A DNA stretch of 64,000 bases, taken from assembly GCA_017462035.1 (NCBI GenBank), contig JAFTRY010000030.1, forward strand, positions 874 through 64,873. Reading direction: 5' to 3'. The stretch comes from Clostridia bacterium (lineage in GTDB: Bacteria; Bacillota; Clostridia; Oscillospirales; CAG-272). Below, piece after piece: positions 1 to 64,000 of this stretch; the first letter of the stretch is position 1; each line of letters opens with the position of its first letter. The notes under the pieces were generated by a model, which was not told the origin of the DNA, did no database searches, and worked only from the letters and a program-made list of their open reading frames with translations. The translations under genes were made by a program, and so were the position numbers.

Positions 1-419
1 GACTAGAATTGGGAGCCGATGACTTTGTGGTGAAGCCCTTTGATATGAAGGAGCTGAGCGCCCGGGTGAAGAGTGTGCTGCGCCGTTATCAGACCCACTC
101 GAACCAAAACGACGAGGAAGTGATCAAATTTGACAATATTGAGATCAGTCACCAGAAGTATGAGCTGAAGCTGAGAGGAAAGCCGGTGGACGTGCCTCCC
201 AAGGAGCTGGAGCTGCTGTACTTCTTAGCATCCAACTATAACCGTGTGTTCACACGGGATCAGCTGTTGGACAAGGTTTGGGGCTTTGATTATTTGGGGG
301 ATTCCCGTACCGTGGATGTTCACGTCAAGCGTTTGCGTGAGAAGCTGGAGGGAGTTTCGGATAAATGGACCCTAAAGACGGTGTGGGGCGTTGGCTACAA
401 ATTTGAGCTTTTGAGCTGA
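1..419 (+). CDS. OmpR/PhoB-family response regulator (5' end truncated by window edge)
   Basis: End of receiver domain (GADDFVVKPF) and winged-helix motifs (RDQLLDKVWG, RTVDVHVKRLREKL, TVWGVGYKF). Confidence 0.95.
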   Translation, partial: LELGADDFVVKPFDMKELSARVKSVLRRYQTHSNQNDEEVIKFDNIEISHQKYELKLRGKPVDVPPKELELLYFLASNYNRVFTRDQLLDKVWGFDYLGDSRTVDVHVKRLREKLEGVSDKWTLKTVWGVGYKFELLS

Positions 420-513
420 AGGTAAACGGATTTGATACAGCCGTGAAATGACATAGGGGATGAGCACCGGGTGCCCATCCCCTTGTTTCACTCAGAGCGG
501 GGAAGGAGCTATT

Positions 514-1971
514 ATGTATAAAAGTATATTCGCCAAGTACGTGGTATCGTTTATGGCAATTATCCTGGTCAGCTTTTTGATCATTATTCTCACCATATCC
601 TCCATCATTGGAGACTATTCCGGTCAGGCGAAGGCGGACATGATGAAAACGGCGGCACAATCCTCGGTTACTTACCTGGAAAATGAGTTAAAATTTCGGG
701 AGAGCTACGACCTAAAGACCCTGATCGAATCAGAGGAAGAAAATATCCGAGAGATGCTTGCAGTGTTGGCATCTAACGCAGAGGATCTTACCGTAGTGCT
801 GGTAGATGCCGACGGGGAGATCCATATGGCGGTTGGAAGCGATGAGGAGCAGGTGGAAATCGGTATGGCTTTGCCGGCGGAATTACTTCAGGAGGCGAAT
901 GAGCCTCAGGGAAGCTTTCTGTCCCAGAATACCGAACAATTTCAAATTTTCGATCAACCGCACTATCGATATGCCTGTCCCATATACGACGAGTCGGAAC
1001 AGCTTTGCGGCACCGTGTTTGTATGTGCTACCTCGGTAATGCTTACCGAGCTGATCGAGGTGATCGTAAAGACCATCGTCATTGCCAGTATCTGGGTTCT
1101 CCTGGCGTCTCTGATCGCGGCATACCTAATCAGCGAGAAGATCAGCGCGCCTCTGAAGGAGATCAGCAAGGCGGCGAAGAGCTTTGCCGCGGGTCGGTTT
1201 GATGTCCGTGTCCCGGTGCGGGGAGAGGACGAGGTGGCGGAGCTTGCTGTTGCTTTTAATAACATGGCGGAGTCGCTGAACAATTACGATAGAATGCAGA
1301 CGACCTTTATGTCCAATGTTTCTCATGACCTCCGTACTCCCATGACTTCCATTGCGGGTTTTATTGACGGGATCCTGGACGGTGTAATTCCTCCCGAAAA
1401 ATACGAGTACTATCTGAGTTTGGTAGCAACCGAGGTCAAACGACTTTCCCGGCTTGTAGCGTCCCTTCTCGATCTGTCCCGCATCCAAGCGGGTGAGCGG
1501 AAGTTCGTTATGTCTACCTTTGACGTGTGTGAAATGGGACGGCAGATTTTGATCTCCTTTGAGCAAAAGATCAATGAAAAACAACTGGATGTATCCTTTG
1601 ATTGTGATGAAGAATCTTTAAATGCGGTTGCAGATCGGGACGCGATCTATCAAGTATTCTATAATCTGTGCGATAACGGAGTAAAATTCGCGTCGGAGAA
1701 GGGATGCTTCCGCATTGCCGTTCGCAAATTAAAAAACAGAAGGGTCCTGGTTTCGGTGTATAACGAAGGTCAGGGAATTGCCGACGAGGATCTTCCGTAC
1801 ATCTTTGACCGCTTTTATAAGAGCGATAAGAGCCGAGGACTGAATAAATCCGGAGCCGGGCTTGGATTGTTCATATCGAAAACCATTGTGGAAGCCCACC
1901 ACGAACGGATTTGGGTGGAAAGCGAATACGGAAAAAACTGTTGTTTTAATTTTACACTGTCCGGTGAATAA
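514..1971 (+). CDS. Sensor histidine kinase (2 TM, HAMP, HisKA, HATPase)
   Basis: H-box SHDLRTPM, N-box NLCDNGVKF, G-box GAGLGLFI, HAMP (DEVAELAVAFNNMA); AAGGAG RBS before ATG 514. Confidence 0.95.
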   Translation: MYKSIFAKYVVSFMAIILVSFLIIILTISSIIGDYSGQAKADMMKTAAQSSVTYLENELKFRESYDLKTLIESEEENIREMLAVLASNAEDLTVVLVDADGEIHMAVGSDEEQVEIGMALPAELLQEANEPQGSFLSQNTEQFQIFDQPHYRYACPIYDESEQLCGTVFVCATSVMLTELIEVIVKTIVIASIWVLLASLIAAYLISEKISAPLKEISKAAKSFAAGRFDVRVPVRGEDEVAELAVAFNNMAESLNNYDRMQTTFMSNVSHDLRTPMTSIAGFIDGILDGVIPPEKYEYYLSLVATEVKRLSRLVASLLDLSRIQAGERKFVMSTFDVCEMGRQILISFEQKINEKQLDVSFDCDEESLNAVADRDAIYQVFYNLCDNGVKFASEKGCFRIAVRKLKNRRVLVSVYNEGQGIADEDLPYIFDRFYKSDKSRGLNKSGAGLGLFISKTIVEAHHERIWVESEYGKNCCFNFTLSGE

Positions 1972-2043
1972 AATAAATTCCTCCGACAAAAGAATAGAAT
2001 AGACGGAACAGATTTTTTTATTCTTTGTTAGGAGGTATGAGCA

Positions 2044-3615
2044 TTGATTCAAAAACGCCATTCCCAAAAAAGACGGGTTTCACCCTTTCCCGGTATTCGC
2101 CGCGGGACGGAGAAGTCTGCCGAAAGGACTCTCATCCGAGAAAAGGATGAGTCGGAGGAAACCATCTCCCCCGCGATGAGTCCCGATCCAATTGGTGATC
2201 TGGGCGACTGCAATGAGCAGGAATCGGAAAAGATGGGATTTATGGGTTGGGAACGGGACAGGATTTCCCGAGAGACCGATTCTCAACAAAAAAATATACC
2301 GAAAAGAGTGGTCTCCAACGTTCCCACAGTGCCTGAACCGGGACGCGTGGTGTGGGAGGAGCACAAGAAAAAAGAAGTAGCGGAGAGCCCCGAGGAGCGG
2401 AAGGAAGTGATCCGCAAGATACCCCCATCCGAGCCTTATACGCCACCGCCTCTCCACCGGGAGGAGAAAAAAGGGAGAGGAATTGGGAAATTATGCGTAG
2501 GGATTCTCACAGCCACTTTGCTATTAGCGTCCCTTACCCTGTTCGTTTCGGTGCTGGCAAGCCGCGCTTCCGAGGGCGAGTGGCAAGGAGAGGGTACGGC
2601 GAAGGATGAGGTCCCCGCAGATGTCCCGGTGAACGATTCCCCTGATAAGATCATTTTCGTGAAGCAGTATGACGATCAGAGCGGAATACTGACTACTGCT
2701 GAGCTCTATGCCAGATGTGCTGATTCGGTAGTGTCCATTCTTGCTCAAGGAGAGAAAAACTCCGGAGTAGGCTCTGGCTTCTTTATTACGTCGGACGGTT
2801 ATATTGCCACAGCCAATCATGTGGTAGAGGGTATGGAAAGTCTTACCGTGGTGGAGGCGGACGGAAGCCGTCATCGTGCCACGCTGGTGGCAGGCAATGC
2901 CCTTACCGATCTGGCACTGCTGAAAATTGAAAAGGAAGGATGCTCCGAGGTGGATTTTGCTTCCTCCGCCGATTTGTTGGTGGGGGAGAAGGTCGTGGCG
3001 ATCGGTACGCCGGCGGCACTGGACTATGCGGGCAGTGTCTGTACGGGAGAACTGTCATTCGTAGGAAGATCGGTCAAGATCTATGGTGATGACGGACAGA
3101 TTCAGAAAAAAATGACTCTTTTGCAGACCGATGCCCCCTTGAATCCGGGGAATTCAGGATGCCCGCTTTTTAATGAATATGGTCAGGTGGTTGGCATCGT
3201 TACGATGAAGCTGGGAAGCAGTTACGTGGGAATGGGATTTGCCATCCCCTCGTCAGGGGCAATGAAGATCCTCAGTGCCATGATGCGGGGGGAGGTGCTG
3301 ACCGAAGAGTTGCTGTCAGAGGTTAGTACCGTGGCACCCAGCCTCGGAATACTGGGAGAGGCTCAGACTGAGGAGGGGGTGTGCGGCGTTCGGGTTCTGG
3401 ACTTTTCGTCCGCTACCGCTCCCGTTTCCTATATTCTGAAAAAAGGAGATCTGATCGTACAGATCGACGGAACGCCCGTGGCGAACCGCTCGGACGTTAC
3501 CTCGGTGATCCAACAAAAAACACCGGGAGATATGGTAGCGGTCACCGTGCTCAGAGGCGGTCAGTGGTTGACCTTCCGCCTGGCACTGATGTCATCTGCA
3601 ACGGAATTGACCTAA
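2044..3615 (+). CDS. htrA: Membrane-anchored HtrA/DegP-family serine protease with PDZ domain
   Basis: Triad motifs TANHVV, DLALLK and GNSG; single TM segment; C-terminal PDZ (GDLIVQIDG); AGGAGG RBS 8 nt before TTG start. Confidence 0.9.
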   Translation: MIQKRHSQKRRVSPFPGIRRGTEKSAERTLIREKDESEETISPAMSPDPIGDLGDCNEQESEKMGFMGWERDRISRETDSQQKNIPKRVVSNVPTVPEPGRVVWEEHKKKEVAESPEERKEVIRKIPPSEPYTPPPLHREEKKGRGIGKLCVGILTATLLLASLTLFVSVLASRASEGEWQGEGTAKDEVPADVPVNDSPDKIIFVKQYDDQSGILTTAELYARCADSVVSILAQGEKNSGVGSGFFITSDGYIATANHVVEGMESLTVVEADGSRHRATLVAGNALTDLALLKIEKEGCSEVDFASSADLLVGEKVVAIGTPAALDYAGSVCTGELSFVGRSVKIYGDDGQIQKKMTLLQTDAPLNPGNSGCPLFNEYGQVVGIVTMKLGSSYVGMGFAIPSSGAMKILSAMMRGEVLTEELLSEVSTVAPSLGILGEAQTEEGVCGVRVLDFSSATAPVSYILKKGDLIVQIDGTPVANRSDVTSVIQQKTPGDMVAVTVLRGGQWLTFRLALMSSATELT

Positions 3616-3673
3616 AGGGTGACGGAAAAACAGATGAAAAACGAAATATTTTTAGTAATTTTATAAAAAACTA

Positions 3674-3702
3674 TTGCAAAAAACGAATGAACGGGATATA
3701 AT
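3674..3702 (+). promoter_or_regulatory. sigma-A promoter for the mgtC pair
   Basis: TTGCAA-17 nt-TATAAT. Confidence 0.7.
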
Positions 3703-3763
3703 ATATAAATATATCTGTCATTCGTTTTTTTGTGTGAAATCGGTGAAAATAGAGGAGGAAGTT

Positions 3764-4465
3764 ATGATCACCCTATCGATTTGGGATTTGCTGGCACGAC
3801 TTGGTATAGCCTCTCTGTGCGGCGGTCTGATCGGAATTGAGCGGGGAAGAAAGCACCGTGCGGCGGGATTTCGTACCCACATGCTGGTGTGCATGGGAGC
3901 GGCGCTTACCATGGTTCTCAGTACATACCTGTGTGTCATGCTGCAAAGTGAGACGTGGCACCTCAACCCCCTGGTGGATAATATGCAGACCGATGTATCC
4001 CGTTTTGGTGCCCAGGTAATCAACGGGATCGGTTTCATTGGCGCGGGGACGATCATTGTCACGGGACGCCAACAGGTTAAGGGAATGACCACTGCGGCAG
4101 GACTTTGGGCTTCTGCCTGTATGGGACTTTCCATCGGTGCCGGCTTTTATGTCGCCGCGTTGATTGGCTGTTCGCTGATTCTGATTACTATTGTTGTATT
4201 TTCCAGGATCGAACACCTCATCCTGTCTCGCTCCCGGAATATTAATTTGTACGTGGAATTTGATTATATCGATGACCTGTCTCTTATTTTGGAGAAAATC
4301 AAGGAAAAGCAGATACGAATTTTTGACGTGGAGATTACCAAAGCAAAGGGAAATACCCTTCCTGGTGCTCTCTTTTCCTTGCAGCTTCCCAAAAAACAAC
4401 CACATACTCAGGTAATGACAGCCATTGCCGAGGTGGAAAGTGTACGAAGCATTGAAGAAGTGTAA
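3764..4465 (+). CDS. MgtC/SapB-family membrane protein (paralog 1)
   Basis: GIERG...AGFRTHMLV, GIGFIGAGTI and GMTTAAGLWA motifs; ACT-like C-terminal domain; AGGAGG RBS. Confidence 0.92.
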   Translation: MITLSIWDLLARLGIASLCGGLIGIERGRKHRAAGFRTHMLVCMGAALTMVLSTYLCVMLQSETWHLNPLVDNMQTDVSRFGAQVINGIGFIGAGTIIVTGRQQVKGMTTAAGLWASACMGLSIGAGFYVAALIGCSLILITIVVFSRIEHLILSRSRNINLYVEFDYIDDLSLILEKIKEKQIRIFDVEITKAKGNTLPGALFSLQLPKKQPHTQVMTAIAEVESVRSIEEV

Positions 4466-4479
4466 GGAGGGACGGAACT

Positions 4480-5175
4480 GTGATTGAATATTTGAACTTT
4501 TTGCGAAGCGATCATTTGGACCTGCTTTCCATTTTCGTGCGGCTGTTTTTGGCAGTTCTTTGCGGTGGGTGTATTGGTCTGGAACGGGAACGGAAGCGCC
4601 GACCCGCCGGCTTCCGAACGCATATCCTGATCTGCCTGGGGGCGGCAATGACCACCTTGACCAGCCAATTTTTGGTGTTGGAGCTTCATCTGTATACCGA
4701 TATGGCACGTTTGGGTGCCCAGGTTATCGCGGGAATCGGCTTTATCGGCGCGGGTACCATTATTATTACAAAGCGCCGACAGGTAAAGGGATTGACTACC
4801 GCCGCGGGGCTATGGGCGGCGGCAATCGTAGGCTTGTGTTGCGGAGCGGGCTTTTATGAAGGTGCGCTTCTTGCGACTGCCATTATTCTCTTGGCGGAGC
4901 TGGTGTTTGCCAAGCTGGAATATTATATTGTTTCTAACGCGCGGGTCATGAATTTGTACGTAGAATATGTAGAAGCCAGTAACTTGGGAACCATTGTGGA
5001 TACCATTAAAAAGACGGGAGCATATATCGTTGATATGGAGATTACCAAAAACGGCGGTGAGGAAAGACACCCCTGTGTCATTGTTTCCATTCAAACTCCC
5101 CGGAAGATTTCCAATCAAAATCTGATGGCAGTGGTCGCCAAGTTGGACGGCGTTGCCTCAGTAGAAGAACTGTAA
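4480..5175 (+). CDS. MgtC/SapB-family membrane protein (paralog 2)
   Basis: GLERE...AGFRTHILI, GIGFIGAGTI and GLTTAAGLWA motifs; AAGGAGG RBS, GTG start. Confidence 0.92.
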   Translation: MIEYLNFLRSDHLDLLSIFVRLFLAVLCGGCIGLERERKRRPAGFRTHILICLGAAMTTLTSQFLVLELHLYTDMARLGAQVIAGIGFIGAGTIIITKRRQVKGLTTAAGLWAAAIVGLCCGAGFYEGALLATAIILLAELVFAKLEYYIVSNARVMNLYVEYVEASNLGTIVDTIKKTGAYIVDMEITKNGGEERHPCVIVSIQTPRKISNQNLMAVVAKLDGVASVEEL

Positions 5176-5179
5176 AAAT

Positions 5180-5219
5180 ATCGCCTTGTTCTTAGAGCTT
5201 AGACTCGGAACAAGGCGAT
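5180..5219. terminator. Bidirectional intrinsic terminator
   Basis: ATCGCCTTGTTC...GAACAAGGCGAT inverted repeat between convergent genes. Confidence 0.75.
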
Positions 5220-5221
5220 GT

Positions 5222-6175
5222 TTATTTTTGCTTCATAACAGTATCTAAAAAGCTTAGTAGCTGACTTCGGTATCCATCCGGATCGTAGTAGATCGATTGC
5301 GAGTGCGGTGCCTCGGGAACGGTCCATAGGCAGATCTGATCCGGAAAAAGACGAGAGATACGACGTGACATTTCTGTAGGAACAAAGCGGTCATTCTCGC
5401 CGTGGATCATGAGGATCGGAAGGCGGTTGCCCTGAAGAGCCTGTTGACAGGATACCTGCCAGTAATCAAATCCGGCAAGGATGCGGCTCCAAATGTTCAT
5501 GCCGTAAATCGCGGGATACGGATAGATTTTATGCTTGTACCGAAGGGTTCTGGCAATGATCTCAAAGGGAGAGGAAAATCCGCAATCGGCGACAACCCCC
5601 TGTACGCTTGAGGGAAGAGGGGTTCCCGTAGCCATGAGTACGGTAGAAGCTCCCATGGAGAGCCCCAACAAGGCAATAGAGAGGGAAGGAAAGCGTTCTT
5701 CCGCCCATCGGCACCACGCGCCCACATCCCAGCGTTCTTTAGCACCAAAGCAAATGTATATCCCCTCGCTTTGCCCGTGAGAGCGTTGGTCAGCGAGAAG
5801 AACATGATACCCCGCCTCGTGCAGGATTCTTGTGTGTACCGTAAAATCTCGCCGACAGGAGGAGTGATAGCCGTGAAAGCAAAGAACAATCCCTCTCGCC
5901 GGCGATTGGGAAGGCAGAAATTGTCCCGCAAGACGGAGTCCGTCAGAGGAGAGGATCCGTATCGACTCAAAAACTTGACGGTCAAACCAAAGCCGGTTGT
6001 CACGTAAAAGCACCTGTCCTTCGGAGGGAAGGGGGAAAGAGCCGCCGTGTTCCCGACGGTCAGCGGGGTAGTGAGTGCGGCGACGATTGGCACGACGAAA
6101 TAAAATTAAGGAAAAAATAAGAAATATAAGAAAAAGGATTGCCAAGCAAAAAGAGAATATTCCAAAGAGTTTCAT
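5222..6175 (-). CDS. Alpha/beta hydrolase with N-terminal TM anchor
   Basis: HGY motif, nucleophile elbow GLSMG, IHGENDRFVP and C-terminal His. Confidence 0.9.
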   Translation of the reverse strand: MKLFGIFSFCLAILFLIFLIFSLILFRRANRRRTHYPADRREHGGSFPLPSEGQVLLRDNRLWFDRQVFESIRILSSDGLRLAGQFLPSQSPARGIVLCFHGYHSSCRRDFTVHTRILHEAGYHVLLADQRSHGQSEGIYICFGAKERWDVGAWCRWAEERFPSLSIALLGLSMGASTVLMATGTPLPSSVQGVVADCGFSSPFEIIARTLRYKHKIYPYPAIYGMNIWSRILAGFDYWQVSCQQALQGNRLPILMIHGENDRFVPTEMSRRISRLFPDQICLWTVPEAPHSQSIYYDPDGYRSQLLSFLDTVMKQK

Positions 6176-6307
6176 AAAACCTCCCAATCACGATCTGTCT
6201 TTATTTTAACACAAAAGGGCAAAAAAATCAACTTCCGTGAACTTGTTGAATGAATTTTGTAAAAGGTACACACCCTAATGACAGAAAAAACAAGGGGGTA
6301 GAGCGGG

Positions 6308-6913
6308 ATGAAGGGTGCGTACGCCAAGGTCAAACGGCTGATGGATGTCATATTTTCCGCGCTTCTTTTGTTTTTTTTGCTTGTTCCCATGTCAGTGATC
6401 GGTATACTGGTGGCGGTAAGCTCTCCCGGGGGAGCGATCTTTCGTCAAAAAAGGGTGGGACAGGACGGGAAACTTTTCGTGTGCTATAAATTTCGAACCA
6501 TGATCTCCGACGCGCCCCCCGATCTCCCCACGGCAGCCTTTCGGGACGCGGAGCAATATGTGACCCCGATAGGACGGTTTTTGCGCCGAAGCAGTTTAGA
6601 CGAATTGCCTCAGCTCTGGAACGTGCTCCGAGGGGACATGAGTCTGGTGGGACCAAGACCTCTCATCCCGGCAGAACGGCAGATGCACGAGCTGAGAGGA
6701 CGGAGCGGGGTGTACCGTGTCCGTCCCGGCATGACAGGACTCTCCCAGATTCGGGGACGAGATGCCTTGCCGGATCGGGACAAGGCAAGATTGGACGCAC
6801 GGTACGCTCATACCCTAAGCCTGTCCTCCGATTGCAGGATCCTGTGGGAGACCGTGTATCGGGTGTTTACGGGAAAGGGCGTAGCATTGCCTCCCAAAGT
6901 GGCAGGTAAATGA
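6308..6913 (+). CDS. Bacterial sugar transferase (small priming undecaprenyl-phosphate glycosylphosphotransferase)
   Basis: KRLMD, KFRTM, SLDELPQLWNVLRGDMSLVGPRP and RPGMTGLSQ motifs. Confidence 0.93.
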   Translation: MKGAYAKVKRLMDVIFSALLLFFLLVPMSVIGILVAVSSPGGAIFRQKRVGQDGKLFVCYKFRTMISDAPPDLPTAAFRDAEQYVTPIGRFLRRSSLDELPQLWNVLRGDMSLVGPRPLIPAERQMHELRGRSGVYRVRPGMTGLSQIRGRDALPDRDKARLDARYAHTLSLSSDCRILWETVYRVFTGKGVALPPKVAGK

Positions 6914-7010
6914 CCGCCGCCGAAAAAATAAAAGAAGGAGCCGTCGACGGGTATCATTCGACGGCTTTTGCCATATACTTTCCTGACCATAACTGTTTTT
7001 GGGGGATCTT

Positions 7011-7502
7011 ATGAAACGAGTTCTTGTGTTCCTTTGCCTTTTGCCTGTTTTGCTTACGGGCTGTACCTCCGGCGGCGAGTCCGCCGCTGTTCGGCTTGAC
7101 TGTCTCATAAAGGTGTGTCCCGAGCTTCCAACGGGGCAGATCTATGACTCCCAGGCAGAGGAGGGAATGGTATCCTACTTGAACGCCTCCTTGAAAAAGA
7201 GTCTGTACGGAGAGCGGGCGGAGGAAATATTGGCTCTGACCGAAAGCTATGCCATTTATCTTTCCTCTCAACCCTTGCCCTGTGAGATTGCCGTCTTTCG
7301 TTGCTATTCCCGCACGGATGCCCACCGTGTGACGGCAATGTGCTTGGAACGGGCAGAAGCGATCCGTGTAGCAATCCGTGAAACTCCCTATGTGGAGCGT
7401 ATGGATTGGATTCGGGTGCTGACGAAGGACCGCACGGTGATTATGACGGTCACGCCTGATCCGGAACGAATGGAAGAGGAAGCTTTGCGACAAATGAAAT
7501 GA
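7011..7502 (+). CDS. Putative lipoprotein (DUF4358-like)
   Basis: Signal peptide with lipobox LLTGC; EIAVF motif; family assignment is from recall only. Confidence 0.65.
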   Translation: MKRVLVFLCLLPVLLTGCTSGGESAAVRLDCLIKVCPELPTGQIYDSQAEEGMVSYLNASLKKSLYGERAEEILALTESYAIYLSSQPLPCEIAVFRCYSRTDAHRVTAMCLERAEAIRVAIRETPYVERMDWIRVLTKDRTVIMTVTPDPERMEEEALRQMK

Positions 7503-7506
7503 CGGA

Positions 7507-7953
7507 TTATAGAATCCCCATGATCCAATAAATCAATCCGTAGATCACACCGGAAAGGGTTCCGTATAAAATGACGGGACCCGCGACGGTAAAGATCTTT
7601 GCGCCCACTCCCAAAACCATACCCTCGGCTCGGCTGTCAATAGCAGGGGAGGCTACAGAGTTGGCAAAGCCTGTAATGGGAACCAGTGTTCCGGCACCGG
7701 CAAATTTCGCGATTTTGTCGAAGATACCCAAAGCGGTGAGGACAACCGCCAAAAAAATGAGGGTGACCGAGCATAGAAGAGCGGCTCCCTCCCGGTCCAA
7801 ATTGGGAATCTGTCCGTATAGCTGGGTCAAGCCCTGCCCCAAGGCGCAGATCAAGCCTCCGACAAAGAAGGCTCGGAGACAATCGGGAATGAGCGGGGAT
7901 TTCGGGGCGTGCCCCGAGGCGTAGCGCTTGTATTGCTTTTTATCTAAATTCAT
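7507..7953 (-). CDS. spoVAC: Stage V sporulation protein AC
   Basis: AFFVGGLICALGQ, AGAGTLVPITGFANS and FTVAGPVILYG motifs; AGGAGG RBS. Confidence 0.92.
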   Translation of the reverse strand: MNLDKKQYKRYASGHAPKSPLIPDCLRAFFVGGLICALGQGLTQLYGQIPNLDREGAALLCSVTLIFLAVVLTALGIFDKIAKFAGAGTLVPITGFANSVASPAIDSRAEGMVLGVGAKIFTVAGPVILYGTLSGVIYGLIYWIMGIL

Positions 7954-7998
7954 ACTTCCTCCTGCGGAGCAACCTCCGCCAAAGTTGTTTCTTATCCT

Positions 7999-8028
7999 TA
8001 TTGTTCTCTTGTCGGACTTTTTTTATTC
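7999..8028 (-). promoter_or_regulatory. Putative forespore (sigma-F/sigma-G type) promoter for spoVAC
   Basis: GAATA-15 nt-GAGAACAATA resembles GHATA-N15-GGNAANAHTA; spoVA is a forespore operon in Bacillus. Confidence 0.45.
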
Positions 8029-8033
8029 TTCTC

Positions 8034-8062
8034 TTTACAATTTTGGAAATATGTTGTATAAT
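8034..8062 (+). promoter_or_regulatory. sigma-A promoter
   Basis: TTTACA-17 nt-TATAAT. Confidence 0.6.
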
Positions 8063-8130
8063 AAAAAAGACGAGAACGAAATTGGTGACATCCGAGGATC
8101 CAAAGACTGAAAACAGAAAGGGAGAAGAAC

Positions 8131-8565
8131 ATGGCAAATTGGAACGAGATCCGCGCGTCCGTGGGACGTGTGGCGAATAAGGCACTGAGAAAGACCGAGG
8201 AATTGGCAGATACCGCGAGTATGCACTTGAAGCTGAAAAATTTGGAAAATAAGCGGGAGGAAACGTATGCGGCACTTGGTAGACTGACCTACCGTCAGCT
8301 GAAGACCGAGGGATCAAGAGCGGAGGAAATTGCCAAGAAGATCGAAGAGATCGACCACATCCGTCAGAAGATCAATGTCGTAAAGGATGAGATCGAGGCG
8401 GCAAAGAAGGCAAAAGAGGCGCAAAAAGCACAGCAAAAGGCGGAAGAGGCGGCTGAGAAGGCTGCCAGAAAGGCGGCTGAGGCAGAAGCGGCAGCCAAGA
8501 AAGCCATAGAGGAGGCATTGGCAGATGCGGAGGAGGAAGATGAGGCGGAGGACGAAGAAGACTAG
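8131..8565 (+). CDS. Hypothetical coiled-coil protein with Ala/Lys/Glu-rich tail and acidic end
   Basis: GGGAG RBS, own promoter and terminator, helical composition. Confidence 0.75.
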   Translation: MANWNEIRASVGRVANKALRKTEELADTASMHLKLKNLENKREETYAALGRLTYRQLKTEGSRAEEIAKKIEEIDHIRQKINVVKDEIEAAKKAKEAQKAQQKAEEAAEKAARKAAEAEAAAKKAIEEALADAEEEDEAEDEED

Positions 8566-8594
8566 GTCCTCTGCGTGCTGAGTTCTCCTAAAAG

Positions 8595-8636
8595 AAATAT
8601 GGGCACGATCCGATCGGATCGTGCCCATATTTTTTT
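8595..8636. terminator. Bidirectional terminator (38-bp perfect palindrome)
   Basis: AAATATGGGCACGATCCGA|TCGGATCGTGCCCATATTT with flanking A/T runs, between convergent genes. Confidence 0.8.
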
Positions 8637-8646
8637 ACGGATGGGA

Positions 8647-10293
<1,647 letters not shown>

Positions 10294-10327
10294 TCAATCA
10301 TCCTTTCTCAATGTAAAACGAAGGTTT

Positions 10328-10753
<426 letters not shown>

Positions 10754-10833
10754 TCATATTTAATTTTGAGAGAGAGTATACCGAAGGGTCCGAGCGGATA
10801 AAAAAGAGGGAAAAAGGAGGAAAAAGTAGGGTG

Positions 10834-12183
10834 ATGGAGTGGCTCAATGGGGTGCTTCTCGGCAGACTGGTTCCCGTTCTGCTTCTGGGGGCGGGATTAT
10901 TTTACGGAGGACGGCTGGGATTTTTTCATCTTCTCAGACCCCATAAGGTCTTGAGGGAGCTCACCGAAAAAGGACAAGGGGGAGAAAACTCACCTCTGCG
11001 TGCCATGAGTCTGGCATTGGCAGGGACTCTGGGGGTCGGGAATCTTGTTGGGGTAGCGTCAGCGATCTGCCTTGGCGGGGCAGGGGCGGTGTTCTGGATG
11101 TGGGTCAGCGCGTTCTGCGCCATGCTTCTAAAATATGCGGAGATCGTGCTGGCAATGACCCACCGCCGTCGAAAGGATGCGGGGTGGCATGGCTCCGCTA
11201 TGCTGTATATACGGGATTATTTTACTCAAAGAAAAAGACCGGTTCTTGCCGTTTTACTCAGCGGCTTGTTTGCTCTTCTGTGTGCCCTCAATTCCCTGAG
11301 TATGGGAAGCATGATTCAGATACACGCCGTTAGTGAGGCAATGGAGGGTGTTGTGGGCGTGTCTCCCTTGCTCGTGGGGAGCGTTTTAGCTGTTGTGGTC
11401 TTTTTTCTTTTGCGAGGGGGCACCCAGCGGATTCTTCGTCTTAGTGCCAAGCTGGTTCCCTTTATGACCTTGGGATATCTGCTCCTGTCTCTTGCCGCTC
11501 TGATCCTCCGCCGAGAGGTCATTCCGTCCGTTCTTGGACGCATTTTTACGGATGCCTTCTCGGGAGAAGCGGCGGCGGGAGGGATCGGAGGCTTTCTTCT
11601 TGGTAAAGGGGTCCGTTATGGAACTATGCGAGGGCTCCTTTCCAATGAGGCGGGTTGCGGCACCGCCCCCATGGCACACGCCACCACCGACGGAACCGAT
11701 CCCGTTCGACAAGGAATTTGGGGTATCTTTGAGGTGTTCGCCGATACGATTCTCCTGTGTACCTTGACCGCCCTAGTGATTCTCACGTCGGGAGTCACGC
11801 TGGAGGGGGAGGACTATATGATGATTACGATTTCGGCTTACGCGGAGGTGCTGGGAGAATTCGCCGCCTATTTTTTGGCAGGAGCCGTTCTCCTGTTCGG
11901 TTTTGCCACCGTAGTCTGTTGGGGGCATTACGGAAGAGAAAGCGTAGCGTATCTGTCACCCTCCCCTCGGGTATGCTTTGGCTTTCAATTGACCTATGCC
12001 GCCAGTATCTTGGCGGGAGCGGTTTTCACCTCCCGTGAGATCTGGCAGATTGCCGACCTTGCCATCGGACTCATGACGTTGATCAATGTTCCCATTCTTT
12101 GCGCTATGAGCGGAGAGGTTTGTCGGGCAACAAAGTGCTTTCTGAGTACCGGGAAGAAGGAAAGGAAGAGAAAAAGGAATTGA
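10834..12183 (+). CDS. Alanine/glycine:cation symporter (AGCS family)
   Basis: LAGTLGVGNLVGVA, GGAGAVFWMW and SNEAGCG motifs; many TM segments. Confidence 0.9.
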   Translation: MEWLNGVLLGRLVPVLLLGAGLFYGGRLGFFHLLRPHKVLRELTEKGQGGENSPLRAMSLALAGTLGVGNLVGVASAICLGGAGAVFWMWVSAFCAMLLKYAEIVLAMTHRRRKDAGWHGSAMLYIRDYFTQRKRPVLAVLLSGLFALLCALNSLSMGSMIQIHAVSEAMEGVVGVSPLLVGSVLAVVVFFLLRGGTQRILRLSAKLVPFMTLGYLLLSLAALILRREVIPSVLGRIFTDAFSGEAAAGGIGGFLLGKGVRYGTMRGLLSNEAGCGTAPMAHATTDGTDPVRQGIWGIFEVFADTILLCTLTALVILTSGVTLEGEDYMMITISAYAEVLGEFAAYFLAGAVLLFGFATVVCWGHYGRESVAYLSPSPRVCFGFQLTYAASILAGAVFTSREIWQIADLAIGLMTLINVPILCAMSGEVCRATKCFLSTGKKERKRKRN

Positions 12184-12276
12184 ATTTTACGGAGAAACGT
12201 GGTATAATTGTGAGCGAAGGATCAAAGGAACAGCGAACCGTTTTCGCTTCCTGCGGAGAAATGGGGGAGAAGGATC

Positions 12277-12654
12277 ATGACAATGGAAGAAAGAAAGCAA
12301 CAGGTAAAGGGATATTTGGGTCAAATTGTCCGTATTGAGATTGACCGTCCCATCGGATACGTTCATCATAAAAGGGAGTATTCTCTGACCTACCCCATCA
12401 ATTACGGATATATTCCGGGGGTGCTGGGAGGAGACGGAGAAGAGCTGGACGTTTACCTGATGGGGGTGAATGAAGCGGTGACCGAATATACGGGGCGGAT
12501 TGTCGGTATCGTCCATCGGGAGAATGATGTGGAGGATAAGCTGATTATGGCACCAACGGATCAACGCTATACCGCCGAGGAGATCGCCGAGACCATTCAA
12601 TTCCAGGAGCGGTATTACCGTACGTACGTAGAGGCACTTTTTGCCGAGGACTGA
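12277..12654 (+). CDS. Short family I inorganic pyrophosphatase-like protein
   Basis: YPINYGYIPG...GDGEELDVY motif. Confidence 0.8.
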   Translation: MTMEERKQQVKGYLGQIVRIEIDRPIGYVHHKREYSLTYPINYGYIPGVLGGDGEELDVYLMGVNEAVTEYTGRIVGIVHRENDVEDKLIMAPTDQRYTAEEIAETIQFQERYYRTYVEALFAED

Positions 12655-12737
12655 GGAAGAGCGTAATTGCCCGGTATAAGATCGGTCTTCTCTGGTTACC
12701 ATAAGGTTGAGTCCGAGGATCACGAAAGGAGAACGAT

Positions 12738-13064
12738 ATGGTAGAGACCTGGAACGGAGAGGATTTTGAAAAAAGGCTGGAAGCGGTGGACCAATTGGCG
12801 GTGGTGGAATTTTACACGAAGGATTGTCCCTCCTGTAAAACCATGGCGATGATATTTGATTCGATTGCCAAGGAGTGGCAGGAAGATCACCGGGAGGTTC
12901 GCTTTGCAAAGGTGAATGTGGAGCACGAGGAAAGACTGCTCAATCGGTATCGGATCCGATCCGTACCCACCATTCTGGTTTTTCGGCGGGGAAAGCCGGT
13001 GGTGGAATCGGTAGGGAATATGGGGAGAGGTCGCCTGCAAGAATTGATCCGTTCCGCTTTGTGA
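12738..13064 (+). CDS. Thioredoxin-family protein
   Basis: CPSC redox motif, cis-Pro motif SVPT; AAAGGAG RBS. Confidence 0.85.
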   Translation: MVETWNGEDFEKRLEAVDQLAVVEFYTKDCPSCKTMAMIFDSIAKEWQEDHREVRFAKVNVEHEERLLNRYRIRSVPTILVFRRGKPVVESVGNMGRGRLQELIRSAL

Positions 13065-13138
13065 AAAACAAAAAAGGAGAATTCACGAAATTCCCATGCT
13101 GCCGTCAGCTGCCCGGCAAGAAAATATGATAGGATATA

Positions 13139-13177
13139 GCCGATGAGTCGGGATCTCCCCGTTTCATCGGCATTTTT
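13139..13177 (+). terminator. Intrinsic terminator
   Basis: GCCGATGA...TCATCGGC hairpin followed by T run. Confidence 0.65.
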
Positions 13178-13260
13178 GCGAAATTGGGCAATATCAAAAC
13201 AAAAAAGTCGTCAATCTGCATAGAAAACAAAATAAAAATGAAAGGAAATTGAACAACCTA

Positions 13261-13289
13261 TTGACAAAATGAAAACCGTATGATATGAT
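13261..13289 (+). promoter_or_regulatory. sigma-A promoter for the CDP-sugar operon
   Basis: TTGACA-17 nt-TATGAT with extended -10 TG. Confidence 0.75.
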
Positions 13290-13379
13290 AGATGTGTATG
13301 TGAAGGTGCGGATCGTGTCGAATTTGTACCAAAAAAGTTCTTATCAAGAGAAGAACGAGACAAGGAAAGGAATTATCAT

Positions 13380-14168
13380 ATGCAGGTCGTGATTTTGGCT
13401 GGAGGCTTCGGAACCAGAATTTCCGAGGAGTCTCATTTGAGACCGAAGCCCATGATTGAAATCGGCGGTATGCCCATTTTGTGGCATATCATGAAGAATT
13501 ACTCCGCATACGGATTCAATGAGTTTATTATCTGTGGCGGATATAAGCAGCACGTGATCAAGGATTTTTTCAACAATTACTTCCTTCATGCCTCCGATGT
13601 TACCTTTGATTTTACCAATAGCACCAATCGGATGCGAGTGCATAAGACCTATACGGAGCAGTGGAAGATCACGGTAGCTGATACCGGTCTGAACACTATG
13701 ACCGGAGGACGGATCCGCAGAATCAAGAAGTATCTAAATCCGGATGAGCCCTTCCTGCTGACTTACGGAGACGGTGTGGCGGATGTGGATCTGAACGCCC
13801 TGATCCAATTTCATAAAGAAAACGGCAAGCTGGCAACACTGACGGTGGTCAACGCCGGACAGCGGTTTGGCGTGATCAAGATGGGTAAGGAAAACGGTCA
13901 GATATCCTCCTTCCGTGAGAAGAGAGATTCTGACGGTAACCCCATTAACGGCGGCTTTATGGTTCTGGATCCCAAGGTGATTGATTATATCGAAGGCGAT
14001 GATACGGTCTTTGAGCGCTATCCTCTGGAGCAGCTTGCGAGGGAGGGACAGCTTTGCGGCTTCCGTCACGACGGCTTTTGGCAGTGTATGGATACCAAGA
14101 AGGACTGGGATACCTTGGAAAAAATGTGGGAGAGCGGAGAAGCTCCCTGGAAGAATTGGGTAGATTGA
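13380..14168 (+). CDS. rfbF: Glucose-1-phosphate cytidylyltransferase
   Basis: VILAGGFGTRISEE, PKPMIEIGG, TMTGGRI, LTYGDG and FWQCMDT motifs. Confidence 0.95.
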   Translation: MQVVILAGGFGTRISEESHLRPKPMIEIGGMPILWHIMKNYSAYGFNEFIICGGYKQHVIKDFFNNYFLHASDVTFDFTNSTNRMRVHKTYTEQWKITVADTGLNTMTGGRIRRIKKYLNPDEPFLLTYGDGVADVDLNALIQFHKENGKLATLTVVNAGQRFGVIKMGKENGQISSFREKRDSDGNPINGGFMVLDPKVIDYIEGDDTVFERYPLEQLAREGQLCGFRHDGFWQCMDTKKDWDTLEKMWESGEAPWKNWVD

Positions 14169-15241
14169 TGCTGAATTTAGAATTTTATCGCGGGAAGCGG
14201 GTGCTTCTCACAGGACATACTGGCTTCAAGGGTTCTTGGATGTGCCAGATCCTGAAGCAGGCGGGAGCGATCCTTACCGGCTATTCTCAAACACCTCCTA
14301 CGAATCCCTCCCTATTTGAGGCGGCGAAGGTGGAGGAGGGAATGACCTCGGTAATCGGGGACATTCGGGACTTGGAGGCGTTGAAGCGATGCTTTGACGA
14401 GGCAAAGCCCGAGATCGTGTTGCACCTGGCGGCACAGCCTATCGTGCGGGATAGCTATAAGGATCCCCATTATACCTATGAGACGAACGTCATGGGAACG
14501 GTAAACATCCTGGAGTGCGTGCGCCTTAGTGACAGTGTTCGCTCCTTCCTAAACGTGACCACTGATAAGGTCTATCAGAATAACGAGTGGGAGTGGGGTT
14601 ATCGTGAAAATGAGCCCCTGGACGGCTTTGATCCCTATTCCAACAGTAAGTCCTGCTCAGAGCTTGTGACTCATAGCTATAAAAACTCCTTCTTTGCCGA
14701 CGGTAGAGTGGCAATTTCCACCGCCAGAGCGGGAAATGTCATCGGCGGCGGCGACTTTGCCAATGACCGTATCATTCCCGATTGTATCCGTGCGGCACTG
14801 GAGAAAAGGGACATTATCGTCCGTAACCCTCATTCCACCCGTCCCTACCAGCACGTGCTGGAGCCGGTCATGGCATACCTGATGATCGCTCAGCGGCAGT
14901 ATGAGGACGGTGCGTACGCGGGATATTACAACGTGGGACCTGACGAGTGCGATTGCTTCCGTACTGGGGCTCTTGTGGATCTGTTCTGCCGTACCTGGGG
15001 CGAGGGCATGAAGTGGATCAACCGTTACGACGGAGGTCCTCACGAGGCAAACTTCCTCAAGCTGGATTGCTCCAAGCTAAAGACCACCTTTGAGTGGAAA
15101 CCGGTCTGGAATCTGGGTGATGCCGTAGCGGAAACCGTGGCGTTTTCCAAGTGTATGCGGGAAGGCGGAGACCTTGCCGAATGCATGAAGAGGCAGATTG
15201 CCCGCTTTGTTCGCGAGAGCGGCTGGATCAAATACGAATAA
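14168..15241 (+). CDS. rfbG: CDP-glucose 4,6-dehydratase
   Basis: TGHTGFKGSW, HLAAQP, DPYSNSK, RAGNVIGGGD and HVLEP motifs; translationally coupled to rfbF. Confidence 0.95.
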   Translation: MLNLEFYRGKRVLLTGHTGFKGSWMCQILKQAGAILTGYSQTPPTNPSLFEAAKVEEGMTSVIGDIRDLEALKRCFDEAKPEIVLHLAAQPIVRDSYKDPHYTYETNVMGTVNILECVRLSDSVRSFLNVTTDKVYQNNEWEWGYRENEPLDGFDPYSNSKSCSELVTHSYKNSFFADGRVAISTARAGNVIGGGDFANDRIIPDCIRAALEKRDIIVRNPHSTRPYQHVLEPVMAYLMIAQRQYEDGAYAGYYNVGPDECDCFRTGALVDLFCRTWGEGMKWINRYDGGPHEANFLKLDCSKLKTTFEWKPVWNLGDAVAETVAFSKCMREGGDLAECMKRQIARFVRESGWIKYE

Positions 15242-15342
15242 ATACCAAATCAGCGCCGGGCTTTCTGTCGCTGATTTTGTCTGTCCGCCTTATCCGAGGA
15301 GATTCGGGAAAGGTACCATCTATACACATAAAAGGAAATATT

Positions 15343-16275
15343 ATGAAGTATTCTTGTAAGAAAGCTGTGGTCACAGGTGCCACAGGTGCTGTGGGAATGG
15401 CTCTCCTGGATGAGCTGATTGAAAGGGGGATCCGTACCCTGGTGCTCTGCCGGGAGGCATCGCCCCGAAGTGCGCGGATTCCCGACCACCCCCTGATCCG
15501 AAAGGTCAACTGTCCTTTGGATCAGATGAAAAGCTGGACTCCCGATGAGGAGGATTCCTACGATGTATTCTTCCACTTCGCTTGGGAGGGAACCACCGGG
15601 GAGTCGAGAAACGACGTGATTTTGCAAAATCGGAACGTAACGTATATCTTGGCTGCCGTGGATCTTGCTCAGCGGCTGGGATGTCACACCTTCATCGGCG
15701 CGGGCTCCCAGGCGGAATACGGCAGAGTGGAGGGAAAGCTCAGCTCTGCTACCCCAACTCACCCCGAAAACGGCTATGGCATGGCGAAGCTCCATGCCGG
15801 TCAGATGAGCCGACTTCACTGTAAGCAGCGGGGAATCCGGCATATCTGGACTCGCATCCTCAGCGTGTACGGTCCCTATGACACCGAGCGTTCCCTGGTC
15901 ATGTCTACCCTTTTGAAGCTTCGGGCGGGAGAGATCCCCCAGTGTACCGCTGGGGAGCAGATCTGGGACTATTTGTACAGCGGTGATGCCGCAAAGGCAA
16001 TGTTAGCTGTGGCGAAATCGGGCAGAGACGGAGGCGTTTACTGCCTGGGCGGTGGCAGTCCTACCCCCTTGAAGGATTATATTTCCCAAATTCGGGAGAT
16101 CGCCGCTCCCGAGGGACAGGTCGCACTCGGTGCCATACCTTACGCGCCGGGACAGGTTATGTATCTGTGTGCCGACCTTTCGGAACTGACACGGGATACA
16201 GGTTTTCAGCCAAGTACTCCCTTCCGTGAGGGAATTGAAAAGACGGTTGCCTGGCTGGATGAAACCAATCAATGA
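15343..16275 (+). CDS. NAD-dependent epimerase/dehydratase (probable NDP-4-keto-sugar reductase)
   Basis: TGATGAVG Rossmann motif, GSQAEYG, YGMAK (YxxxK). Confidence 0.85.
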   Translation: MKYSCKKAVVTGATGAVGMALLDELIERGIRTLVLCREASPRSARIPDHPLIRKVNCPLDQMKSWTPDEEDSYDVFFHFAWEGTTGESRNDVILQNRNVTYILAAVDLAQRLGCHTFIGAGSQAEYGRVEGKLSSATPTHPENGYGMAKLHAGQMSRLHCKQRGIRHIWTRILSVYGPYDTERSLVMSTLLKLRAGEIPQCTAGEQIWDYLYSGDAAKAMLAVAKSGRDGGVYCLGGGSPTPLKDYISQIREIAAPEGQVALGAIPYAPGQVMYLCADLSELTRDTGFQPSTPFREGIEKTVAWLDETNQ

Positions 16276-16289
16276 TAAGGAGAACATAT

Positions 16290-17222
16290 ATGAAAAAGAT
16301 CAGTATCATGGTACCTTGCTATAACGAGGAGGAAAACGTCGTTCCCATGAGTCGGGCATTGGTGGAGCAAATGGAAGCGCTTCCCCAGTATGACTATGAA
16401 ATTTTGTTTATTGATAACTGCTCTCAGGATCGTACACGGGAGCTGCTTCGGCAGATCTGTGCCGAGAATCCGAAGATCCGTGCCATACTCAATTCCAAAA
16501 ACTTTGGGCAGTTTAACTCCCCCTATTACGGTATGTGCCAGACCACGGGCGACTGTACCCTCTGCGTCTGCTGCGACTTCCAGGATCCCGTGGAAATGAT
16601 CCCGAAGTTCTTGGAGGAATGGGAGAAGGGATATAAGATCGTCATCGGCATCAAGACCTCCAGTAAGGAAAGCAAGCTGATGTACTTCTTGCGGAGCATT
16701 TACTATAAGATGGTCCGGAAAATGTCCAAGGTGGAGCAGATCGAGCATTTTACAGGCTTTGGGCTGTACGATAAGAGCTTTATCGAAGTGCTTCGGAACC
16801 TGGACGACCCCACCCCCTTCCTCCGTGGCATCGTGGCGGAGCTGGGACCCAAGATCAAGCAGGTGGAATACGAGCAGGCAAAGCGTCGGGCAGGGAAGAC
16901 CAGCAACAATTTCTTTACCCTGTACGATGCCGCTATGCTTTCCTTCACCTCCTATACCAAGATCGGCATGCGCCTTGCCTCCTTCCTTGGAATTCTCATG
17001 AGCGGCGGAAGCGCGCTGGGGGCACTCGTCTGCCTCATTCTGAAACTCCTTGACGGAGGCTTGTTCCAAAGCGGAACAGCGGCGATCCTTTTGGCGATCC
17101 TCTTTGTAGGCGGACTCCAGCTCTTTTTCCTCGGTTTCCTTGGTGAGTACATAATGACCATTAACGCTCGTGTCATGAAGCGTCCCTTAGTAATCGAAGA
17201 GGAACGGATCAATTTTGACTGA
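16290..17222 (+). CDS. GT2 glycosyltransferase, GtrB/ArnC-like (polyprenol-phosphate glycosyltransferase)
   Basis: VPCYNEEENV, IDNCSQD, NFGQ, DFQDP and two C-terminal TM helices. Confidence 0.9.
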   Translation: MKKISIMVPCYNEEENVVPMSRALVEQMEALPQYDYEILFIDNCSQDRTRELLRQICAENPKIRAILNSKNFGQFNSPYYGMCQTTGDCTLCVCCDFQDPVEMIPKFLEEWEKGYKIVIGIKTSSKESKLMYFLRSIYYKMVRKMSKVEQIEHFTGFGLYDKSFIEVLRNLDDPTPFLRGIVAELGPKIKQVEYEQAKRRAGKTSNNFFTLYDAAMLSFTSYTKIGMRLASFLGILMSGGSALGALVCLILKLLDGGLFQSGTAAILLAILFVGGLQLFFLGFLGEYIMTINARVMKRPLVIEEERINFD

Positions 17223-17260
17223 TTGGATCGAATGTTACATAGACTTCTCTTATAGACTAC

Positions 17261-17294
17261 CCTCAGCGGAATATCCTTCCGCTGAGGATTTTTT
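17261..17294 (+). terminator. Intrinsic terminator
   Basis: CCTCAGCGGAA...TTCCGCTGAGG followed by T run. Confidence 0.8.
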
Positions 17295-17335
17295 GTGGAA
17301 AGAATGAATAATTATAAAAAATTTTATACACTTCC

Positions 17336-17364
17336 TTGACATTTGAGGAAATAAGCTTTATAAT
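17336..17364 (+). promoter_or_regulatory. sigma-A promoter for the nusB operon
   Basis: Perfect TTGACA-17 nt-TATAAT. Confidence 0.85.
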
Positions 17365-17434
17365 ATATATAATGGTAAATTGTGCCCGAATTTCGTCCGG
17401 AAAAAGGGCACCTATGACTGAAAGGATGTCAAAC

Positions 17435-17869
17435 ATGAGCGTATTGAAACGACGTGAAGCAAGAGAGATTGTGATCGGCTTATTATTTGAAAGCGAATTC
17501 CGCGCGGACGAGGATTACGTGGCGATCTTCGCCACCTCCTGCGAGGAGCGGGAGATCCCTTCCGACCCTTATGTAAAAAACGCATACTATACGATTTTTG
17601 AAAATCAGGAGACCATCGACGAGTGGATCGGCAGGCATGCCCACGGCTGGAAGACCAACCGTATGTCCAAGCTGTCCCGTTCCATCCTTCGCCTTGCCGT
17701 CTATGAAATGCTGTATGAGAAGGAGATCCCATATAGCGTGACCATCAACGAGGCAGTGGAGCTGACTAAGAAATTTGACGAGGATCGGGCACGTGCCTTC
17801 GTCAACGGGATCCTAAACTCGGTGAAGAGCGAGCTGGAAGCCGGAGAAACGGATGAACGGAAGTCCTGA
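17435..17869 (+). CDS. nusB: Transcription antitermination factor NusB
   Basis: RREARE, ILRLAVYEM, INEAVELTKKF and FVNGIL motifs. Confidence 0.95.
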   Translation: MSVLKRREAREIVIGLLFESEFRADEDYVAIFATSCEEREIPSDPYVKNAYYTIFENQETIDEWIGRHAHGWKTNRMSKLSRSILRLAVYEMLYEKEIPYSVTINEAVELTKKFDEDRARAFVNGILNSVKSELEAGETDERKS

Positions 17870-18827
17870 TATGAAGGGCTGTTACGTAGGCTTCGATACC
17901 AGTAATTACACCACCTCCGTCGCCGTTTGCGATGAAGAGGGACGGATCCTTGCCAATCTGAAGGCACCCTTGCCTGTGAAGGCGGGAGAGCGAGGATTGC
18001 GCCAGTCGGATGCCCTGTTCGCCCATACCAAGCACCTTCCCGGTCTTTGTGACCGCTTGGGAGCACTTTTGAGGGAGAGGGAGCTTATCCCCCTGGCAGT
18101 GGGCGTTTCCGCAAGACCCCGGGATGTAAAGGATTCCTACATGCCCTGCTTTTTGGCAGGGGTCAGCGCGGCACACTCCTTCGCAGCCGCGAGAAATCTG
18201 CCACTTTATGAGTTTTCCCATCAGAACGGTCACGTTATGGCGGCACTGTATTCCGCGGGACAGATCTCGCGCTTGATGAAGCAACCCTTTCTTGCCTTTC
18301 ACGTATCTGGCGGTACGACGGAGATGTTGTTGGTTCAACCAAAGGGTGCTGATTTTTCGGTGACATTGGTGGGAGAGACGGAGGATATCAATGCGGGTCA
18401 GGTAATTGATCGGGTCGGTGTGTCGCTGGGGCTCTCCTTCCCCTGCGGAAGAGAACTGGAGTCGCTGGCGGCATCCTATGAGGGAACACCTTACCGCCAT
18501 CCCGTTTGCGTAAGGAACGGACGGTGCAGCCTGTCGGGGGTAGAGAATATTGCCCTTCGATTGCGGAATGAGACCGGAGACGCTTCTGCCGTAGCGGCGT
18601 TCGTCTTTGATTTTATCGGGAGAACGCTGATTCGAATGGGAGAGCAGACCATGGAGACATACGGAACCATGCCCGTGCTGTTTGCGGGCGGGGTTATGTC
18701 CAATCGTCTGATGCGAGGAGAGTTGCTCCGACATTTTGACGCATACTTTGCTGAGCCAGAGTTTTCGGCGGACAACGCTGCTGGAATCGTCTTGCTTTGT
18801 CGAGGGCGGTACGCCTTCGAGAAATGA
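17853..18827 (+). CDS. TsaD/Kae1-like ASKHA-fold protein (peptidase M22 family paralog)
   Basis: GFDTSNYTTS, HQNGH, VSGGTT, AGQVIDRVG, AGGVMSN and DNAAG motifs. Confidence 0.85.
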   Translation: MNGSPDMKGCYVGFDTSNYTTSVAVCDEEGRILANLKAPLPVKAGERGLRQSDALFAHTKHLPGLCDRLGALLRERELIPLAVGVSARPRDVKDSYMPCFLAGVSAAHSFAAARNLPLYEFSHQNGHVMAALYSAGQISRLMKQPFLAFHVSGGTTEMLLVQPKGADFSVTLVGETEDINAGQVIDRVGVSLGLSFPCGRELESLAASYEGTPYRHPVCVRNGRCSLSGVENIALRLRNETGDASAVAAFVFDFIGRTLIRMGEQTMETYGTMPVLFAGGVMSNRLMRGELLRHFDAYFAEPEFSADNAAGIVLLCRGRYAFEK

Positions 18828-18856
18828 ATTGAGAATGAAACGATAGGAGGAGAGCC

Positions 18857-20095
18857 ATGAAAGAAGGCTCGGGTTTGCCGGCTCTGACCGTTACCGATGT
18901 CAACCGATATATCAAATCCCTGCTCAAACAGGACGAAGTGCTCTCCGCTGTGGCAATCCGGGGAGAGATCTCCAACTTTAAAGCCCATTCCAGTGGGCAC
19001 CTGTATTTTACCTTGAAGGACGAGGGCGCGGAGCTTTCTGCGGTCATGTTTCGGGGAGACGCTGTGCGCATGGGCTTTCGTCCGGCTGACGGAATGAGAG
19101 TGGTGGCGTACGGTAGCATAGATGTCTACGAAAAAAGCGGACGGGTGCAGCTGTACGTCCGCACCATGGTAGCCGACGGGATCGGAGCCATGATGATGGC
19201 GTACGAACGATTGAAGGAAGCACTGACCAGAGAAGGTCTGTTTGCTCCTGAGCGAAAGAAGCCCTTGCCTAAGTTTCCTCAGTGTGTGGGAGTCATTACA
19301 GCACCTACCGGGGCTGCGATCCGAGATATTTTGAATATTACCGGCAGACGGTACCCTCAGGCAAATATCCTGATCTACCCCTCTTTGGTGCAGGGAGCGG
19401 AGGCACCGGAAAATCTCTGCGCCGGACTGGCGTACCTCAATGCCGCGGAAGCCTGTGATGTTATTATCTTGGGACGGGGCGGAGGATCCATGGAGGACCT
19501 GTGGGCGTTTAACGACGAAGCCCTGGTACGGGCGGTGGCGGACTCTGTTATTCCCGTGATCTCGGCGGTGGGGCATGAAACCGACTTTACCCTGTGCGAC
19601 TTTGCGGCGGATTGCCGTGCCCCAACACCCTCCGCGGCGGCAGAGCTGGCACTTCCCGATCGAGGGGTGCTTGCTGCTTGGGTGAAGCAAGCCGACGAAC
19701 GAATAGAAAAGAGCGTGCTTCAGTTGGTAAATTACGCTCATAAACAGTTGACGGAGAGGGAAAGGGCTCTGACCTATCTGTCTCCCGATGGACGGTTGGA
19801 GCGTGTCAGACAGACCCTCTCGCAAAAAACGGAGAGCTTGACCAACTCCTTGGAAGCGATCTTTCATCGGGAAGAGGCGCGGTTCGATACGGCACTTCAA
19901 AAGCTTCATGCCCTGAGCCCCCTGGCAACCCTGCGGCGGGGCTACAGTGCCGTTCGGGATGGGGAGGGAAGAGTGGTTTCCTCCGTGACAAAGCTGTACC
20001 AAGGAGAAACGGTTCGCCTCTTGTTGCGAGACGGCGAAGCCGATGCCAATATTCTCGCAATCTATGAAGAATCCGATCAAGGAGGATCTGTATGA
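18857..20095 (+). CDS. xseA: Exodeoxyribonuclease VII large subunit
   Basis: GEISNF, SGHLYFTLKD, RGGGSMEDLWAFN, AVGHETDFT and APTPSAAAE motifs. Confidence 0.97.
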   Translation: MKEGSGLPALTVTDVNRYIKSLLKQDEVLSAVAIRGEISNFKAHSSGHLYFTLKDEGAELSAVMFRGDAVRMGFRPADGMRVVAYGSIDVYEKSGRVQLYVRTMVADGIGAMMMAYERLKEALTREGLFAPERKKPLPKFPQCVGVITAPTGAAIRDILNITGRRYPQANILIYPSLVQGAEAPENLCAGLAYLNAAEACDVIILGRGGGSMEDLWAFNDEALVRAVADSVIPVISAVGHETDFTLCDFAADCRAPTPSAAAELALPDRGVLAAWVKQADERIEKSVLQLVNYAHKQLTERERALTYLSPDGRLERVRQTLSQKTESLTNSLEAIFHREEARFDTALQKLHALSPLATLRRGYSAVRDGEGRVVSSVTKLYQGETVRLLLRDGEADANILAIYEESDQGGSV

Positions 20096-20385
20096 CGGAA
20101 GCAAAGACCCCTAAGAAGAAAACAATCACCGAAATGAACGGGGCGGAGGATGTGAAGCTGGAAGAGGCAATGCGCCGCTTGGATGAGGTGGTTTCGGCGC
20201 TGGACCGGGAAAATACAGACCTGGAGGAGGCGCTGAAGCTATATCAAGAGGGTGTACGCTTGGTGTCTCTGTGTAACCGAAAGCTGGAGGATGCCAGACG
20301 AACGATTGAAATATTAAAGATCAGTCCCGACGGGGAAATTACCCAAGAGCCATTTGCCCATGAAAACAAAATGACAAAGGAATGA
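20092..20385 (+). CDS. xseB: Exodeoxyribonuclease VII small subunit
   Basis: LEEAMRRLDEVV...LEEALKLYQEG; follows xseA. Confidence 0.93.
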   Translation: MTEAKTPKKKTITEMNGAEDVKLEEAMRRLDEVVSALDRENTDLEEALKLYQEGVRLVSLCNRKLEDARRTIEILKISPDGEITQEPFAHENKMTKE

Positions 20386-20399
20386 AAAGGAGAACCGTC

Positions 20400-21299
20400 A
20401 TGGAAACGAAACTGAAAGAACTGGGACAGAAGGTACTGGAAAATGCCGCACGTACAGAGGAGGTACTGGCTGCTACCTTCGAAGAGAAAGACGAGGACCT
20501 GCAAAAGCTGTTTGACGCGGAGGCGTATTCTCTGCTGGGAGGCGGAAAGCGGATCCGTACCTTCCTCGTGAACGAGTTTTGCCGTTCCCTGGGCGGGGAT
20601 TTGGATGCCTCCATGCCATATGCCTGTGCCTTGGAAATGATTCATACCTATTCATTGATTCACGATGATCTTCCCTGCATGGATGATGACGATATCCGTC
20701 GGGGAAAGCCGGCAAACCATAAACAGTTCGGTTACGCCACCGCACTTCTGGCGGGAGACGCTCTTCTGACGAAAGCCTTTTTGGTTGCCGCTACCAATCC
20801 GCACGCAACCGCCGAGCAAAATGCCGAGGCGGTGCGCCTGTTGGCATCGGCGGCAGGGGACCGTGGGATGATCGGAGGTCAGATCATGGATCTGCACGGC
20901 GAGACCGAGCAGCTTAGCTTTGAGCAGCTGATCCGTCTTCACTCCATGAAAACGGCGGCGTTGATGGAATGTTCCGCCTTGCTTGGCTGCCTGGCGGCAG
21001 GTTACTCTGTGGATACACCGGAGGCAAAGGCGGCAAGGGAGTACGCGAAGAAGGTAGGAATTACCTATCAAGTCATCGATGATATTTTGGATGAAAGCGG
21101 AGAAGAGGATACCATCGGAAAGAATCTGAAAACCGATTCCTCACACAATAAGACAACCTTTATGACCTACTTTAACGCGGAGGATGCCAAGAAATATGCG
21201 CAAAACCTCACGGCGGAAGCGGTGTCAGCATTGTCCGATTGGGAAACCTCCGCGACGCTGACCGATCTTGCGGCATACTTGGTGGATCGCACCTATTGA
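20400..21299 (+). CDS. ispA: Polyprenyl (farnesyl/geranylgeranyl) diphosphate synthase
   Basis: GGKRIR, SLIHDDLPCMDDDDIRRGKP and QVIDDILD motifs. Confidence 0.95.
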   Translation: METKLKELGQKVLENAARTEEVLAATFEEKDEDLQKLFDAEAYSLLGGGKRIRTFLVNEFCRSLGGDLDASMPYACALEMIHTYSLIHDDLPCMDDDDIRRGKPANHKQFGYATALLAGDALLTKAFLVAATNPHATAEQNAEAVRLLASAAGDRGMIGGQIMDLHGETEQLSFEQLIRLHSMKTAALMECSALLGCLAAGYSVDTPEAKAAREYAKKVGITYQVIDDILDESGEEDTIGKNLKTDSSHNKTTFMTYFNAEDAKKYAQNLTAEAVSALSDWETSATLTDLAAYLVDRTY

Positions 21300-21345
21300 C
21301 GGAAAATAAAAAGGACAATACAAAAAAAGAAAACGGAAAAGAAAA

Positions 21346-21810
21346 GTGGAACAAGTAAAAGCGTTTTTTGGAAATTACTTATTGATCAGCGCAGTTTTGG
21401 GCTGGCTGATCGCCCAGTTTATGAAGATTTTTACGGGAGCCTTCAGCGGAAAGGGATTTAATATATTGCATATGTTTTCCAACGGTGGAATGCCAAGCTC
21501 CCACTCCTCTACGGTCTTGGCACTGACCACCGCCTCTGCGGTGCAGTATGGCGTGGGTTCAGCGGCGTTTGCCATTTCCGCCATCCTGTCTATGATCGTT
21601 ATGAATGATGCCTTTGGTGTTCGATATGAGACGGGAGAGCAGGCAAAGATTCTCAACCGTATCACGAAAGAACTGTTTTCGGGGAAGACCGAGGATATCA
21701 ACACAGGCTTGAAGGAGCTGGTGGGACACACTCCCTTCCAGGTTCTTGTGGGAGCATTGGTGGGAATTGTTACCGCCCTGCTGTACGGGTGGGTCCTGGG
21801 TGTCTTATGA
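21346..21810 (+). CDS. Divergent PAP2 family protein (DUF212/YuiD-like)
   Basis: GGMPSSHS, DAFGVR and LKELVGHTP motifs. Confidence 0.9.
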   Translation: MEQVKAFFGNYLLISAVLGWLIAQFMKIFTGAFSGKGFNILHMFSNGGMPSSHSSTVLALTTASAVQYGVGSAAFAISAILSMIVMNDAFGVRYETGEQAKILNRITKELFSGKTEDINTGLKELVGHTPFQVLVGALVGIVTALLYGWVLGVL

Positions 21811-22589
21811 GAGCCGACGTGTATTTGACCGCGTTCGGACATACGGCAAGCCGGAAGAAAGCACAGGATCTCATTGACGCGGAGGCGGTTCGGATTGACG
21901 GAGTAACGGTAAAAAAATCCTCCCTCCCCGTAAATGAGAATATTCCCCACCGGGTGGAGATCGAGCCTGTTTTCAAATACGTGAGTCGGGGCGGCATGAA
22001 ACTGGAAGCGGCTCTGGACGCGTTTCGCGTCACAACCAATCGCAAGAAGGCGGTAGATGTGGGTGCCTCCACCGGTGGCTTTACTGATTGCTTGCTCAAG
22101 CGGGGAGCCGCCAGGGTGATCTCGGTAGATTCGGGGATTGGACAGTTGCACGAGTCTCTTCTCAGCGATCCCAGGGTCAAATCGGTGGAGCACTTTAATG
22201 CCCGTATGTTAACCCCCGAGATCACAGAGGGACTCTGTGACCTTGCCGTGACGGACGTTTCTTTTATTTCCCAAACCTACCTGATTCCCAATATCGCCTC
22301 GGTTCTGAAGGACGGAGGCGAATTTATCAGCTTGATCAAGCCCCAGTTTGAGGCGGGGAAAAACGCCTTGGGGAAAAACGGGGTGGTGCATAACGGTGCT
22401 TACCGTTACTTGGCGGTAAAACGGGTGCTGGAGTGCGCCCTGTCAGAGGGCTTTGACTGTCTGGGGCTGATCCGTTCCCCTATTGAGGGAGGAGACGGAA
22501 ATAAAGAATATTTGGCTTATTTTGTCAAACGGTTTTGTCCGATGCTTCGGATAGATGATCAAAGCCTTCGCCGCTTGACGGCACAGTAA
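21807..22589 (+). CDS. tlyA: TlyA-family rRNA methyltransferase
   Basis: S4 domain, YVSRGGMKL, DVGASTGGFTDCLL, DVSFIS and LIKPQFEAG motifs. Confidence 0.95.
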   Translation: MRADVYLTAFGHTASRKKAQDLIDAEAVRIDGVTVKKSSLPVNENIPHRVEIEPVFKYVSRGGMKLEAALDAFRVTTNRKKAVDVGASTGGFTDCLLKRGAARVISVDSGIGQLHESLLSDPRVKSVEHFNARMLTPEITEGLCDLAVTDVSFISQTYLIPNIASVLKDGGEFISLIKPQFEAGKNALGKNGVVHNGAYRYLAVKRVLECALSEGFDCLGLIRSPIEGGDGNKEYLAYFVKRFCPMLRIDDQSLRRLTAQ

Positions 22590-22614
22590 CCGACGAAAAC
22601 GAAGAAAGGCGGAA

Positions 22615-23490
22615 TTGCCCTTGAAAACGGTAGCGCTTATTACAAATTTTAATATTTCGGAGAAGCTTTCCGCGGCAATGCGGGTTGCGGAACGGCTGGT
22701 TCAGAGGGTGGATACGGTATTGATCCCGGCAACCTATAAGGAGCGGATCTTCCGTAACCAGAGCCATCGGAAGGAATTTTCCTACGTGTCCCCCGATAGC
22801 ATCTATCGGGATGCCGAGCTTGTGGTGGTTTTAGGAGGGGACGGAGCGATGCTGGATGCGGCAAGGCGAGCGGCTCCGGCGGGGATCCCCATTCTCGGAA
22901 TCAATATGGGACGGGTGGGATACATGACCGAGCTGGAGATGGATGAGCTCTCCTTGCTGGATCGGGTGTTCGACGGTGCCTATACCATCGATGAACGTAC
23001 GCTTTTGCAAGCCGAGGTTCGCTCGGTAAGAGGACAGAGCAAATTCTCCTCCTACGCGTTGAACGAGGCGGCGATCACCAACGGAACAGCGGCGAGGATC
23101 GTGGACCTTCAGCTCTCCGACGGAGAAGAATTGATCTATACTTACCGCGCCGACGGTTTGGTCATCGCTACTCCCACAGGCTCAACCGCCTATTCGCTGT
23201 CGGCGGGAGGTCCCATTGTGGATCCCAAGCTTTCCTGCTTCTGTGTTACTCCCATTTGCTCTCATTCACTGCTGGCAAGACCCCTGGTCTTTCCCGATAC
23301 AGCGGAATTAAGAATCAAAAACATCTGCAATCGGGAGAAGGTGCTTCATCTGACCATGGACGGAAGAACGACAGTAGACCTTTACTTTGGAGATACAGTG
23401 TATATCACTCGTTCGGATATGAAAATAAAATTGCTTCGCGTCAAGGAAGAAAGCTTTTACTCGAAAATTCGAATGAAAAAATTCATGTGA
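22615..23490 (+). CDS. nadK: NAD kinase
   Basis: LGGDGAML, ALNE and DGLVIATPTGSTAYSLSAGGP motifs. Confidence 0.96.
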   Translation: MPLKTVALITNFNISEKLSAAMRVAERLVQRVDTVLIPATYKERIFRNQSHRKEFSYVSPDSIYRDAELVVVLGGDGAMLDAARRAAPAGIPILGINMGRVGYMTELEMDELSLLDRVFDGAYTIDERTLLQAEVRSVRGQSKFSSYALNEAAITNGTAARIVDLQLSDGEELIYTYRADGLVIATPTGSTAYSLSAGGPIVDPKLSCFCVTPICSHSLLARPLVFPDTAELRIKNICNREKVLHLTMDGRTTVDLYFGDTVYITRSDMKIKLLRVKEESFYSKIRMKKFM

Positions 23491-23520
23491 GAATCAAACC
23501 GAAGGAATAGGAAGAAAAAT

Positions 23521-23976
23521 ATGAAATCGGAAAGACAAAACAGGATCCTGGAGCTGGTTGCCAAATATGAGATCGAGACCCAGGAGGAAATGATGGAGCG
23601 CTTGCGTGCAGAGGGATATATGGTTACCCAGGCAACGGTATCCCGAGATCTGAAGGAATTGAAGCTGACCAAGGCACTGACTGCCCGAGGAAATTATCGG
23701 TACTGTATCAATCCCGGGCGAACCAATACAGGGAATGTGAAGCTGAATAGCGTAATGGTGGACTCCATTACCATGGTAGATTACTCCATGAATAATGTGG
23801 TGATCAAGACCTATCCCGGTATGGCTCAGGCGGTGGCATCGGCAGTAGATTCTCTCAATATGCATAACATTCTGGGATGCGTAGCGGGGGACGATACCAT
23901 TATCCTGGTAACCAGAGGAGAGGAATGTTCCGCGGAGATCAGCGAAAAGATTCGTGAATTGATGAAGACCTTCTGA
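23521..23976 (+). CDS. argR: Arginine repressor
   Basis: TQATVSRDLKEL and GCVAGDDTI motifs. Confidence 0.96.
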   Translation: MKSERQNRILELVAKYEIETQEEMMERLRAEGYMVTQATVSRDLKELKLTKALTARGNYRYCINPGRTNTGNVKLNSVMVDSITMVDYSMNNVVIKTYPGMAQAVASAVDSLNMHNILGCVAGDDTIILVTRGEECSAEISEKIRELMKTF

Positions 23977-24014
23977 TAAAGAGGAAAATAATCGGTAAGA
24001 GAGAGGGAGCCGGA

Positions 24015-25691
24015 ATGATTGAAGCGTTGCATATTGAAAATATCGCGGTGATAAAGCGGCTGGACGTGGATTTCTGTCCGGGAATGACGGTGCTTTCCGG
24101 CGAAACCGGAGCGGGTAAATCTATCATCATTGATAGCTTGAACCTGCTGTTGGGCGGACGGGCAGATCGAGAGCTGATCCGAATGGGCGAGGATCGCTGC
24201 GAGGTGTCCGCCATGTTCGGCGGATTGTCGGAGCGTACGGTCTCCCTGCTTGGTGAGTTGGGCTTTTCTGCGGAAGAGGGAAGCTTGATGCTTTCCCGTA
24301 CCGTGACCAGAAGCAGCTCCTCGGCACGCTTGAACGGACGCGCGATTCCCTTGTCGGTGCTCCGTGAGATTGCGGGAACACTCTTCAATATCCACGGGCA
24401 AAACGATAATCAGCAATTGCTGGATCCGGGAAAGCACGTAGAGCTGTTGGATGCCTACGGAGGCTGTGGAGAACTGCAAAAGGAATACTATGAGGTCTAT
24501 AAAGAGATCCTTCATTGTCGCGCGGAGATCGACTCCTTGCGAAGGGATGCCCGAGAGCGAACGCGCATGGAAGAATCCCTGCGCTATCAATTGGCAGAGA
24601 TCGACGGTGTCAAGCTGAAAAAAGGAGAAGAGGAGGCACTTACCGAGCTGACTAAGAGGCTTCAAAGTCTGGAACGAATCCAGCAGTGTGTGGCACTGGT
24701 GGAAAAGGCACTGCAGGGCGGAGAAAAGGGAAGAGGAGCAATCTACCTTTCTGACCGAGCCGCCGCGGCAATGGAGACGGTTTCCGACGCTCTGCCCGAG
24801 GCGGAGGAGCTGGCAAGCCGTCTGTATGACGTTCGGTATGAGCTGGAGGATATTGCCTCATCGGTGTCCGAGCTTGCGGATTTTGACGGTGAGGATGCCC
24901 TGGCAAAACTGGATCGCGCGGAGGCGCGTCTGGATGCCATAACAAAACTGAAACGAAAATACGGAAATACGGTGGAGGAGATTCTGGCGTATCGGGAAAA
25001 GATTGCCGCGGAGCTCCTAACTATTGAAAACGCCGATGACCGGATCGAAGATCTGACTGAAAAGCTGAAACGGACAGAAGCCGAGGCAAAACGGCTTTCC
25101 GATTCTCTCAGCCACTTCCGCCGAAGAGCGGCAAAGGGCTTAACGGGAGCGGTGACCGAAAATTTGACCTTTTTGGATATGCCAAAGGTTCGGTTTGAGG
25201 TGGAGATGAAGCCTACCGACGACTTCTGCGCCACAGGACGGGATCGAGTGGAATTTTTGATCTCCACCAATCCCGGAGATCCCCTGTTGCCCTTGGCGAA
25301 AATTGCCTCCGGCGGAGAATTGGCGAGAATCATGCTGTCCTTGAAAAATATACTCAATACCTGCGACGGCGTTCATTCCGTGATTTTTGACGAGATCGAC
25401 ACGGGTATTTCCGGAAAGACCTCCCGAAAGGTTGGAATGAAGCTGAAAGAGATCGGTAGAGACACCCAGGTGCTTTGCGTGACTCACTCGGCGCAGATCG
25501 CCTCTCTGGCACACCACCACCTGTATATTTCCAAGCAGGAGGTTGACGGACGGGTGCAGACCTCCCTCAGAGAGCTTGACGAAGAGGGAAGAGTGGAGGA
25601 GATCGCGCGGATCCTGGGCGGAATAGAAATTACGGAGGCACAGCGTCGGGCGGCACGGGAAATGATCGCCGAAGGAGAACAGTACGGATGA
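24015..25691 (+). CDS. recN: DNA repair protein RecN
   Basis: GETGAGKS, ASGGELARIML, IFDEIDTGISG and VTHSAQIA motifs. Confidence 0.97.
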   Translation: MIEALHIENIAVIKRLDVDFCPGMTVLSGETGAGKSIIIDSLNLLLGGRADRELIRMGEDRCEVSAMFGGLSERTVSLLGELGFSAEEGSLMLSRTVTRSSSSARLNGRAIPLSVLREIAGTLFNIHGQNDNQQLLDPGKHVELLDAYGGCGELQKEYYEVYKEILHCRAEIDSLRRDARERTRMEESLRYQLAEIDGVKLKKGEEEALTELTKRLQSLERIQQCVALVEKALQGGEKGRGAIYLSDRAAAAMETVSDALPEAEELASRLYDVRYELEDIASSVSELADFDGEDALAKLDRAEARLDAITKLKRKYGNTVEEILAYREKIAAELLTIENADDRIEDLTEKLKRTEAEAKRLSDSLSHFRRRAAKGLTGAVTENLTFLDMPKVRFEVEMKPTDDFCATGRDRVEFLISTNPGDPLLPLAKIASGGELARIMLSLKNILNTCDGVHSVIFDEIDTGISGKTSRKVGMKLKEIGRDTQVLCVTHSAQIASLAHHHLYISKQEVDGRVQTSLRELDEEGRVEEIARILGGIEITEAQRRAAREMIAEGEQYG

Positions 25692-26158
25692 CGAAAACCA
25701 ATGCTATGCGCCGCTTGGACGCGGCGAAGATCCCATATACCCCCTGTACCTATGAGGTGAATGAAAACGATTTGTCCGGTGTCCACATCGCCGATCAGAT
25801 CGGAATTCCCTATGAGCAGTGCTTCAAGACCATCGTGACCCGAGGGGATAAAACAGGGTATTTGGTTTTCTGTATCCCTTGCCACCGTGAGATCGACTTG
25901 AAGCGAGCGGCGGCGGTAACGGGAAATAAAAAGGTGGAGCCGGTTCATGTTAAGGAGTTGCTGGGACTCACCGGCTATATCCGCGGGGGGTGCTCTCCCA
26001 TTGGAATGAAAAAAAGCTTTCCCACCTATTTTGACCGAAGCGCGGAGGATCAGAAGACCATTACGGTCAGCGCGGGGATTCGGGGAATTCAGCTTTTGGT
26101 AGACCGAGAGAGCCTGTTGGGCTATTTAAATGCCCACACTGCCGAGCTAACAGTATAA
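25688..26158 (+). CDS. ybaK: Cys-tRNA(Pro) deacylase YbaK/EbsC
   Basis: KTNAMRRLD, FKTIV, TGYIRGGCSPIGMKK and SAG motifs. Confidence 0.93.
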   Translation: MTKTNAMRRLDAAKIPYTPCTYEVNENDLSGVHIADQIGIPYEQCFKTIVTRGDKTGYLVFCIPCHREIDLKRAAAVTGNKKVEPVHVKELLGLTGYIRGGCSPIGMKKSFPTYFDRSAEDQKTITVSAGIRGIQLLVDRESLLGYLNAHTAELTV

Positions 26159-26205
26159 AAAACTGCTTGAAAACATGAAAAAAACGTACTTTTTCCCGGA
26201 ATCCC

Positions 26206-26234
26206 TTGAAAAAGAAGGGGAAAAGGTGTATAAT
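26206..26234 (+). promoter_or_regulatory. sigma-A promoter for argS
   Basis: TTGAAA-17 nt-TATAAT. Confidence 0.7.
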
Positions 26235-26285
26235 AAAAAAGTTATTGTAAAAAATCAAGAGTCGGAGATCCGACAGAGGTGAACT

Positions 26286-28022
26286 ATGCTTGAAATTAAA
26301 AAGATCATTGGACAAGCCGTGGCTGAGGTAGTGAGCGCAATCAAGCCCGATGCGGGATTGGACGCGAAAACCGTGGAATCCATGCTGGAGTATCCGCCGG
26401 ACGCTAAAATGGGTGACCTGGCGCTCCCTTGCTTTAAGCTGAGTAAGCTGTTGCGAAGCGCACCCGTAAAGATCGCTTCGGAGCTTTCGGCAAAGCTGAC
26501 GCTGGATGTGGTATCCCGCGTGGAAGCAGTGAACGGATACTTGAATATTTTTCTCAACGGATCTGAGCTGGCGGAGCGAGTCATCCCCCAAGTGATTTCC
26601 AAGGGGAGCCGCTACGGTGCCCCTGATCTTGGAGAGGGAAAGACGGTAGTGCTGGATTACTCCTCCCCCAACCTGGCAAAGCCCTTTCATATCGGACACC
26701 TGGGAACCACGGTCATCGGACACTCTCTCAAAAAGCTTCATGAGTTTGCCGGCTACCGTTGCGTGGGAATTAACTACGTTGGCGACTGGGGAACTCAGTT
26801 TGGCAAGCTGATCGTGGCGTATAAAAAGTGGGGAGATCGGGAAACGGTGGAACAGGGCGGCGTGGACGCTCTGGTGGATCTGTATGTTCGCATCAACAAT
26901 GCCATTTCGGGAAACGAAGAAAAAGGAATTCCTGCCGATCCTGCCCTTGCGGATGAGGCAAGAGCCGAGTTCTTGAAAATGGAACAGGGAGACAAAGAAA
27001 ATCTGACACTGTGGAAGTGGTTGGTGGAGATGTCCTTGAAGGCAAACGAGGAGATTTACCGTCAGCTGGGAATTACCTTTGATAGCTACCGAGGCGAGTC
27101 CTATTATACCGATAAAATGCCGGCGCAGGTTCAGAAGCTGCGGGATACCAACCTGTTGAAGCTGGACGACGGCGCGTCTATCGTCGACCTGGAAGCGTAT
27201 GGCATGCCTCCCTGCCTGATTTTGAAGCGAGACGGCTCTTCTCTCTACCCCACCCGTGATATTGCGGCGGCGGTAGACAGAAAGGAGACCTACGGCTTCG
27301 ATAAAGCCATCTATGTGACCAGCGCGGGACAGAGCCTGCATTTTGCCCAGTGGTTCAAGGTGGTAGAGCTGATGGGCTACGATTGGGCGGACCAGCTGGT
27401 TCACGTTCCCTATGGAACCGTTAGTATTAACGGCGCGAAGCTGGCAACCCGTACGGGTAACGTGATTCTGCTGCGGGATCTGTTTGGATTGGCTATTGAT
27501 AAGGTAGCCGCCATTATGGAGGAAAAGAACCCCGAGCTTGCGGATAAAGACAAGATTGCCGAGGCGGTTGGCGTGGGTGCCATTGTGTTCTACTACCTCT
27601 CCAATAACCGAATTCGGGATATTAACTTCATTATGGAGGATGCCCTCAGCTTCGACGGAAATACCGGACCCTATGTGCAGTATACCTATGCCCGTACCTG
27701 TTCGGTGCTGGCGAAGTCGGGAAGCTATGACCGAAAGGGTGCCCTTTCCGTTACCGCACAGGAGGAGGTAGACCTGATCAAAACGATTTCCCGCTTTGAG
27801 GAGACCGTCCTGGAGGCAATCGATTCCTACGAACCCTCGGTCATTACCCGCTACATCCTGGATTTGGCAGGCGTGTATAATCGCTTCTACCATAACTGCT
27901 CCATCCTGGGAGCCGAGAACGAGGCTGTGAAGCAGACCCGTCTCATTCTTACCGATGCGGCAAAGACCGTCCTTGGTAACGCTTTCGATCTGATCTGCCT
28001 GGCAAAGACGGAAAAGATCTGA
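26286..28022 (+). CDS. argS: Arginyl-tRNA synthetase
   Basis: DYSSPNLAKPFHIGH, GDWGTQFG and GNTGPYVQYTYAR motifs. Confidence 0.97.
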   Translation: MLEIKKIIGQAVAEVVSAIKPDAGLDAKTVESMLEYPPDAKMGDLALPCFKLSKLLRSAPVKIASELSAKLTLDVVSRVEAVNGYLNIFLNGSELAERVIPQVISKGSRYGAPDLGEGKTVVLDYSSPNLAKPFHIGHLGTTVIGHSLKKLHEFAGYRCVGINYVGDWGTQFGKLIVAYKKWGDRETVEQGGVDALVDLYVRINNAISGNEEKGIPADPALADEARAEFLKMEQGDKENLTLWKWLVEMSLKANEEIYRQLGITFDSYRGESYYTDKMPAQVQKLRDTNLLKLDDGASIVDLEAYGMPPCLILKRDGSSLYPTRDIAAAVDRKETYGFDKAIYVTSAGQSLHFAQWFKVVELMGYDWADQLVHVPYGTVSINGAKLATRTGNVILLRDLFGLAIDKVAAIMEEKNPELADKDKIAEAVGVGAIVFYYLSNNRIRDINFIMEDALSFDGNTGPYVQYTYARTCSVLAKSGSYDRKGALSVTAQEEVDLIKTISRFEETVLEAIDSYEPSVITRYILDLAGVYNRFYHNCSILGAENEAVKQTRLILTDAAKTVLGNAFDLICLAKTEKI

Positions 28023-28063
28023 CAGAGAAAATGAATTTTATTTGAGAATAAAGAGGTAATAAC

Positions 28064-28795
28064 ATGTCCGGACATAGTAAATGGGCGAATATCAAGCACA
28101 AAAAAGAAAAAACCGACGCGCAGAGAGCCAAAATTTTCACCAAGATCGGGAAGGAGCTGACCATCGCGGTCAAGGAGGGCGGCGGAGATCCCGCCTCCAA
28201 TTCCAAGCTTCGTGACCTGATTTTGAAGGCAAAATCCAATAACGTACCCAATGAAAATATCGAGCGTACCATAAAAAAGGCGCTGGGGAGCACCTCCGAG
28301 ACCTACGAGGAGATCGTGTATGAGGGCTACGGACCGGCGGGCATCGCCGTGATCGTGGAGACCACAACCGATAACCGAAACCGCACAGCCGGAAACGTCC
28401 GCGCTTACTTCGCAAAGTATCACGGCAATATGGGACAGACGGGTTGCGTTAGCTACCTGTTTGAGGATAAGGGCGTGATCGTGGTCAATAATGAGGACGG
28501 CGACGTAGACGAGGATAAGCTTATGGAAACGGCGCTGGAGGCAGGCGCGGAGGACTTTGCCGCTGAGGGAGAGGTCTTCGAGATCTACACCGTTCCGGAT
28601 GATCTCTTCGCCATTCAGGAGGCACTCAAGGAGGCGGGATATGAAATTCTTTCCGCCGAAAAGAGTAAGATTCCTTCCAATTACGTCACGCTGGAGAGCG
28701 AAGAAGACCTCAAGTTCATGGGGCTCCTCATTGAAAAATTGGAAGACGACGATGACGTGATCAACGTGTACCATAACTGGGAAAACTGCGACTAA
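28064..28795 (+). CDS. YebC/PmpR-family protein
   Basis: MSGHSKWANIKHKK, YEGYGPAG and TDNRNRT motifs. Confidence 0.96.
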   Translation: MSGHSKWANIKHKKEKTDAQRAKIFTKIGKELTIAVKEGGGDPASNSKLRDLILKAKSNNVPNENIERTIKKALGSTSETYEEIVYEGYGPAGIAVIVETTTDNRNRTAGNVRAYFAKYHGNMGQTGCVSYLFEDKGVIVVNNEDGDVDEDKLMETALEAGAEDFAAEGEVFEIYTVPDDLFAIQEALKEAGYEILSAEKSKIPSNYVTLESEEDLKFMGLLIEKLEDDDDVINVYHNWENCD

Positions 28796-30235
28796 ATGAT
28801 GGGAAAATACAAGCGGTTGATGTCGAATACGGCAATTTTAGGGGCGGGTACCTTTGCATCAAAGGTACTTGTCCTTCTGCTTATGCCGTTTTATACCGGC
28901 ATACTGTCCACAGCGGAGTTTGGCACAGCAGATTTGATCTCCCAAACAGCGAATCTGCTGATGCCCTTGGCGGCGGTGGGGATCTGCGACGGAATCTTCC
29001 GCTTTACGCTGGATGCCGCGGCAGACGGCGAAAGTAAGAAAAGGATCCTGTCCACCGGCATGGCGATTCTCCTTGCGGGAAGTGCCCTCCTGTGCGGCGT
29101 GATCCAGCTCCTTCGCCTCTTTGATCTGCTCAGCGGCTATCTGTTGCTCATCACACTCTACGTGATTGCGGCAAACCTTCACGCCGCGTTCGCGAATTAT
29201 ATCCGCGCCCTGGGAAAAACTACGCTTTTTGCTGTCCAGGGAATCGTGAATACCATGCTTACCGTTCTGCTCAACGTCCTGTTTCTCCTGGTCTTTGACA
29301 TGGGCAGTACAGGATACGTCCTGTCCGTGGTGATTGCGGACTTTACCATGGCAATCGTCCTATTCGTGGCGGCAAGACTCTACCGCGACCTGTCCTGGCG
29401 GCTGGCGGATAAGCAAACGGCACGGGATATGCTGAAATTCAGCGTTCCCTATATTCCCACCACGGTTTTGTGGCTCATTACTTCGGTGTCTGACCGCTAT
29501 GTGGTGGCGGCGTATTGCGGAGAGGCAACCAACGGCTTGTACGCCGCGGCATATAAATTGCCCACGCTCTTGACCCTTGTCAGCGGCGTGTTTGTGGAAG
29601 CATGGCACTTTTCCACGGTGAAGGATGCCGGGGAAGAGGAGAAAAGTAGCTTCTTCGGTACGGTGTACGTCAATTTCATGAGTGTCATGTTCATGGGTGC
29701 GTCGGTGCTGGTGGCAGGGGCAAAGATCTTCACAAGAATCCTGCTGTCCGACTCCTATTACGCCTCCTGGCAGTACGTTCCCATGCTCACCATGGCAATG
29801 GTCTTTTCCACCCTGGTGTCCTTCCTGGGAAGCGTCTACTTTCTGAAAAAGAAAAGTACGCTGTCCATGCTGACAGCCCTTGCGGGAGCCGTGATCAACG
29901 TGGTGCTTAACTTCGTCCTGATTCCCTCCCACGGTGCCATGGGCGCGGCGGTAGCAACCTTTATTAGCTACCTTGCGGTCTACGTGACCCGAGCCTACGA
30001 TACTGCGCATTACCTCTCTTTTCCCATGCGTCACCTGCGGGTCATTGTCAATGGGGGTGTCCTGTTGCTCCAAACGGCAGTGATGATACAGGCGGTGCGC
30101 CATTGGCGCTGGATCCAGCTGGCGATCCTTGTCTTTATGCTGGTCTTTAACGGAAAAGGGATCTTTCTTACGTTCTGGCACCTGGTACGGCGGGTCATCG
30201 GTCAAAAACGGGAAAAAAGGGAAGAAAAAGAATAA
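28796..30235 (+). CDS. Polysaccharide flippase (Wzx/MOP superfamily)
   Basis: About 12-14 hydrophobic segments; SDRYVV, GLYAAAYK and LNFVLIP..GAMGAAVAT motifs. Confidence 0.85.
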   Translation: MMGKYKRLMSNTAILGAGTFASKVLVLLLMPFYTGILSTAEFGTADLISQTANLLMPLAAVGICDGIFRFTLDAAADGESKKRILSTGMAILLAGSALLCGVIQLLRLFDLLSGYLLLITLYVIAANLHAAFANYIRALGKTTLFAVQGIVNTMLTVLLNVLFLLVFDMGSTGYVLSVVIADFTMAIVLFVAARLYRDLSWRLADKQTARDMLKFSVPYIPTTVLWLITSVSDRYVVAAYCGEATNGLYAAAYKLPTLLTLVSGVFVEAWHFSTVKDAGEEEKSSFFGTVYVNFMSVMFMGASVLVAGAKIFTRILLSDSYYASWQYVPMLTMAMVFSTLVSFLGSVYFLKKKSTLSMLTALAGAVINVVLNFVLIPSHGAMGAAVATFISYLAVYVTRAYDTAHYLSFPMRHLRVIVNGGVLLLQTAVMIQAVRHWRWIQLAILVFMLVFNGKGIFLTFWHLVRRVIGQKREKREEKE

Positions 30236-30262
30236 AAAATCGGAAAAACTTTCAAAAAAGGC

Positions 30263-30291
30263 TTGCAAAGCCGAAAAAAATGTGATATAAT
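30263..30291 (+). promoter_or_regulatory. sigma-A promoter for rplS
   Basis: TTGCAA-17 nt-TATAAT with extended -10 TG. Confidence 0.75.
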
Positions 30292-30326
30292 ATCATGCGT
30301 GTGTGTCGAAAGACATGAGAATAGAA

Positions 30327-30360
30327 GGGTAGTCCGCTGCGACGCTCTGCATGAATACCC
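30327..30360 (+). ncRNA. L19 ribosomal protein leader
   Basis: GGGTA-GTCCGCTGC...GCATGAA-TACCC hairpin with the TCCGCTG core, in the rplS 5' UTR; matched from recall of the Firmicutes L19 leader. Confidence 0.7.
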
Positions 30361-30383
30361 GGATCTTAAAGGAGGACTGACAA

Positions 30384-30725
30384 ATGAATTTGATTCAGGC
30401 TTTTACAAACGAGCAGTTGAAGACCGAAGTACCGGAAATCAACATTGGTGACACCATTCGTGTGCACAACAAGATCAAGGAAGGAACCCGTGAGAGAATC
30501 CAGATGTTCGAGGGAACCGTAATCGCGAAGCATGGCGGCGGAATTTCCGAGACCTTCACCGTAAGACGCGTGTCCTACGGCTGTGGAATTGAGAAGACCT
30601 TCCCGATCCACTCTCCCAACGTAGAACAGGTTGACATTATCCGCTCCGGTAAGGTTAGAAGAGCAAAGCTCTACTACCTGCGCGACAGAGTTGGTAAGGC
30701 ATCCAAGGTTAAAGAGAAGATCTAA
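30384..30725 (+). CDS. rplS: 50S ribosomal protein L19
   Basis: [16 protein letters not shown] and [12 protein letters not shown] motifs. Confidence 0.99.
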
Positions 30726-30728
30726 CCC

Positions 30729-30772
30729 AAAATACAAGGCGAAAGCGAAACGCTTTCGCCTTGTATTTTTTT
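30729..30772 (+). terminator. rplS intrinsic terminator
   Basis: AAAATACAAGGCGAAAGCG-AAA-CGCTTTCGCCTTGTATTTT plus T run. Confidence 0.9.
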
Positions 30773-30845
30773 AAAGCGAGTGGTATTTCATTTTCGGGCA
30801 TAGCCCCCTTTGAGCCACGCCACTATTCGCATAGTTTTCTTTTAC

Positions 30846-30881
30846 AAAAAACATTGCCCGCCATCCGAGGATGGCGGGCAA
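30846..30881 (-). terminator. Terminator of the secreted-protein/peptide operon
   Basis: TTGCCCGCCATCC/GGATGGCGGGCAA perfect 13-bp arms followed by a T run on the minus strand. Confidence 0.85.
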
Positions 30882-30925
30882 GTCTTCTATTATGTCACAA
30901 GGTTACGCGGAAAATTCCTTTACTC

Positions 30926-31066
30926 TCAGTTCTGAGTACCGAAGAAGGTGCCGAAGTCCAGCGTATCCAACTGTTCACTGTTGCTGTAATCACCGGAGTT
31001 AAAGGTAATACAATCAGCGGACTGGAGAACAATCATTTCAATTTCAGGTGTAGTATATTTTTTCAT
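30926..31066 (-). CDS. 46-aa small peptide MKKYTTPEIEMIVLQSADCITFNSGDYSNSEQLDTLDFGTFFGTQN (YxxPxI leader-like); not in the ORF track
   Basis: Translated by hand; AAAGGAGG RBS 8 nt before the ATG, directly after the upstream stop codon and before a strong terminator. Confidence 0.8.
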   Translation of the reverse strand: MKKYTTPEIEMIVLQSADCITFNSGDYSNSEQLDTLDFGTFFGTQN

Positions 31067-31084
31067 TTCATCGTCCTCCTTTAC

Positions 31085-32281
31085 TTATTCAGATACGACA
31101 GCAACCGTATTGCTGGAGGCTGTATACTGTACGGTACTTGAGGCAGTACCCTCATAGACCGATCCGTTATCTCCGCCAACTCTGTAAATAGCCGTAAAGT
31201 TAATGGTTACGTCCTCGGTCAAGCTATGAATATGCAGAGCATAGATGTGGGACGCGCCACTCTTCATCTCCGAAGGCTGGGTGGGCGTATCGGTTCCCCA
31301 CTCAGTAATGCTGCTGTAAACGTAATTGCAGAAAATGTCCTTGGTAACAGGTTCCGCGCCTGCCTTGGTCATGGTGACTCTGAAGCCGACCGCATCTGCC
31401 CTGCCGAATATCTCGTTGTCGATCAAGCCGAGCAAACGAACGCTGTTCTTACTTTCGGTATTTACCGAAATAGTACCGGTCTGAACACCGTAAGCCGCAG
31501 GGAATTCCTCAGTGGTCGTGGGAAGCTCAGCGATCGTAATGCTGTCAAGATAAATGTTAACATCGAAGCCCATCCAGAAACCAATGTTACCGGTCATAAA
31601 GCTTTGAAGAGCCGTAGCAGCAGTCAATTCGGCTGCCGTGTAGCTACTGCGTACGCTCCACTCGTTCAAATTCTGGGGAACGGAATCCTTCTTACCTTGA
31701 TGTGCCCAAATTTGAATACCCTTCTCTTGGCTTCCTTCAATGCGAACGGTATACCAACCGGCGGAAGCATCAAAGGACTCCGCTCCACTATTTTGGTCTG
31801 CAGGGAAGCTGCTTTGATTTTTGTAAGTGTTCATCAGAGTGCCGTTTGCATAAAACCGTGCGTGCCAGGTATATGCACCATAGTTACCGGCATTGCCCAT
31901 AAAGCCGACAAACTCATTAGCAGTATCGGTGTCAACAAACTTAAACTCATAGGTAATAACAAAGCCATCACTTAGAGTGGTATCGTTTATCACAGCATAT
32001 TTTCCTGCTTTGCTCGCTTCGGTTTCCAAATGTATCACATAGTTGTTCGCATCCGTAGGATCCACAATCACCTCAGGAGCATTAGCCGCATTTGTCGAGC
32101 TCGCTGACCAACCAATTGCGCTTAAAACGGTTGCCGCGTCAGCACCTGTAGCCAAGTTAAGACTGTCAAAATCCTGCTCGTAAGCAGTCGCGGACGTGGT
32201 TGCCGCTACGCTGGGCACCAGCATGGTAAAGGTAGCAAGTACCATTACCAGCGCCAGTACCGCTGATAAAATTTTTTTCAT
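31085..32281 (-). CDS. Secreted protein: signal peptide, ConA/LamG-like beta-sandwich and an uncharacterised C-terminal beta-rich domain
   Basis: Sec signal MKKILSAVLALVMVLATFTMLVPSVAA; motifs YEQDFDS, WYTVRIE and IYLDSITI; PTTTEE linker; domain calls are inferred. Confidence 0.75.
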   Translation of the reverse strand: MKKILSAVLALVMVLATFTMLVPSVAATTSATAYEQDFDSLNLATGADAATVLSAIGWSASSTNAANAPEVIVDPTDANNYVIHLETEASKAGKYAVINDTTLSDGFVITYEFKFVDTDTANEFVGFMGNAGNYGAYTWHARFYANGTLMNTYKNQSSFPADQNSGAESFDASAGWYTVRIEGSQEKGIQIWAHQGKKDSVPQNLNEWSVRSSYTAAELTAATALQSFMTGNIGFWMGFDVNIYLDSITIAELPTTTEEFPAAYGVQTGTISVNTESKNSVRLLGLIDNEIFGRADAVGFRVTMTKAGAEPVTKDIFCNYVYSSITEWGTDTPTQPSEMKSGASHIYALHIHSLTEDVTINFTAIYRVGGDNGSVYEGTASSTVQYTASSNTVAVVSE

Positions 32282-32392
32282 ACTGTTCCTTTCCTCCCTG
32301 CCTTCCTTGGGCAGGGACCTTTCTGATTGTTTTTTTCGTGCCTAAAGTCCGGCACGGGACATAATAGAATGACTCTTTTGGAGTCAATTATC

Positions 32393-32421
32393 ATTATAGC
32401 ACAACATTTTCCATAATTCAA
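32393..32421 (-). promoter_or_regulatory. sigma-A promoter for the secreted-protein operon
   Basis: TTGAAT-17 nt-TATAAT with extended -10 TG. Confidence 0.7.
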
Positions 32422-32511
32422 TTCTTTTTTGCATAAAAATAGAGCCAAAAACTTTGTTTCTGGCTCATGTTTGTTGAAATTTATTTACGGCATGATGAAA
32501 TTTTACAATTT

Positions 32512-33390
32512 TTATCCGTATAATTTATGCATTTTTGCCTTTCGCTCTTCCGCCAGCTTCACGTATTCCTTGGGGGTCATTCCCGTATGTCTCTTGAAGA
32601 AGGAGTAAAAGTAGATATCATTATCAAATCCGCATTTTGGGGCGATCTGCTTGATGGTCATATCGTTATCCAATAAGTAATTCTTTGCCAGGTTCAATCT
32701 GGCGAGTCCGATAAAATCTCCGATGCTCATCTGCACGTGGGTACGGAAATCCCGGCACAGTTTATCGCGGCTGACAAAAAAGCGATCCGCGATTTCGGGA
32801 ATCACCAGGTTTTGCTCCAGGTTTCTGACCATGTAAAGCATGACCTCTGAAATGTAGTGTTTTTGGCTGATGCGGAAGCCCACGTCGGGGCGGCGGCTAT
32901 ATTCATGCAACAGGCTGACTACCACCGCCGACAACATTCTTTGGTTCGTGGTTGCCACCCGAGCACCGGAAAACCGTCCCGTCATATCCACCAGATCGCG
33001 GCTTACCCGGTGAAACAGGGGCTCACACTGATTGAGATTCAAGATCACCGCCTGGCTGTTTCCCAAAATATCCTTAATGGGCACCGCGTCCGCTCCCATG
33101 TCCCGAATATACTGATCGTCAAAATACAGGACGTTTCGGTTTATTTTGGTATAAGAGGAGGACAGAAAGTAGGTAAAGTGCATGCAATAGGGGGACGTGA
33201 TGATTGCCATGGGGTAATCAGTCTCAATATATCTACCGTTAATGATCGTGGAGCATTTTGCCGGCTCAAAAAACCAAAATACCTCATACTGAGGATGCAA
33301 ATGAAACAGGGTAACATCTTGATCGGGGGTAATGACAGGGTAACCCAATTCCACCACCAGGTCCGGTCCGTAGTCCCAAAAAACCTTCAT
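32512..33390 (-). CDS. AraC-family transcriptional regulator
   Basis: Cupin-like FHLHPQYE at the N-terminus; double HTH (IADRFFVSRDKLCRDF; CGFDNDIYFYSFFKRHTGMTPKEY); AAAGGAG RBS. Confidence 0.92.
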   Translation of the reverse strand: MKVFWDYGPDLVVELGYPVITPDQDVTLFHLHPQYEVFWFFEPAKCSTIINGRYIETDYPMAIITSPYCMHFTYFLSSSYTKINRNVLYFDDQYIRDMGADAVPIKDILGNSQAVILNLNQCEPLFHRVSRDLVDMTGRFSGARVATTNQRMLSAVVVSLLHEYSRRPDVGFRISQKHYISEVMLYMVRNLEQNLVIPEIADRFFVSRDKLCRDFRTHVQMSIGDFIGLARLNLAKNYLLDNDMTIKQIAPKCGFDNDIYFYSFFKRHTGMTPKEYVKLAEERKAKMHKLYG

Positions 33391-33541
33391 AATCCAATCT
33401 CCTTTTCTTTGGAGTTTTTGTACCGTCACTTATATATTATCATAGTTTCTCTCCTTTTTCAAGGCTTTTACTCAGATTTTTACGGATTTTTATTTACGAA
33501 AGCTACGATATTGAAGGAAAAAAGGGAAATTTACTCATATC

Positions 33542-33579
33542 AAAAAAGCATCACAGACCTCTCGGTAAGTGATGCTTTT
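33542..33579 (-). terminator. mscL terminator
   Basis: AAAAGCATCAC...GTGATGCTTTT inverted repeat. Confidence 0.7.
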
Positions 33580-33608
33580 CTATGTTTTCAATGCTTCTTC
33601 AATGTTTC

Positions 33609-34226
33609 TTACGTCTTGCTCTTCAACAGATCACGGATCTCCTTGAGCAGATCCTCCGCGCTGGGATTGGCTTCCTTTTCCAAGCGAGCCGCTTCCTCAG
33701 CCGCCTTTGCCGCCGCTTCTTCCGCCGCCTTAGCATCAGCCGCCGCCTGCTCCTTCGCCGCGTAGAATGCCGCAATCGCCGCCTTGTCCGAACGCTTGAT
33801 ACCCTTCGCCTTCATTTCCTTGTGGTCTGCCTTCTTTTGCTTCTTCGCGGAGATCAGCCCGTTCGCGAACTCCATGTTTCCCTCACGGAACTTGTTCAGA
33901 ATCTTTACAATGCAGAAGAGAACAAAGGCAATGAGCAGGAAGTTGATGACGGCGTTGATGAACGCGCCCCAGTCAATGTAAATGGATTCCTTCAGATCAA
34001 GAGCCCCCGTGTCGTCGTACACAGCCTGCAATACCGTGTATACCTCGCTGAGGCTGTCCTTTCCAAAGATCAGGACCAACAGCCAGTTGATCAGAGGCTT
34101 GAGAATATTGTTGCTCAGACCGTTGACAATTGCCGTGAAGGAACTACCAACGATAACACCGACAGCCATGTCAAGAACATTGCCGCGGGTAATGAATTTT
34201 TTGAATTCGCCAAAAAACTTTTTCAT
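33609..34226 (-). CDS. mscL: Large-conductance mechanosensitive channel (elongated)
   Basis: EFKKFITRGNVLDMAVGVIVG, GAFINAVINFLLIAFVLF and LLKEIRDLLK motifs. Confidence 0.93.
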   Translation of the reverse strand: MKKFFGEFKKFITRGNVLDMAVGVIVGSSFTAIVNGLSNNILKPLINWLLVLIFGKDSLSEVYTVLQAVYDDTGALDLKESIYIDWGAFINAVINFLLIAFVLFCIVKILNKFREGNMEFANGLISAKKQKKADHKEMKAKGIKRSDKAAIAAFYAAKEQAAADAKAAEEAAAKAAEEAARLEKEANPSAEDLLKEIRDLLKSKT

Positions 34227-34285
34227 AACGTCTCCCGTCTTTTATTTTCGCGGACGTCGCCGCCCGTCGAATGATGTCGGCTTTT

Positions 34286-34314
34286 ATTATACTCCCGCCG
34301 CTGTCGTTTGTCAA
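34286..34314 (-). promoter_or_regulatory. sigma-A promoter for mscL
   Basis: Perfect TTGACA-17 nt-TATAAT. Confidence 0.8.
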
Positions 34315-34428
34315 GAATAAAAAGCGTTTTTCTTGTCCCTCACCTCCCCTTGGAGAAGAAATTTCTCCAAATGATACAAATTTTTGAAAAAAATTATGAA
34401 AAATGTGGCTTGGCAGACGGAAAAGTGC

Positions 34429-34457
34429 TTGAAAATTTGAGAAAAATCGGGTATAAT
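34429..34457 (+). promoter_or_regulatory. sigma-A promoter for the smc operon
   Basis: TTGAAA-17 nt-TATAAT. Confidence 0.7.
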
Positions 34458-34509
34458 ATTATATTGGTATATTGTAGGAAGTGAACCGACCATAGGAAGG
34501 AGAAACATC

Positions 34510-37500
34510 GTGTATCTGAAATCTTTGGAATTGCAGGGCTTTAAGTCCTTTCCGGATAAGACCAAGCTGACCTTCGAGGGCGGCTCCACGGTGATCGTGG
34601 GTCCCAACGGAAGCGGGAAATCCAATATTTCCGACGCCATGAAATGGGTGCTGGGAGAGGTGTCCTCCAAGAGTATTCGAGGAACCAAAATGGAGGATAT
34701 TATATTCGGCGGAGCCGATAGCCGCCGCCCTATGGGCTACGCGGAGGTGTCTGTGACCTTCGATAACTCCGGAATGCTGGGACGCTTGGATTGCCCCTAT
34801 GACGAGGTGACCGTCACACGCCGTTACTACCGCTCGGGCGAGAGCGAATATTTTATTAACCGCCGTGCGGTTCGCTTGAAGGATATCTATGAGATGTTCA
34901 TGAATACCGGCGTGGGACGGGACGGCTATTCCATCATCGGACAGGGAAAGATCGCGGAGATCATTTCCAGAAAGAGCGACGAGCGCCGCAGTATCTTCGA
35001 GGATGCCTCCGGAATCGCGAAATACCGCCATAAGAAGAGTGAGACCGAACGCCGGCTTGCCGCAACCGAGGATAATATGACCCGTATCAACGACGTGTTT
35101 GCCGAGGTCTCGGCGCAGGTAGGACCCCTGGAAAAGGAAGCTGAGAAGGCGAAGAAGGCAATTGAACTGCTGGAAACAAAAAAACGGGTGGACGTACAGC
35201 TCTGGCTTTACGATACCGAAAAGCTTCGCGGCGACCTGACCCGTTGCGAGGAGGAATTCCGCAATGCGGAATTTGACCTTCAAAATGCCGACGACGCGGT
35301 GAAGGCACTGGAGGTGCAGAATGACCGGCTGTTTGAGATCTCTCAATCGGGAGAGACCGAGTCGGAGAATTTGCTGGTGCAGATTCGGGAGCAGACCGAG
35401 CGTAACCATACCCTGGATAGCGAATACCGTATTACCGAAACGAAGATCCTACATACGGGCGAAATGATTGCCGCCGCAGAGGGTGCTATGGAATCGGCGC
35501 GCCGTTCCGTGGAAAATGAGGAAAAGGCGGCAGAGACGAGAAGTGCCAAAATGGCGGAGCTTGCGGAGGCGTTGCGCCTAAAGGAAGCCGAGCATGAGCA
35601 GGCTCGGGAGAGAAGAGAGCAAGCCGCGGCAGTCGCGAGAGCGCTGGACTTTGATGTTGACCGAGCTCTTTCAGATATCCGAGTCCTGGAGTCCGAGGCG
35701 GCGGGAGTGGAAGCCCGTATTACCTTTATTGAAAATTCCCGTACCACCGACAGTGATAAAAACGCGGCGGTGCTTCGGGAGATCGAGGGCTATGAAGAGC
35801 AGTCGAGACAGATGAAGGAGCAGTGCGACAGAATACGGCAAACGGTAGAGGACTATGACCAAACCACGGCACGGGCAAATGAGGAGATGGAGAGCTGTAA
35901 CGAAAAGCTCACCGCCCTCTATGACCGCCGTACCGAGCAGACAGAGACTCTCACCGGACTTCGCCTTCGCCGGGATGCGGCAAGGCAGAGAATTGATACC
36001 TTCAAAACCATGGAGGAGCAGTTTGAGGGATATTCGGGCAGTGTCCGTTTTGTCATGAAGAAGTATAAGGAGAAGGGGATCACGGACCGCTTTGGTACCC
36101 CCTGCGGCAAGATCTACGGACCCCTGTCCACGGTCATCAACGTGGAGGACCGATACATTACCGCCATCGAAACGGCACTGGGAGCCAACCTTCAGCATAT
36201 CGTGGTGGAGGACGAAAGCGTGGCAAAGGCGGCAATGTTCGCCCTGAAAAAAGCCGAGGCGGGACGGGCAACCTTCTTTCCACTTACCTCAATGAAGCCC
36301 CAGACAGCTACCGCTGAGATGAGGGAAGCCATGGGCTTTGAGGGATACGTGGCGGTTGCCAGCGAGCTGGTGGCGAGTGATCCGAAATTTGATAATATCG
36401 TGTCCGGCCTATTGGGCAGAACCATGATTTTTGATACCGTGGATCACGCTACCTCCATGGCAAGAAGTCTGCACTATCGGGTGAGAGCCGTGACCTTGGA
36501 CGGTCAGCAGATCAACGTGGGAGGTTCCTTTACCGGAGGATCGGTACGCCAGAACGGTAACATTCTCAGCCGTGCCGGTGAGATCAAGCGCCTGGAAAGA
36601 GAGACCGCGGAGCTGACTCGGAATATGAATCAGCTGGAGAGTGAGCTGACCCGCTTGAGCGAGGAGATTTCCTCCCTGGAGGATGACCGTGACTCTGCCG
36701 ATCAGAAGCTGAGCCTCATTAAGGTCATGCGGGATTCGGAAAATAACCGCCTGGAGCAGCTGAACGCCAAGCTGGAGGCGAATGAGGCACTGACCGAAAA
36801 GCTTCGTGCCGATTACGGCGACCTGCTCCGCGCCAGAGAACAGTACGAGGAGGATCGGAAGGAGCTGTTGATCCAGAGAGATCAGCTTGCTCACCGGATC
36901 GGTGAGATCAACGCCGCCCGTTCCGATATGGATGTAAAGCGAAACGAAGCCCGTGACCGAACGGCAGAAGCTGAAAGTCTCATGACTGCCCTCATTATTT
37001 CGATGAATGAGTTGAAAAAAGACCAAGAGACCGAGACGCGCCTGGCAGAAGAGTCCGAGAACCGTTTGGCGGATTTTCTTCGCGGAATTGAGGAACAGCG
37101 GCAAAAAATCGCTGAATTTCAGGGAAAGATCGCGGAGTACGAAACCGAGCGAAACACGAACCGGGAAGCGTACCGAGCAGGAGTGGCAGCACTGGACGAG
37201 CTAAACGAAAAGCGCTCCAAGATCGAGGCGGGAAATCATGAGTTTAAGCGAAAGCTGAACGAAGTTAATGCCAAGATGCGGGAAAAGCTCCAGCAAAAAG
37301 AGCTGATCTTCAAAGAGTATACTCGATATGAAAATCGTCTGGCAAGTCTGAGGAGTGAACAGGATAAGCTGGCATCCAAGCTATGGGACGATCACGAACT
37401 GACCCGTGCTGATGCCGTGGCACTTGGTTATCCCGCCCTGGATCCCGCCAGCCGCGGCGAAGCGGCGGCAAAGCAGACCGAGTGCCGCAATAAACTGAGA

Positions 37501-38142
37501 GTCCTGGGAAACGTGGACCTGGACGCGGTGAATAAATACCAAGAGGTCAAGGCAAGATATGACTATATGGCGGGACAGATTCGTGACCTGGAGGCTTCCC
37601 GCGACGAGCTGAGCGATATTATTCAAAAGCTGGAAGGGGAAATGGAAACCGCCTTTTTGGATTCCTTCCATCAGATCAATGAGAACTTCAACCGTGTGTT
37701 TGGGGAGCTTTTCGGCGGCGGCTCCGCGGAGTTGACACTGAGTGATCCCGAGCATGTGCTGGAAAGCGGCATCGAAATCAAGGCGGCACCTCCCGGAAAA
37801 ATTATTAAGAACCTGGTACAGCTGTCCGGCGGTGAGCAATCCTTCATCGCTATCGCACTGTTCTTTGCCATTTTGCAGGTCAATCCAACCCCCTTCTGTA
37901 TCCTGGATGAGATCGAGGCGGCGTTGGATGAGGTGAATGTGGCGCGTTTTGCCGAGTATATCAAGCGATATGCCAGCGGTACACAATTTATTCTAATTAC
38001 CCACCGCCGAGGAACCATGGAGGCGGCAAACCGCCTGTACGGCGTGACCATGCCCGAACGGGGTATTTCCAAGGTGCTGGAATTGGACGTAAACGAAATT
38101 TCTAAGAAAAAGGGAGAAGACTGGGATGGCATTTTTGGATAA
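34510..38142 (+). CDS. smc: Chromosome segregation protein SMC
   Basis: GFKSF, GPNGSGKSN, hinge (GRATFFPL), LSGGEQ, LDEIEAALD; long coiled coils. Confidence 0.98.
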   Translation: MYLKSLELQGFKSFPDKTKLTFEGGSTVIVGPNGSGKSNISDAMKWVLGEVSSKSIRGTKMEDIIFGGADSRRPMGYAEVSVTFDNSGMLGRLDCPYDEVTVTRRYYRSGESEYFINRRAVRLKDIYEMFMNTGVGRDGYSIIGQGKIAEIISRKSDERRSIFEDASGIAKYRHKKSETERRLAATEDNMTRINDVFAEVSAQVGPLEKEAEKAKKAIELLETKKRVDVQLWLYDTEKLRGDLTRCEEEFRNAEFDLQNADDAVKALEVQNDRLFEISQSGETESENLLVQIREQTERNHTLDSEYRITETKILHTGEMIAAAEGAMESARRSVENEEKAAETRSAKMAELAEALRLKEAEHEQARERREQAAAVARALDFDVDRALSDIRVLESEAAGVEARITFIENSRTTDSDKNAAVLREIEGYEEQSRQMKEQCDRIRQTVEDYDQTTARANEEMESCNEKLTALYDRRTEQTETLTGLRLRRDAARQRIDTFKTMEEQFEGYSGSVRFVMKKYKEKGITDRFGTPCGKIYGPLSTVINVEDRYITAIETALGANLQHIVVEDESVAKAAMFALKKAEAGRATFFPLTSMKPQTATAEMREAMGFEGYVAVASELVASDPKFDNIVSGLLGRTMIFDTVDHATSMARSLHYRVRAVTLDGQQINVGGSFTGGSVRQNGNILSRAGEIKRLERETAELTRNMNQLESELTRLSEEISSLEDDRDSADQKLSLIKVMRDSENNRLEQLNAKLEANEALTEKLRADYGDLLRAREQYEEDRKELLIQRDQLAHRIGEINAARSDMDVKRNEARDRTAEAESLMTALIISMNELKKDQETETRLAEESENRLADFLRGIEEQRQKIAEFQGKIAEYETERNTNREAYRAGVAALDELNEKRSKIEAGNHEFKRKLNEVNAKMREKLQQKELIFKEYTRYENRLASLRSEQDKLASKLWDDHELTRADAVALGYPALDPASRGEAAAKQTECRNKLRVLGNVDLDAVNKYQEVKARYDYMAGQIRDLEASRDELSDIIQKLEGEMETAFLDSFHQINENFNRVFGELFGGGSAELTLSDPEHVLESGIEIKAAPPGKIIKNLVQLSGGEQSFIAIALFFAILQVNPTPFCILDEIEAALDEVNVARFAEYIKRYASGTQFILITHRRGTMEAANRLYGVTMPERGISKVLELDVNEISKKKGEDWDGIFG

Positions 38143-39031
38143 ATTGAAAAAGGGTCTTTCCAAGACGAAGAACGCGATCTTTGGACAGATCGACGAGGTG
38201 CTGAAGGCATTCGTGAAGGTCGACGAGGATTTGCTCGATGAGCTGGAGGAGCTGTTGATCGTGTCGGACGTAGGCGTGAGTGCCACGGAGGATATTATGG
38301 AAAGACTGCGGGAGGACGTAAAGGAAGGTCGCTTGAAAGAAAAAGATCAGGTGATCGATGCCCTCAAGAATATCTTGGGTGATATGATTGGAGAGGGTGA
38401 GCCTCTGGATCTGTCCACTACACCAGCCGTGATCTTGGTGATCGGGGTCAACGGAGCGGGAAAGACCACCTCCATCGGAAAGATCTCCAACCGCCTGATT
38501 TCTGACGGAAAAAAGGTGGTGGTAGCGGCGGCAGATACCTTCCGTGCGGCGGCAATCGATCAGCTGGCGGTCTGGTGTGAAAGATCAGGAGCGGATTTGG
38601 TTCGTCAGAACGAGGGAAGCGATCCTGCGGCGGTGGTGTTTGATGCCATTGCCTACGCTAAGAGAAAGCAGGCGGACGTGCTGATCATCGATACGGCAGG
38701 ACGACTGCATAATAAGGTCAACCTTATGAACGAGCTTGCGAAGATCAACCGTGTGATCGAGCGGGAATTGCCCGATGCCGCCAGAGAGAACTTGCTGGTG
38801 CTGGACGCTACTACCGGACAGAACGCCATTCTCCAGGCAAAGGAGTTCCGACATGCGGCAAACATTACCGGACTCATCCTCAATAAGCTGGACGGTACGG
38901 CAAAGGGCGGTATTGTCATTTCTATTAAAAAGGAACTGGAAATTCCCGTCAAATTTATCGGCGTGGGAGAGAAGATCGACGATATGCAGGAATTTGACAG
39001 TGAGGAATTCGTGAAGGCACTTTTTGAGTGA
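38126..39031 (+). CDS. ftsY: SRP receptor FtsY
   Basis: GVNGAGKTTS, DTFRAAAIDQL, DTAGR and KLDGTAKGG motifs. Confidence 0.98.
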   Translation: MAFLDKLKKGLSKTKNAIFGQIDEVLKAFVKVDEDLLDELEELLIVSDVGVSATEDIMERLREDVKEGRLKEKDQVIDALKNILGDMIGEGEPLDLSTTPAVILVIGVNGAGKTTSIGKISNRLISDGKKVVVAAADTFRAAAIDQLAVWCERSGADLVRQNEGSDPAAVVFDAIAYAKRKQADVLIIDTAGRLHNKVNLMNELAKINRVIERELPDAARENLLVLDATTGQNAILQAKEFRHAANITGLILNKLDGTAKGGIVISIKKELEIPVKFIGVGEKIDDMQEFDSEEFVKALFE

Positions 39032-39051
39032 GAGATTGTCAAGGAGAACAT

Positions 39052-39651
39052 ATGAAGATCGTATTGGCATCCAGAAATCAGCATAAGATCGCCGAATGGC
39101 AGGCAACCCTCGGTAAGTATATTGACGGTGTGCAGCTTCTGTCCCTCGATGATGCTGGGATTTTTGAAGAGATCGAGGAAAACGGTAAAACCTTTGAGGA
39201 AAATGCCTTTATTAAGGCAAGAACGGCGGCAAAGAGCGGGTATGTCAGCATCGGCGAGGATTCGGGACTTGCGGTAACTGCTCTCGACGGCGAGCCGGGA
39301 GTCTATTCGGCACGGTATGCCGGCGGGCACGGTAACGATGGAGCAAATAACGCCCTCCTTCTGCAAAAGCTAAAGGGGAAAGCAGACCGCTCCGCCAAAT
39401 TTGTCTGCGCCATTGCCTGCGTCTTCCCGGAGGACATGGCGCGCGACGTTTGCGTGCGTGGCGAGACTGAGGGCGTGATCCTGGAGGAGCTTCGGGGCGA
39501 GGGAGGCTTTGGCTATGACCCCCTCTTCCTCTATGAGCCCGAGGGAAAGACCTTTGCCGAAATGAACGGAGAGGAAAAGAACGCCATTTCACACCGAGGG
39601 AAGGCAATCGCCCTTTTGGCAAAAGAACTGAAAAAAATAAACGAGAGGTAA
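39052..39651 (+). CDS. rdgB: Non-canonical purine NTP pyrophosphatase (RdgB/HAM1)
   Basis: ASRNQHK, EDSGL, PGVYSARY, GFGYDPLF and SHR motifs. Confidence 0.95.
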   Translation: MKIVLASRNQHKIAEWQATLGKYIDGVQLLSLDDAGIFEEIEENGKTFEENAFIKARTAAKSGYVSIGEDSGLAVTALDGEPGVYSARYAGGHGNDGANNALLLQKLKGKADRSAKFVCAIACVFPEDMARDVCVRGETEGVILEELRGEGGFGYDPLFLYEPEGKTFAEMNGEEKNAISHRGKAIALLAKELKKINER

Positions 39652-39658
39652 AGAACAC

Positions 39659-39946
39659 ATGATAACATCCAAGCAACGGGCGTACCTGAGAGGACTCGCC
39701 AATGGAATCCCTGCCATTATGCAGATCGGAAAGGGAGGCATCGGTGAAAATCTTGCCAAAACTGTCTCTGACGCATTGGAGGCCCGTGAATTGATCAAAC
39801 TGACAGTGTTGGAAAACTGCGTGGAAACACCCAGAGAGGCGGCGGATGCCATTGCTGAAGCAACGGGTGCCGACGTGGTAGGCGTGATCGGCAGAAAAGT
39901 TATTTTGTACCGTGAATCGGTCAACCATAAAACCATCGAGCTATGA
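39659..39946 (+). CDS. yhbY: YhbY-family RNA-binding (CRM) protein
   Basis: TSKQRAYLR, QIGKGG and ALEARELIK motifs. Confidence 0.93.
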   Translation: MITSKQRAYLRGLANGIPAIMQIGKGGIGENLAKTVSDALEARELIKLTVLENCVETPREAADAIAEATGADVVGVIGRKVILYRESVNHKTIEL

Positions 39947-40584
39947 TTAACGGAATGGATATGCTCCGTGTGGGAATCTACGGAGGAACCTTTGCCCCCA
40001 TTCACAACGGACACGTGGCGGCGGCAAAGGCGTTTATGGAGCAAATGAAGCTGGATTACCTGTTCATTATTCCCACTTACCTGCCTCCCCATAAACAGGT
40101 GGATTCCTCAGACGATCCCTGGTACCGCTTGAAAATGTGCGAGCTTGCCTTTGAGGGCGTAGATGGGGTGGTGATCTCTGATATGGAGATCCGGCGGGGA
40201 GGAAAAAGCTATACCTATGATACGCTGAAGGAGCTGCAACGTCCCGACACGCGCCTTTTCCTTCTTTGCGGTACCGATATGGTACTCACCTTTGACACCT
40301 GGCACCGCTTCGAGGATATTTTCAAAATGTGTTATCCCATCTACGTCCGGCGGGAAAACGATCCCTTGATTACCAATCGTATCGTGGCGAAGATCGGGGA
40401 ATACTATCAAAAATACGGTGTCATGTTCCGAAAGGTTCAGATGGATCCCATCAACGTATCGTCGACGGAGATCCGTCGGGCGGTAAAGGAGGGAAGGGAT
40501 ATTTCCTCCCTGGTTCCCCCCGGTGTGGAACGGTTTATTCACGAAAACCGATTGTATTTGAGAGAGGAGCAGTCTGATGAGTAA
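39943..40584 (+). CDS. nadD: Nicotinate-nucleotide adenylyltransferase
   Basis: GGTFAPIHNGH, PPHK, SYTYDTL and SSTEIR motifs. Confidence 0.95.
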   Translation: MINGMDMLRVGIYGGTFAPIHNGHVAAAKAFMEQMKLDYLFIIPTYLPPHKQVDSSDDPWYRLKMCELAFEGVDGVVISDMEIRRGGKSYTYDTLKELQRPDTRLFLLCGTDMVLTFDTWHRFEDIFKMCYPIYVRRENDPLITNRIVAKIGEYYQKYGVMFRKVQMDPINVSSTEIRRAVKEGRDISSLVPPGVERFIHENRLYLREEQSDE

Positions 40585-41215
40585 CTTTACGGAGACCATG
40601 CTTGCTGAACTGAGAGAAGGCGTTCGCCGTACCATGTCCGAAAAACGCTTTCGTCATACGGCAGAGGTGGAACGGATGGCGGAACGACTGGGTACACTGT
40701 ACGTGCCCGATCAGATTATGATGCTCCGGGCGGCAGCGTTGCTCCATGATATGACCAAGGAATATTCCCCGGATCATCATTTGATGATCTGCGCGCAAAA
40801 GAATATACCGCTGACTAAGGAGGATGTGTACGCTCCAAAAACCTTTCACGCCAGAACAGCGGCGGTGCTGATTCCCGAGAAATATCCGGCGTTTGCCACA
40901 GAGGAGCTGATCGGCTGTGTTCGTTGGCATACGACGGGACGGCGAGGGATGACCTTGTGCGAAAAACTGCTGTATCTTGCGGATTATATCGATCTGTCCC
41001 GTACCTTTGAGGATTGCGTGAGGCTGAGAAATTATTTCTTTGACGCGAGTCCCGAGACCATGACCGAAAAGGAACGGCTTTCCCATCTGCGGGATACTCT
41101 CATTCTTTCCTTTGACATGACGGTGTCGGCTCTGCTCTTCGAAGGTGCTCCCATCAGCCCCGATACCCTGGATGCCAGAAATGAGCTGGTGATCGAGAAA
41201 AAAGCAGGGAGGTAA
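40577..41215 (+). CDS. yqeK: YqeK-like HD-domain Ap4A hydrolase
   Basis: RFRH, ALLHD, HTTG and YLADY motifs; follows nadD. Confidence 0.88.
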   Translation: MSNFTETMLAELREGVRRTMSEKRFRHTAEVERMAERLGTLYVPDQIMMLRAAALLHDMTKEYSPDHHLMICAQKNIPLTKEDVYAPKTFHARTAAVLIPEKYPAFATEELIGCVRWHTTGRRGMTLCEKLLYLADYIDLSRTFEDCVRLRNYFFDASPETMTEKERLSHLRDTLILSFDMTVSALLFEGAPISPDTLDARNELVIEKKAGR

Positions 41216-41288
41216 TCTACTCCGCTTTCTACATATTTTCGTTTCGTTTCCGTACATAGCCCAATGGCTATGGGAACGGAGGATCGAA

Positions 41289-42287
41289 ATGAATAAGAAA
41301 AAAACGGTTTTTCTATGGTGCTTTTTGGCAATCTCTCTGCTGGCGGGAGGACTCCTTCTCTCCAAGGCGGTCGATCCATCCGAACCATCGGGAACCGCTT
41401 CGGAGGCGTACGCCGAAGAAACGGGGAAAAACGGGGAAAAGGGATATTTTCGGCTCTTGGTCGCCGGTACAGACCGTACTACCCAGCTCTGTGACGTCCT
41501 TCTTCTGCTGTCGCTGAACCGAGATACCGGTGAGATCTGGGGGCTTCAACTGCCCCGGGATACCTATGCAGCCTATTCCTCGGGAAGCTATCGAAAGCTT
41601 AACGGGGCGGCAAATGCCCTGGGCGGAATGGACGAGCTGTGTGCGTTTTTAGAAGAGAGCTTGGGCGTGGGGATCGATCGTTATCTCAGCCTCTCTCCCG
41701 ATGCCTTGAGAAAAGGGGTGGATGCGGTTGGCGGAGTGGACGTGTGGCTGCCAAAGGCGATGAACTATGAGGATCCCGCCCAGGGGCTTTCGATTCATTT
41801 GCCTGCGGGTACCCAGCACCTGGACGGAAGTATGGCGGAGCAATTCGTCCGCTACCGATCCGGGTATACCAGAGGAGACCTGGATCGCATGGATGCCCAA
41901 AAAAGCTTTCTTTCGGCTTTGTATCGCAAGGTGAAAGAAGAAATGACGCTTACCGGAGCGGTGAAATTGGCGATCAGCCTTTTGGGAACGGTAGAAACAA
42001 ATCTGACACTTCCGGATATTACACTGTTGGCGGAATCGCTGTTTTCTGCCGAGGCAGGAGGGATGTTCCTGACAACAGCGCCGGGGGAGGAGGCAACGGC
42101 AACCAAAAGCGGTGCCTCCTATTTCGTCCTGTCAGCACCCGGTATGGAAGAGCTGCTTCGCGAGCATTTCGGTGCCCGAGAGGGAGGCTTCGATCCCAAT
42201 CGGGTGTATCTTAATCAGAGCTATGCCCAGTTCCAAGAGATTTACCGGCGAAAGATCTCCTACGGGAGCTATTCCCTGACCGAATGA
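41289..42287 (+). CDS. LCP (LytR-CpsA-Psr) family protein
   Basis: N-terminal TM; LPRDT, KLN, VDAVGGV and FVRYR...GDLDR motifs. Confidence 0.9.
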   Translation: MNKKKTVFLWCFLAISLLAGGLLLSKAVDPSEPSGTASEAYAEETGKNGEKGYFRLLVAGTDRTTQLCDVLLLLSLNRDTGEIWGLQLPRDTYAAYSSGSYRKLNGAANALGGMDELCAFLEESLGVGIDRYLSLSPDALRKGVDAVGGVDVWLPKAMNYEDPAQGLSIHLPAGTQHLDGSMAEQFVRYRSGYTRGDLDRMDAQKSFLSALYRKVKEEMTLTGAVKLAISLLGTVETNLTLPDITLLAESLFSAEAGGMFLTTAPGEEATATKSGASYFVLSAPGMEELLREHFGAREGGFDPNRVYLNQSYAQFQEIYRRKISYGSYSLTE

Positions 42288-42350
42288 GAGAAGGTAAAAA
42301 GGAAGGCGGGAAAGAAAGCAAAAGCGAAAAAGCAAAAGCAGAAAATACCC

Positions 42351-42379
42351 TTGACAAATCTGTGGTTATGGATTACAAT
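42351..42379 (+). promoter_or_regulatory. sigma-A promoter for rsfS-leuS
   Basis: TTGACA-17 nt-TACAAT. Confidence 0.75.
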
Positions 42380-42411
42380 AATATGAGTAAATGAAGAAAG
42401 GTTGGCTAAAT

Positions 42412-42774
42412 ATGGATCAGACCGAAACCCAAGTGCTGTCCTCCTTGAAGGACGCGAGTGCCCGCGAGCTGGCGGATGCCATTGCCGAGGTACTGGACTC
42501 GAAAAAAGGAAAAGACATTCAGGTGCTGTACGTGGAAGACAAAACGGTGATTGCGGAGTATTTTGTGCTTTGTACCGGTAACTCCTCCACACAGATCAAA
42601 GCACTGGCAGGAGAGGTGGAATACCGCATGGGATTGCGTGACGTTCAGCCCTACCAGATAGAGGGAAGGGATAACAATTCCTGGTTGCTGTTGGACTACA
42701 GTAACGTGATCGTCCACATCTTCAGCCGTGAGGCAAGAGAATTTTACAATCTGGATAAGCTCTACGCAGATTGA
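42412..42774 (+). CDS. rsfS: Ribosome silencing factor RsfS
   Basis: KKGKDI and WLLLDYSNVIVHIF...REFYNLDKLY motifs. Confidence 0.95.
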   Translation: MDQTETQVLSSLKDASARELADAIAEVLDSKKGKDIQVLYVEDKTVIAEYFVLCTGNSSTQIKALAGEVEYRMGLRDVQPYQIEGRDNNSWLLLDYSNVIVHIFSREAREFYNLDKLYAD

Positions 42775-42799
42775 CAATATTGATAAGGAAGACAGATAC

Positions 42800-45235
42800 A
42801 TGAAGTACAATCATACCGAGATCGAAAAGAAGTGGCAGGAATTTTGGGAAAAGAACCAGACCTTCAAAACCGATGTCTGGGATTTTTCCAAGCCGAAATA
42901 TTACGTACTGGATATGTTCCCCTATCCGTCGGGTGTGGGACTCCACGCGGGTCACCCCGAAGGCTATACCGCGACGGATATTGTTTCCAGAATGAAGCGG
43001 ATGCAGGGCTACAACGTCCTTCACCCCATGGGATACGATTCCTTCGGTTTGCCTGCTGAGCAGTACGCGGTAACGACAGGCAATCACCCCAACGGCTTTA
43101 CCCAAGAGAACATCAAGACCTTCTCAAAGCAGCTGAAGGAGCTTGGCTTTGACTATGACTGGAGCAAGATGATTGCTACCAGTGATCCCGATTTTTACAA
43201 ATGGACTCAATGGATCTTCAAGCAGCTCTACCTGGATGGCTATGCTCAGTACATCGACATGCCCGTGAACTGGTGCGAGGAGCTGGGAACCGTGCTTTCC
43301 AACGACGAGGTCATTGACGGAAAATCCGAGCGGGGCGGTTATCCCGTGGTCAGAAAAAATATGAAGCAGTGGGTCATCAATCAGCCCGCCTTTGCCGAAG
43401 CACTCTTAGAGGGCTTGGACGAGGTGGATTGGCCCGAGTCCACTAAGCTGATGCAGAAGAACTGGATCGGCAAGTCCACCGGTGTGGAAGTAAAATTCCA
43501 GATTGTGGGCGGGGGAGAATTTTCCATCTTTACCACCTGTATTGAAACCATTTACGGGATTACCTTTATGGTTCTGGCTCCCGACGGAGACATCGTAAAG
43601 ACCCTGATGCCCAGGATCCAGAACAAGGAAGAGGTGCAGGCGTATATTGATGAGACTCTCAAGAAGAACGACATGGACCGCACCGAGCTGAACAAGACCA
43701 AGTCGGGTTGTGAGCTGAAGGGTGTGACCTGTATCAACCCCGTCAACGGCAGAGAAGTGAGAATGTTCATTGGTGACTTCGTTCTGGCAAGCTACGGAAC
43801 GGGTGCCGTCATGGCGGTTCCTTCCCATGACCAGCGTGACTTTGAGTATGCGATCGCTCACAACATCGATATGCTCCAGGTCATCGACGGTGACGAGAAG
43901 CTTGGTCACGTGGACGTATCCGAAAAGGCCTTTGAGAAGGGTGAATACTTAGGACGCGGCTACCGCCTCATCAATTCCGAGGAGTTCACGGGACTGACCG
44001 TGGAGGAAGCCAAGGAAGCCATTACCGCAAAGCTTGAGAAGATGGGCGTTGCCAAGAGAACGGTCAACTACCACTTCCGTGAGTGGATCTTTGCCAGACA
44101 GCGTTACTGGGGTGAGCCTGTTCCCGTGGTACATGGAGAGGATGGCACTATTCACGTTCTGGACGACGCGGAGCTTCCCTTGGTTCTGCCCGAACTGGAA
44201 AACTATAAGGGAGTTAACGGAAAGGCACCTCTGGAGAATGCAACGGATTGGAAGCAATACGACAAGAATGGAGTGAAGGGCACGAGAGAGACCTCTACCA
44301 TGCCTGGCTCCGCGGGCTCCAGCTGGTACTTTCTTCGTTACATTGACCCCAAGAATGAAAATGCCTTTGCCGATCCAGAGCTTTTGAAGCACTGGATGCC
44401 CGTGGACCTGTATATTGGCGGTCCCGAGCATGCGGTGGGACATCTGATGTACTCCAGAATTTGGAATAGATACCTGTATAATAAGGGATTGGCACCCACG
44501 AAGGAGCCCTTCAAGAAGCTGGTTCACCAGGGGATGATCTTAGGCTCCAACGGTATTAAAATGGGTAAGCGTTTTCCTGAATTTGTCGTGAACCCCAGTG
44601 ACGTGGTTCGTGACTACGGCGCGGATACGCTGAGATTGTACGAAATGTTCATGGGTCCCCTTGAGGTGTCCAAGCCTTGGAGTGACCAGGGCGTAGAGGG
44701 CGCGAGAAGATTCCTGAACCGTGTGTGGGCGTTCTTTACCGAAGCGGAACATATCGTGGACGGTGAGGTTCCCGCGCTGGAGAAGATTTACCATAAGAGC
44801 GTCAAGAAAATCACCGAGGATTTTGAAAAGCTGGGCTTCAATACAGCAATTTCCCAGATGATGATCTTCGTCAACGCAGTTTATAAGGAAGGCAAATGTC
44901 CCAAAGCATATGCGGAAGGGCTTATCAAGATGCTGTCCTGTATCTGTCCTCATATCGGCGAGGAGCTTTGGTCTATTCTCGGACATGAGGATACCATCGC
45001 CTATGAGCCGTGGCCTACCTATGATGAAGATAAAACCGCGGATGATACCGTGGAAGTAGTGGTACAGATCAACGGTAAAGTGAGAGGAAAGATCAATGTT
45101 CCTGTAGATCTGGCTCAGGACCAAGTGCTGGCAATTGCCAAAGCGGACGAGAGGATCGCGGCGGCAATGGAGGGCAAGACCGTGGTCAAGGAGATCGTGG
45201 TACCTGGCAAGATCGTAAATATCGTGGTTCGTTGA
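42800..45235 (+). CDS. leuS: Leucyl-tRNA synthetase (divergent signature motifs)
   Basis: LDMFPYPSG-GLHAGH, GYDSFGLPAEQYA, GTGAVMAVPSHDQRD, RQRYWGEP, GADTLRLYEMFMGP and VQINGKVRG motifs. Confidence 0.97.
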   Translation: MKYNHTEIEKKWQEFWEKNQTFKTDVWDFSKPKYYVLDMFPYPSGVGLHAGHPEGYTATDIVSRMKRMQGYNVLHPMGYDSFGLPAEQYAVTTGNHPNGFTQENIKTFSKQLKELGFDYDWSKMIATSDPDFYKWTQWIFKQLYLDGYAQYIDMPVNWCEELGTVLSNDEVIDGKSERGGYPVVRKNMKQWVINQPAFAEALLEGLDEVDWPESTKLMQKNWIGKSTGVEVKFQIVGGGEFSIFTTCIETIYGITFMVLAPDGDIVKTLMPRIQNKEEVQAYIDETLKKNDMDRTELNKTKSGCELKGVTCINPVNGREVRMFIGDFVLASYGTGAVMAVPSHDQRDFEYAIAHNIDMLQVIDGDEKLGHVDVSEKAFEKGEYLGRGYRLINSEEFTGLTVEEAKEAITAKLEKMGVAKRTVNYHFREWIFARQRYWGEPVPVVHGEDGTIHVLDDAELPLVLPELENYKGVNGKAPLENATDWKQYDKNGVKGTRETSTMPGSAGSSWYFLRYIDPKNENAFADPELLKHWMPVDLYIGGPEHAVGHLMYSRIWNRYLYNKGLAPTKEPFKKLVHQGMILGSNGIKMGKRFPEFVVNPSDVVRDYGADTLRLYEMFMGPLEVSKPWSDQGVEGARRFLNRVWAFFTEAEHIVDGEVPALEKIYHKSVKKITEDFEKLGFNTAISQMMIFVNAVYKEGKCPKAYAEGLIKMLSCICPHIGEELWSILGHEDTIAYEPWPTYDEDKTADDTVEVVVQINGKVRGKINVPVDLAQDQVLAIAKADERIAAAMEGKTVVKEIVVPGKIVNIVVR

Positions 45236-45329
45236 TAAATAAAAGGCACCCCTATGGGAGTATTTATGCACCCATGGGGGCTTTTTGCCCAATAAAGGAC
45301 TTGACCAATCAAAGAAAGGAAGTAAGATC

Positions 45330-47459
45330 ATGTTTTTGAAAGCAGTTCCTGTATTTTCAGAAGGTAGGGAAACCGCTATGAACGAGCAACTGCTGCTCCG
45401 CGCCGAAACCGAAAGTCTTGCCGGAACCGTTCTGCTTGTGTCTGCCGTATCCTTTTACCGCCTTACCGTCAACGGACAGTTTGTTGCCTTCGGTCCTGCC
45501 CGAACGGCAAAGGGCTACGCAAGGGTAGACGAGATTTCTTTGGAGAAGTACGAGACGAGCAGTGACATCAATGTGATTGAGATCCTGGTGGCAGGGTATT
45601 ATTGTTGCTCTCTCGCTACAGTCCGCCAGCCCTCTTTCGTTGTGGCGGAGCTGAGACGGGGCGAGGAGGTGCTTCTCTGTACCGGTAAGGATCTCGAGGG
45701 ATTTCGCTTTTGTCATCGAGTGCGTGCCGTCGAGCGCTATTCTGCTCAGAGACACTTCGGAGAGGTTTGGGATTATACCGAACAGAATCCTTACTCTCCC
45801 GCCTACCGAGTGAACCTGACTCCCGTGGAAGCACCTCAATATTTGCCTCGTCGCGTCCCCTATCCTACCTATGAAATTCAGGCGGCAGAGGGCTTTGCTT
45901 CCCGGGGCAGATTCCGATATGAGGAAGCCAGACCCTGTCGTCAGACCCGTGCTTCCTTTCCTATTAACGAACGGTGGGGAGGTTATGGGGAAGAAGAGAT
46001 TCCCGTCAAACCCTACCGATGGATCCAAAAGCAACAGATGGAGAAAAAGGAGGGAAGGGGAAGCTTTCCCGTGACGCTGGGAGAGGGAGAGTATATTACG
46101 GTGGATCTCGGACGGATCGAGTGCGGATTCCTTTCCATGATAGCGGAGGCGGAAGAGGACGCGGATGTGGTTCTGGGCTTTGCCGAGCTTTGCGATCCCG
46201 ATGTCCCCCTGGGCTTCAACGAGATTTGCGAACCCGGTACCTGTGCCTTTACTAATATTAATGCTCAGAACGTGATCGAATATTTTCTTCCCCGAGGAAA
46301 AGAGATCTGTGCCGAGAGCTTTGAACCCTATACTTGCCGCATCGCCGTCATCATGGTGAAAAAGGGAAAGCTCCGATTGAGCTCTTTCTACGTTCGTACC
46401 TTTGAATATCCCCGAGATCGGCTTCTTGACCACCCGGTTCAGGATCCTAAGCTGAGAGAAATCAGTGAAGCGGCAAAGACCACCTTCGTCCATAACGCGG
46501 TGGATCTGTATACCGATTGTCCTTCCCGAGAACGGGCAGGCTGGCTCTGCGATTCCTTCTTTACGGGTAGAGCCGAATATTTCCTGACAGGCAGCACAGT
46601 GGTGGAGGATGCGTTCCTTGAGAACTACCGGCTGTATCAGAACGAGGGAGAATTTCCCGAGGGTGCGTTGCCCATGTGTTACCCCGCCGATTTTCAGGAT
46701 GATAATAAATTTATTCCACAGTGGATGATGTGGTACGTCATTGAGGTGGGAGAATATCTGACTCTGAGAAATCCGAAGGCTGGCCGTGAGCTGTTCCGTG
46801 ACAGCGTGTACGGGATCATGAAAATGTTGGAGAGATACGAGAACGAGGATGGACTTTTGGAGGATCTGCCAAGCTGGAATTTCGTGGAGTGGTCTACCGC
46901 TAATAAATGGGTTCAGAATGTCAACTACCCCTCCAACTTCCTCTATGCTGAAATGCTGCGCGCCATTGGCAATACCTATGACGAGCCGTCTCTGTTACGT
47001 AAGGCGGAAAGGGTAGCGAAGACGACTCGGGAAAGATCCTTTGACGGGGAGGTGTTCATTGATAACGCCCTGAGAGGAGAGGACGGGGTCCTCCGTAATA
47101 CCAGAAACTCTTCGGAGGCGGGACAGTATTACGCCATTCTCTTTGGCGGCGTGGAGTTGAACGCTTCTCCCTACGAAAGGCTCCGAGAACATATTCAGAA
47201 CAGCTTTGCTACCTTCGACAAAACGGACCGAGCCTTCGTGCCGGTGAATGCGTTTATTGGATTCTATCTGCGTATTGCGGCACTGATGATGCTGGGAGAG
47301 CGGGAGGTGCTGTCACAAGACCTGAAGCGTTTCTTTGGCGGAATGGTTGCCTCTACGGGGACACTGTGGGAATATAAGACGCAAATAGGTAGCCACGACC
47401 ACGGCTTTGCCGCCTTTGCGGCACTGGCAATCGGCTTTGTGGAGAAAAGCGAAAAATAA
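45330..47459 (+). CDS. GH78-like glycoside hydrolase (alpha-L-rhamnosidase related), no signal peptide
   Basis: TDCPSRERAGWLCD catalytic-region motif and TGTLWE...SHDHGF near the C-terminus. Confidence 0.8.
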   Translation: MFLKAVPVFSEGRETAMNEQLLLRAETESLAGTVLLVSAVSFYRLTVNGQFVAFGPARTAKGYARVDEISLEKYETSSDINVIEILVAGYYCCSLATVRQPSFVVAELRRGEEVLLCTGKDLEGFRFCHRVRAVERYSAQRHFGEVWDYTEQNPYSPAYRVNLTPVEAPQYLPRRVPYPTYEIQAAEGFASRGRFRYEEARPCRQTRASFPINERWGGYGEEEIPVKPYRWIQKQQMEKKEGRGSFPVTLGEGEYITVDLGRIECGFLSMIAEAEEDADVVLGFAELCDPDVPLGFNEICEPGTCAFTNINAQNVIEYFLPRGKEICAESFEPYTCRIAVIMVKKGKLRLSSFYVRTFEYPRDRLLDHPVQDPKLREISEAAKTTFVHNAVDLYTDCPSRERAGWLCDSFFTGRAEYFLTGSTVVEDAFLENYRLYQNEGEFPEGALPMCYPADFQDDNKFIPQWMMWYVIEVGEYLTLRNPKAGRELFRDSVYGIMKMLERYENEDGLLEDLPSWNFVEWSTANKWVQNVNYPSNFLYAEMLRAIGNTYDEPSLLRKAERVAKTTRERSFDGEVFIDNALRGEDGVLRNTRNSSEAGQYYAILFGGVELNASPYERLREHIQNSFATFDKTDRAFVPVNAFIGFYLRIAALMMLGEREVLSQDLKRFFGGMVASTGTLWEYKTQIGSHDHGFAAFAALAIGFVEKSEK

Positions 47460-47481
47460 AAATTAAACTTAAAAAAAGGTA

Positions 47482-47510
47482 TTGACAAACAAGGGAAAAT
47501 CGTGTATAAT
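47482..47510 (+). promoter_or_regulatory. sigma-A promoter for rpsU
   Basis: Perfect TTGACA-17 nt-TATAAT. Confidence 0.85.
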
Positions 47511-47561
47511 ATTATTCGATTTAATTGTCTCTGGCAATAGCGGAGGGAGGGAAAACAGAAA

Positions 47562-47738
47562 ATGGCAGAAATCAGAGTGAAAGAAGGCGAGTCCCTGGAC
47601 AGCGCACTTCGTCGCTTTAAGAGAGCAATGGCTCGTTCCGGCGTCCTCACCGAGCTTCGCAAGAGAGAACACTATGAGAAGCCCAGCGTAAAGCGCAAAA
47701 AGAAGTCGGAAGCCGCTCGCAAGAGAAAATACAAATAA
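47562..47738 (+). CDS. rpsU: 30S ribosomal protein S21 (58 aa; not in the ORF track)
   Basis: Hand translation [58 protein letters not shown]; GGAGG RBS. Confidence 0.98.
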
Positions 47739-47759
47739 TTTTCTTTTCACCATACAACG

Positions 47760-47787
47760 ACGGGATCGCAAAAGCGATCCCGTTTTT
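47760..47787 (+). terminator. rpsU terminator
   Basis: ACGGGATCGC-AAAA-GCGATCCCGT plus T run. Confidence 0.8.
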
Positions 47788-47791
47788 GTCG

Positions 47792-48874
47792 TTAATTCAA
47801 TTCCTTCGGCAGAGCGATCAGATTCAGATCCCAAGCGGGAACGTAAGGATAACGGCGTAGATACAGACGGTAATCGGGTGCCATGGTGTGAAGCTGTAGA
47901 GGAAGTGCAAATAAATCCTCGCTTCGGTGGTAGACGGAAATCAATAGACGGGGACGGCAACGGCGAATTACCTCGGAAGAACCGATCAAAGCCTCCCCTT
48001 CAGCACCTTCTACGTCATATTTAATGTAATCCACCCACCCGTCTCCCACAAGGGAATCGAGGGAACGGGCGGCAACCTCAACCTGCTTTCCCGGGGCAAA
48101 GGCACCGGAATTGCGATTTCCGCTGTCAGCAAAAAAGAGCCGCTCCTCTCTCGACCACGCCGCGCCGTGAAAGGCGTGAACCGTGGGGGTGCCCAATTTC
48201 TGAATAAACTCGCTGAGCTTTCGAAAATTTCTTCGATCCGGCTCCATGGCGTATACCTCGGAGAGAAGAGGCGCATACTTCATCAGTTCCCGAACGGTGT
48301 CTCCATTGTAGGCACCAAGATCTGCCGCCAAACGAATGCTTTTGGCGTCAAGAAGAGAGGAGTATACCTCATCCCTGTCTGACTCCGCCGCCTTCAGACA
48401 GTCGATCCGTCCCGTCAGCTTGTAGGCAACCGTGTTCTCAAAGATCCGTCGGGATTCGTCATCGGCAAGGAGTGAATAGACCTGCCGGAGCTCCCCGCTG
48501 TGCTTCTGGGCAAATTCCAGATTGAACAGTGCCTCGCCGCAGACCGGAACGTCGGGGGCGTAAAACTCGCACTCGGAGGCAACCGCGTCAAAGAGAGCCA
48601 AAACCGAGGGCAGAGAGCTGGCAAAGGAAAGCAGAACGATCAGGTTTTCACACCCGTACTTTTCCTTGACCTGGGTGTAGCTCAGTACCGTTTTTCCGTG
48701 AAAGCTGTGACCGCGTACAAACCCGTCACTGGCGAAGAAATCCGATACCTTAATGCCGTATTGCTGGCAAATGTTCAAAATTTTATCCGCACCGTTTCCC
48801 ATTCCGTACATTACAACGGTCTTTTCGGTGCCCTGTAAATAGCTCCATAGATCACGCTTGATAGGGAAAATCAT
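47792..48874 (-). CDS. FkbM-family SAM-dependent methyltransferase
   Basis: DLGAYNGDT, AMEPD, YIKYDVEGAE and ISVYH motifs; N-terminal YGMGNGA domain. Confidence 0.9.
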   Translation of the reverse strand: MIFPIKRDLWSYLQGTEKTVVMYGMGNGADKILNICQQYGIKVSDFFASDGFVRGHSFHGKTVLSYTQVKEKYGCENLIVLLSFASSLPSVLALFDAVASECEFYAPDVPVCGEALFNLEFAQKHSGELRQVYSLLADDESRRIFENTVAYKLTGRIDCLKAAESDRDEVYSSLLDAKSIRLAADLGAYNGDTVRELMKYAPLLSEVYAMEPDRRNFRKLSEFIQKLGTPTVHAFHGAAWSREERLFFADSGNRNSGAFAPGKQVEVAARSLDSLVGDGWVDYIKYDVEGAEGEALIGSSEVIRRCRPRLLISVYHRSEDLFALPLQLHTMAPDYRLYLRRYPYVPAWDLNLIALPKELN

Positions 48875-48970
48875 GATCCCTCCTTGACTTTTCGAGGATT
48901 CTGTGATATGATTATGCTGTTATCAATTACAGCCTGAATCATTATAACATAACATGGAGGAAAAATCAAG

Positions 48971-49309
48971 ATGGATTGCATTTTCTGTAAGATCGCCGAG
49001 GGAACGATCCCCTCAAAACAGTTGTACGAAAACGAGTACTGCCTGGCGTTTCACGACATCAATCCCCAGACCCCTGTACATATTCTGGTGATCCCCAAGC
49101 TTCATATCGGCTCGGCAGATGAGGTAACCGAGAAGAACAGTGTTTACCTTCAAAAGATCTTTGAGGCAATTCCGCAGATCGCCAAGCAGGCGGGACTCAC
49201 CGGTGGATACCGTGTGATCACCAATTGCGGCGAGGACGGATGCCAGAGCGTAAAGCATCTGCACTTCCACATCTTGGGCGGCAAGAAATTGCCCGAGAAT
49301 ATGGGCTGA
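48971..49309 (+). CDS. Histidine triad nucleotide-binding protein (Hint)
   Basis: DCIFCKI, FHDINPQTPVHILVIPK and QSVKHLHFHILGG motifs. Confidence 0.95.
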   Translation: MDCIFCKIAEGTIPSKQLYENEYCLAFHDINPQTPVHILVIPKLHIGSADEVTEKNSVYLQKIFEAIPQIAKQAGLTGGYRVITNCGEDGCQSVKHLHFHILGGKKLPENMG

Positions 49310-49311
49310 GC

Positions 49312-51333
49312 ATGGGACCGGGCGCGGGAGGATTCCCCCCACCTATGGGGAAGGATCCTTATCAAAAAAACAGACCGAAGCCGCCGGGAGGGATTCGCGA
49401 GATTCCTCGCTTTGTTCGTGAGATGGTGGTCGGCTTTTTTACACGACTGTCCTATATTTTTCAAATGGTCTGGAAAACAGGTCCCTGGATTCTATTCGTG
49501 ATGATGTTCACGGCAGTGTTCAGCGGTGTTATGCCCATTGTGGGCTCCCTGCTTTCCAAGGAGATTCTCAATGAACTGCAAGCCGTGATCTCGGATAGAG
49601 TGGCGGCTGAGGTCAGCGGAGCCGGCTTTTTCGTGTCCTTTTGGGGCTCCATGGTCATGTTCTTGCTGATTTTCTATTTTCTCTATCGGATTCTCAATCA
49701 GGTGGTCAACCGCCTCAGTACAGCTGTGACGCGAATTGCCGGAGAAAAGGTGGTTCGTCATGTCCGTCTGCAAATCATGAATAAAGCCAAGGAGCTGGAC
49801 CTTGCCTCCTTTGATTTGCCGGAATTTTACGAAAAGCTGGAGAACGCCAACCGGGAAGCGGGAAATCGCCCCATTTCCGTACTGTCTGCAACCTTTGACG
49901 CGATCAGTAAGCTGATTAGCCTGATCAGCTATATCGTGGTACTGGCAACAGCACCCGGCATGTGGTGGACAGCACCGGTGATGATCCTGATCTCTATTCC
50001 CACCGCGGTTGTAAACTTTACTTATAAGCATAAAACCTTCCTATACCTCCGTCGCCGTTCCAAGGATCGCCGTCAGATGAATTACTATTCCGATTTGATG
50101 GTCAATAAGGATATGGTCAAGGAGATCCGCATGTATGACCTGGCAGATCAGTTTATTGAACGGTATGATAACGTGTTCCAAAAGTACTATTTGGGCATGC
50201 GAAAGCTGATCGTCAGAGAGAGCTTCTGGCAGATTGCGCTGACCTTCCTGTCAGCCATCGTCAATTGCCTATTCTTTGGATTGATTGCGATCCAGGTCTT
50301 TAACGGTACGATACAGATCGGAGATTACTCCCTTTATACAGGGGCGCTTACCTCCATCGCTACTACCGTGGCAGGACTCATTAACGTGTCGGCGACAGTG
50401 TATGAGGGAACGCTCTTTATCGATAACCTGATCGCGTTTGTTAAAGAACGTCCTACGGTGATTCCCAGTACCGATGCTCCGGCTTCTGTAGCACACGGAC
50501 AACCTCATACCATCGAGTTCGTGGACGTGAGCTTTGCCTATCCCGGCTCTGACCGTCGGGTGCTGAACCATATCAACCTGAAGTTTCGTCCGGGTGAAAC
50601 GGTGGTCCTGGTTGGCTTGAACGGAGCGGGAAAAACTACCTTTATTAAGCTTTTGACCCGCCTCTATGATCCTACGGAGGGAAAAATTCTCCTAGACGGA
50701 AAGGATCTGAAGGAGTACGATCCGAAGGATCTGTACCGAATGTTCGGAATCATTTTCCAGGATTTCGGGAAATATGCCGTAAGCGTGTCGGATAATATTC
50801 GCTTTGGGGATATTCGCCGAGAGGCGGAGCCTTCCGAGATCCGAGAAGCGGCAGTGGCAGCAAACGCTGATGACTTCATTACCCGTCTGCCCGAGGAATA
50901 TAATACGCCCCTCATGCGGTTTTTCGAGCCCGACGGAATCGAGCTTTCCATCGGACAGTGGCAAAAGCTTGCCATTGCCCGTGCCTTTTACAGCGAGTCG
51001 GATATTCTGATCCTGGACGAGCCCACTGCCTCCCTGGATCCCATGGCGGAACAGGAGATCTTCAATCAGTTTGACCGGCTGCGTCAGGACAAAACCACTA
51101 TTTTTGTGTCTCACCGATTGTCCAGCGCAACCGTAGCGTCTAAAATTGTGGTGCTGGAATACGGAGAGCTCATCGAAGAGGGAACCCATAAGGAGCTGAT
51201 GGAGAAGAAAGGACGGTACTATGAACTCTTTTCCACACAGGCACGCCGATATTTGGAAGAAAAGGGTGATCCGGAGAGAGACAGAGGTCACCGCCCGACA
51301 AAAAAGGGCGCCTTCCCTCAAGATTTTTCATAA
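49312..51333 (+). CDS. ABC exporter, fused permease and ATPase
   Basis: N-terminal TM domain; GLNGAGKTT, LSIGQWQ, ILDEPTASLD and SHRL motifs; start codon uncertain. Confidence 0.92.
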   Translation: MGPGAGGFPPPMGKDPYQKNRPKPPGGIREIPRFVREMVVGFFTRLSYIFQMVWKTGPWILFVMMFTAVFSGVMPIVGSLLSKEILNELQAVISDRVAAEVSGAGFFVSFWGSMVMFLLIFYFLYRILNQVVNRLSTAVTRIAGEKVVRHVRLQIMNKAKELDLASFDLPEFYEKLENANREAGNRPISVLSATFDAISKLISLISYIVVLATAPGMWWTAPVMILISIPTAVVNFTYKHKTFLYLRRRSKDRRQMNYYSDLMVNKDMVKEIRMYDLADQFIERYDNVFQKYYLGMRKLIVRESFWQIALTFLSAIVNCLFFGLIAIQVFNGTIQIGDYSLYTGALTSIATTVAGLINVSATVYEGTLFIDNLIAFVKERPTVIPSTDAPASVAHGQPHTIEFVDVSFAYPGSDRRVLNHINLKFRPGETVVLVGLNGAGKTTFIKLLTRLYDPTEGKILLDGKDLKEYDPKDLYRMFGIIFQDFGKYAVSVSDNIRFGDIRREAEPSEIREAAVAANADDFITRLPEEYNTPLMRFFEPDGIELSIGQWQKLAIARAFYSESDILILDEPTASLDPMAEQEIFNQFDRLRQDKTTIFVSHRLSSATVASKIVVLEYGELIEEGTHKELMEKKGRYYELFSTQARRYLEEKGDPERDRGHRPTKKGAFPQDFS

Positions 51334-51349
51334 TTCCTAAAAAAATTTA

Positions 51350-51378
51350 TTGACAAGTTCCCAAGAATTTTATATAAT
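51350..51378 (+). promoter_or_regulatory. sigma-A promoter for aspartokinase
   Basis: Perfect TTGACA-17 nt-TATAAT. Confidence 0.85.
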
Positions 51379-51439
51379 AATCTATTAGAGAAATACCCAT
51401 CCGTCACGGGCGGAACAGACAGAAAGGTTGAGTGATACC

Positions 51440-52756
51440 ATGCAGGTAAAAGTAGTAAAATTTGGCGGCAGCTCGCTGGCTGACGCGGAACATTTCAGAC
51501 AGGTGGCTTCCATTATCAAGGCAGATCCCGCCAGACGGTACGTGGTACCTTCGGCACCCGGTCAGCGCTTCAAGGAGGATACGAAGGTTACCGATATGCT
51601 CTATGCGTGCTATGAAAAGATTCGCAATCATGAGGACGTAGAGGAGCTGTATCAAAAGATCAAGGACCGTTATAACGGGATTATTGCCGATCTTGGTTTG
51701 AATTTTGATATCAGCGGCGAGCTGGAATACGTAAAAAACGCGATGATGCACCGTTCGGGACGGGACTTTGCCGCCAGCCGCGGAGAGTACCTCAACGGAC
51801 TGATCCTCTCCAAATATTTGGGCTTCTCCTTTATTGACGCTGAAAACGTCATTTTCTTCCGTGAAAACGGAACCTTTGACGAGGAAAAGACCAATAAGGT
51901 TTTGGCAGAAGAGCTGATGCAGCATGAAAAGGCAGTTATCCCCGGCTTCTATGGAGTGATGCCCAACGGAACCATCAAAACCTTCTCCCGAGGCGGGTCG
52001 GATATCACGGGTTCTATCGTGGCACGTGCCGCGGCGGCAGACCTGTACGAGAACTGGACCGATGTGTCCGGCTTTATGATGGCGGATCCCCGAATCATTG
52101 AGAATCCATGTGCCATCGAGACGATTACGTACCGCGAGCTGAGAGAGCTGTCCTATATGGGCGCGACAGTGCTCCATGAGGACGCGATCTTCCCGGTTCG
52201 TTACGCAGGGATCCCGATCAATATCCGCAATACCAACGAGCCCGAAGCGGACGGAACCATGATCGTGGCGGAAACTCCCTATTACGATACCCAGAAGGTG
52301 ATTACCGGCGTGGCAGGCAAGAAGGGCTTCTCGGTGATTACCATCGAAAAGGATATGATGAACTCCGAGATTGGATTTGGCAGAAAGGTTCTGGAGGTTC
52401 TGGAGGAAAACGAGATCTCCTTCGAGCACCTACCCTCGGGAGTAGATAATATGAGCGTGGTGGTATCCACCTCCTGTATTGAAGGCAGACGGGAAAAACT
52501 GGTTTCCGCTATTCGCCGTATGGTCAGACCCGACAGTGTCATCATCGAGGATGAATTGGCGCTGATCGCCATCGTGGGTAGAGCCATGGTGAAGGCGAAG
52601 GGAACTGCCGCAAGAAGCTTTGATGCCATTTCCGACGCAGGGGTCAATATCCGCTTGATCGACCAAGGATCCAGTGAGATCTCCATCATCGTAGGCGTGG
52701 AGGAAAGAGACTTCAACAAGGCACTCGAAGCCATCTATTCCGAATTTGTGAAATAA
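51440..52756 (+). CDS. Aspartate kinase (YclM/AKIII-like)
   Basis: KFGGSSLA, FSRGGSDITG, YENWTDVSG and DQGSSEISI motifs; two ACT domains. Confidence 0.95.
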   Translation: MQVKVVKFGGSSLADAEHFRQVASIIKADPARRYVVPSAPGQRFKEDTKVTDMLYACYEKIRNHEDVEELYQKIKDRYNGIIADLGLNFDISGELEYVKNAMMHRSGRDFAASRGEYLNGLILSKYLGFSFIDAENVIFFRENGTFDEEKTNKVLAEELMQHEKAVIPGFYGVMPNGTIKTFSRGGSDITGSIVARAAAADLYENWTDVSGFMMADPRIIENPCAIETITYRELRELSYMGATVLHEDAIFPVRYAGIPINIRNTNEPEADGTMIVAETPYYDTQKVITGVAGKKGFSVITIEKDMMNSEIGFGRKVLEVLEENEISFEHLPSGVDNMSVVVSTSCIEGRREKLVSAIRRMVRPDSVIIEDELALIAIVGRAMVKAKGTAARSFDAISDAGVNIRLIDQGSSEISIIVGVEERDFNKALEAIYSEFVK

Positions 52757-52761
52757 TACGG

Positions 52762-52800
52762 TATAAAGGCGAGGTTTCTCTCAAACCTCGCCTTTATATT
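52762..52800 (+). terminator. Intrinsic terminator
   Basis: TATAAAGGCGAGGTTT...AAACCTCGCCTTTATA 16-bp stem. Confidence 0.8.
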
Positions 52801-52983
52801 CTGAAGAAAAGCAAAAACTTTTGACAAAAAGAAGTATATTTTGTTTTTTCTGCGTACATTATATTTTAGATATGTATTTTTTTCGCCAAGAGAGGCGAAT
52901 TTCTCATTGAAACCTCGGAAAAAACGAGAAAAGAACGAGAAAAGAACGTGAGAAACAAGTTTTTTGGGAAAGGAGGAATTACC

Positions 52984-54012
52984 ATGGAATCTACACACGG
53001 ATTCTCGATCCGAGACCGCTTTTTGGAACGGGAACGGGAAAATCTATCTGTCTATGCTTGCCCAACCTCTGAAACCAAAGGAAGGGAAAAGCCGGAGATT
53101 CCCTGCGAGATCCGAACCGACTTCCAGCGAGACCGTGACCGAATCCTCCACTGCCAATCCTTCCGCCGGTTGATGAACAAAACCCAGGTGTTTTTGGCAC
53201 CGGTAGGGGATCATTACCGTACTCGTATGACCCATACGCTGGAGGTGACACAGATTGCCCGAATCATTGCCAGAGCTCTTCGGCTCAACGAGGATCTCAC
53301 CGAGGCGGCGGCATTGGGACACGATTTGGGACACACTCCCTTTGGACACGCCGGGGAGAACGCCATGCAGAAATGCTTCGACCCCGACTTTACGCACTAT
53401 AAACAAAGCTTGAGAGTAGTAGAAAAGCTGGAGAATGACGGAAAGGGTCTGAACCTGACCTTTGAGGTTCGTGACGGAATCGTCAATCATACGGGAAAAT
53501 CTATGGCATCTACCCTGGAAGGGATTATTGTGAAGTACGCGGACCGGATCGCCTATATCAATCACGATATTGACGATGCCTGCCGCGCGGGGATCCTTTC
53601 GGTGTCCGATATTCCCAAGAGCCTGCGCGACGTGCTGGGAGAAACACATTCCCAGAGGATCAATACCATGGTTACCTCGATCATTCGCCAGAGTAGCGGA
53701 ACCCCCCATATCCAGATGGAGTCCGAGATTCAGACGGCTGCGGACCAGCTTCGAAATTTTCTTTTCGAGAGAGTCTACCGGAATCCCGTGGCAAAATCCG
53801 AGGAAACCAAAGCGCAAGAGATGCTGATCCGCCTGTTTGATTTTTACGTTCGGCATCCGGAGCGTATGCCGGAGCTTTACCGACGCAATATGGAAACCGA
53901 GTCGGCAGAGCGTTGCGCCTGTGACTTCATTTCCGGAATGACGGACCGATACGCGATTGAGATGTATTCGGGTCTGCATATTCCGAAGGTTTGGAGGGGA
54001 CCGCAGGTATGA
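52984..54012 (+). CDS. dgt: dGTP triphosphohydrolase (HD domain)
   Basis: RTDFQRDRDRI, KTQVF, RTRMTHTLEV, HDLGHTPFGHAGE and DFISGMTDRYA motifs. Confidence 0.95.
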   Translation: MESTHGFSIRDRFLERERENLSVYACPTSETKGREKPEIPCEIRTDFQRDRDRILHCQSFRRLMNKTQVFLAPVGDHYRTRMTHTLEVTQIARIIARALRLNEDLTEAAALGHDLGHTPFGHAGENAMQKCFDPDFTHYKQSLRVVEKLENDGKGLNLTFEVRDGIVNHTGKSMASTLEGIIVKYADRIAYINHDIDDACRAGILSVSDIPKSLRDVLGETHSQRINTMVTSIIRQSSGTPHIQMESEIQTAADQLRNFLFERVYRNPVAKSEETKAQEMLIRLFDFYVRHPERMPELYRRNMETESAERCACDFISGMTDRYAIEMYSGLHIPKVWRGPQV

Positions 54013-55790
54013 TACCGAGACAGATCATTGATGAGATCATTTTCCGTAACGATATCGAGCAGGTGATCGGAAGCTATGTGACCTTGAAGCGAGCCGGCTC
54101 CAATTTGAACGGGCTCTGCCCCTTCCATAATGAAAAAACACCGTCCTTTACCGTGTTTCCTGCCACAAAAAGCTTTTATTGCTTCGGTTGCGGAGCCGGC
54201 GGGGACGTGGTCAGTTTTATCATGCGGGAGGAAAACCTGGATTACGTGGGAGCATTGGAGCTCCTGGCGGCAAGGGCAGGGATCACGATTCCCACCGATG
54301 AGAGACCGGGCGAACGGGATACGGTTCCCCGTAAACGAATTTACGAAATGAATCTGGCAGCGGCTCGGTTTTTTCGGGAATGTCTCTGGGATGAAACCTA
54401 CGGAAGGGATGCACTCCGTTATCTGACTGAGGAGAGAAGACTGAGCAGAAGCACCATCAATCACTTCGGGATCGGATATTCTCCTAACCATTTCTGGCTC
54501 CTTACCAATCACCTTCATAAGTTAGGCTTTACCGACGAGGAGCTGGTTGTTGGATTTCTCAGCGGAAAAAGTCAGAAGACGGGAAAACCCTACGACTACT
54601 TTCGAAATCGGGTTATTTTTCCCATTATCGATACATCGGGAAACGTGGTCGCCTTCGGCGGCAGAGTCATGGATGACTCCAAGCCGAAATATTTGAATAC
54701 GTCGGATACCCCTGCCTTTAAAAAGAGCCGTCACCTGTTCGCTCTGAATTTTGCCAGACGGCAGGCGGAGGAACGAATGATTCTTTGCGAGGGCTATATG
54801 GATGTCATCGCGCTCCATGCCGCGGGCTTTGAGAACGCGGTGGCAACGCTGGGTACCGCCATTACCTCGGAGCAGGCGAGAATCTTCGCGAAATATACGA
54901 AGCAGGTGGTCATCTGCTACGACTCGGACCAAGCCGGACAGACCGCCGCCAATAAGGCAATGCGCCTGTTAGAAAGCGTGGGGGTGGATGTCCGCGTGCT
55001 GAAGCTGGAAGGTGCCAAGGACCCCGATGAATACATCAAAAAGTTCGGTGCCGATGGCTTTCGCCGGGTTCTGGATCAAAGCATGACGGGATTTGATTTC
55101 CGCCTTGGAAATATTCTGTCCAATTATAACCTCTCCTTGCCCGACGAGCTGATCAAAGCATCCTCCGCGGTGTGCGCCATGATCGCCGACGCTCCCTCAG
55201 AGGTGGAGCGGGACATTTGCATCCGAAAGGCAGCGGCGCAAATGCAGGTTTCTCCGGATGCCATGCGCGCCGACGTGGATCGGACACGCCGCTTGAAGCT
55301 GAGGGAAATGAAGAAGAAGCAGAGCCAGGATGCCCGAGCGAGCCTGAAAAACCTAGGAGATCGGGTCAATGTGGATTCCGCTAAATATATTCGGGCAAAC
55401 CGCGCGGAGGAGACTCTGCTGGGTCTGATGCTGATCTACGACGAATTCCGAAGAGAAGCGGCAGACGGAAGTGCCGGAATTGATGGCGGGGATTTTGTCA
55501 CGGAATTCGGACGGCGGGTGTTTGAAACACTCTGTCAGCTGGAACAAACGGACGTTGGATTCTCCAAAGCCATGCTGGGGCAGTATTTCGGGGTGGACGA
55601 GCTCAGTCGGATCGAAAAGATCGAAATGGAGCGAAGGAACCTGGCGAGAAATGATAGGGAGGTGTTCCTTGCGGCAATCCGTGATATTCGGGAAGAAAAA
55701 CGGAAAGGAACCGAAGCGCAAGATCCCTTTGCTGACCTCAGAAGGAAACGAGAAGCGAACCAAACGAAAAAAGAAAACAAGAATACATAA
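54009..55790 (+). CDS. dnaG: DNA primase
   Basis: CPFHNEKTPSF...CFGC zinc ribbon, KYLNTSDT, EGYMDVI and DPDEY motifs. Confidence 0.97.
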   Translation: MIPRQIIDEIIFRNDIEQVIGSYVTLKRAGSNLNGLCPFHNEKTPSFTVFPATKSFYCFGCGAGGDVVSFIMREENLDYVGALELLAARAGITIPTDERPGERDTVPRKRIYEMNLAAARFFRECLWDETYGRDALRYLTEERRLSRSTINHFGIGYSPNHFWLLTNHLHKLGFTDEELVVGFLSGKSQKTGKPYDYFRNRVIFPIIDTSGNVVAFGGRVMDDSKPKYLNTSDTPAFKKSRHLFALNFARRQAEERMILCEGYMDVIALHAAGFENAVATLGTAITSEQARIFAKYTKQVVICYDSDQAGQTAANKAMRLLESVGVDVRVLKLEGAKDPDEYIKKFGADGFRRVLDQSMTGFDFRLGNILSNYNLSLPDELIKASSAVCAMIADAPSEVERDICIRKAAAQMQVSPDAMRADVDRTRRLKLREMKKKQSQDARASLKNLGDRVNVDSAKYIRANRAEETLLGLMLIYDEFRREAADGSAGIDGGDFVTEFGRRVFETLCQLEQTDVGFSKAMLGQYFGVDELSRIEKIEMERRNLARNDREVFLAAIRDIREEKRKGTEAQDPFADLRRKREANQTKKENKNT

Positions 55791-55808
55791 ACCGGAAGGA
55801 AAGAAAAC

Positions 55809-56936
<1,128 letters not shown>

Positions 56937-57110
56937 AAATCGTTACTTTTAACAAGAACAAAGACAAAAAATTGTGCCAATTGATATTTGAACCGTCATA
57001 AAGCTCAAAATGAACGGTCAACAAATGTATAATGTGCCGATTTTTTTGAAAAGGTTTGAGGAAAAGAAAGAAAAAAGCCAGAAATCAAGATTTCGTCACA
57101 AAAAAATCAC

Positions 57111-57139
57111 TTGACATTTTGACATTTTTAGTGTAAAAT
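57111..57139 (+). promoter_or_regulatory. sigma-A promoter for the lipoprotein gene
   Basis: TTGACA-17 nt-TAAAAT; TTGACATT is tandemly duplicated. Confidence 0.7.
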
Positions 57140-57199
57140 ATTAGAAGTATTAAAATGGTTATAGTTATGCTATAATAACGGTTTCAAGGGGGAAAAAAC

Positions 57200-58972
57200 A
57201 TGAATAAGAAGCTCATTTGTTTGTTGCTGAGTTTGCTCATGGTTCTGAGCGTCTGTCTGACTGCGTGCGGAACAAAGACCGATGAGGAAGCTGAGAAAGA
57301 CATTTCGGATCAGGCATCTGTCAACGCAATGACTCTCGTTGTGCATTTGATGAGTGACGGTAAGGTCGAACCCGAAACGGTAACGGAGATTACCGATGCG
57401 GTAAACAAGATTACAGAAACGAAATTTAAGACCCGTTTGGTTTTGAAGTACTTCACGGAAGATGAGTATTTTGAGCAGCTGGAGGCATCCTACGCCGCCA
57501 GAGATGAGGCAAAAGCAAACGGAACCGATAAGGTCGTTGAGGCAGAAACTGAAGCGGAAACATACGTAGATGAGGATGGCGTTGTAAAGATCAACTATCC
57601 CACCGTAGCAGGCTATCAGGTGGACATCTTCTACATGGGCGGCGACAAGACAATGACTGGCGAAGACCGCTTCAATGATTACCTGGCAAAGGGAATGCTC
57701 AGCTCTCTGGGTACCGAGGTAGATAACGCCTCCAAGAAGCTGAAGGAGTATATTTCTCCCCAGTATTTGGCTCAGGTAAAATCTCTCAGCAAGGGCATTT
57801 ACGCCATTCCCAATAATAAGGCGATCGGCGAATATACCTACCTGTTGCTGAATAAGGAAGCCATGAAGGCGGCGTACCGCAGCCTGGAGGACGATTATTC
57901 CTCTCTGACCAGCGATGCATGTCAGGACTTCCTGGAATTCATTCAGGATAATAACGCGCTGAAAGAAAAGTACCTTCCCATTTATACCAATCTGTCCTCC
58001 GAGGAGCTGTTGCTTTCCAACCTCCACACCTGGAGCGTTGATAGCGAGGGTGAGTTGAATCAGGCATTCTCCGTGTTGGGAGATTACTATAAGGATTCCG
58101 ACAACTACCTGGCAGCCAATACATATCCTAAGATTGCTAACCTGTTTGAAAATGAACAGTTTATCGAAGATCTGACCACGTTGAAGGAGTATGAGCTCAA
58201 CGGTTACATTGGCACTTCCGAGGAAAAGGAATGTGCGATCGGTTACGTCAAGGGCACTGCTGCTGAACTGGTAGAGAGGTATGGTGATCGGTACGAGATG
58301 GTGGTCGTTGAAAGCCCCAGATTGAGCACGGAAGACCTTTACTCCGATATGCTTGCGGTGTCTTCCTTCACCTCCAGCGTGTCCAGAAGTATGGAAATTG
58401 TGACTCTGATCAATACCGATGCCGAGTTCCGGAACTTGCTCCTTTACGGTATTGAGGATAAGCACTATCAGGTCATCGATACCGGTGTAGTAAAGAACGA
58501 GCTGGGCGAGACCTATAAGGTGGCAAGAAGATTGAACGAAGAGTACATGATGGATTTGAATAAGACAGGTAACACCTTGATTGCATACCCCCTGGAGGGT
58601 AGCTTGATCAATATTAACGATTATGCCATCAAGCAGAATCAGGATGCTAAGGTAGAGCTGACGCTGGGCTTTACTCCTACTTATAATGAGTTTGTCATTG
58701 ACAATGAAAAGCTCCAGGCAGTGCAGACCCTGTCTGACGCGCTCCTGGCAGAATATCGGGCATGCGATACCATGGAGAAGTTCGAGGCATTCCTGGTGAA
58801 GGCTAAGGCGGATGTTGCCGCGTCCGCTGAGGTTCAGCATACCATTGATGCCGATCACGGTATTGATGAGAAGGCTGAAGAGGAAGGAACTGAAAAGGCT
58901 TGCGAGGGAACCTGCGGATCCCTTGGCTGTTCCTACCAGGCATGGCTGAAGGCAATGAAAATTGTAAAGTAA
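57200..58972 (+). CDS. Lipoprotein, probable extracellular solute-binding protein
   Basis: Lipobox LTAC; IYAIPNN and NLLLYGIEDKHY motifs typical of carbohydrate ABC substrate-binding proteins. Confidence 0.75.
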   Translation: MNKKLICLLLSLLMVLSVCLTACGTKTDEEAEKDISDQASVNAMTLVVHLMSDGKVEPETVTEITDAVNKITETKFKTRLVLKYFTEDEYFEQLEASYAARDEAKANGTDKVVEAETEAETYVDEDGVVKINYPTVAGYQVDIFYMGGDKTMTGEDRFNDYLAKGMLSSLGTEVDNASKKLKEYISPQYLAQVKSLSKGIYAIPNNKAIGEYTYLLLNKEAMKAAYRSLEDDYSSLTSDACQDFLEFIQDNNALKEKYLPIYTNLSSEELLLSNLHTWSVDSEGELNQAFSVLGDYYKDSDNYLAANTYPKIANLFENEQFIEDLTTLKEYELNGYIGTSEEKECAIGYVKGTAAELVERYGDRYEMVVVESPRLSTEDLYSDMLAVSSFTSSVSRSMEIVTLINTDAEFRNLLLYGIEDKHYQVIDTGVVKNELGETYKVARRLNEEYMMDLNKTGNTLIAYPLEGSLININDYAIKQNQDAKVELTLGFTPTYNEFVIDNEKLQAVQTLSDALLAEYRACDTMEKFEAFLVKAKADVAASAEVQHTIDADHGIDEKAEEEGTEKACEGTCGSLGCSYQAWLKAMKIVK

Positions 58973-58978
58973 ACGCAA

Positions 58979-59020
58979 ATGAAGCAAAGCAGGTCATCTG
59001 TGATGACCTGCTTGTTTCAT
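58979..59020 (+). terminator. Stem-loop or terminator after the lipoprotein gene
   Basis: AAGCAGGTCATC...GATGACCTGCTT inverted repeat. Confidence 0.65.
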
Positions 59021-59036
59021 TCAATAGAAAGGAACT

Positions 59037-59699
59037 GTGATGCAACCCATTCATGGCTGTCCCGATTATTGCATTTGGGACTTTAACGGAACTATTCTTG
59101 ACGACGTGGAGGTGGGGATTCGTTCCGTGAATCATCTGCTGGCAGAGCGAGGGCTCAAACAAATCGGGAGCAGAGAGGAATACCGACAGATTTTTCGTTT
59201 CCCGGTACAGGAGTATTACCGATATCTTGGCTTTGACTTTGAAACGGAACCCTATGAGGTGATTGCGCCTCTGTGGGTGGAGCAATACCTAAAAAATGTA
59301 GCCGAGGCAGTCCTGTTTGAGGATGTCCAGGAAACGATTTGTCGGTTGCGGGAAAAGGGGATCCGACAGGTAGTTCTGTCGGCAACCGAGCAAAATATGC
59401 TGATGAATCAGCTTGCCTCTTTGGGAATCACAGATGCCTTTGAGGAGGTGTTGGGGCTGGATAATATCCATGCCGTATCCAAGCTGGAGCTGGCAAGGAA
59501 GTGGCGGAAGGATCACCCCGATGCCTCGGCAATCTATTTGGGGGATACCGATCACGATTGCGAGGCGGCACGGAGCATGAATATCCCCTGCGTGCTGATC
59601 ACCCGAGGACACCAGGCACCCAATCGCCTGAAACACCTGGGTGTCCCTATGTACGACACACTTTCCGATTTTGTTAAGACTCAATTCTACCTTCAATAA
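59037..59699 (+). CDS. HAD-superfamily hydrolase (phosphoglycolate phosphatase-like)
   Basis: WDFNGTILDD, VLSA and YLGDTDHD motifs. Confidence 0.9.
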   Translation: MMQPIHGCPDYCIWDFNGTILDDVEVGIRSVNHLLAERGLKQIGSREEYRQIFRFPVQEYYRYLGFDFETEPYEVIAPLWVEQYLKNVAEAVLFEDVQETICRLREKGIRQVVLSATEQNMLMNQLASLGITDAFEEVLGLDNIHAVSKLELARKWRKDHPDASAIYLGDTDHDCEAARSMNIPCVLITRGHQAPNRLKHLGVPMYDTLSDFVKTQFYLQ

Positions 59700-59702
59700 A
59701 GG

Positions 59703-59737
59703 AAAGCTCCCATAGACTAAGGTCTGTGGGAGCTTTT
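59703..59737. terminator. Bidirectional terminator
   Basis: AAAGCTCCCATAGAC...GTCTGTGGGAGCTTT between convergent genes. Confidence 0.75.
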
Positions 59738-59768
59738 AACGCGATACAAGCCTTCCTCTTGACAGGAA

Positions 59769-61043
59769 TCATGACAATGTCTGAGGGGATTCATCATCAC
59801 AATCCGAGTATTCCCGACGGAATCGCTTCCATAAAGGCGCCGCAATCAGACATACGGCAAGTCCTCCCGCGGAAACAAGGATCCAGGAGAATAGGGTAAA
59901 GCCCCATCCCTTTTGCTCCGCTAAGGCGGCGAAGCCGTAGCTGGCAAGGGCAGATCCAATGTATGTGCCGGCATTCAGAATTCCCGAAAAGGTGGAGATC
60001 CTTCCGCTTTTGATCAACCGCTTGGGAACGATGCTCAGTAACATCAGATTGATTCCGTGCATGGAGCCGACGATTAACGCCATGAGAAGCATGGATAGAA
60101 CGACAGGGGAGGAAAGGCTGTGAACAAGAAAAAGAAGCACTGCGGAAATCAGAGAAAAACCGAAGATCATGGCTGAACAGAATACCTCATTCCGAAATAT
60201 CTTTCGGTGAACCAGATCAAAGACAGCGAAGCTGATCACACTGAAGATGGCAAGGATCACGGTGGAAAAAATCGAATATTCCTCGGAAAGACCAAAGGTC
60301 TCCAAAAGGAAGGAGGGCATCCAGTTGGTCACACCGTCCCGTAACATACCTTGGAAAATGATTCCCAGTATGATCAAAAGCAAGGCGGGATAAGTGAAAC
60401 GAGGAAGCTTGCGAGGTTCCAATACCGCCCCCGCCGCGCTTTCCGTACGATTTCCTAATGCGGGAGGATCACAAAACAATTTGGGAGCCAGAATCAGCCA
60501 AGTGATCAATATACCGCACCCCAAAAACGCACAAAGCAAAATGATGTTGCGCCATCCGGTGACGGATAGTAATAAAGGACAGACGGAATAGAGAAGAATG
60601 GTGGCAAAACAGGATCCCCAGGAGACTCGAACGGCAGCATAGCTATATTCGTGATCATCCAAATACAGAGACATGAGGCGAACCATGGGTGGCCAGAGCA
60701 TAGAGTGCGCAAAGCCGTTGATGCCCCAAATGACGGTCATGACGGGAATGGTGTGGGAGAAAAACATAGCAATGTTGCAGAGAATGGCAAGTATCAACCC
60801 CGCGCTCAGCATTCGTTGAGAATTGATTTTGTCGCCAATCCATCCGTTGATTACTTGACCCAAGCCATAAGTGATGGTCAGTGCGGTGATGACAATAGAA
60901 ATGGTTGACTTTTCGACCTGCAAATCACTGCAAATTCTAACCAACATAACGGTAAAATGAATTCTCAGAAGATAGCTTCCAAAATAGATCAGCATAAAGA
61001 GCCAGGCAATGCCCCTTGTCCGTTTGCCGAAGGTGGTTTTCAT
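59769..61043 (-). CDS. MFS transporter (GlpT/UhpT-like)
   Basis: About 12 TM segments; YGLGQVINGWIGDK motif A; AGGAGG RBS; upstream TTGACT-17-TATAAT at 61076-61104. Confidence 0.88.
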   Translation of the reverse strand: MKTTFGKRTRGIAWLFMLIYFGSYLLRIHFTVMLVRICSDLQVEKSTISIVITALTITYGLGQVINGWIGDKINSQRMLSAGLILAILCNIAMFFSHTIPVMTVIWGINGFAHSMLWPPMVRLMSLYLDDHEYSYAAVRVSWGSCFATILLYSVCPLLLSVTGWRNIILLCAFLGCGILITWLILAPKLFCDPPALGNRTESAAGAVLEPRKLPRFTYPALLLIILGIIFQGMLRDGVTNWMPSFLLETFGLSEEYSIFSTVILAIFSVISFAVFDLVHRKIFRNEVFCSAMIFGFSLISAVLLFLVHSLSSPVVLSMLLMALIVGSMHGINLMLLSIVPKRLIKSGRISTFSGILNAGTYIGSALASYGFAALAEQKGWGFTLFSWILVSAGGLAVCLIAAPLWKRFRREYSDCDDESPQTLS

Positions 61044-61105
61044 GATCCGGTCCTCCTAGACTAAAATACAGGGTCATTATAGCATAGAGTCAGTGGAAAG
61101 TCAAG

Positions 61106-61157
61106 AAAAAAAGGGAGCAAATCCGTCCAAAAAAGGAAGGGTTTGCTCCTGTTTTTT
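61106..61157 (-). terminator. dapAB terminator
   Basis: GGAGCAAA...TTTGCTCC hairpin flanked by A/T runs. Confidence 0.6.
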
Positions 61158-61185
61158 ATTCGTGGAAAAGAATCAATAGATAGTC

Positions 61186-61950
61186 TTACCTGCCGTTGAT
61201 CAAATCCGACATGTTGTAAAGTCCCGCTTGCTTGTTCGCAAGATATTTTGCGGCTCTCAGTGCTCCGCCCGCAAAGATCTCTCGGGAGGTGGCGGAATGA
61301 GAAAGGGTAATGACTTCGTTGTTTCCGGCAAAGATTACCTCGTGCTCTCCTACAATGGTTCCTCCGCGAACCGAATGAATTCCGATTTCCTCGGAAGAGC
61401 GCGCTTTTCGAACCGAGTGGCGGTCATATACGTATTGAGTGGCATCTCGCTCCTCGCTGATTTCCTCGGCGATCATCAGTGCCGTTCCACTGGGGGCATC
61501 CAGCTTTTGGTTGTGATGCTTCTCGATGATCTCCACATCGAAATTCTCACCCAGCGTCCTTGCGGCATTCCGACAAAGCTCAATCAGAAGATTGATGCCA
61601 ATGGACATGTTGCCGGAGGAAAATACGGCGACACGCTCCGATGCCTGCCTCATTCGTTCCTTTTCCGACTCGGTATGCCCCGTGGTAGCAACCACCAGAG
61701 GGGTTTGCGTGTCCTCAGCGTAAGCCAGAAGAGAGGGAAGAGCGGAGTGGTGTGAAAAATCAATGATTACGTCTCCCCGCCCGGGAAAATCGGAAATCGA
61801 TTGATAAACGGGGAAGGGGGAGGTGGGGGCAATGGCATCGGCGTTAATATCGACACCGGCAACAATCTGAATGTTTCCGTCAGAAGCTGCCGCGCGGAGA
61901 ATGGCTTGCCCCATTTTGCCGCCGCAACCGCAGAGAATGACCTGAATCAT
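61186..61950 (-). CDS. dapB: 4-hydroxy-tetrahydrodipicolinate reductase
   Basis: GCGGKMG, IDFS, ATTG, EKHHNQKLDAPSGTA and GEHEVIF motifs. Confidence 0.97.
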   Translation of the reverse strand: MIQVILCGCGGKMGQAILRAAASDGNIQIVAGVDINADAIAPTSPFPVYQSISDFPGRGDVIIDFSHHSALPSLLAYAEDTQTPLVVATTGHTESEKERMRQASERVAVFSSGNMSIGINLLIELCRNAARTLGENFDVEIIEKHHNQKLDAPSGTALMIAEEISEERDATQYVYDRHSVRKARSSEEIGIHSVRGGTIVGEHEVIFAGNNEVITLSHSATSREIFAGGALRAAKYLANKQAGLYNMSDLINGR

Positions 61951-61994
61951 AACGAAATCCTTTCTTTTATTAGCGGATATACTTCAAGGAATTT

Positions 61995-62888
61995 TCAGAG
62001 AAGTCCTTGTTCCTTCATGGCTGCAATCAGCTTGGCGCGGTTGCCGTCCTCCATTTCACATAGGGGAAGACGCATTTCCACCGAGCAGAAGCCAAGCTCT
62101 GCCATGGCGGTCTTGACAGGTACGGGATTTACCTCGCAGAAGAGCGCGTTGATCAGCTTCAGATACTTTAACTGCAAACGAGCCGCCTCGGTGTAGTTGT
62201 TGTCCAGACAGTGCTGAGTAATATCGTGAGTCTCCTTGGGTAACAGATTGGAGAGAACCGAAATCACACCCTTGCCGCCCAAAGACATAATGGGAACGAT
62301 CTGGTCGTCATTTCCGGAATATACGTCCAGAGAGTCACCGCATTCCGCGATCAGCTCCGCAATGGCGCTCATGTTGCCAGATGCCTCCTTGACAGCCACG
62401 ATCCGCTCGTGCTTCGCCAATTCCTTGTATACCGGCAGAGAAATGTTACAGCCGGTACGGGAGGGAACGTTGTAAAGAATAATGGGCTTGTCGGTTTGCT
62501 CCGCGGTCTCAATAAAGTTTTTGATCAAACCCTTGGGGGTTGCCTTGTTGTAATAAGGGGTTACAAGTAACAGTGCGTCGGCACCTACCTCGCAAGCGTA
62601 GCGGGACAGCTCAATGCCGTAGGCGGTGTCGTTGGAGCCGGTTCCGGCAATGACGGGAACGCGACCTGCCACCTTTTCTACCGCGAAGCGAATACAATCG
62701 CAGTGTTCCTCATGGGTCAGTGTGGCAGCTTCACCGGTGGTACCGGCAACCACAAGGGCATCAATGCCCCCCGCGATCTGATTCTCAATAATGGTTCCGA
62801 AGCTTTCGTAGTCAATGCCGACCTTGGAAAAAGGAGTAATAATTGCCGTAGCGGCCCCGGTAAAGATCGTTTTCTTCAGTTTGCTCAT
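61995..62888 (-). CDS. dapA: 4-hydroxy-tetrahydrodipicolinate synthase
   Basis: GTTGEAATL, TPYYNK, LYNVPSRTG, KEASG and NPVPVK motifs. Confidence 0.97.
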   Translation of the reverse strand: MSKLKKTIFTGAATAIITPFSKVGIDYESFGTIIENQIAGGIDALVVAGTTGEAATLTHEEHCDCIRFAVEKVAGRVPVIAGTGSNDTAYGIELSRYACEVGADALLLVTPYYNKATPKGLIKNFIETAEQTDKPIILYNVPSRTGCNISLPVYKELAKHERIVAVKEASGNMSAIAELIAECGDSLDVYSGNDDQIVPIMSLGGKGVISVLSNLLPKETHDITQHCLDNNYTEAARLQLKYLKLINALFCEVNPVPVKTAMAELGFCSVEMRLPLCEMEDGNRAKLIAAMKEQGLL

Positions 62889-63020
62889 GGTTCAAAGCCC
62901 TTTCTTTGGTAAAAATAAAGTAAAAAAATGAAGATTCCATATAAAAATAAAAAAACTGGTTGAAAACCAGCTGTAATTGTATTATAATATAAGCATCCAA
63001 AAGGAATGCTCATTATGCAA

Positions 63021-63187
63021 TAACAGATAGCTCTCCATCTAAAAGATGACAGTTTGTCGGATCTTAACCGAAAAACCAGGACATAGGTCTGCCGTGACAT
63101 ACTCCTTCGGCGCAATCCCCTCACAGACCGTCTCAACGGGTCGGCAACCTTAACGGAAAGCGGTGACATCGCGCGCCTCTACCATAA
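63021..63187 (-). ncRNA. Lysine riboswitch upstream of dapA-dapB
   Basis: Minus strand GGTAGAGGCGC...AGGGG...GCCGAA...CTGG...ACTGTCATC...GATGGAGAGCTATC, about 165 nt, followed by terminator-like hairpins. Confidence 0.88.
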
Positions 63188-63207
63188 ATATATGTATCTT
63201 TGACATA

Positions 63208-63236
63208 ATGATAGCATATCTTTTCAAATCTGTCAA
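63208..63236 (-). promoter_or_regulatory. sigma-A promoter for the riboswitch-dapAB transcript
   Basis: TTGACA-17 nt-TATCAT with extended -10 TG. Confidence 0.75.
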
Positions 63237-63314
63237 TAACTTTTGAAAAAATTTTATATTTATCGTCTCTTTACAGAAACGAAGAGGCGGCAACCGAATA
63301 AAAGGAACATATTT

Positions 63315-64000
63315 ATGATTATTATTAACGAAAAAAAAGCAACCGACCTGAAAACATCGGATTTTCTTTATGAGTTACCCCAGGAGCTAATCGCCCAGCA
63401 TCCCGCGGAGCAGAGAGATCACTCACGGCTCATGGTGCTTGACCGAAAAAATGACTCCCTCTCACACCGCCATTTTTACGATATCGTGGACTATTTAAAC
63501 CCCGAGGATGTTCTGGTCATCAATGACTCCAAGGTTATCCCTGCGCGAATTTATGGGCATGTAGAGGGCAGAGAGGAGGCAACACTTGAGCTGTTGCTTC
63601 TCCGTCAGCGTGACCTGGATACCTGGGAGACCTTGGTGAAGCCAGGGAAACGGGCACGAGTCGGCTTCCGTGCTGTGTTCGGAGACGGGATTCTCATGGG
63701 CGAGGTGGTTGATATCGTGGAGGAAGGGAACCGATTGATACGGTTCGAGTACGATAAAACAAAATACGCCAATATCTACGAGGTGTTAAACCTCATCGGA
63801 ATGATGCCCCTGCCGCCCTATATTACCGAGCGGCTGGAGGATCGATCCCGCTATCAGACGGTCTATGCCAGAGAGGAGGGCTCCGCGGCGGCACCCACTG
63901 CGGGCTTGCATTTTACTCCTGAACTGCTGGATCGGATACGAGCCAAGGGCGTGGCTATCGCGCCGGTGATGCTTCACGTGGGTTTGGGTACCTTTCGCCC
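63315..64000 (+). CDS. queA: S-adenosylmethionine:tRNA ribosyltransferase-isomerase (3' end truncated by window edge; not in the ORF track)
   Basis: SDFLYELPQELIAQHP, INDSKVIPAR, PLPPYI, RYQTVYA, SAAAPTAGLHFT and LHVGLGTFRP motifs. Confidence 0.96.
   Translation, partial: MIIINEKKATDLKTSDFLYELPQELIAQHPAEQRDHSRLMVLDRKNDSLSHRHFYDIVDYLNPEDVLVINDSKVIPARIYGHVEGREEATLELLLLRQRDLDTWETLVKPGKRARVGFRAVFGDGILMGEVVDIVEEGNRLIRFEYDKTKYANIYEVLNLIGMMPLPPYITERLEDRSRYQTVYAREEGSAAAPTAGLHFTPELLDRIRAKGVAIAPVMLHVGLGTFR

Follow-up and report, generated by a model that had tools for sequence, protein, structure and literature searches.

On the minus strand of the window (the whole stretch of Clostridia DNA that was analysed, 64,000 nucleotides long), a 398-residue secreted protein is encoded directly ahead of an open reading frame of 46 codons. 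The small frame runs from an ATG at 31066 to a stop codon at 30928..30926 (31066..30926 overall) and has a 46-residue translation. The features of the locus, in the order in which they are read, are as follows.

32393..32421, minus strand: promoter-like site (TTGAAT, 17 nt, TATAAT, with TG), 10 of 12 matches in a consensus scan, about 110 nt 5' of the secreted-protein gene
31085..32281, minus strand: first gene of the operon, 398-residue Sec-secreted protein with a signal peptide, a concanavalin-A-like jelly-roll (about residues 32-252) and a C-terminal beta-sandwich (about 262-395)
31082..31075, minus strand: ribosome-binding site AAAGGAGG, 8 nt 5' of the ATG, read from sequence
31004..31066, minus strand: predicted leader, residues 1-21 (MKKYTTPEIEMIVLQSADCIT), with the YxxPxI motif at Y4, P7 and I9 and with Thr21 as predicted last leader residue
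30929..31003, minus strand: predicted core, residues 22-46 (FNSGDYSNSEQLDTLDFGTFFGTQN), with an acidic, aromatic-rich tail and with Ser24, core position 3, as predicted phosphorylation site
30926..30928, minus strand: stop codon TGA, read from sequence
30881..30854, minus strand: intrinsic-terminator-like hairpin of 12 pairs, 8 of them G-C, with a loop of 4 and a T run, tail TGTTTTTTGT

The earlier note had called a hidden peptide of 46 residues here; its translation is exactly as quoted there, and the strand, which had not been given, is minus. The rest of its description of the locus holds as well. The ribosome-binding site is spaced 8 nt from the ATG, the gap between the secreted-protein TAA (31087..31085) and the ATG is 18 nt (31067..31084), and the hairpin with its T run follows the ORF. 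The upstream product begins with a typical Sec signal peptide, and the small peptide, as claimed, has no Sec signal, there being no hydrophobic stretch by inspection. Cyclase, peptidase, RRE and radical-SAM genes, said to be missing from the neighborhood, were absent from all 18 ORFs scanned between 24015 and 42287. The promoter-like site is probably the start of a two-gene transcript comprising the secreted protein and the peptide, which the terminator-like hairpin would close; that hairpin is terminator-like on both strands and also lies 3' of the convergent rplS. Just ahead of the promoter-like site, an AraC-type gene has a terminator-like hairpin of its own (32466..32442). No RNA run was among the four sequencing runs found, three of which contain the stretch and two of which are perhaps from the source sample.

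The genome carries three copies of the peptide gene, one behind the 398-residue protein and one behind each of its two paralogs. Among these copies conservation is restricted to the stretch from ribosome-binding site to stop codon: 110 of 126 ORF columns are identical, compared with 14 of 49 columns upstream of the ribosome-binding site and 20 of 73 after the stop, and AAGGAGGACGAT within the ribosome-binding site is unchanged in 3/3. Variable sites number 5, 4 and 15 at codon positions 1, 2 and 3, and 11 variable codons differ only synonymously versus 6 that change the amino acid, three of the latter being the last three codons. Because conservation stops at the limits of this stretch and the changes are mostly synonymous, the ORF is more than a chance frame; it is a real gene under coding selection.

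No Pfam or NCBIfam model matched the peptide. NCBIfam searched against 37 family members (alignment A4) produced only three single-member chance matches (E 0.017-0.13), the peptide profile had no PDB match at E values up to 10, and the ESM Atlas returned only unnamed clusters of 44-48 residues (score 0.91), adding nothing to the sequence searches. A profile search of 1.84 billion proteins gave 25 matches, of which 19 are further small peptides of 34-49 residues and the other six are long proteins of 603-2385 residues with short repeated stretches (P0026, P0031, P0034, P0036, P0037 and P0040). In a separate comparison, six of six candidates proved to be close relatives. The earlier note had proposed looking for such short ORFs in the genome and in related MAGs; besides the three copies in this genome there are nine peptide loci in Clostridia MAGs, and relatives occur in 65 of 301 genomes of the order with up to 11 copies per genome. 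The family is large, Clostridial and unannotated.

Family members consist of a 21-residue leader, MKKYxxPEhE...DhIT, and a variable acidic tail that mostly ends in aromatic residues. YxxPx[ILVMFA] is found in 75 of 77 members, a figure that is partly met by construction because the members were collected with a leader profile. The distance from the Tyr to the Thr is 17 in 66 of the 68 members that have [DE]x[ILVM]T. Cores are 11-43 residues long and cannot be aligned across subfamilies. The peptide of the window (P0001) reads Y4-T-T-P7-E-I9 and then C19-I20-T21-F-N-S24. In nine close relatives, residues 1-22 are invariant apart from positions 5 and 9, and in the core S24, G25, Y27, Q32, D34, L36, F38, F41 and F42 are invariant. 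Conservation is therefore not confined to the leader: the close relatives also retain SGDY and D.LDFG.FF in the tail. The placement of Ser after the Thr is T-x-S in 50 of the 68 members, T-x-x-S in 13, both in 4 and neither in 1; most members therefore have the Ser at core position 2, not 3 as in P0001.

Linear polyphosphorylated peptides (LPP) have been described for lppA-K-B-S-D-N of Paenibacillus alginolyticus DSM5050, and the main text of that report presents a pathway of Bacilli that operates without a cyclase and has its precursors inside the cluster (Popov et al., Nat Commun 2026, PMC13381572). According to the same text, LPP precursors have the leader YxxPxVLxHQxIxFETxxS and variable C-termini. 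LppB is a discrete RRE, LppN an NTP transferase and LppD an MsbA-like exporter; LppK polyphosphorylates S3; LppS requires LppB and cleaves after T-1, a reaction for which F-3 and E-2 mattered. LppS is described there as an archaeal/SipW-type, signal-peptidase-I-like enzyme with the triad S29/H68/D93, and true SipW enzymes form a neighboring similarity cluster (PMC13381572). Since LppA is cut after T-1, Thr21 is the predicted site after which the peptide of the window would be cleaved, and since the T-x-x-S spacing equals FET-xx-S of the LPP precursors, with S3 polyphosphorylated, Ser24 is the predicted phosphorylation site.

A search for PqqD/RRE genes together with S24 or S26 peptidase genes, as the earlier note had suggested, located a PqqD protein, an S26-type peptidase and an HprK-fold kinase in one operon on contig C24 (locus L015, G000:C24:121600-141500). 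Searched by sequence against the PDB, the kinase-like protein and the peptidase gave matches at chance level only (E 0.2 and 0.37), so a fold search was needed. The kinase-like protein has 236 residues (L015 9186-9896) and a P-loop, SGTGKST; its AlphaFold2 model (pLDDT 93.9) is matched best in Foldseek by L. casei HprK/P (1kkm, E 3e-6), with 1kkl and 1jb1 (up to 9e-6) and then PEP carboxykinases following. The modeled fold identifies it as an HprK-like kinase, a counterpart of LppK with predicted kinase activity. The 162-residue peptidase has a C-terminal hydrophobic segment and no N-terminal anchor. All 12 of its 12 homologs share S33 (in G-T-S-M-L-P; motif G-x-S-M-x-P), H73-R74 and G88-D89 with it, its NCBIfam matches are weak (sigpep_I_arch 2e-5, SipW 0.003), and by these sequence features it is assigned as a signal-peptidase-I-like Ser/His/Asp peptidase of the S26B type.

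The PqqD protein (87 residues, PF05402 E 1e-15) is encoded by a gene that overlaps the start of the peptidase gene. Its top NCBIfam matches are lasso PqqD chaperones, below their cut-offs, and its RRE profile matched in the PDB TbiB1 (1.4e-10), TfuB1 (6.7e-9), PbaB1 (9x90, 3.2e-6) and LppB (9x8z_B, 4.8e-5). By sequence the profile thus resembles actinobacterial lasso B1 proteins more closely than LppB, which makes the protein no more than a candidate member of the LPP clade of RREs. Complex prediction of the PqqD protein with the peptide scored 0.49, compared with 0.00 for the best of three controls, and lends weak support to binding. Of 80 solved complexes 58 attained the mark used, and of 110 mismatched pairs 2 did so, but with scores of 0.60 or less only 7 of the 80 passed, along with both of the passing mismatches. 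At least 96% of contacts are shared between runs and the partner pLDDT is at least 52. Structures of similar complexes exist (9x8z, 5v1v), so the predictor may have passed the pair by having memorized them.

Apart from the PqqD gene, the genome has one RRE-bearing gene, a SCIFF radical-SAM maturase on contig C6. It was rejected as a processor of the peptide, being the TIGR03974 equivalog (754 bits) and having a SCIFF precursor encoded next to it. Contig C29 carries a PF14907 nucleotidyltransferase gene, with SIS and HAD genes as neighbors. Of 11 generic ABC matches in this genome (23-34% identity), none stood out as a dedicated exporter.

In its gene set, leader motif and T-x-x-S junction the system agrees with the LPP pathway of Bacilli, and for this reason the ORF is most likely an LPP-type precursor. 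We consider it probable that it is the second gene of a two-gene transcript and that its product is matured in trans by the genes of contig C24. The stand-alone PqqD-type protein would bind the leader motif Y4-x-x-P7-x-I9 as an added beta-strand, and the HPr-kinase-fold kinase would phosphorylate Ser24 at core position 3, possibly several times. The signal-peptidase-I-like Ser/His/Asp peptidase, predicted to be tail-anchored and to face the cytoplasm, would then cut after Thr21. The acidic 25-residue core would leave the cell through an ABC pump, and the PF14907 nucleotidyltransferase of contig C29 may add a further decoration to it. Binding, phosphorylation, the cleavage site, export and whatever role the product has are all predictions. 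The LPP explanation gives no account of the place of the peptide gene behind a secreted-protein gene.

A survey of 301 genomes of the order compared the distribution of the peptide with that of the peptidase. It detected the peptide in 65 and the peptidase in 95; 58 genomes had both, 7 the peptide only, 37 the peptidase only and 199 neither. The peptidase thus occurs in 58/65 peptide-positive genomes versus 37/236 others (odds ratio 44.6), and stratification by taxonomic family gave a Mantel-Haenszel odds ratio of 46.6 (p = 4e-13), statistics that overstate the association since related genomes are not independent. Among the larger families (at least 10 genomes sampled) with the peptide in one or two genomes, five of seven have a peptide-bearing genome with the peptidase. 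The 7 peptide-positive genomes without a detected peptidase and the 37 peptidase-bearing genomes without a detected peptide are points against the LPP reading. By their coordinates, a peptide and the peptidase share a contig and are 1.2-7.2 kb apart in at least eight genomes. The gene order in L022-L027, L006 and L011 is secreted protein, peptide, HprK-like kinase, PqqD, S26-like peptidase, ABC exporter and PF14907, with the ABC exporter and PF14907 genes both present in the related clusters L022, L024, L025 and L026; in L027 the genes lie amid polysaccharide genes. The notion of a RiPP-type precursor processed in trans, which the earlier note had put forward, is supported by the location of the enzymes on another contig and by the co-occurrence of the family with the peptidase and its operon across these genomes.

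The 398-residue protein belongs to no Pfam or NCBIfam family. Its AlphaFold2 model has a mean pLDDT of 73.7, and Foldseek returned only generic jelly-roll matches of the lectin/alginate-lyase type at 8-18% identity. A likeness to neurotoxins was rejected, the matches to clostridial neurotoxin binding domains being generic jelly-roll ones (8-13% identity, TM 0.22-0.31). In 27 of 40 sampled peptide loci (34 genomes), a same-strand ORF of at least 80 residues terminates within the interval from 8 nt inside to 36 nt ahead of the peptide ATG, and a crude rule flagged a signal peptide in 22 of these 27 upstream ORFs versus 29 of 106 other ORFs of the same loci. In gut Clostridia, the usual place of such peptide genes is immediately 3' of a gene that encodes a large secreted protein.

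The regularity of this pairing argues for a reading that the earlier note had also offered, in which the peptide serves the secreted protein encoded ahead of it, as an escort in the cytoplasm, a pro-peptide acting in trans or an adaptor outside the cell. The pairing rather than RiPP chemistry would then be its function, and the operon would be only an export and trimming route, or unrelated. All three copies in this genome follow the paralogous secreted proteins, the pairing is kept inside the full clusters L023, L024, L025 and L027, and the core motifs are conserved among close relatives. However, the upstream proteins have no common domain: they carry GDSL lipase, BspA-type LRR, beta-helix, Ig-like or lectin-like domains, or none. 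All-against-all BLAST of 14 proteins encoded next to peptide genes or close by grouped them into local families only, and a profile of the C-terminal domain of the window protein, iterated over 1393 ORFs until it converged, picked up no more than four other partner proteins (L029, L033, L036 and L042), so at this sensitivity there is no universal partner domain. Moreover, proteins bearing that same C-terminal domain are followed by peptides with unrelated cores, and the peptide itself lacks a signal peptide. We regard a dedicated partner as distinctly unlikely.

A secreted signaling peptide, e.g., one sensed by the neighboring AraC-type regulator, with phosphorylation incidental, is less likely still. 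The AraC-family gene (32512..33429) is directly upstream on the same strand, a conserved leader with variable cores is typical of signaling peptides, and the proposal concerns the role of the product and is compatible with maturation of the LPP type. On the other hand, no AraC gene was found among the ORFs scanned around the other two copies (MatE, ATPase_2, peptidase U32, metallo-beta-lactamase and PSP1), no regulator recurs in the nine loci, and the AraC gene of the window ends in a terminator-like site of its own.

That the peptide is a true lasso precursor, with its cyclase and B2 peptidase in the unassembled 14% of the genome, has very little to recommend it. The hint of a lasso-type leader, taken from YxxPx[L/I] and the conserved Thr, fits with lasso B1 proteins being the top NCBIfam and PDB matches of the RRE, and at 85.8% completeness the genome leaves room for missing genes. 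It is not, however, a lasso system: PF13471, the B2 peptidase, has no match in the genome, and the sole match to the asparagine-synthase family (PF00733) is GMP synthase. In the six full clusters of related genomes (L022-L027), no scanned ORF matched a cyclase or B2 family, while each cluster has an S26-like peptidase. The core would begin with Phe or Asn, whereas lasso cores usually start with Gly, Ala, Ser or Cys. Equally little weight attaches to the ORF being a decaying or untranslated remnant, for which the distance to the maturation genes might speak, given three intact copies with synonymous-biased changes, an invariant ribosome-binding site, conservation confined to the ORF and intact relatives in many genomes.

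The LPP-type reading of the peptide points to a divergent LPP branch that is common in uncultured gut Clostridia of one order (peptidase in 95/301 genomes, peptide in 65/301). Its substrates would be a large family of small genes left unnamed by gene callers and family libraries, usually dispersed and placed right at the 3' ends of secreted-protein genes, which offers a first concrete lead to the purpose of the peptides. We suggest tentatively, while thinking it on balance doubtful, that these peptides are companions of individual secreted proteins rather than natural products standing on their own, adaptors that tether, activate or mark the cognate protein on the cell surface. If so, each large, anchor-less Sec-exported protein would be co-transcribed with its own leader-tagged acidic peptide, which one shared kinase/RRE/peptidase set would phosphorylate, with a glycan perhaps added through the phosphate, and which would take a separate export route. 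This would amount to two-route, peptide-assisted surface display and would give a function to the LPP family, whose biological role the authors of PMC13381572 call unknown. The LPP-type systems of Clostridia would also explain part of the approximately 4,000 lasso-like stand-alone RREs that RRE-Finder could not assign to lasso clusters and that were set aside as possible false positives (PMC7470986). As an annotation rule, hidden precursors may be sought far from orphan kinase/PqqD/peptidase operons.

Compared with the LPP system as described in the main text of PMC13381572, P0001 shares the YxxPx[V/I] leader, a Thr as its predicted last residue, a Ser at what would be core position 3 and a hypervariable C-terminus. 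The enzymes are also alike, with an HprK-like kinase, a discrete RRE by the peptidase and a Ser/His/Asp signal-peptidase-like enzyme, here in trans on contig C24. The LPP system needs no cyclase or B2 peptidase, and neither enzyme was found in this genome (85.8% complete). The L027 set lies among polysaccharide genes, as do the LPP clusters of Bacilli. The two differ in host (Clostridia here, Bacilli there) and in leader, which here is MKKYxxPEhEhhxhxxxDhIT with a Y-to-T distance of 17 versus 15 counted from the published motif. P0001 has C-I-T where LPP precursors have F-E-T, and so retains the T and the T-x-x-S spacing but not the F and E; these leader differences speak against the LPP assignment. 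The precursor genes here are dispersed, distant from the enzyme genes and placed immediately after genes for Sec-secreted proteins. Dispersed precursors, placement behind secreted proteins and Clostridia are not mentioned in the main text of PMC13381572, the supplementary data of which may list Clostridial clusters, and a literature search found no second paper on LPPs.

The kinase-containing lasso clusters of Bacillota (paeninodin type) have a YxxP/WxxP leader, a discrete B1-type RRE, an HprK-like kinase, a nucleotidyltransferase and an ABC exporter (PMC13381572, PMC7533575), and in these respects resemble the present system and its relatives. They differ in that the present system has no cyclase and no transglutaminase-like B2, the latter being replaced by a serine signal-peptidase-like enzyme, and the product is therefore expected to stay linear. 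Prochlorosins also have many scattered precursors with one leader and hypervariable cores, all matured in trans by one set of enzymes, as here, but their chemistry is that of lanthionines and their precursor genes are not known to be systematically attached 3' of secreted-protein genes. SipW of Bacillus subtilis, the dedicated ER-type signal peptidase of the biofilm proteins TasA and TapA, is of the same S26B type as the peptidase of contig C24. The active site of SipW is outside the membrane and cuts Sec signal peptides, whereas the present enzyme has its catalytic domain ahead of one C-terminal hydrophobic segment and its gene lies in an operon with an RRE and a kinase.

The earlier note had described a 46-residue peptide (P0001) co-transcribed behind a secreted protein, and translation of the minus strand of the window gave an identical sequence. 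Its other reported features were found as described: an RBS, AAAGGAGG, at 31082..31075, 8 nt ahead of the ATG; an 18-nt gap between the end of the upstream gene and the peptide ATG; and, after the peptide, a terminator-like hairpin at 30881..30854, whose 12 pairs include 8 G-C and precede a T run. The remaining features of the putative transcript are:

32421..32393, minus strand: promoter-like site, 10/12 consensus matches, extended -10 TG
31085..32281, minus strand: secreted-protein gene, 398 aa, ending 18 nt ahead of the peptide ATG
ATG 31066, stop 30928..30926, minus strand: peptide ORF, read from the sequence

The consensus scan gave the AraC-type gene further upstream of the secreted-protein gene a terminator-like site of its own. 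With a promoter-like site and terminator-like sites flanking the two genes, the transcript is likely to run from promoter through secreted protein and peptide to terminator, an order that rests on consensus matches. No RNA run containing the window stretch was listed. The hairpin at 30854..30881 is symmetric enough to act as a terminator read from both strands, so it would also serve the convergent rplS gene (30384..30725, plus strand). Elsewhere in the window, the MscL channel gene (33609..34226, minus strand) encodes 205 aa vs the usual ~130, and the C-terminal extra ~75 residues, which weakly match ATP-synthase subunit b and Spore_III_AF profiles, suggest a coiled-coil extension.

The genome from which the window comes (1.74 Mb, 34 contigs, 85.8% complete) holds three copies of the peptide gene, on contigs C11, C16 (the window) and C23, each directly behind a paralogous signal-peptide protein of ~390-400 aa. 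The peptides are ~90% identical, and the secreted proteins are 46-47% identical in a MAFFT alignment. DNA likeness among the copies is confined to the stretch from RBS to stop, with 110/126 invariant columns in the ORF, 14/49 before the RBS and 20/73 after the stop. Variable sites at codon positions 1/2/3 number 5/4/15, and 11 variable codons are synonymous-only vs 6 residue-changing, three of the latter being the last three codons. On these sequence grounds the peptide ORF is a genuine gene. The three secreted-protein genes are:

window 31085..32281, minus strand: paralogous secreted protein
L001:6159-7367, minus strand: paralogous secreted protein
L002:4806-5981, plus strand: paralogous secreted protein

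Their signal peptides are nearly identical (MKK.LS.VLALVMVLATFTMLVP) and their mature parts only ~40-47% identical, which may reflect either homogenised 5' ends or selection on that signal peptide.

A word-indexed search recovered six relatives of 41-46 aa with 72-91% identity. A profile of nine sequences searched against 1.84 billion representatives gave 25 matches, six of them long proteins and 19 peptides of 34-49 aa; the peptides were retrieved. The earlier note had proposed looking for short ORFs with the leader pattern in related MAGs; a pattern scan across species, each represented by one genome, yielded nine loci, every one in Clostridia MAGs. With the profile of the 37-sequence family alignment (E ≤0.01), a match was detected in 65 of 301 genomes sampled from the order to which the window belongs. 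A single genome carries as many as 11 copies; a few matches lie inside long ORFs and are probably false. No Pfam or NCBIfam model matched the window peptide, and NCBIfam over the 37 aligned members gave just three single-member chance matches.

The 37 aligned sequences were pooled with 40 sampled from the 301-genome search, giving 77 distinct peptides. YxxPx[ILVMFA] lies close to the N-terminus in 75 and [DE]x[ILVM]T occurs in 68, with a Y-to-T distance of 17 residues in 66 of the 68; because members were found with a leader profile, these leader features are partly present by construction, which is not so for the tail. Of the 68, 50 have Ser at +2 from the T and 13 have it at +3; 4 have Ser at both positions and 1 has it at neither. 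The stretch after T spans 11-43 residues (median 22), is net-negative in 68/68 and has an aromatic among its final six residues in 59/68.

The earlier note had named PqqD/RRE and S24/S26-type peptidase genes among those to look for, and a PqqD gene, the one strong PF05402 match of the genome, and an S26-type peptidase gene occur in one operon on contig C24 (locus L015). The genes of this tight operon are:

L015:8410-9069, plus strand: membrane protein, 219 aa, directly ahead of the kinase-like gene
L015 operon: P-loop protein, 236 aa, SGTGKST motif
L015 operon: PqqD protein, 87 aa
L015 operon: peptidase-like protein, 162 aa, start overlapping the PqqD stop

The membrane protein has no Pfam or NCBIfam family. 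The predicted structure of the P-loop protein (pLDDT 93.9) best matches HPr kinase/phosphorylase (1kkm, 1kkl, 1jb1; E 3e-6 to 9e-6), with PEP carboxykinases next. In the 162-aa protein the signal-peptidase-I boxes G-x-S-M-x-P, H-R and G-D are invariant in 12/12 homologues, and the catalytic part is N-terminal with one hydrophobic segment C-terminal to it, a layout by which the peptidase would face the cytoplasm. A PF14907 nucleotidyltransferase gene is found on C29. The genome's other PqqD match is weak and falls at the N-terminus of the SCIFF maturase, an enzyme rejected as a candidate because its own SCIFF precursor is encoded beside it. SCIFF/ranthipeptide systems are ordinary in Clostridia, and this one comprises a radical SAM/SPASM maturase (TIGR03974 at 754 bits) and, immediately upstream of its gene, a precursor with six cysteines:

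G000:C6, L013:313-1698 and ORF 1820-2104, both minus strand: SCIFF/ranthipeptide system

In complex prediction the pair of PqqD protein and peptide scored 0.49, the best of three controls scoring 0.00; like complexes have been solved, so the score may reflect the predictor's memory of them. Of 80 solved complexes, 58 pass the score mark, as do 2 of 110 mismatched pairs; only 7 of the solved complexes, but both passing mismatches, do so with a score of ≤0.60. Contact agreement across runs was at least 96% and partner pLDDT at least 52. The prediction lends weak support to binding of the peptide by the PqqD protein.

The 162-aa peptidase, used as query against those 301 genomes (E ≤1e-5), was found in 95. 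Peptide and peptidase were both found in 58 genomes, the peptide alone in 7, the peptidase alone in 37 and neither in 199. The odds ratio of 44.6, and the Mantel-Haenszel odds ratio of 46.6 (p = 4e-13) over 30 taxonomic families as strata, overstate the association because related genomes are not independent. Among the seven peptide-only genomes, one match lies inside a 576-aa ORF and three genomes are 75-87% complete. Coincidences within families are a stronger argument than the overall ratios. Seven larger families (at least 10 sampled genomes) have the peptide in just one or two genomes: in f10, f14, f15, f20 and f30 the sole peptide-positive genome carries the peptidase too, in f19 one of two does, and in f9 the single match is the probable false positive. 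The 1.8-Mb genome G165 (loci L029, L033, L036 and eight more matches) has 11 family members and a single peptidase gene, the most extreme precursor-to-enzyme-set ratio of the 301 genomes.

By coordinate comparison, eight genomes have a peptide and the peptidase on one contig, 1.2-7.2 kb apart. The gene order in the six related loci retrieved, L022-L027, is large secreted protein, peptide, at times an SLH protein or lipoprotein, HprK-like, PqqD, peptidase, ABC exporter (588-614 aa) and PF14907. Enzyme genes also occur in two of the nine loci that had been located by the peptide only: in L006 a kinase-like gene 15 nt past the peptide is followed by PqqD before the contig end cuts the locus, and in L011 a kinase-like gene 1 kb from the peptide is the sole one of the three. 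Assigned by BLAST (E ≤1e-4), at least one of the three enzyme genes is present in 13 loci outside the window's genome, and all three in the same order in nine; L018 has PqqD and peptidase, and L017 the peptidase only. The C24 enzyme genes and the association over 301 genomes support the earlier suggestion of a precursor processed in trans. In L027 (G217:C63:33000-48000), kinase, PqqD and peptidase genes adjoin an SLH protein gene and lie among a Bac_transf sugar-phosphate transferase, a family-2 glycosyltransferase and a B12-binding radical SAM enzyme. The setting resembles that in Bacilli, where an association with capsule loci is reported, and the neighbours hint at glycan attachment.

Placement was surveyed in 40 loci from 34 genomes, drawn from the better-scoring rows of the 301-genome peptide search. 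In 27, an ORF of at least 80 aa on the same strand ends close to the peptide ATG, from 36 nt ahead of it to 8 nt into the peptide gene; 22 of these ORFs pass a crude signal-peptide rule, three of the five failures being cut by a contig end, and 29 of 106 other complete ORFs of at least 200 aa in those loci pass it. The partner proteins are heterogeneous: that of the window is lectin-like, and others have a GDSL lipase plus Ig-like domain, BspA-type LRR, beta-helix, cadherin-like/LTD or no family. Pfam found no SLH, dockerin, LPXTG-anchor or cell-wall-binding domain in 13 partners scanned, and inspection of 27 partner C-termini found no LPXTG-type anchor. The C-terminal beta-sandwich domain of the window's secreted protein was found in only four other partners. 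Co-regulation alone, or functional pairing of an exported peptide with its neighbour, may explain the placement. One genus (L041, L043 and L064, in G060, G136 and G082) is an exception to placement behind a large secreted protein: the peptide, its core ending GDGDWENFGDLFG, lies 172-255 nt behind a small membrane protein of 84-146 aa and, in two of the three genomes (G136 and G082), ~7 kb from the peptidase.

Two known systems bear comparison. For lasso peptides, the RRE profile matches lasso B1 proteins (TbiB1, 1.4e-10) more strongly than LppB (9x8z_B, 4.8e-5) of the linear polyphosphorylated peptide (LPP) pathway. As stated in PMC7470986, the discrete lasso RRE model is the best match of almost 8,000 proteins, of which only ~4,000 co-occur with lasso peptidase and cyclase, the rest being possible false positives. 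The lasso B2 peptidase family has no match across the window's 85.8% complete genome, and the sole asparagine-synthase family match there is GMP synthase.

LPP clusters, as described in the main text of Popov et al. (Nat Commun 2026, PMC13381572), occur in Bacillota and were studied in Bacilli; their biological role is unknown according to the authors. Precursors are 35-200 aa long; their leader, YxxPxVLxHQxIxFETxxS, is conserved and their C-termini vary. Core Ser3 receives as many as four phosphates from LppK in B. subtilis; LppS (triad S29/H68/D93) cleaves after T-1, depends on LppB and is poor on unphosphorylated precursor (PMC13381572). That main text contains none of the terms secreted, surface, cell wall, extracellular or signal peptide, nor distant, elsewhere, orphan, in trans or Clostridi; here the precursors are encoded at scattered sites, attached to secreted-protein genes. 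Unlike LPP precursors, P0001 has a Y-to-T distance of 17 rather than 15 residues (counted from the published motif) and lacks F-E ahead of the T, though F-3/E-2 affected cleavage (PMC13381572). From homology and genomic association, we infer binding, phosphorylation, cleavage and export. The window peptide is most likely a precursor of LPP type, from a divergent branch of the pathway in Clostridia, and like LPP precursors it has a recognition motif (Y4-x-x-P7-x-I9), a Thr at the predicted end of the leader (C-I-T21) and T-x-x-S spacing (T21 followed by F-N-S24).
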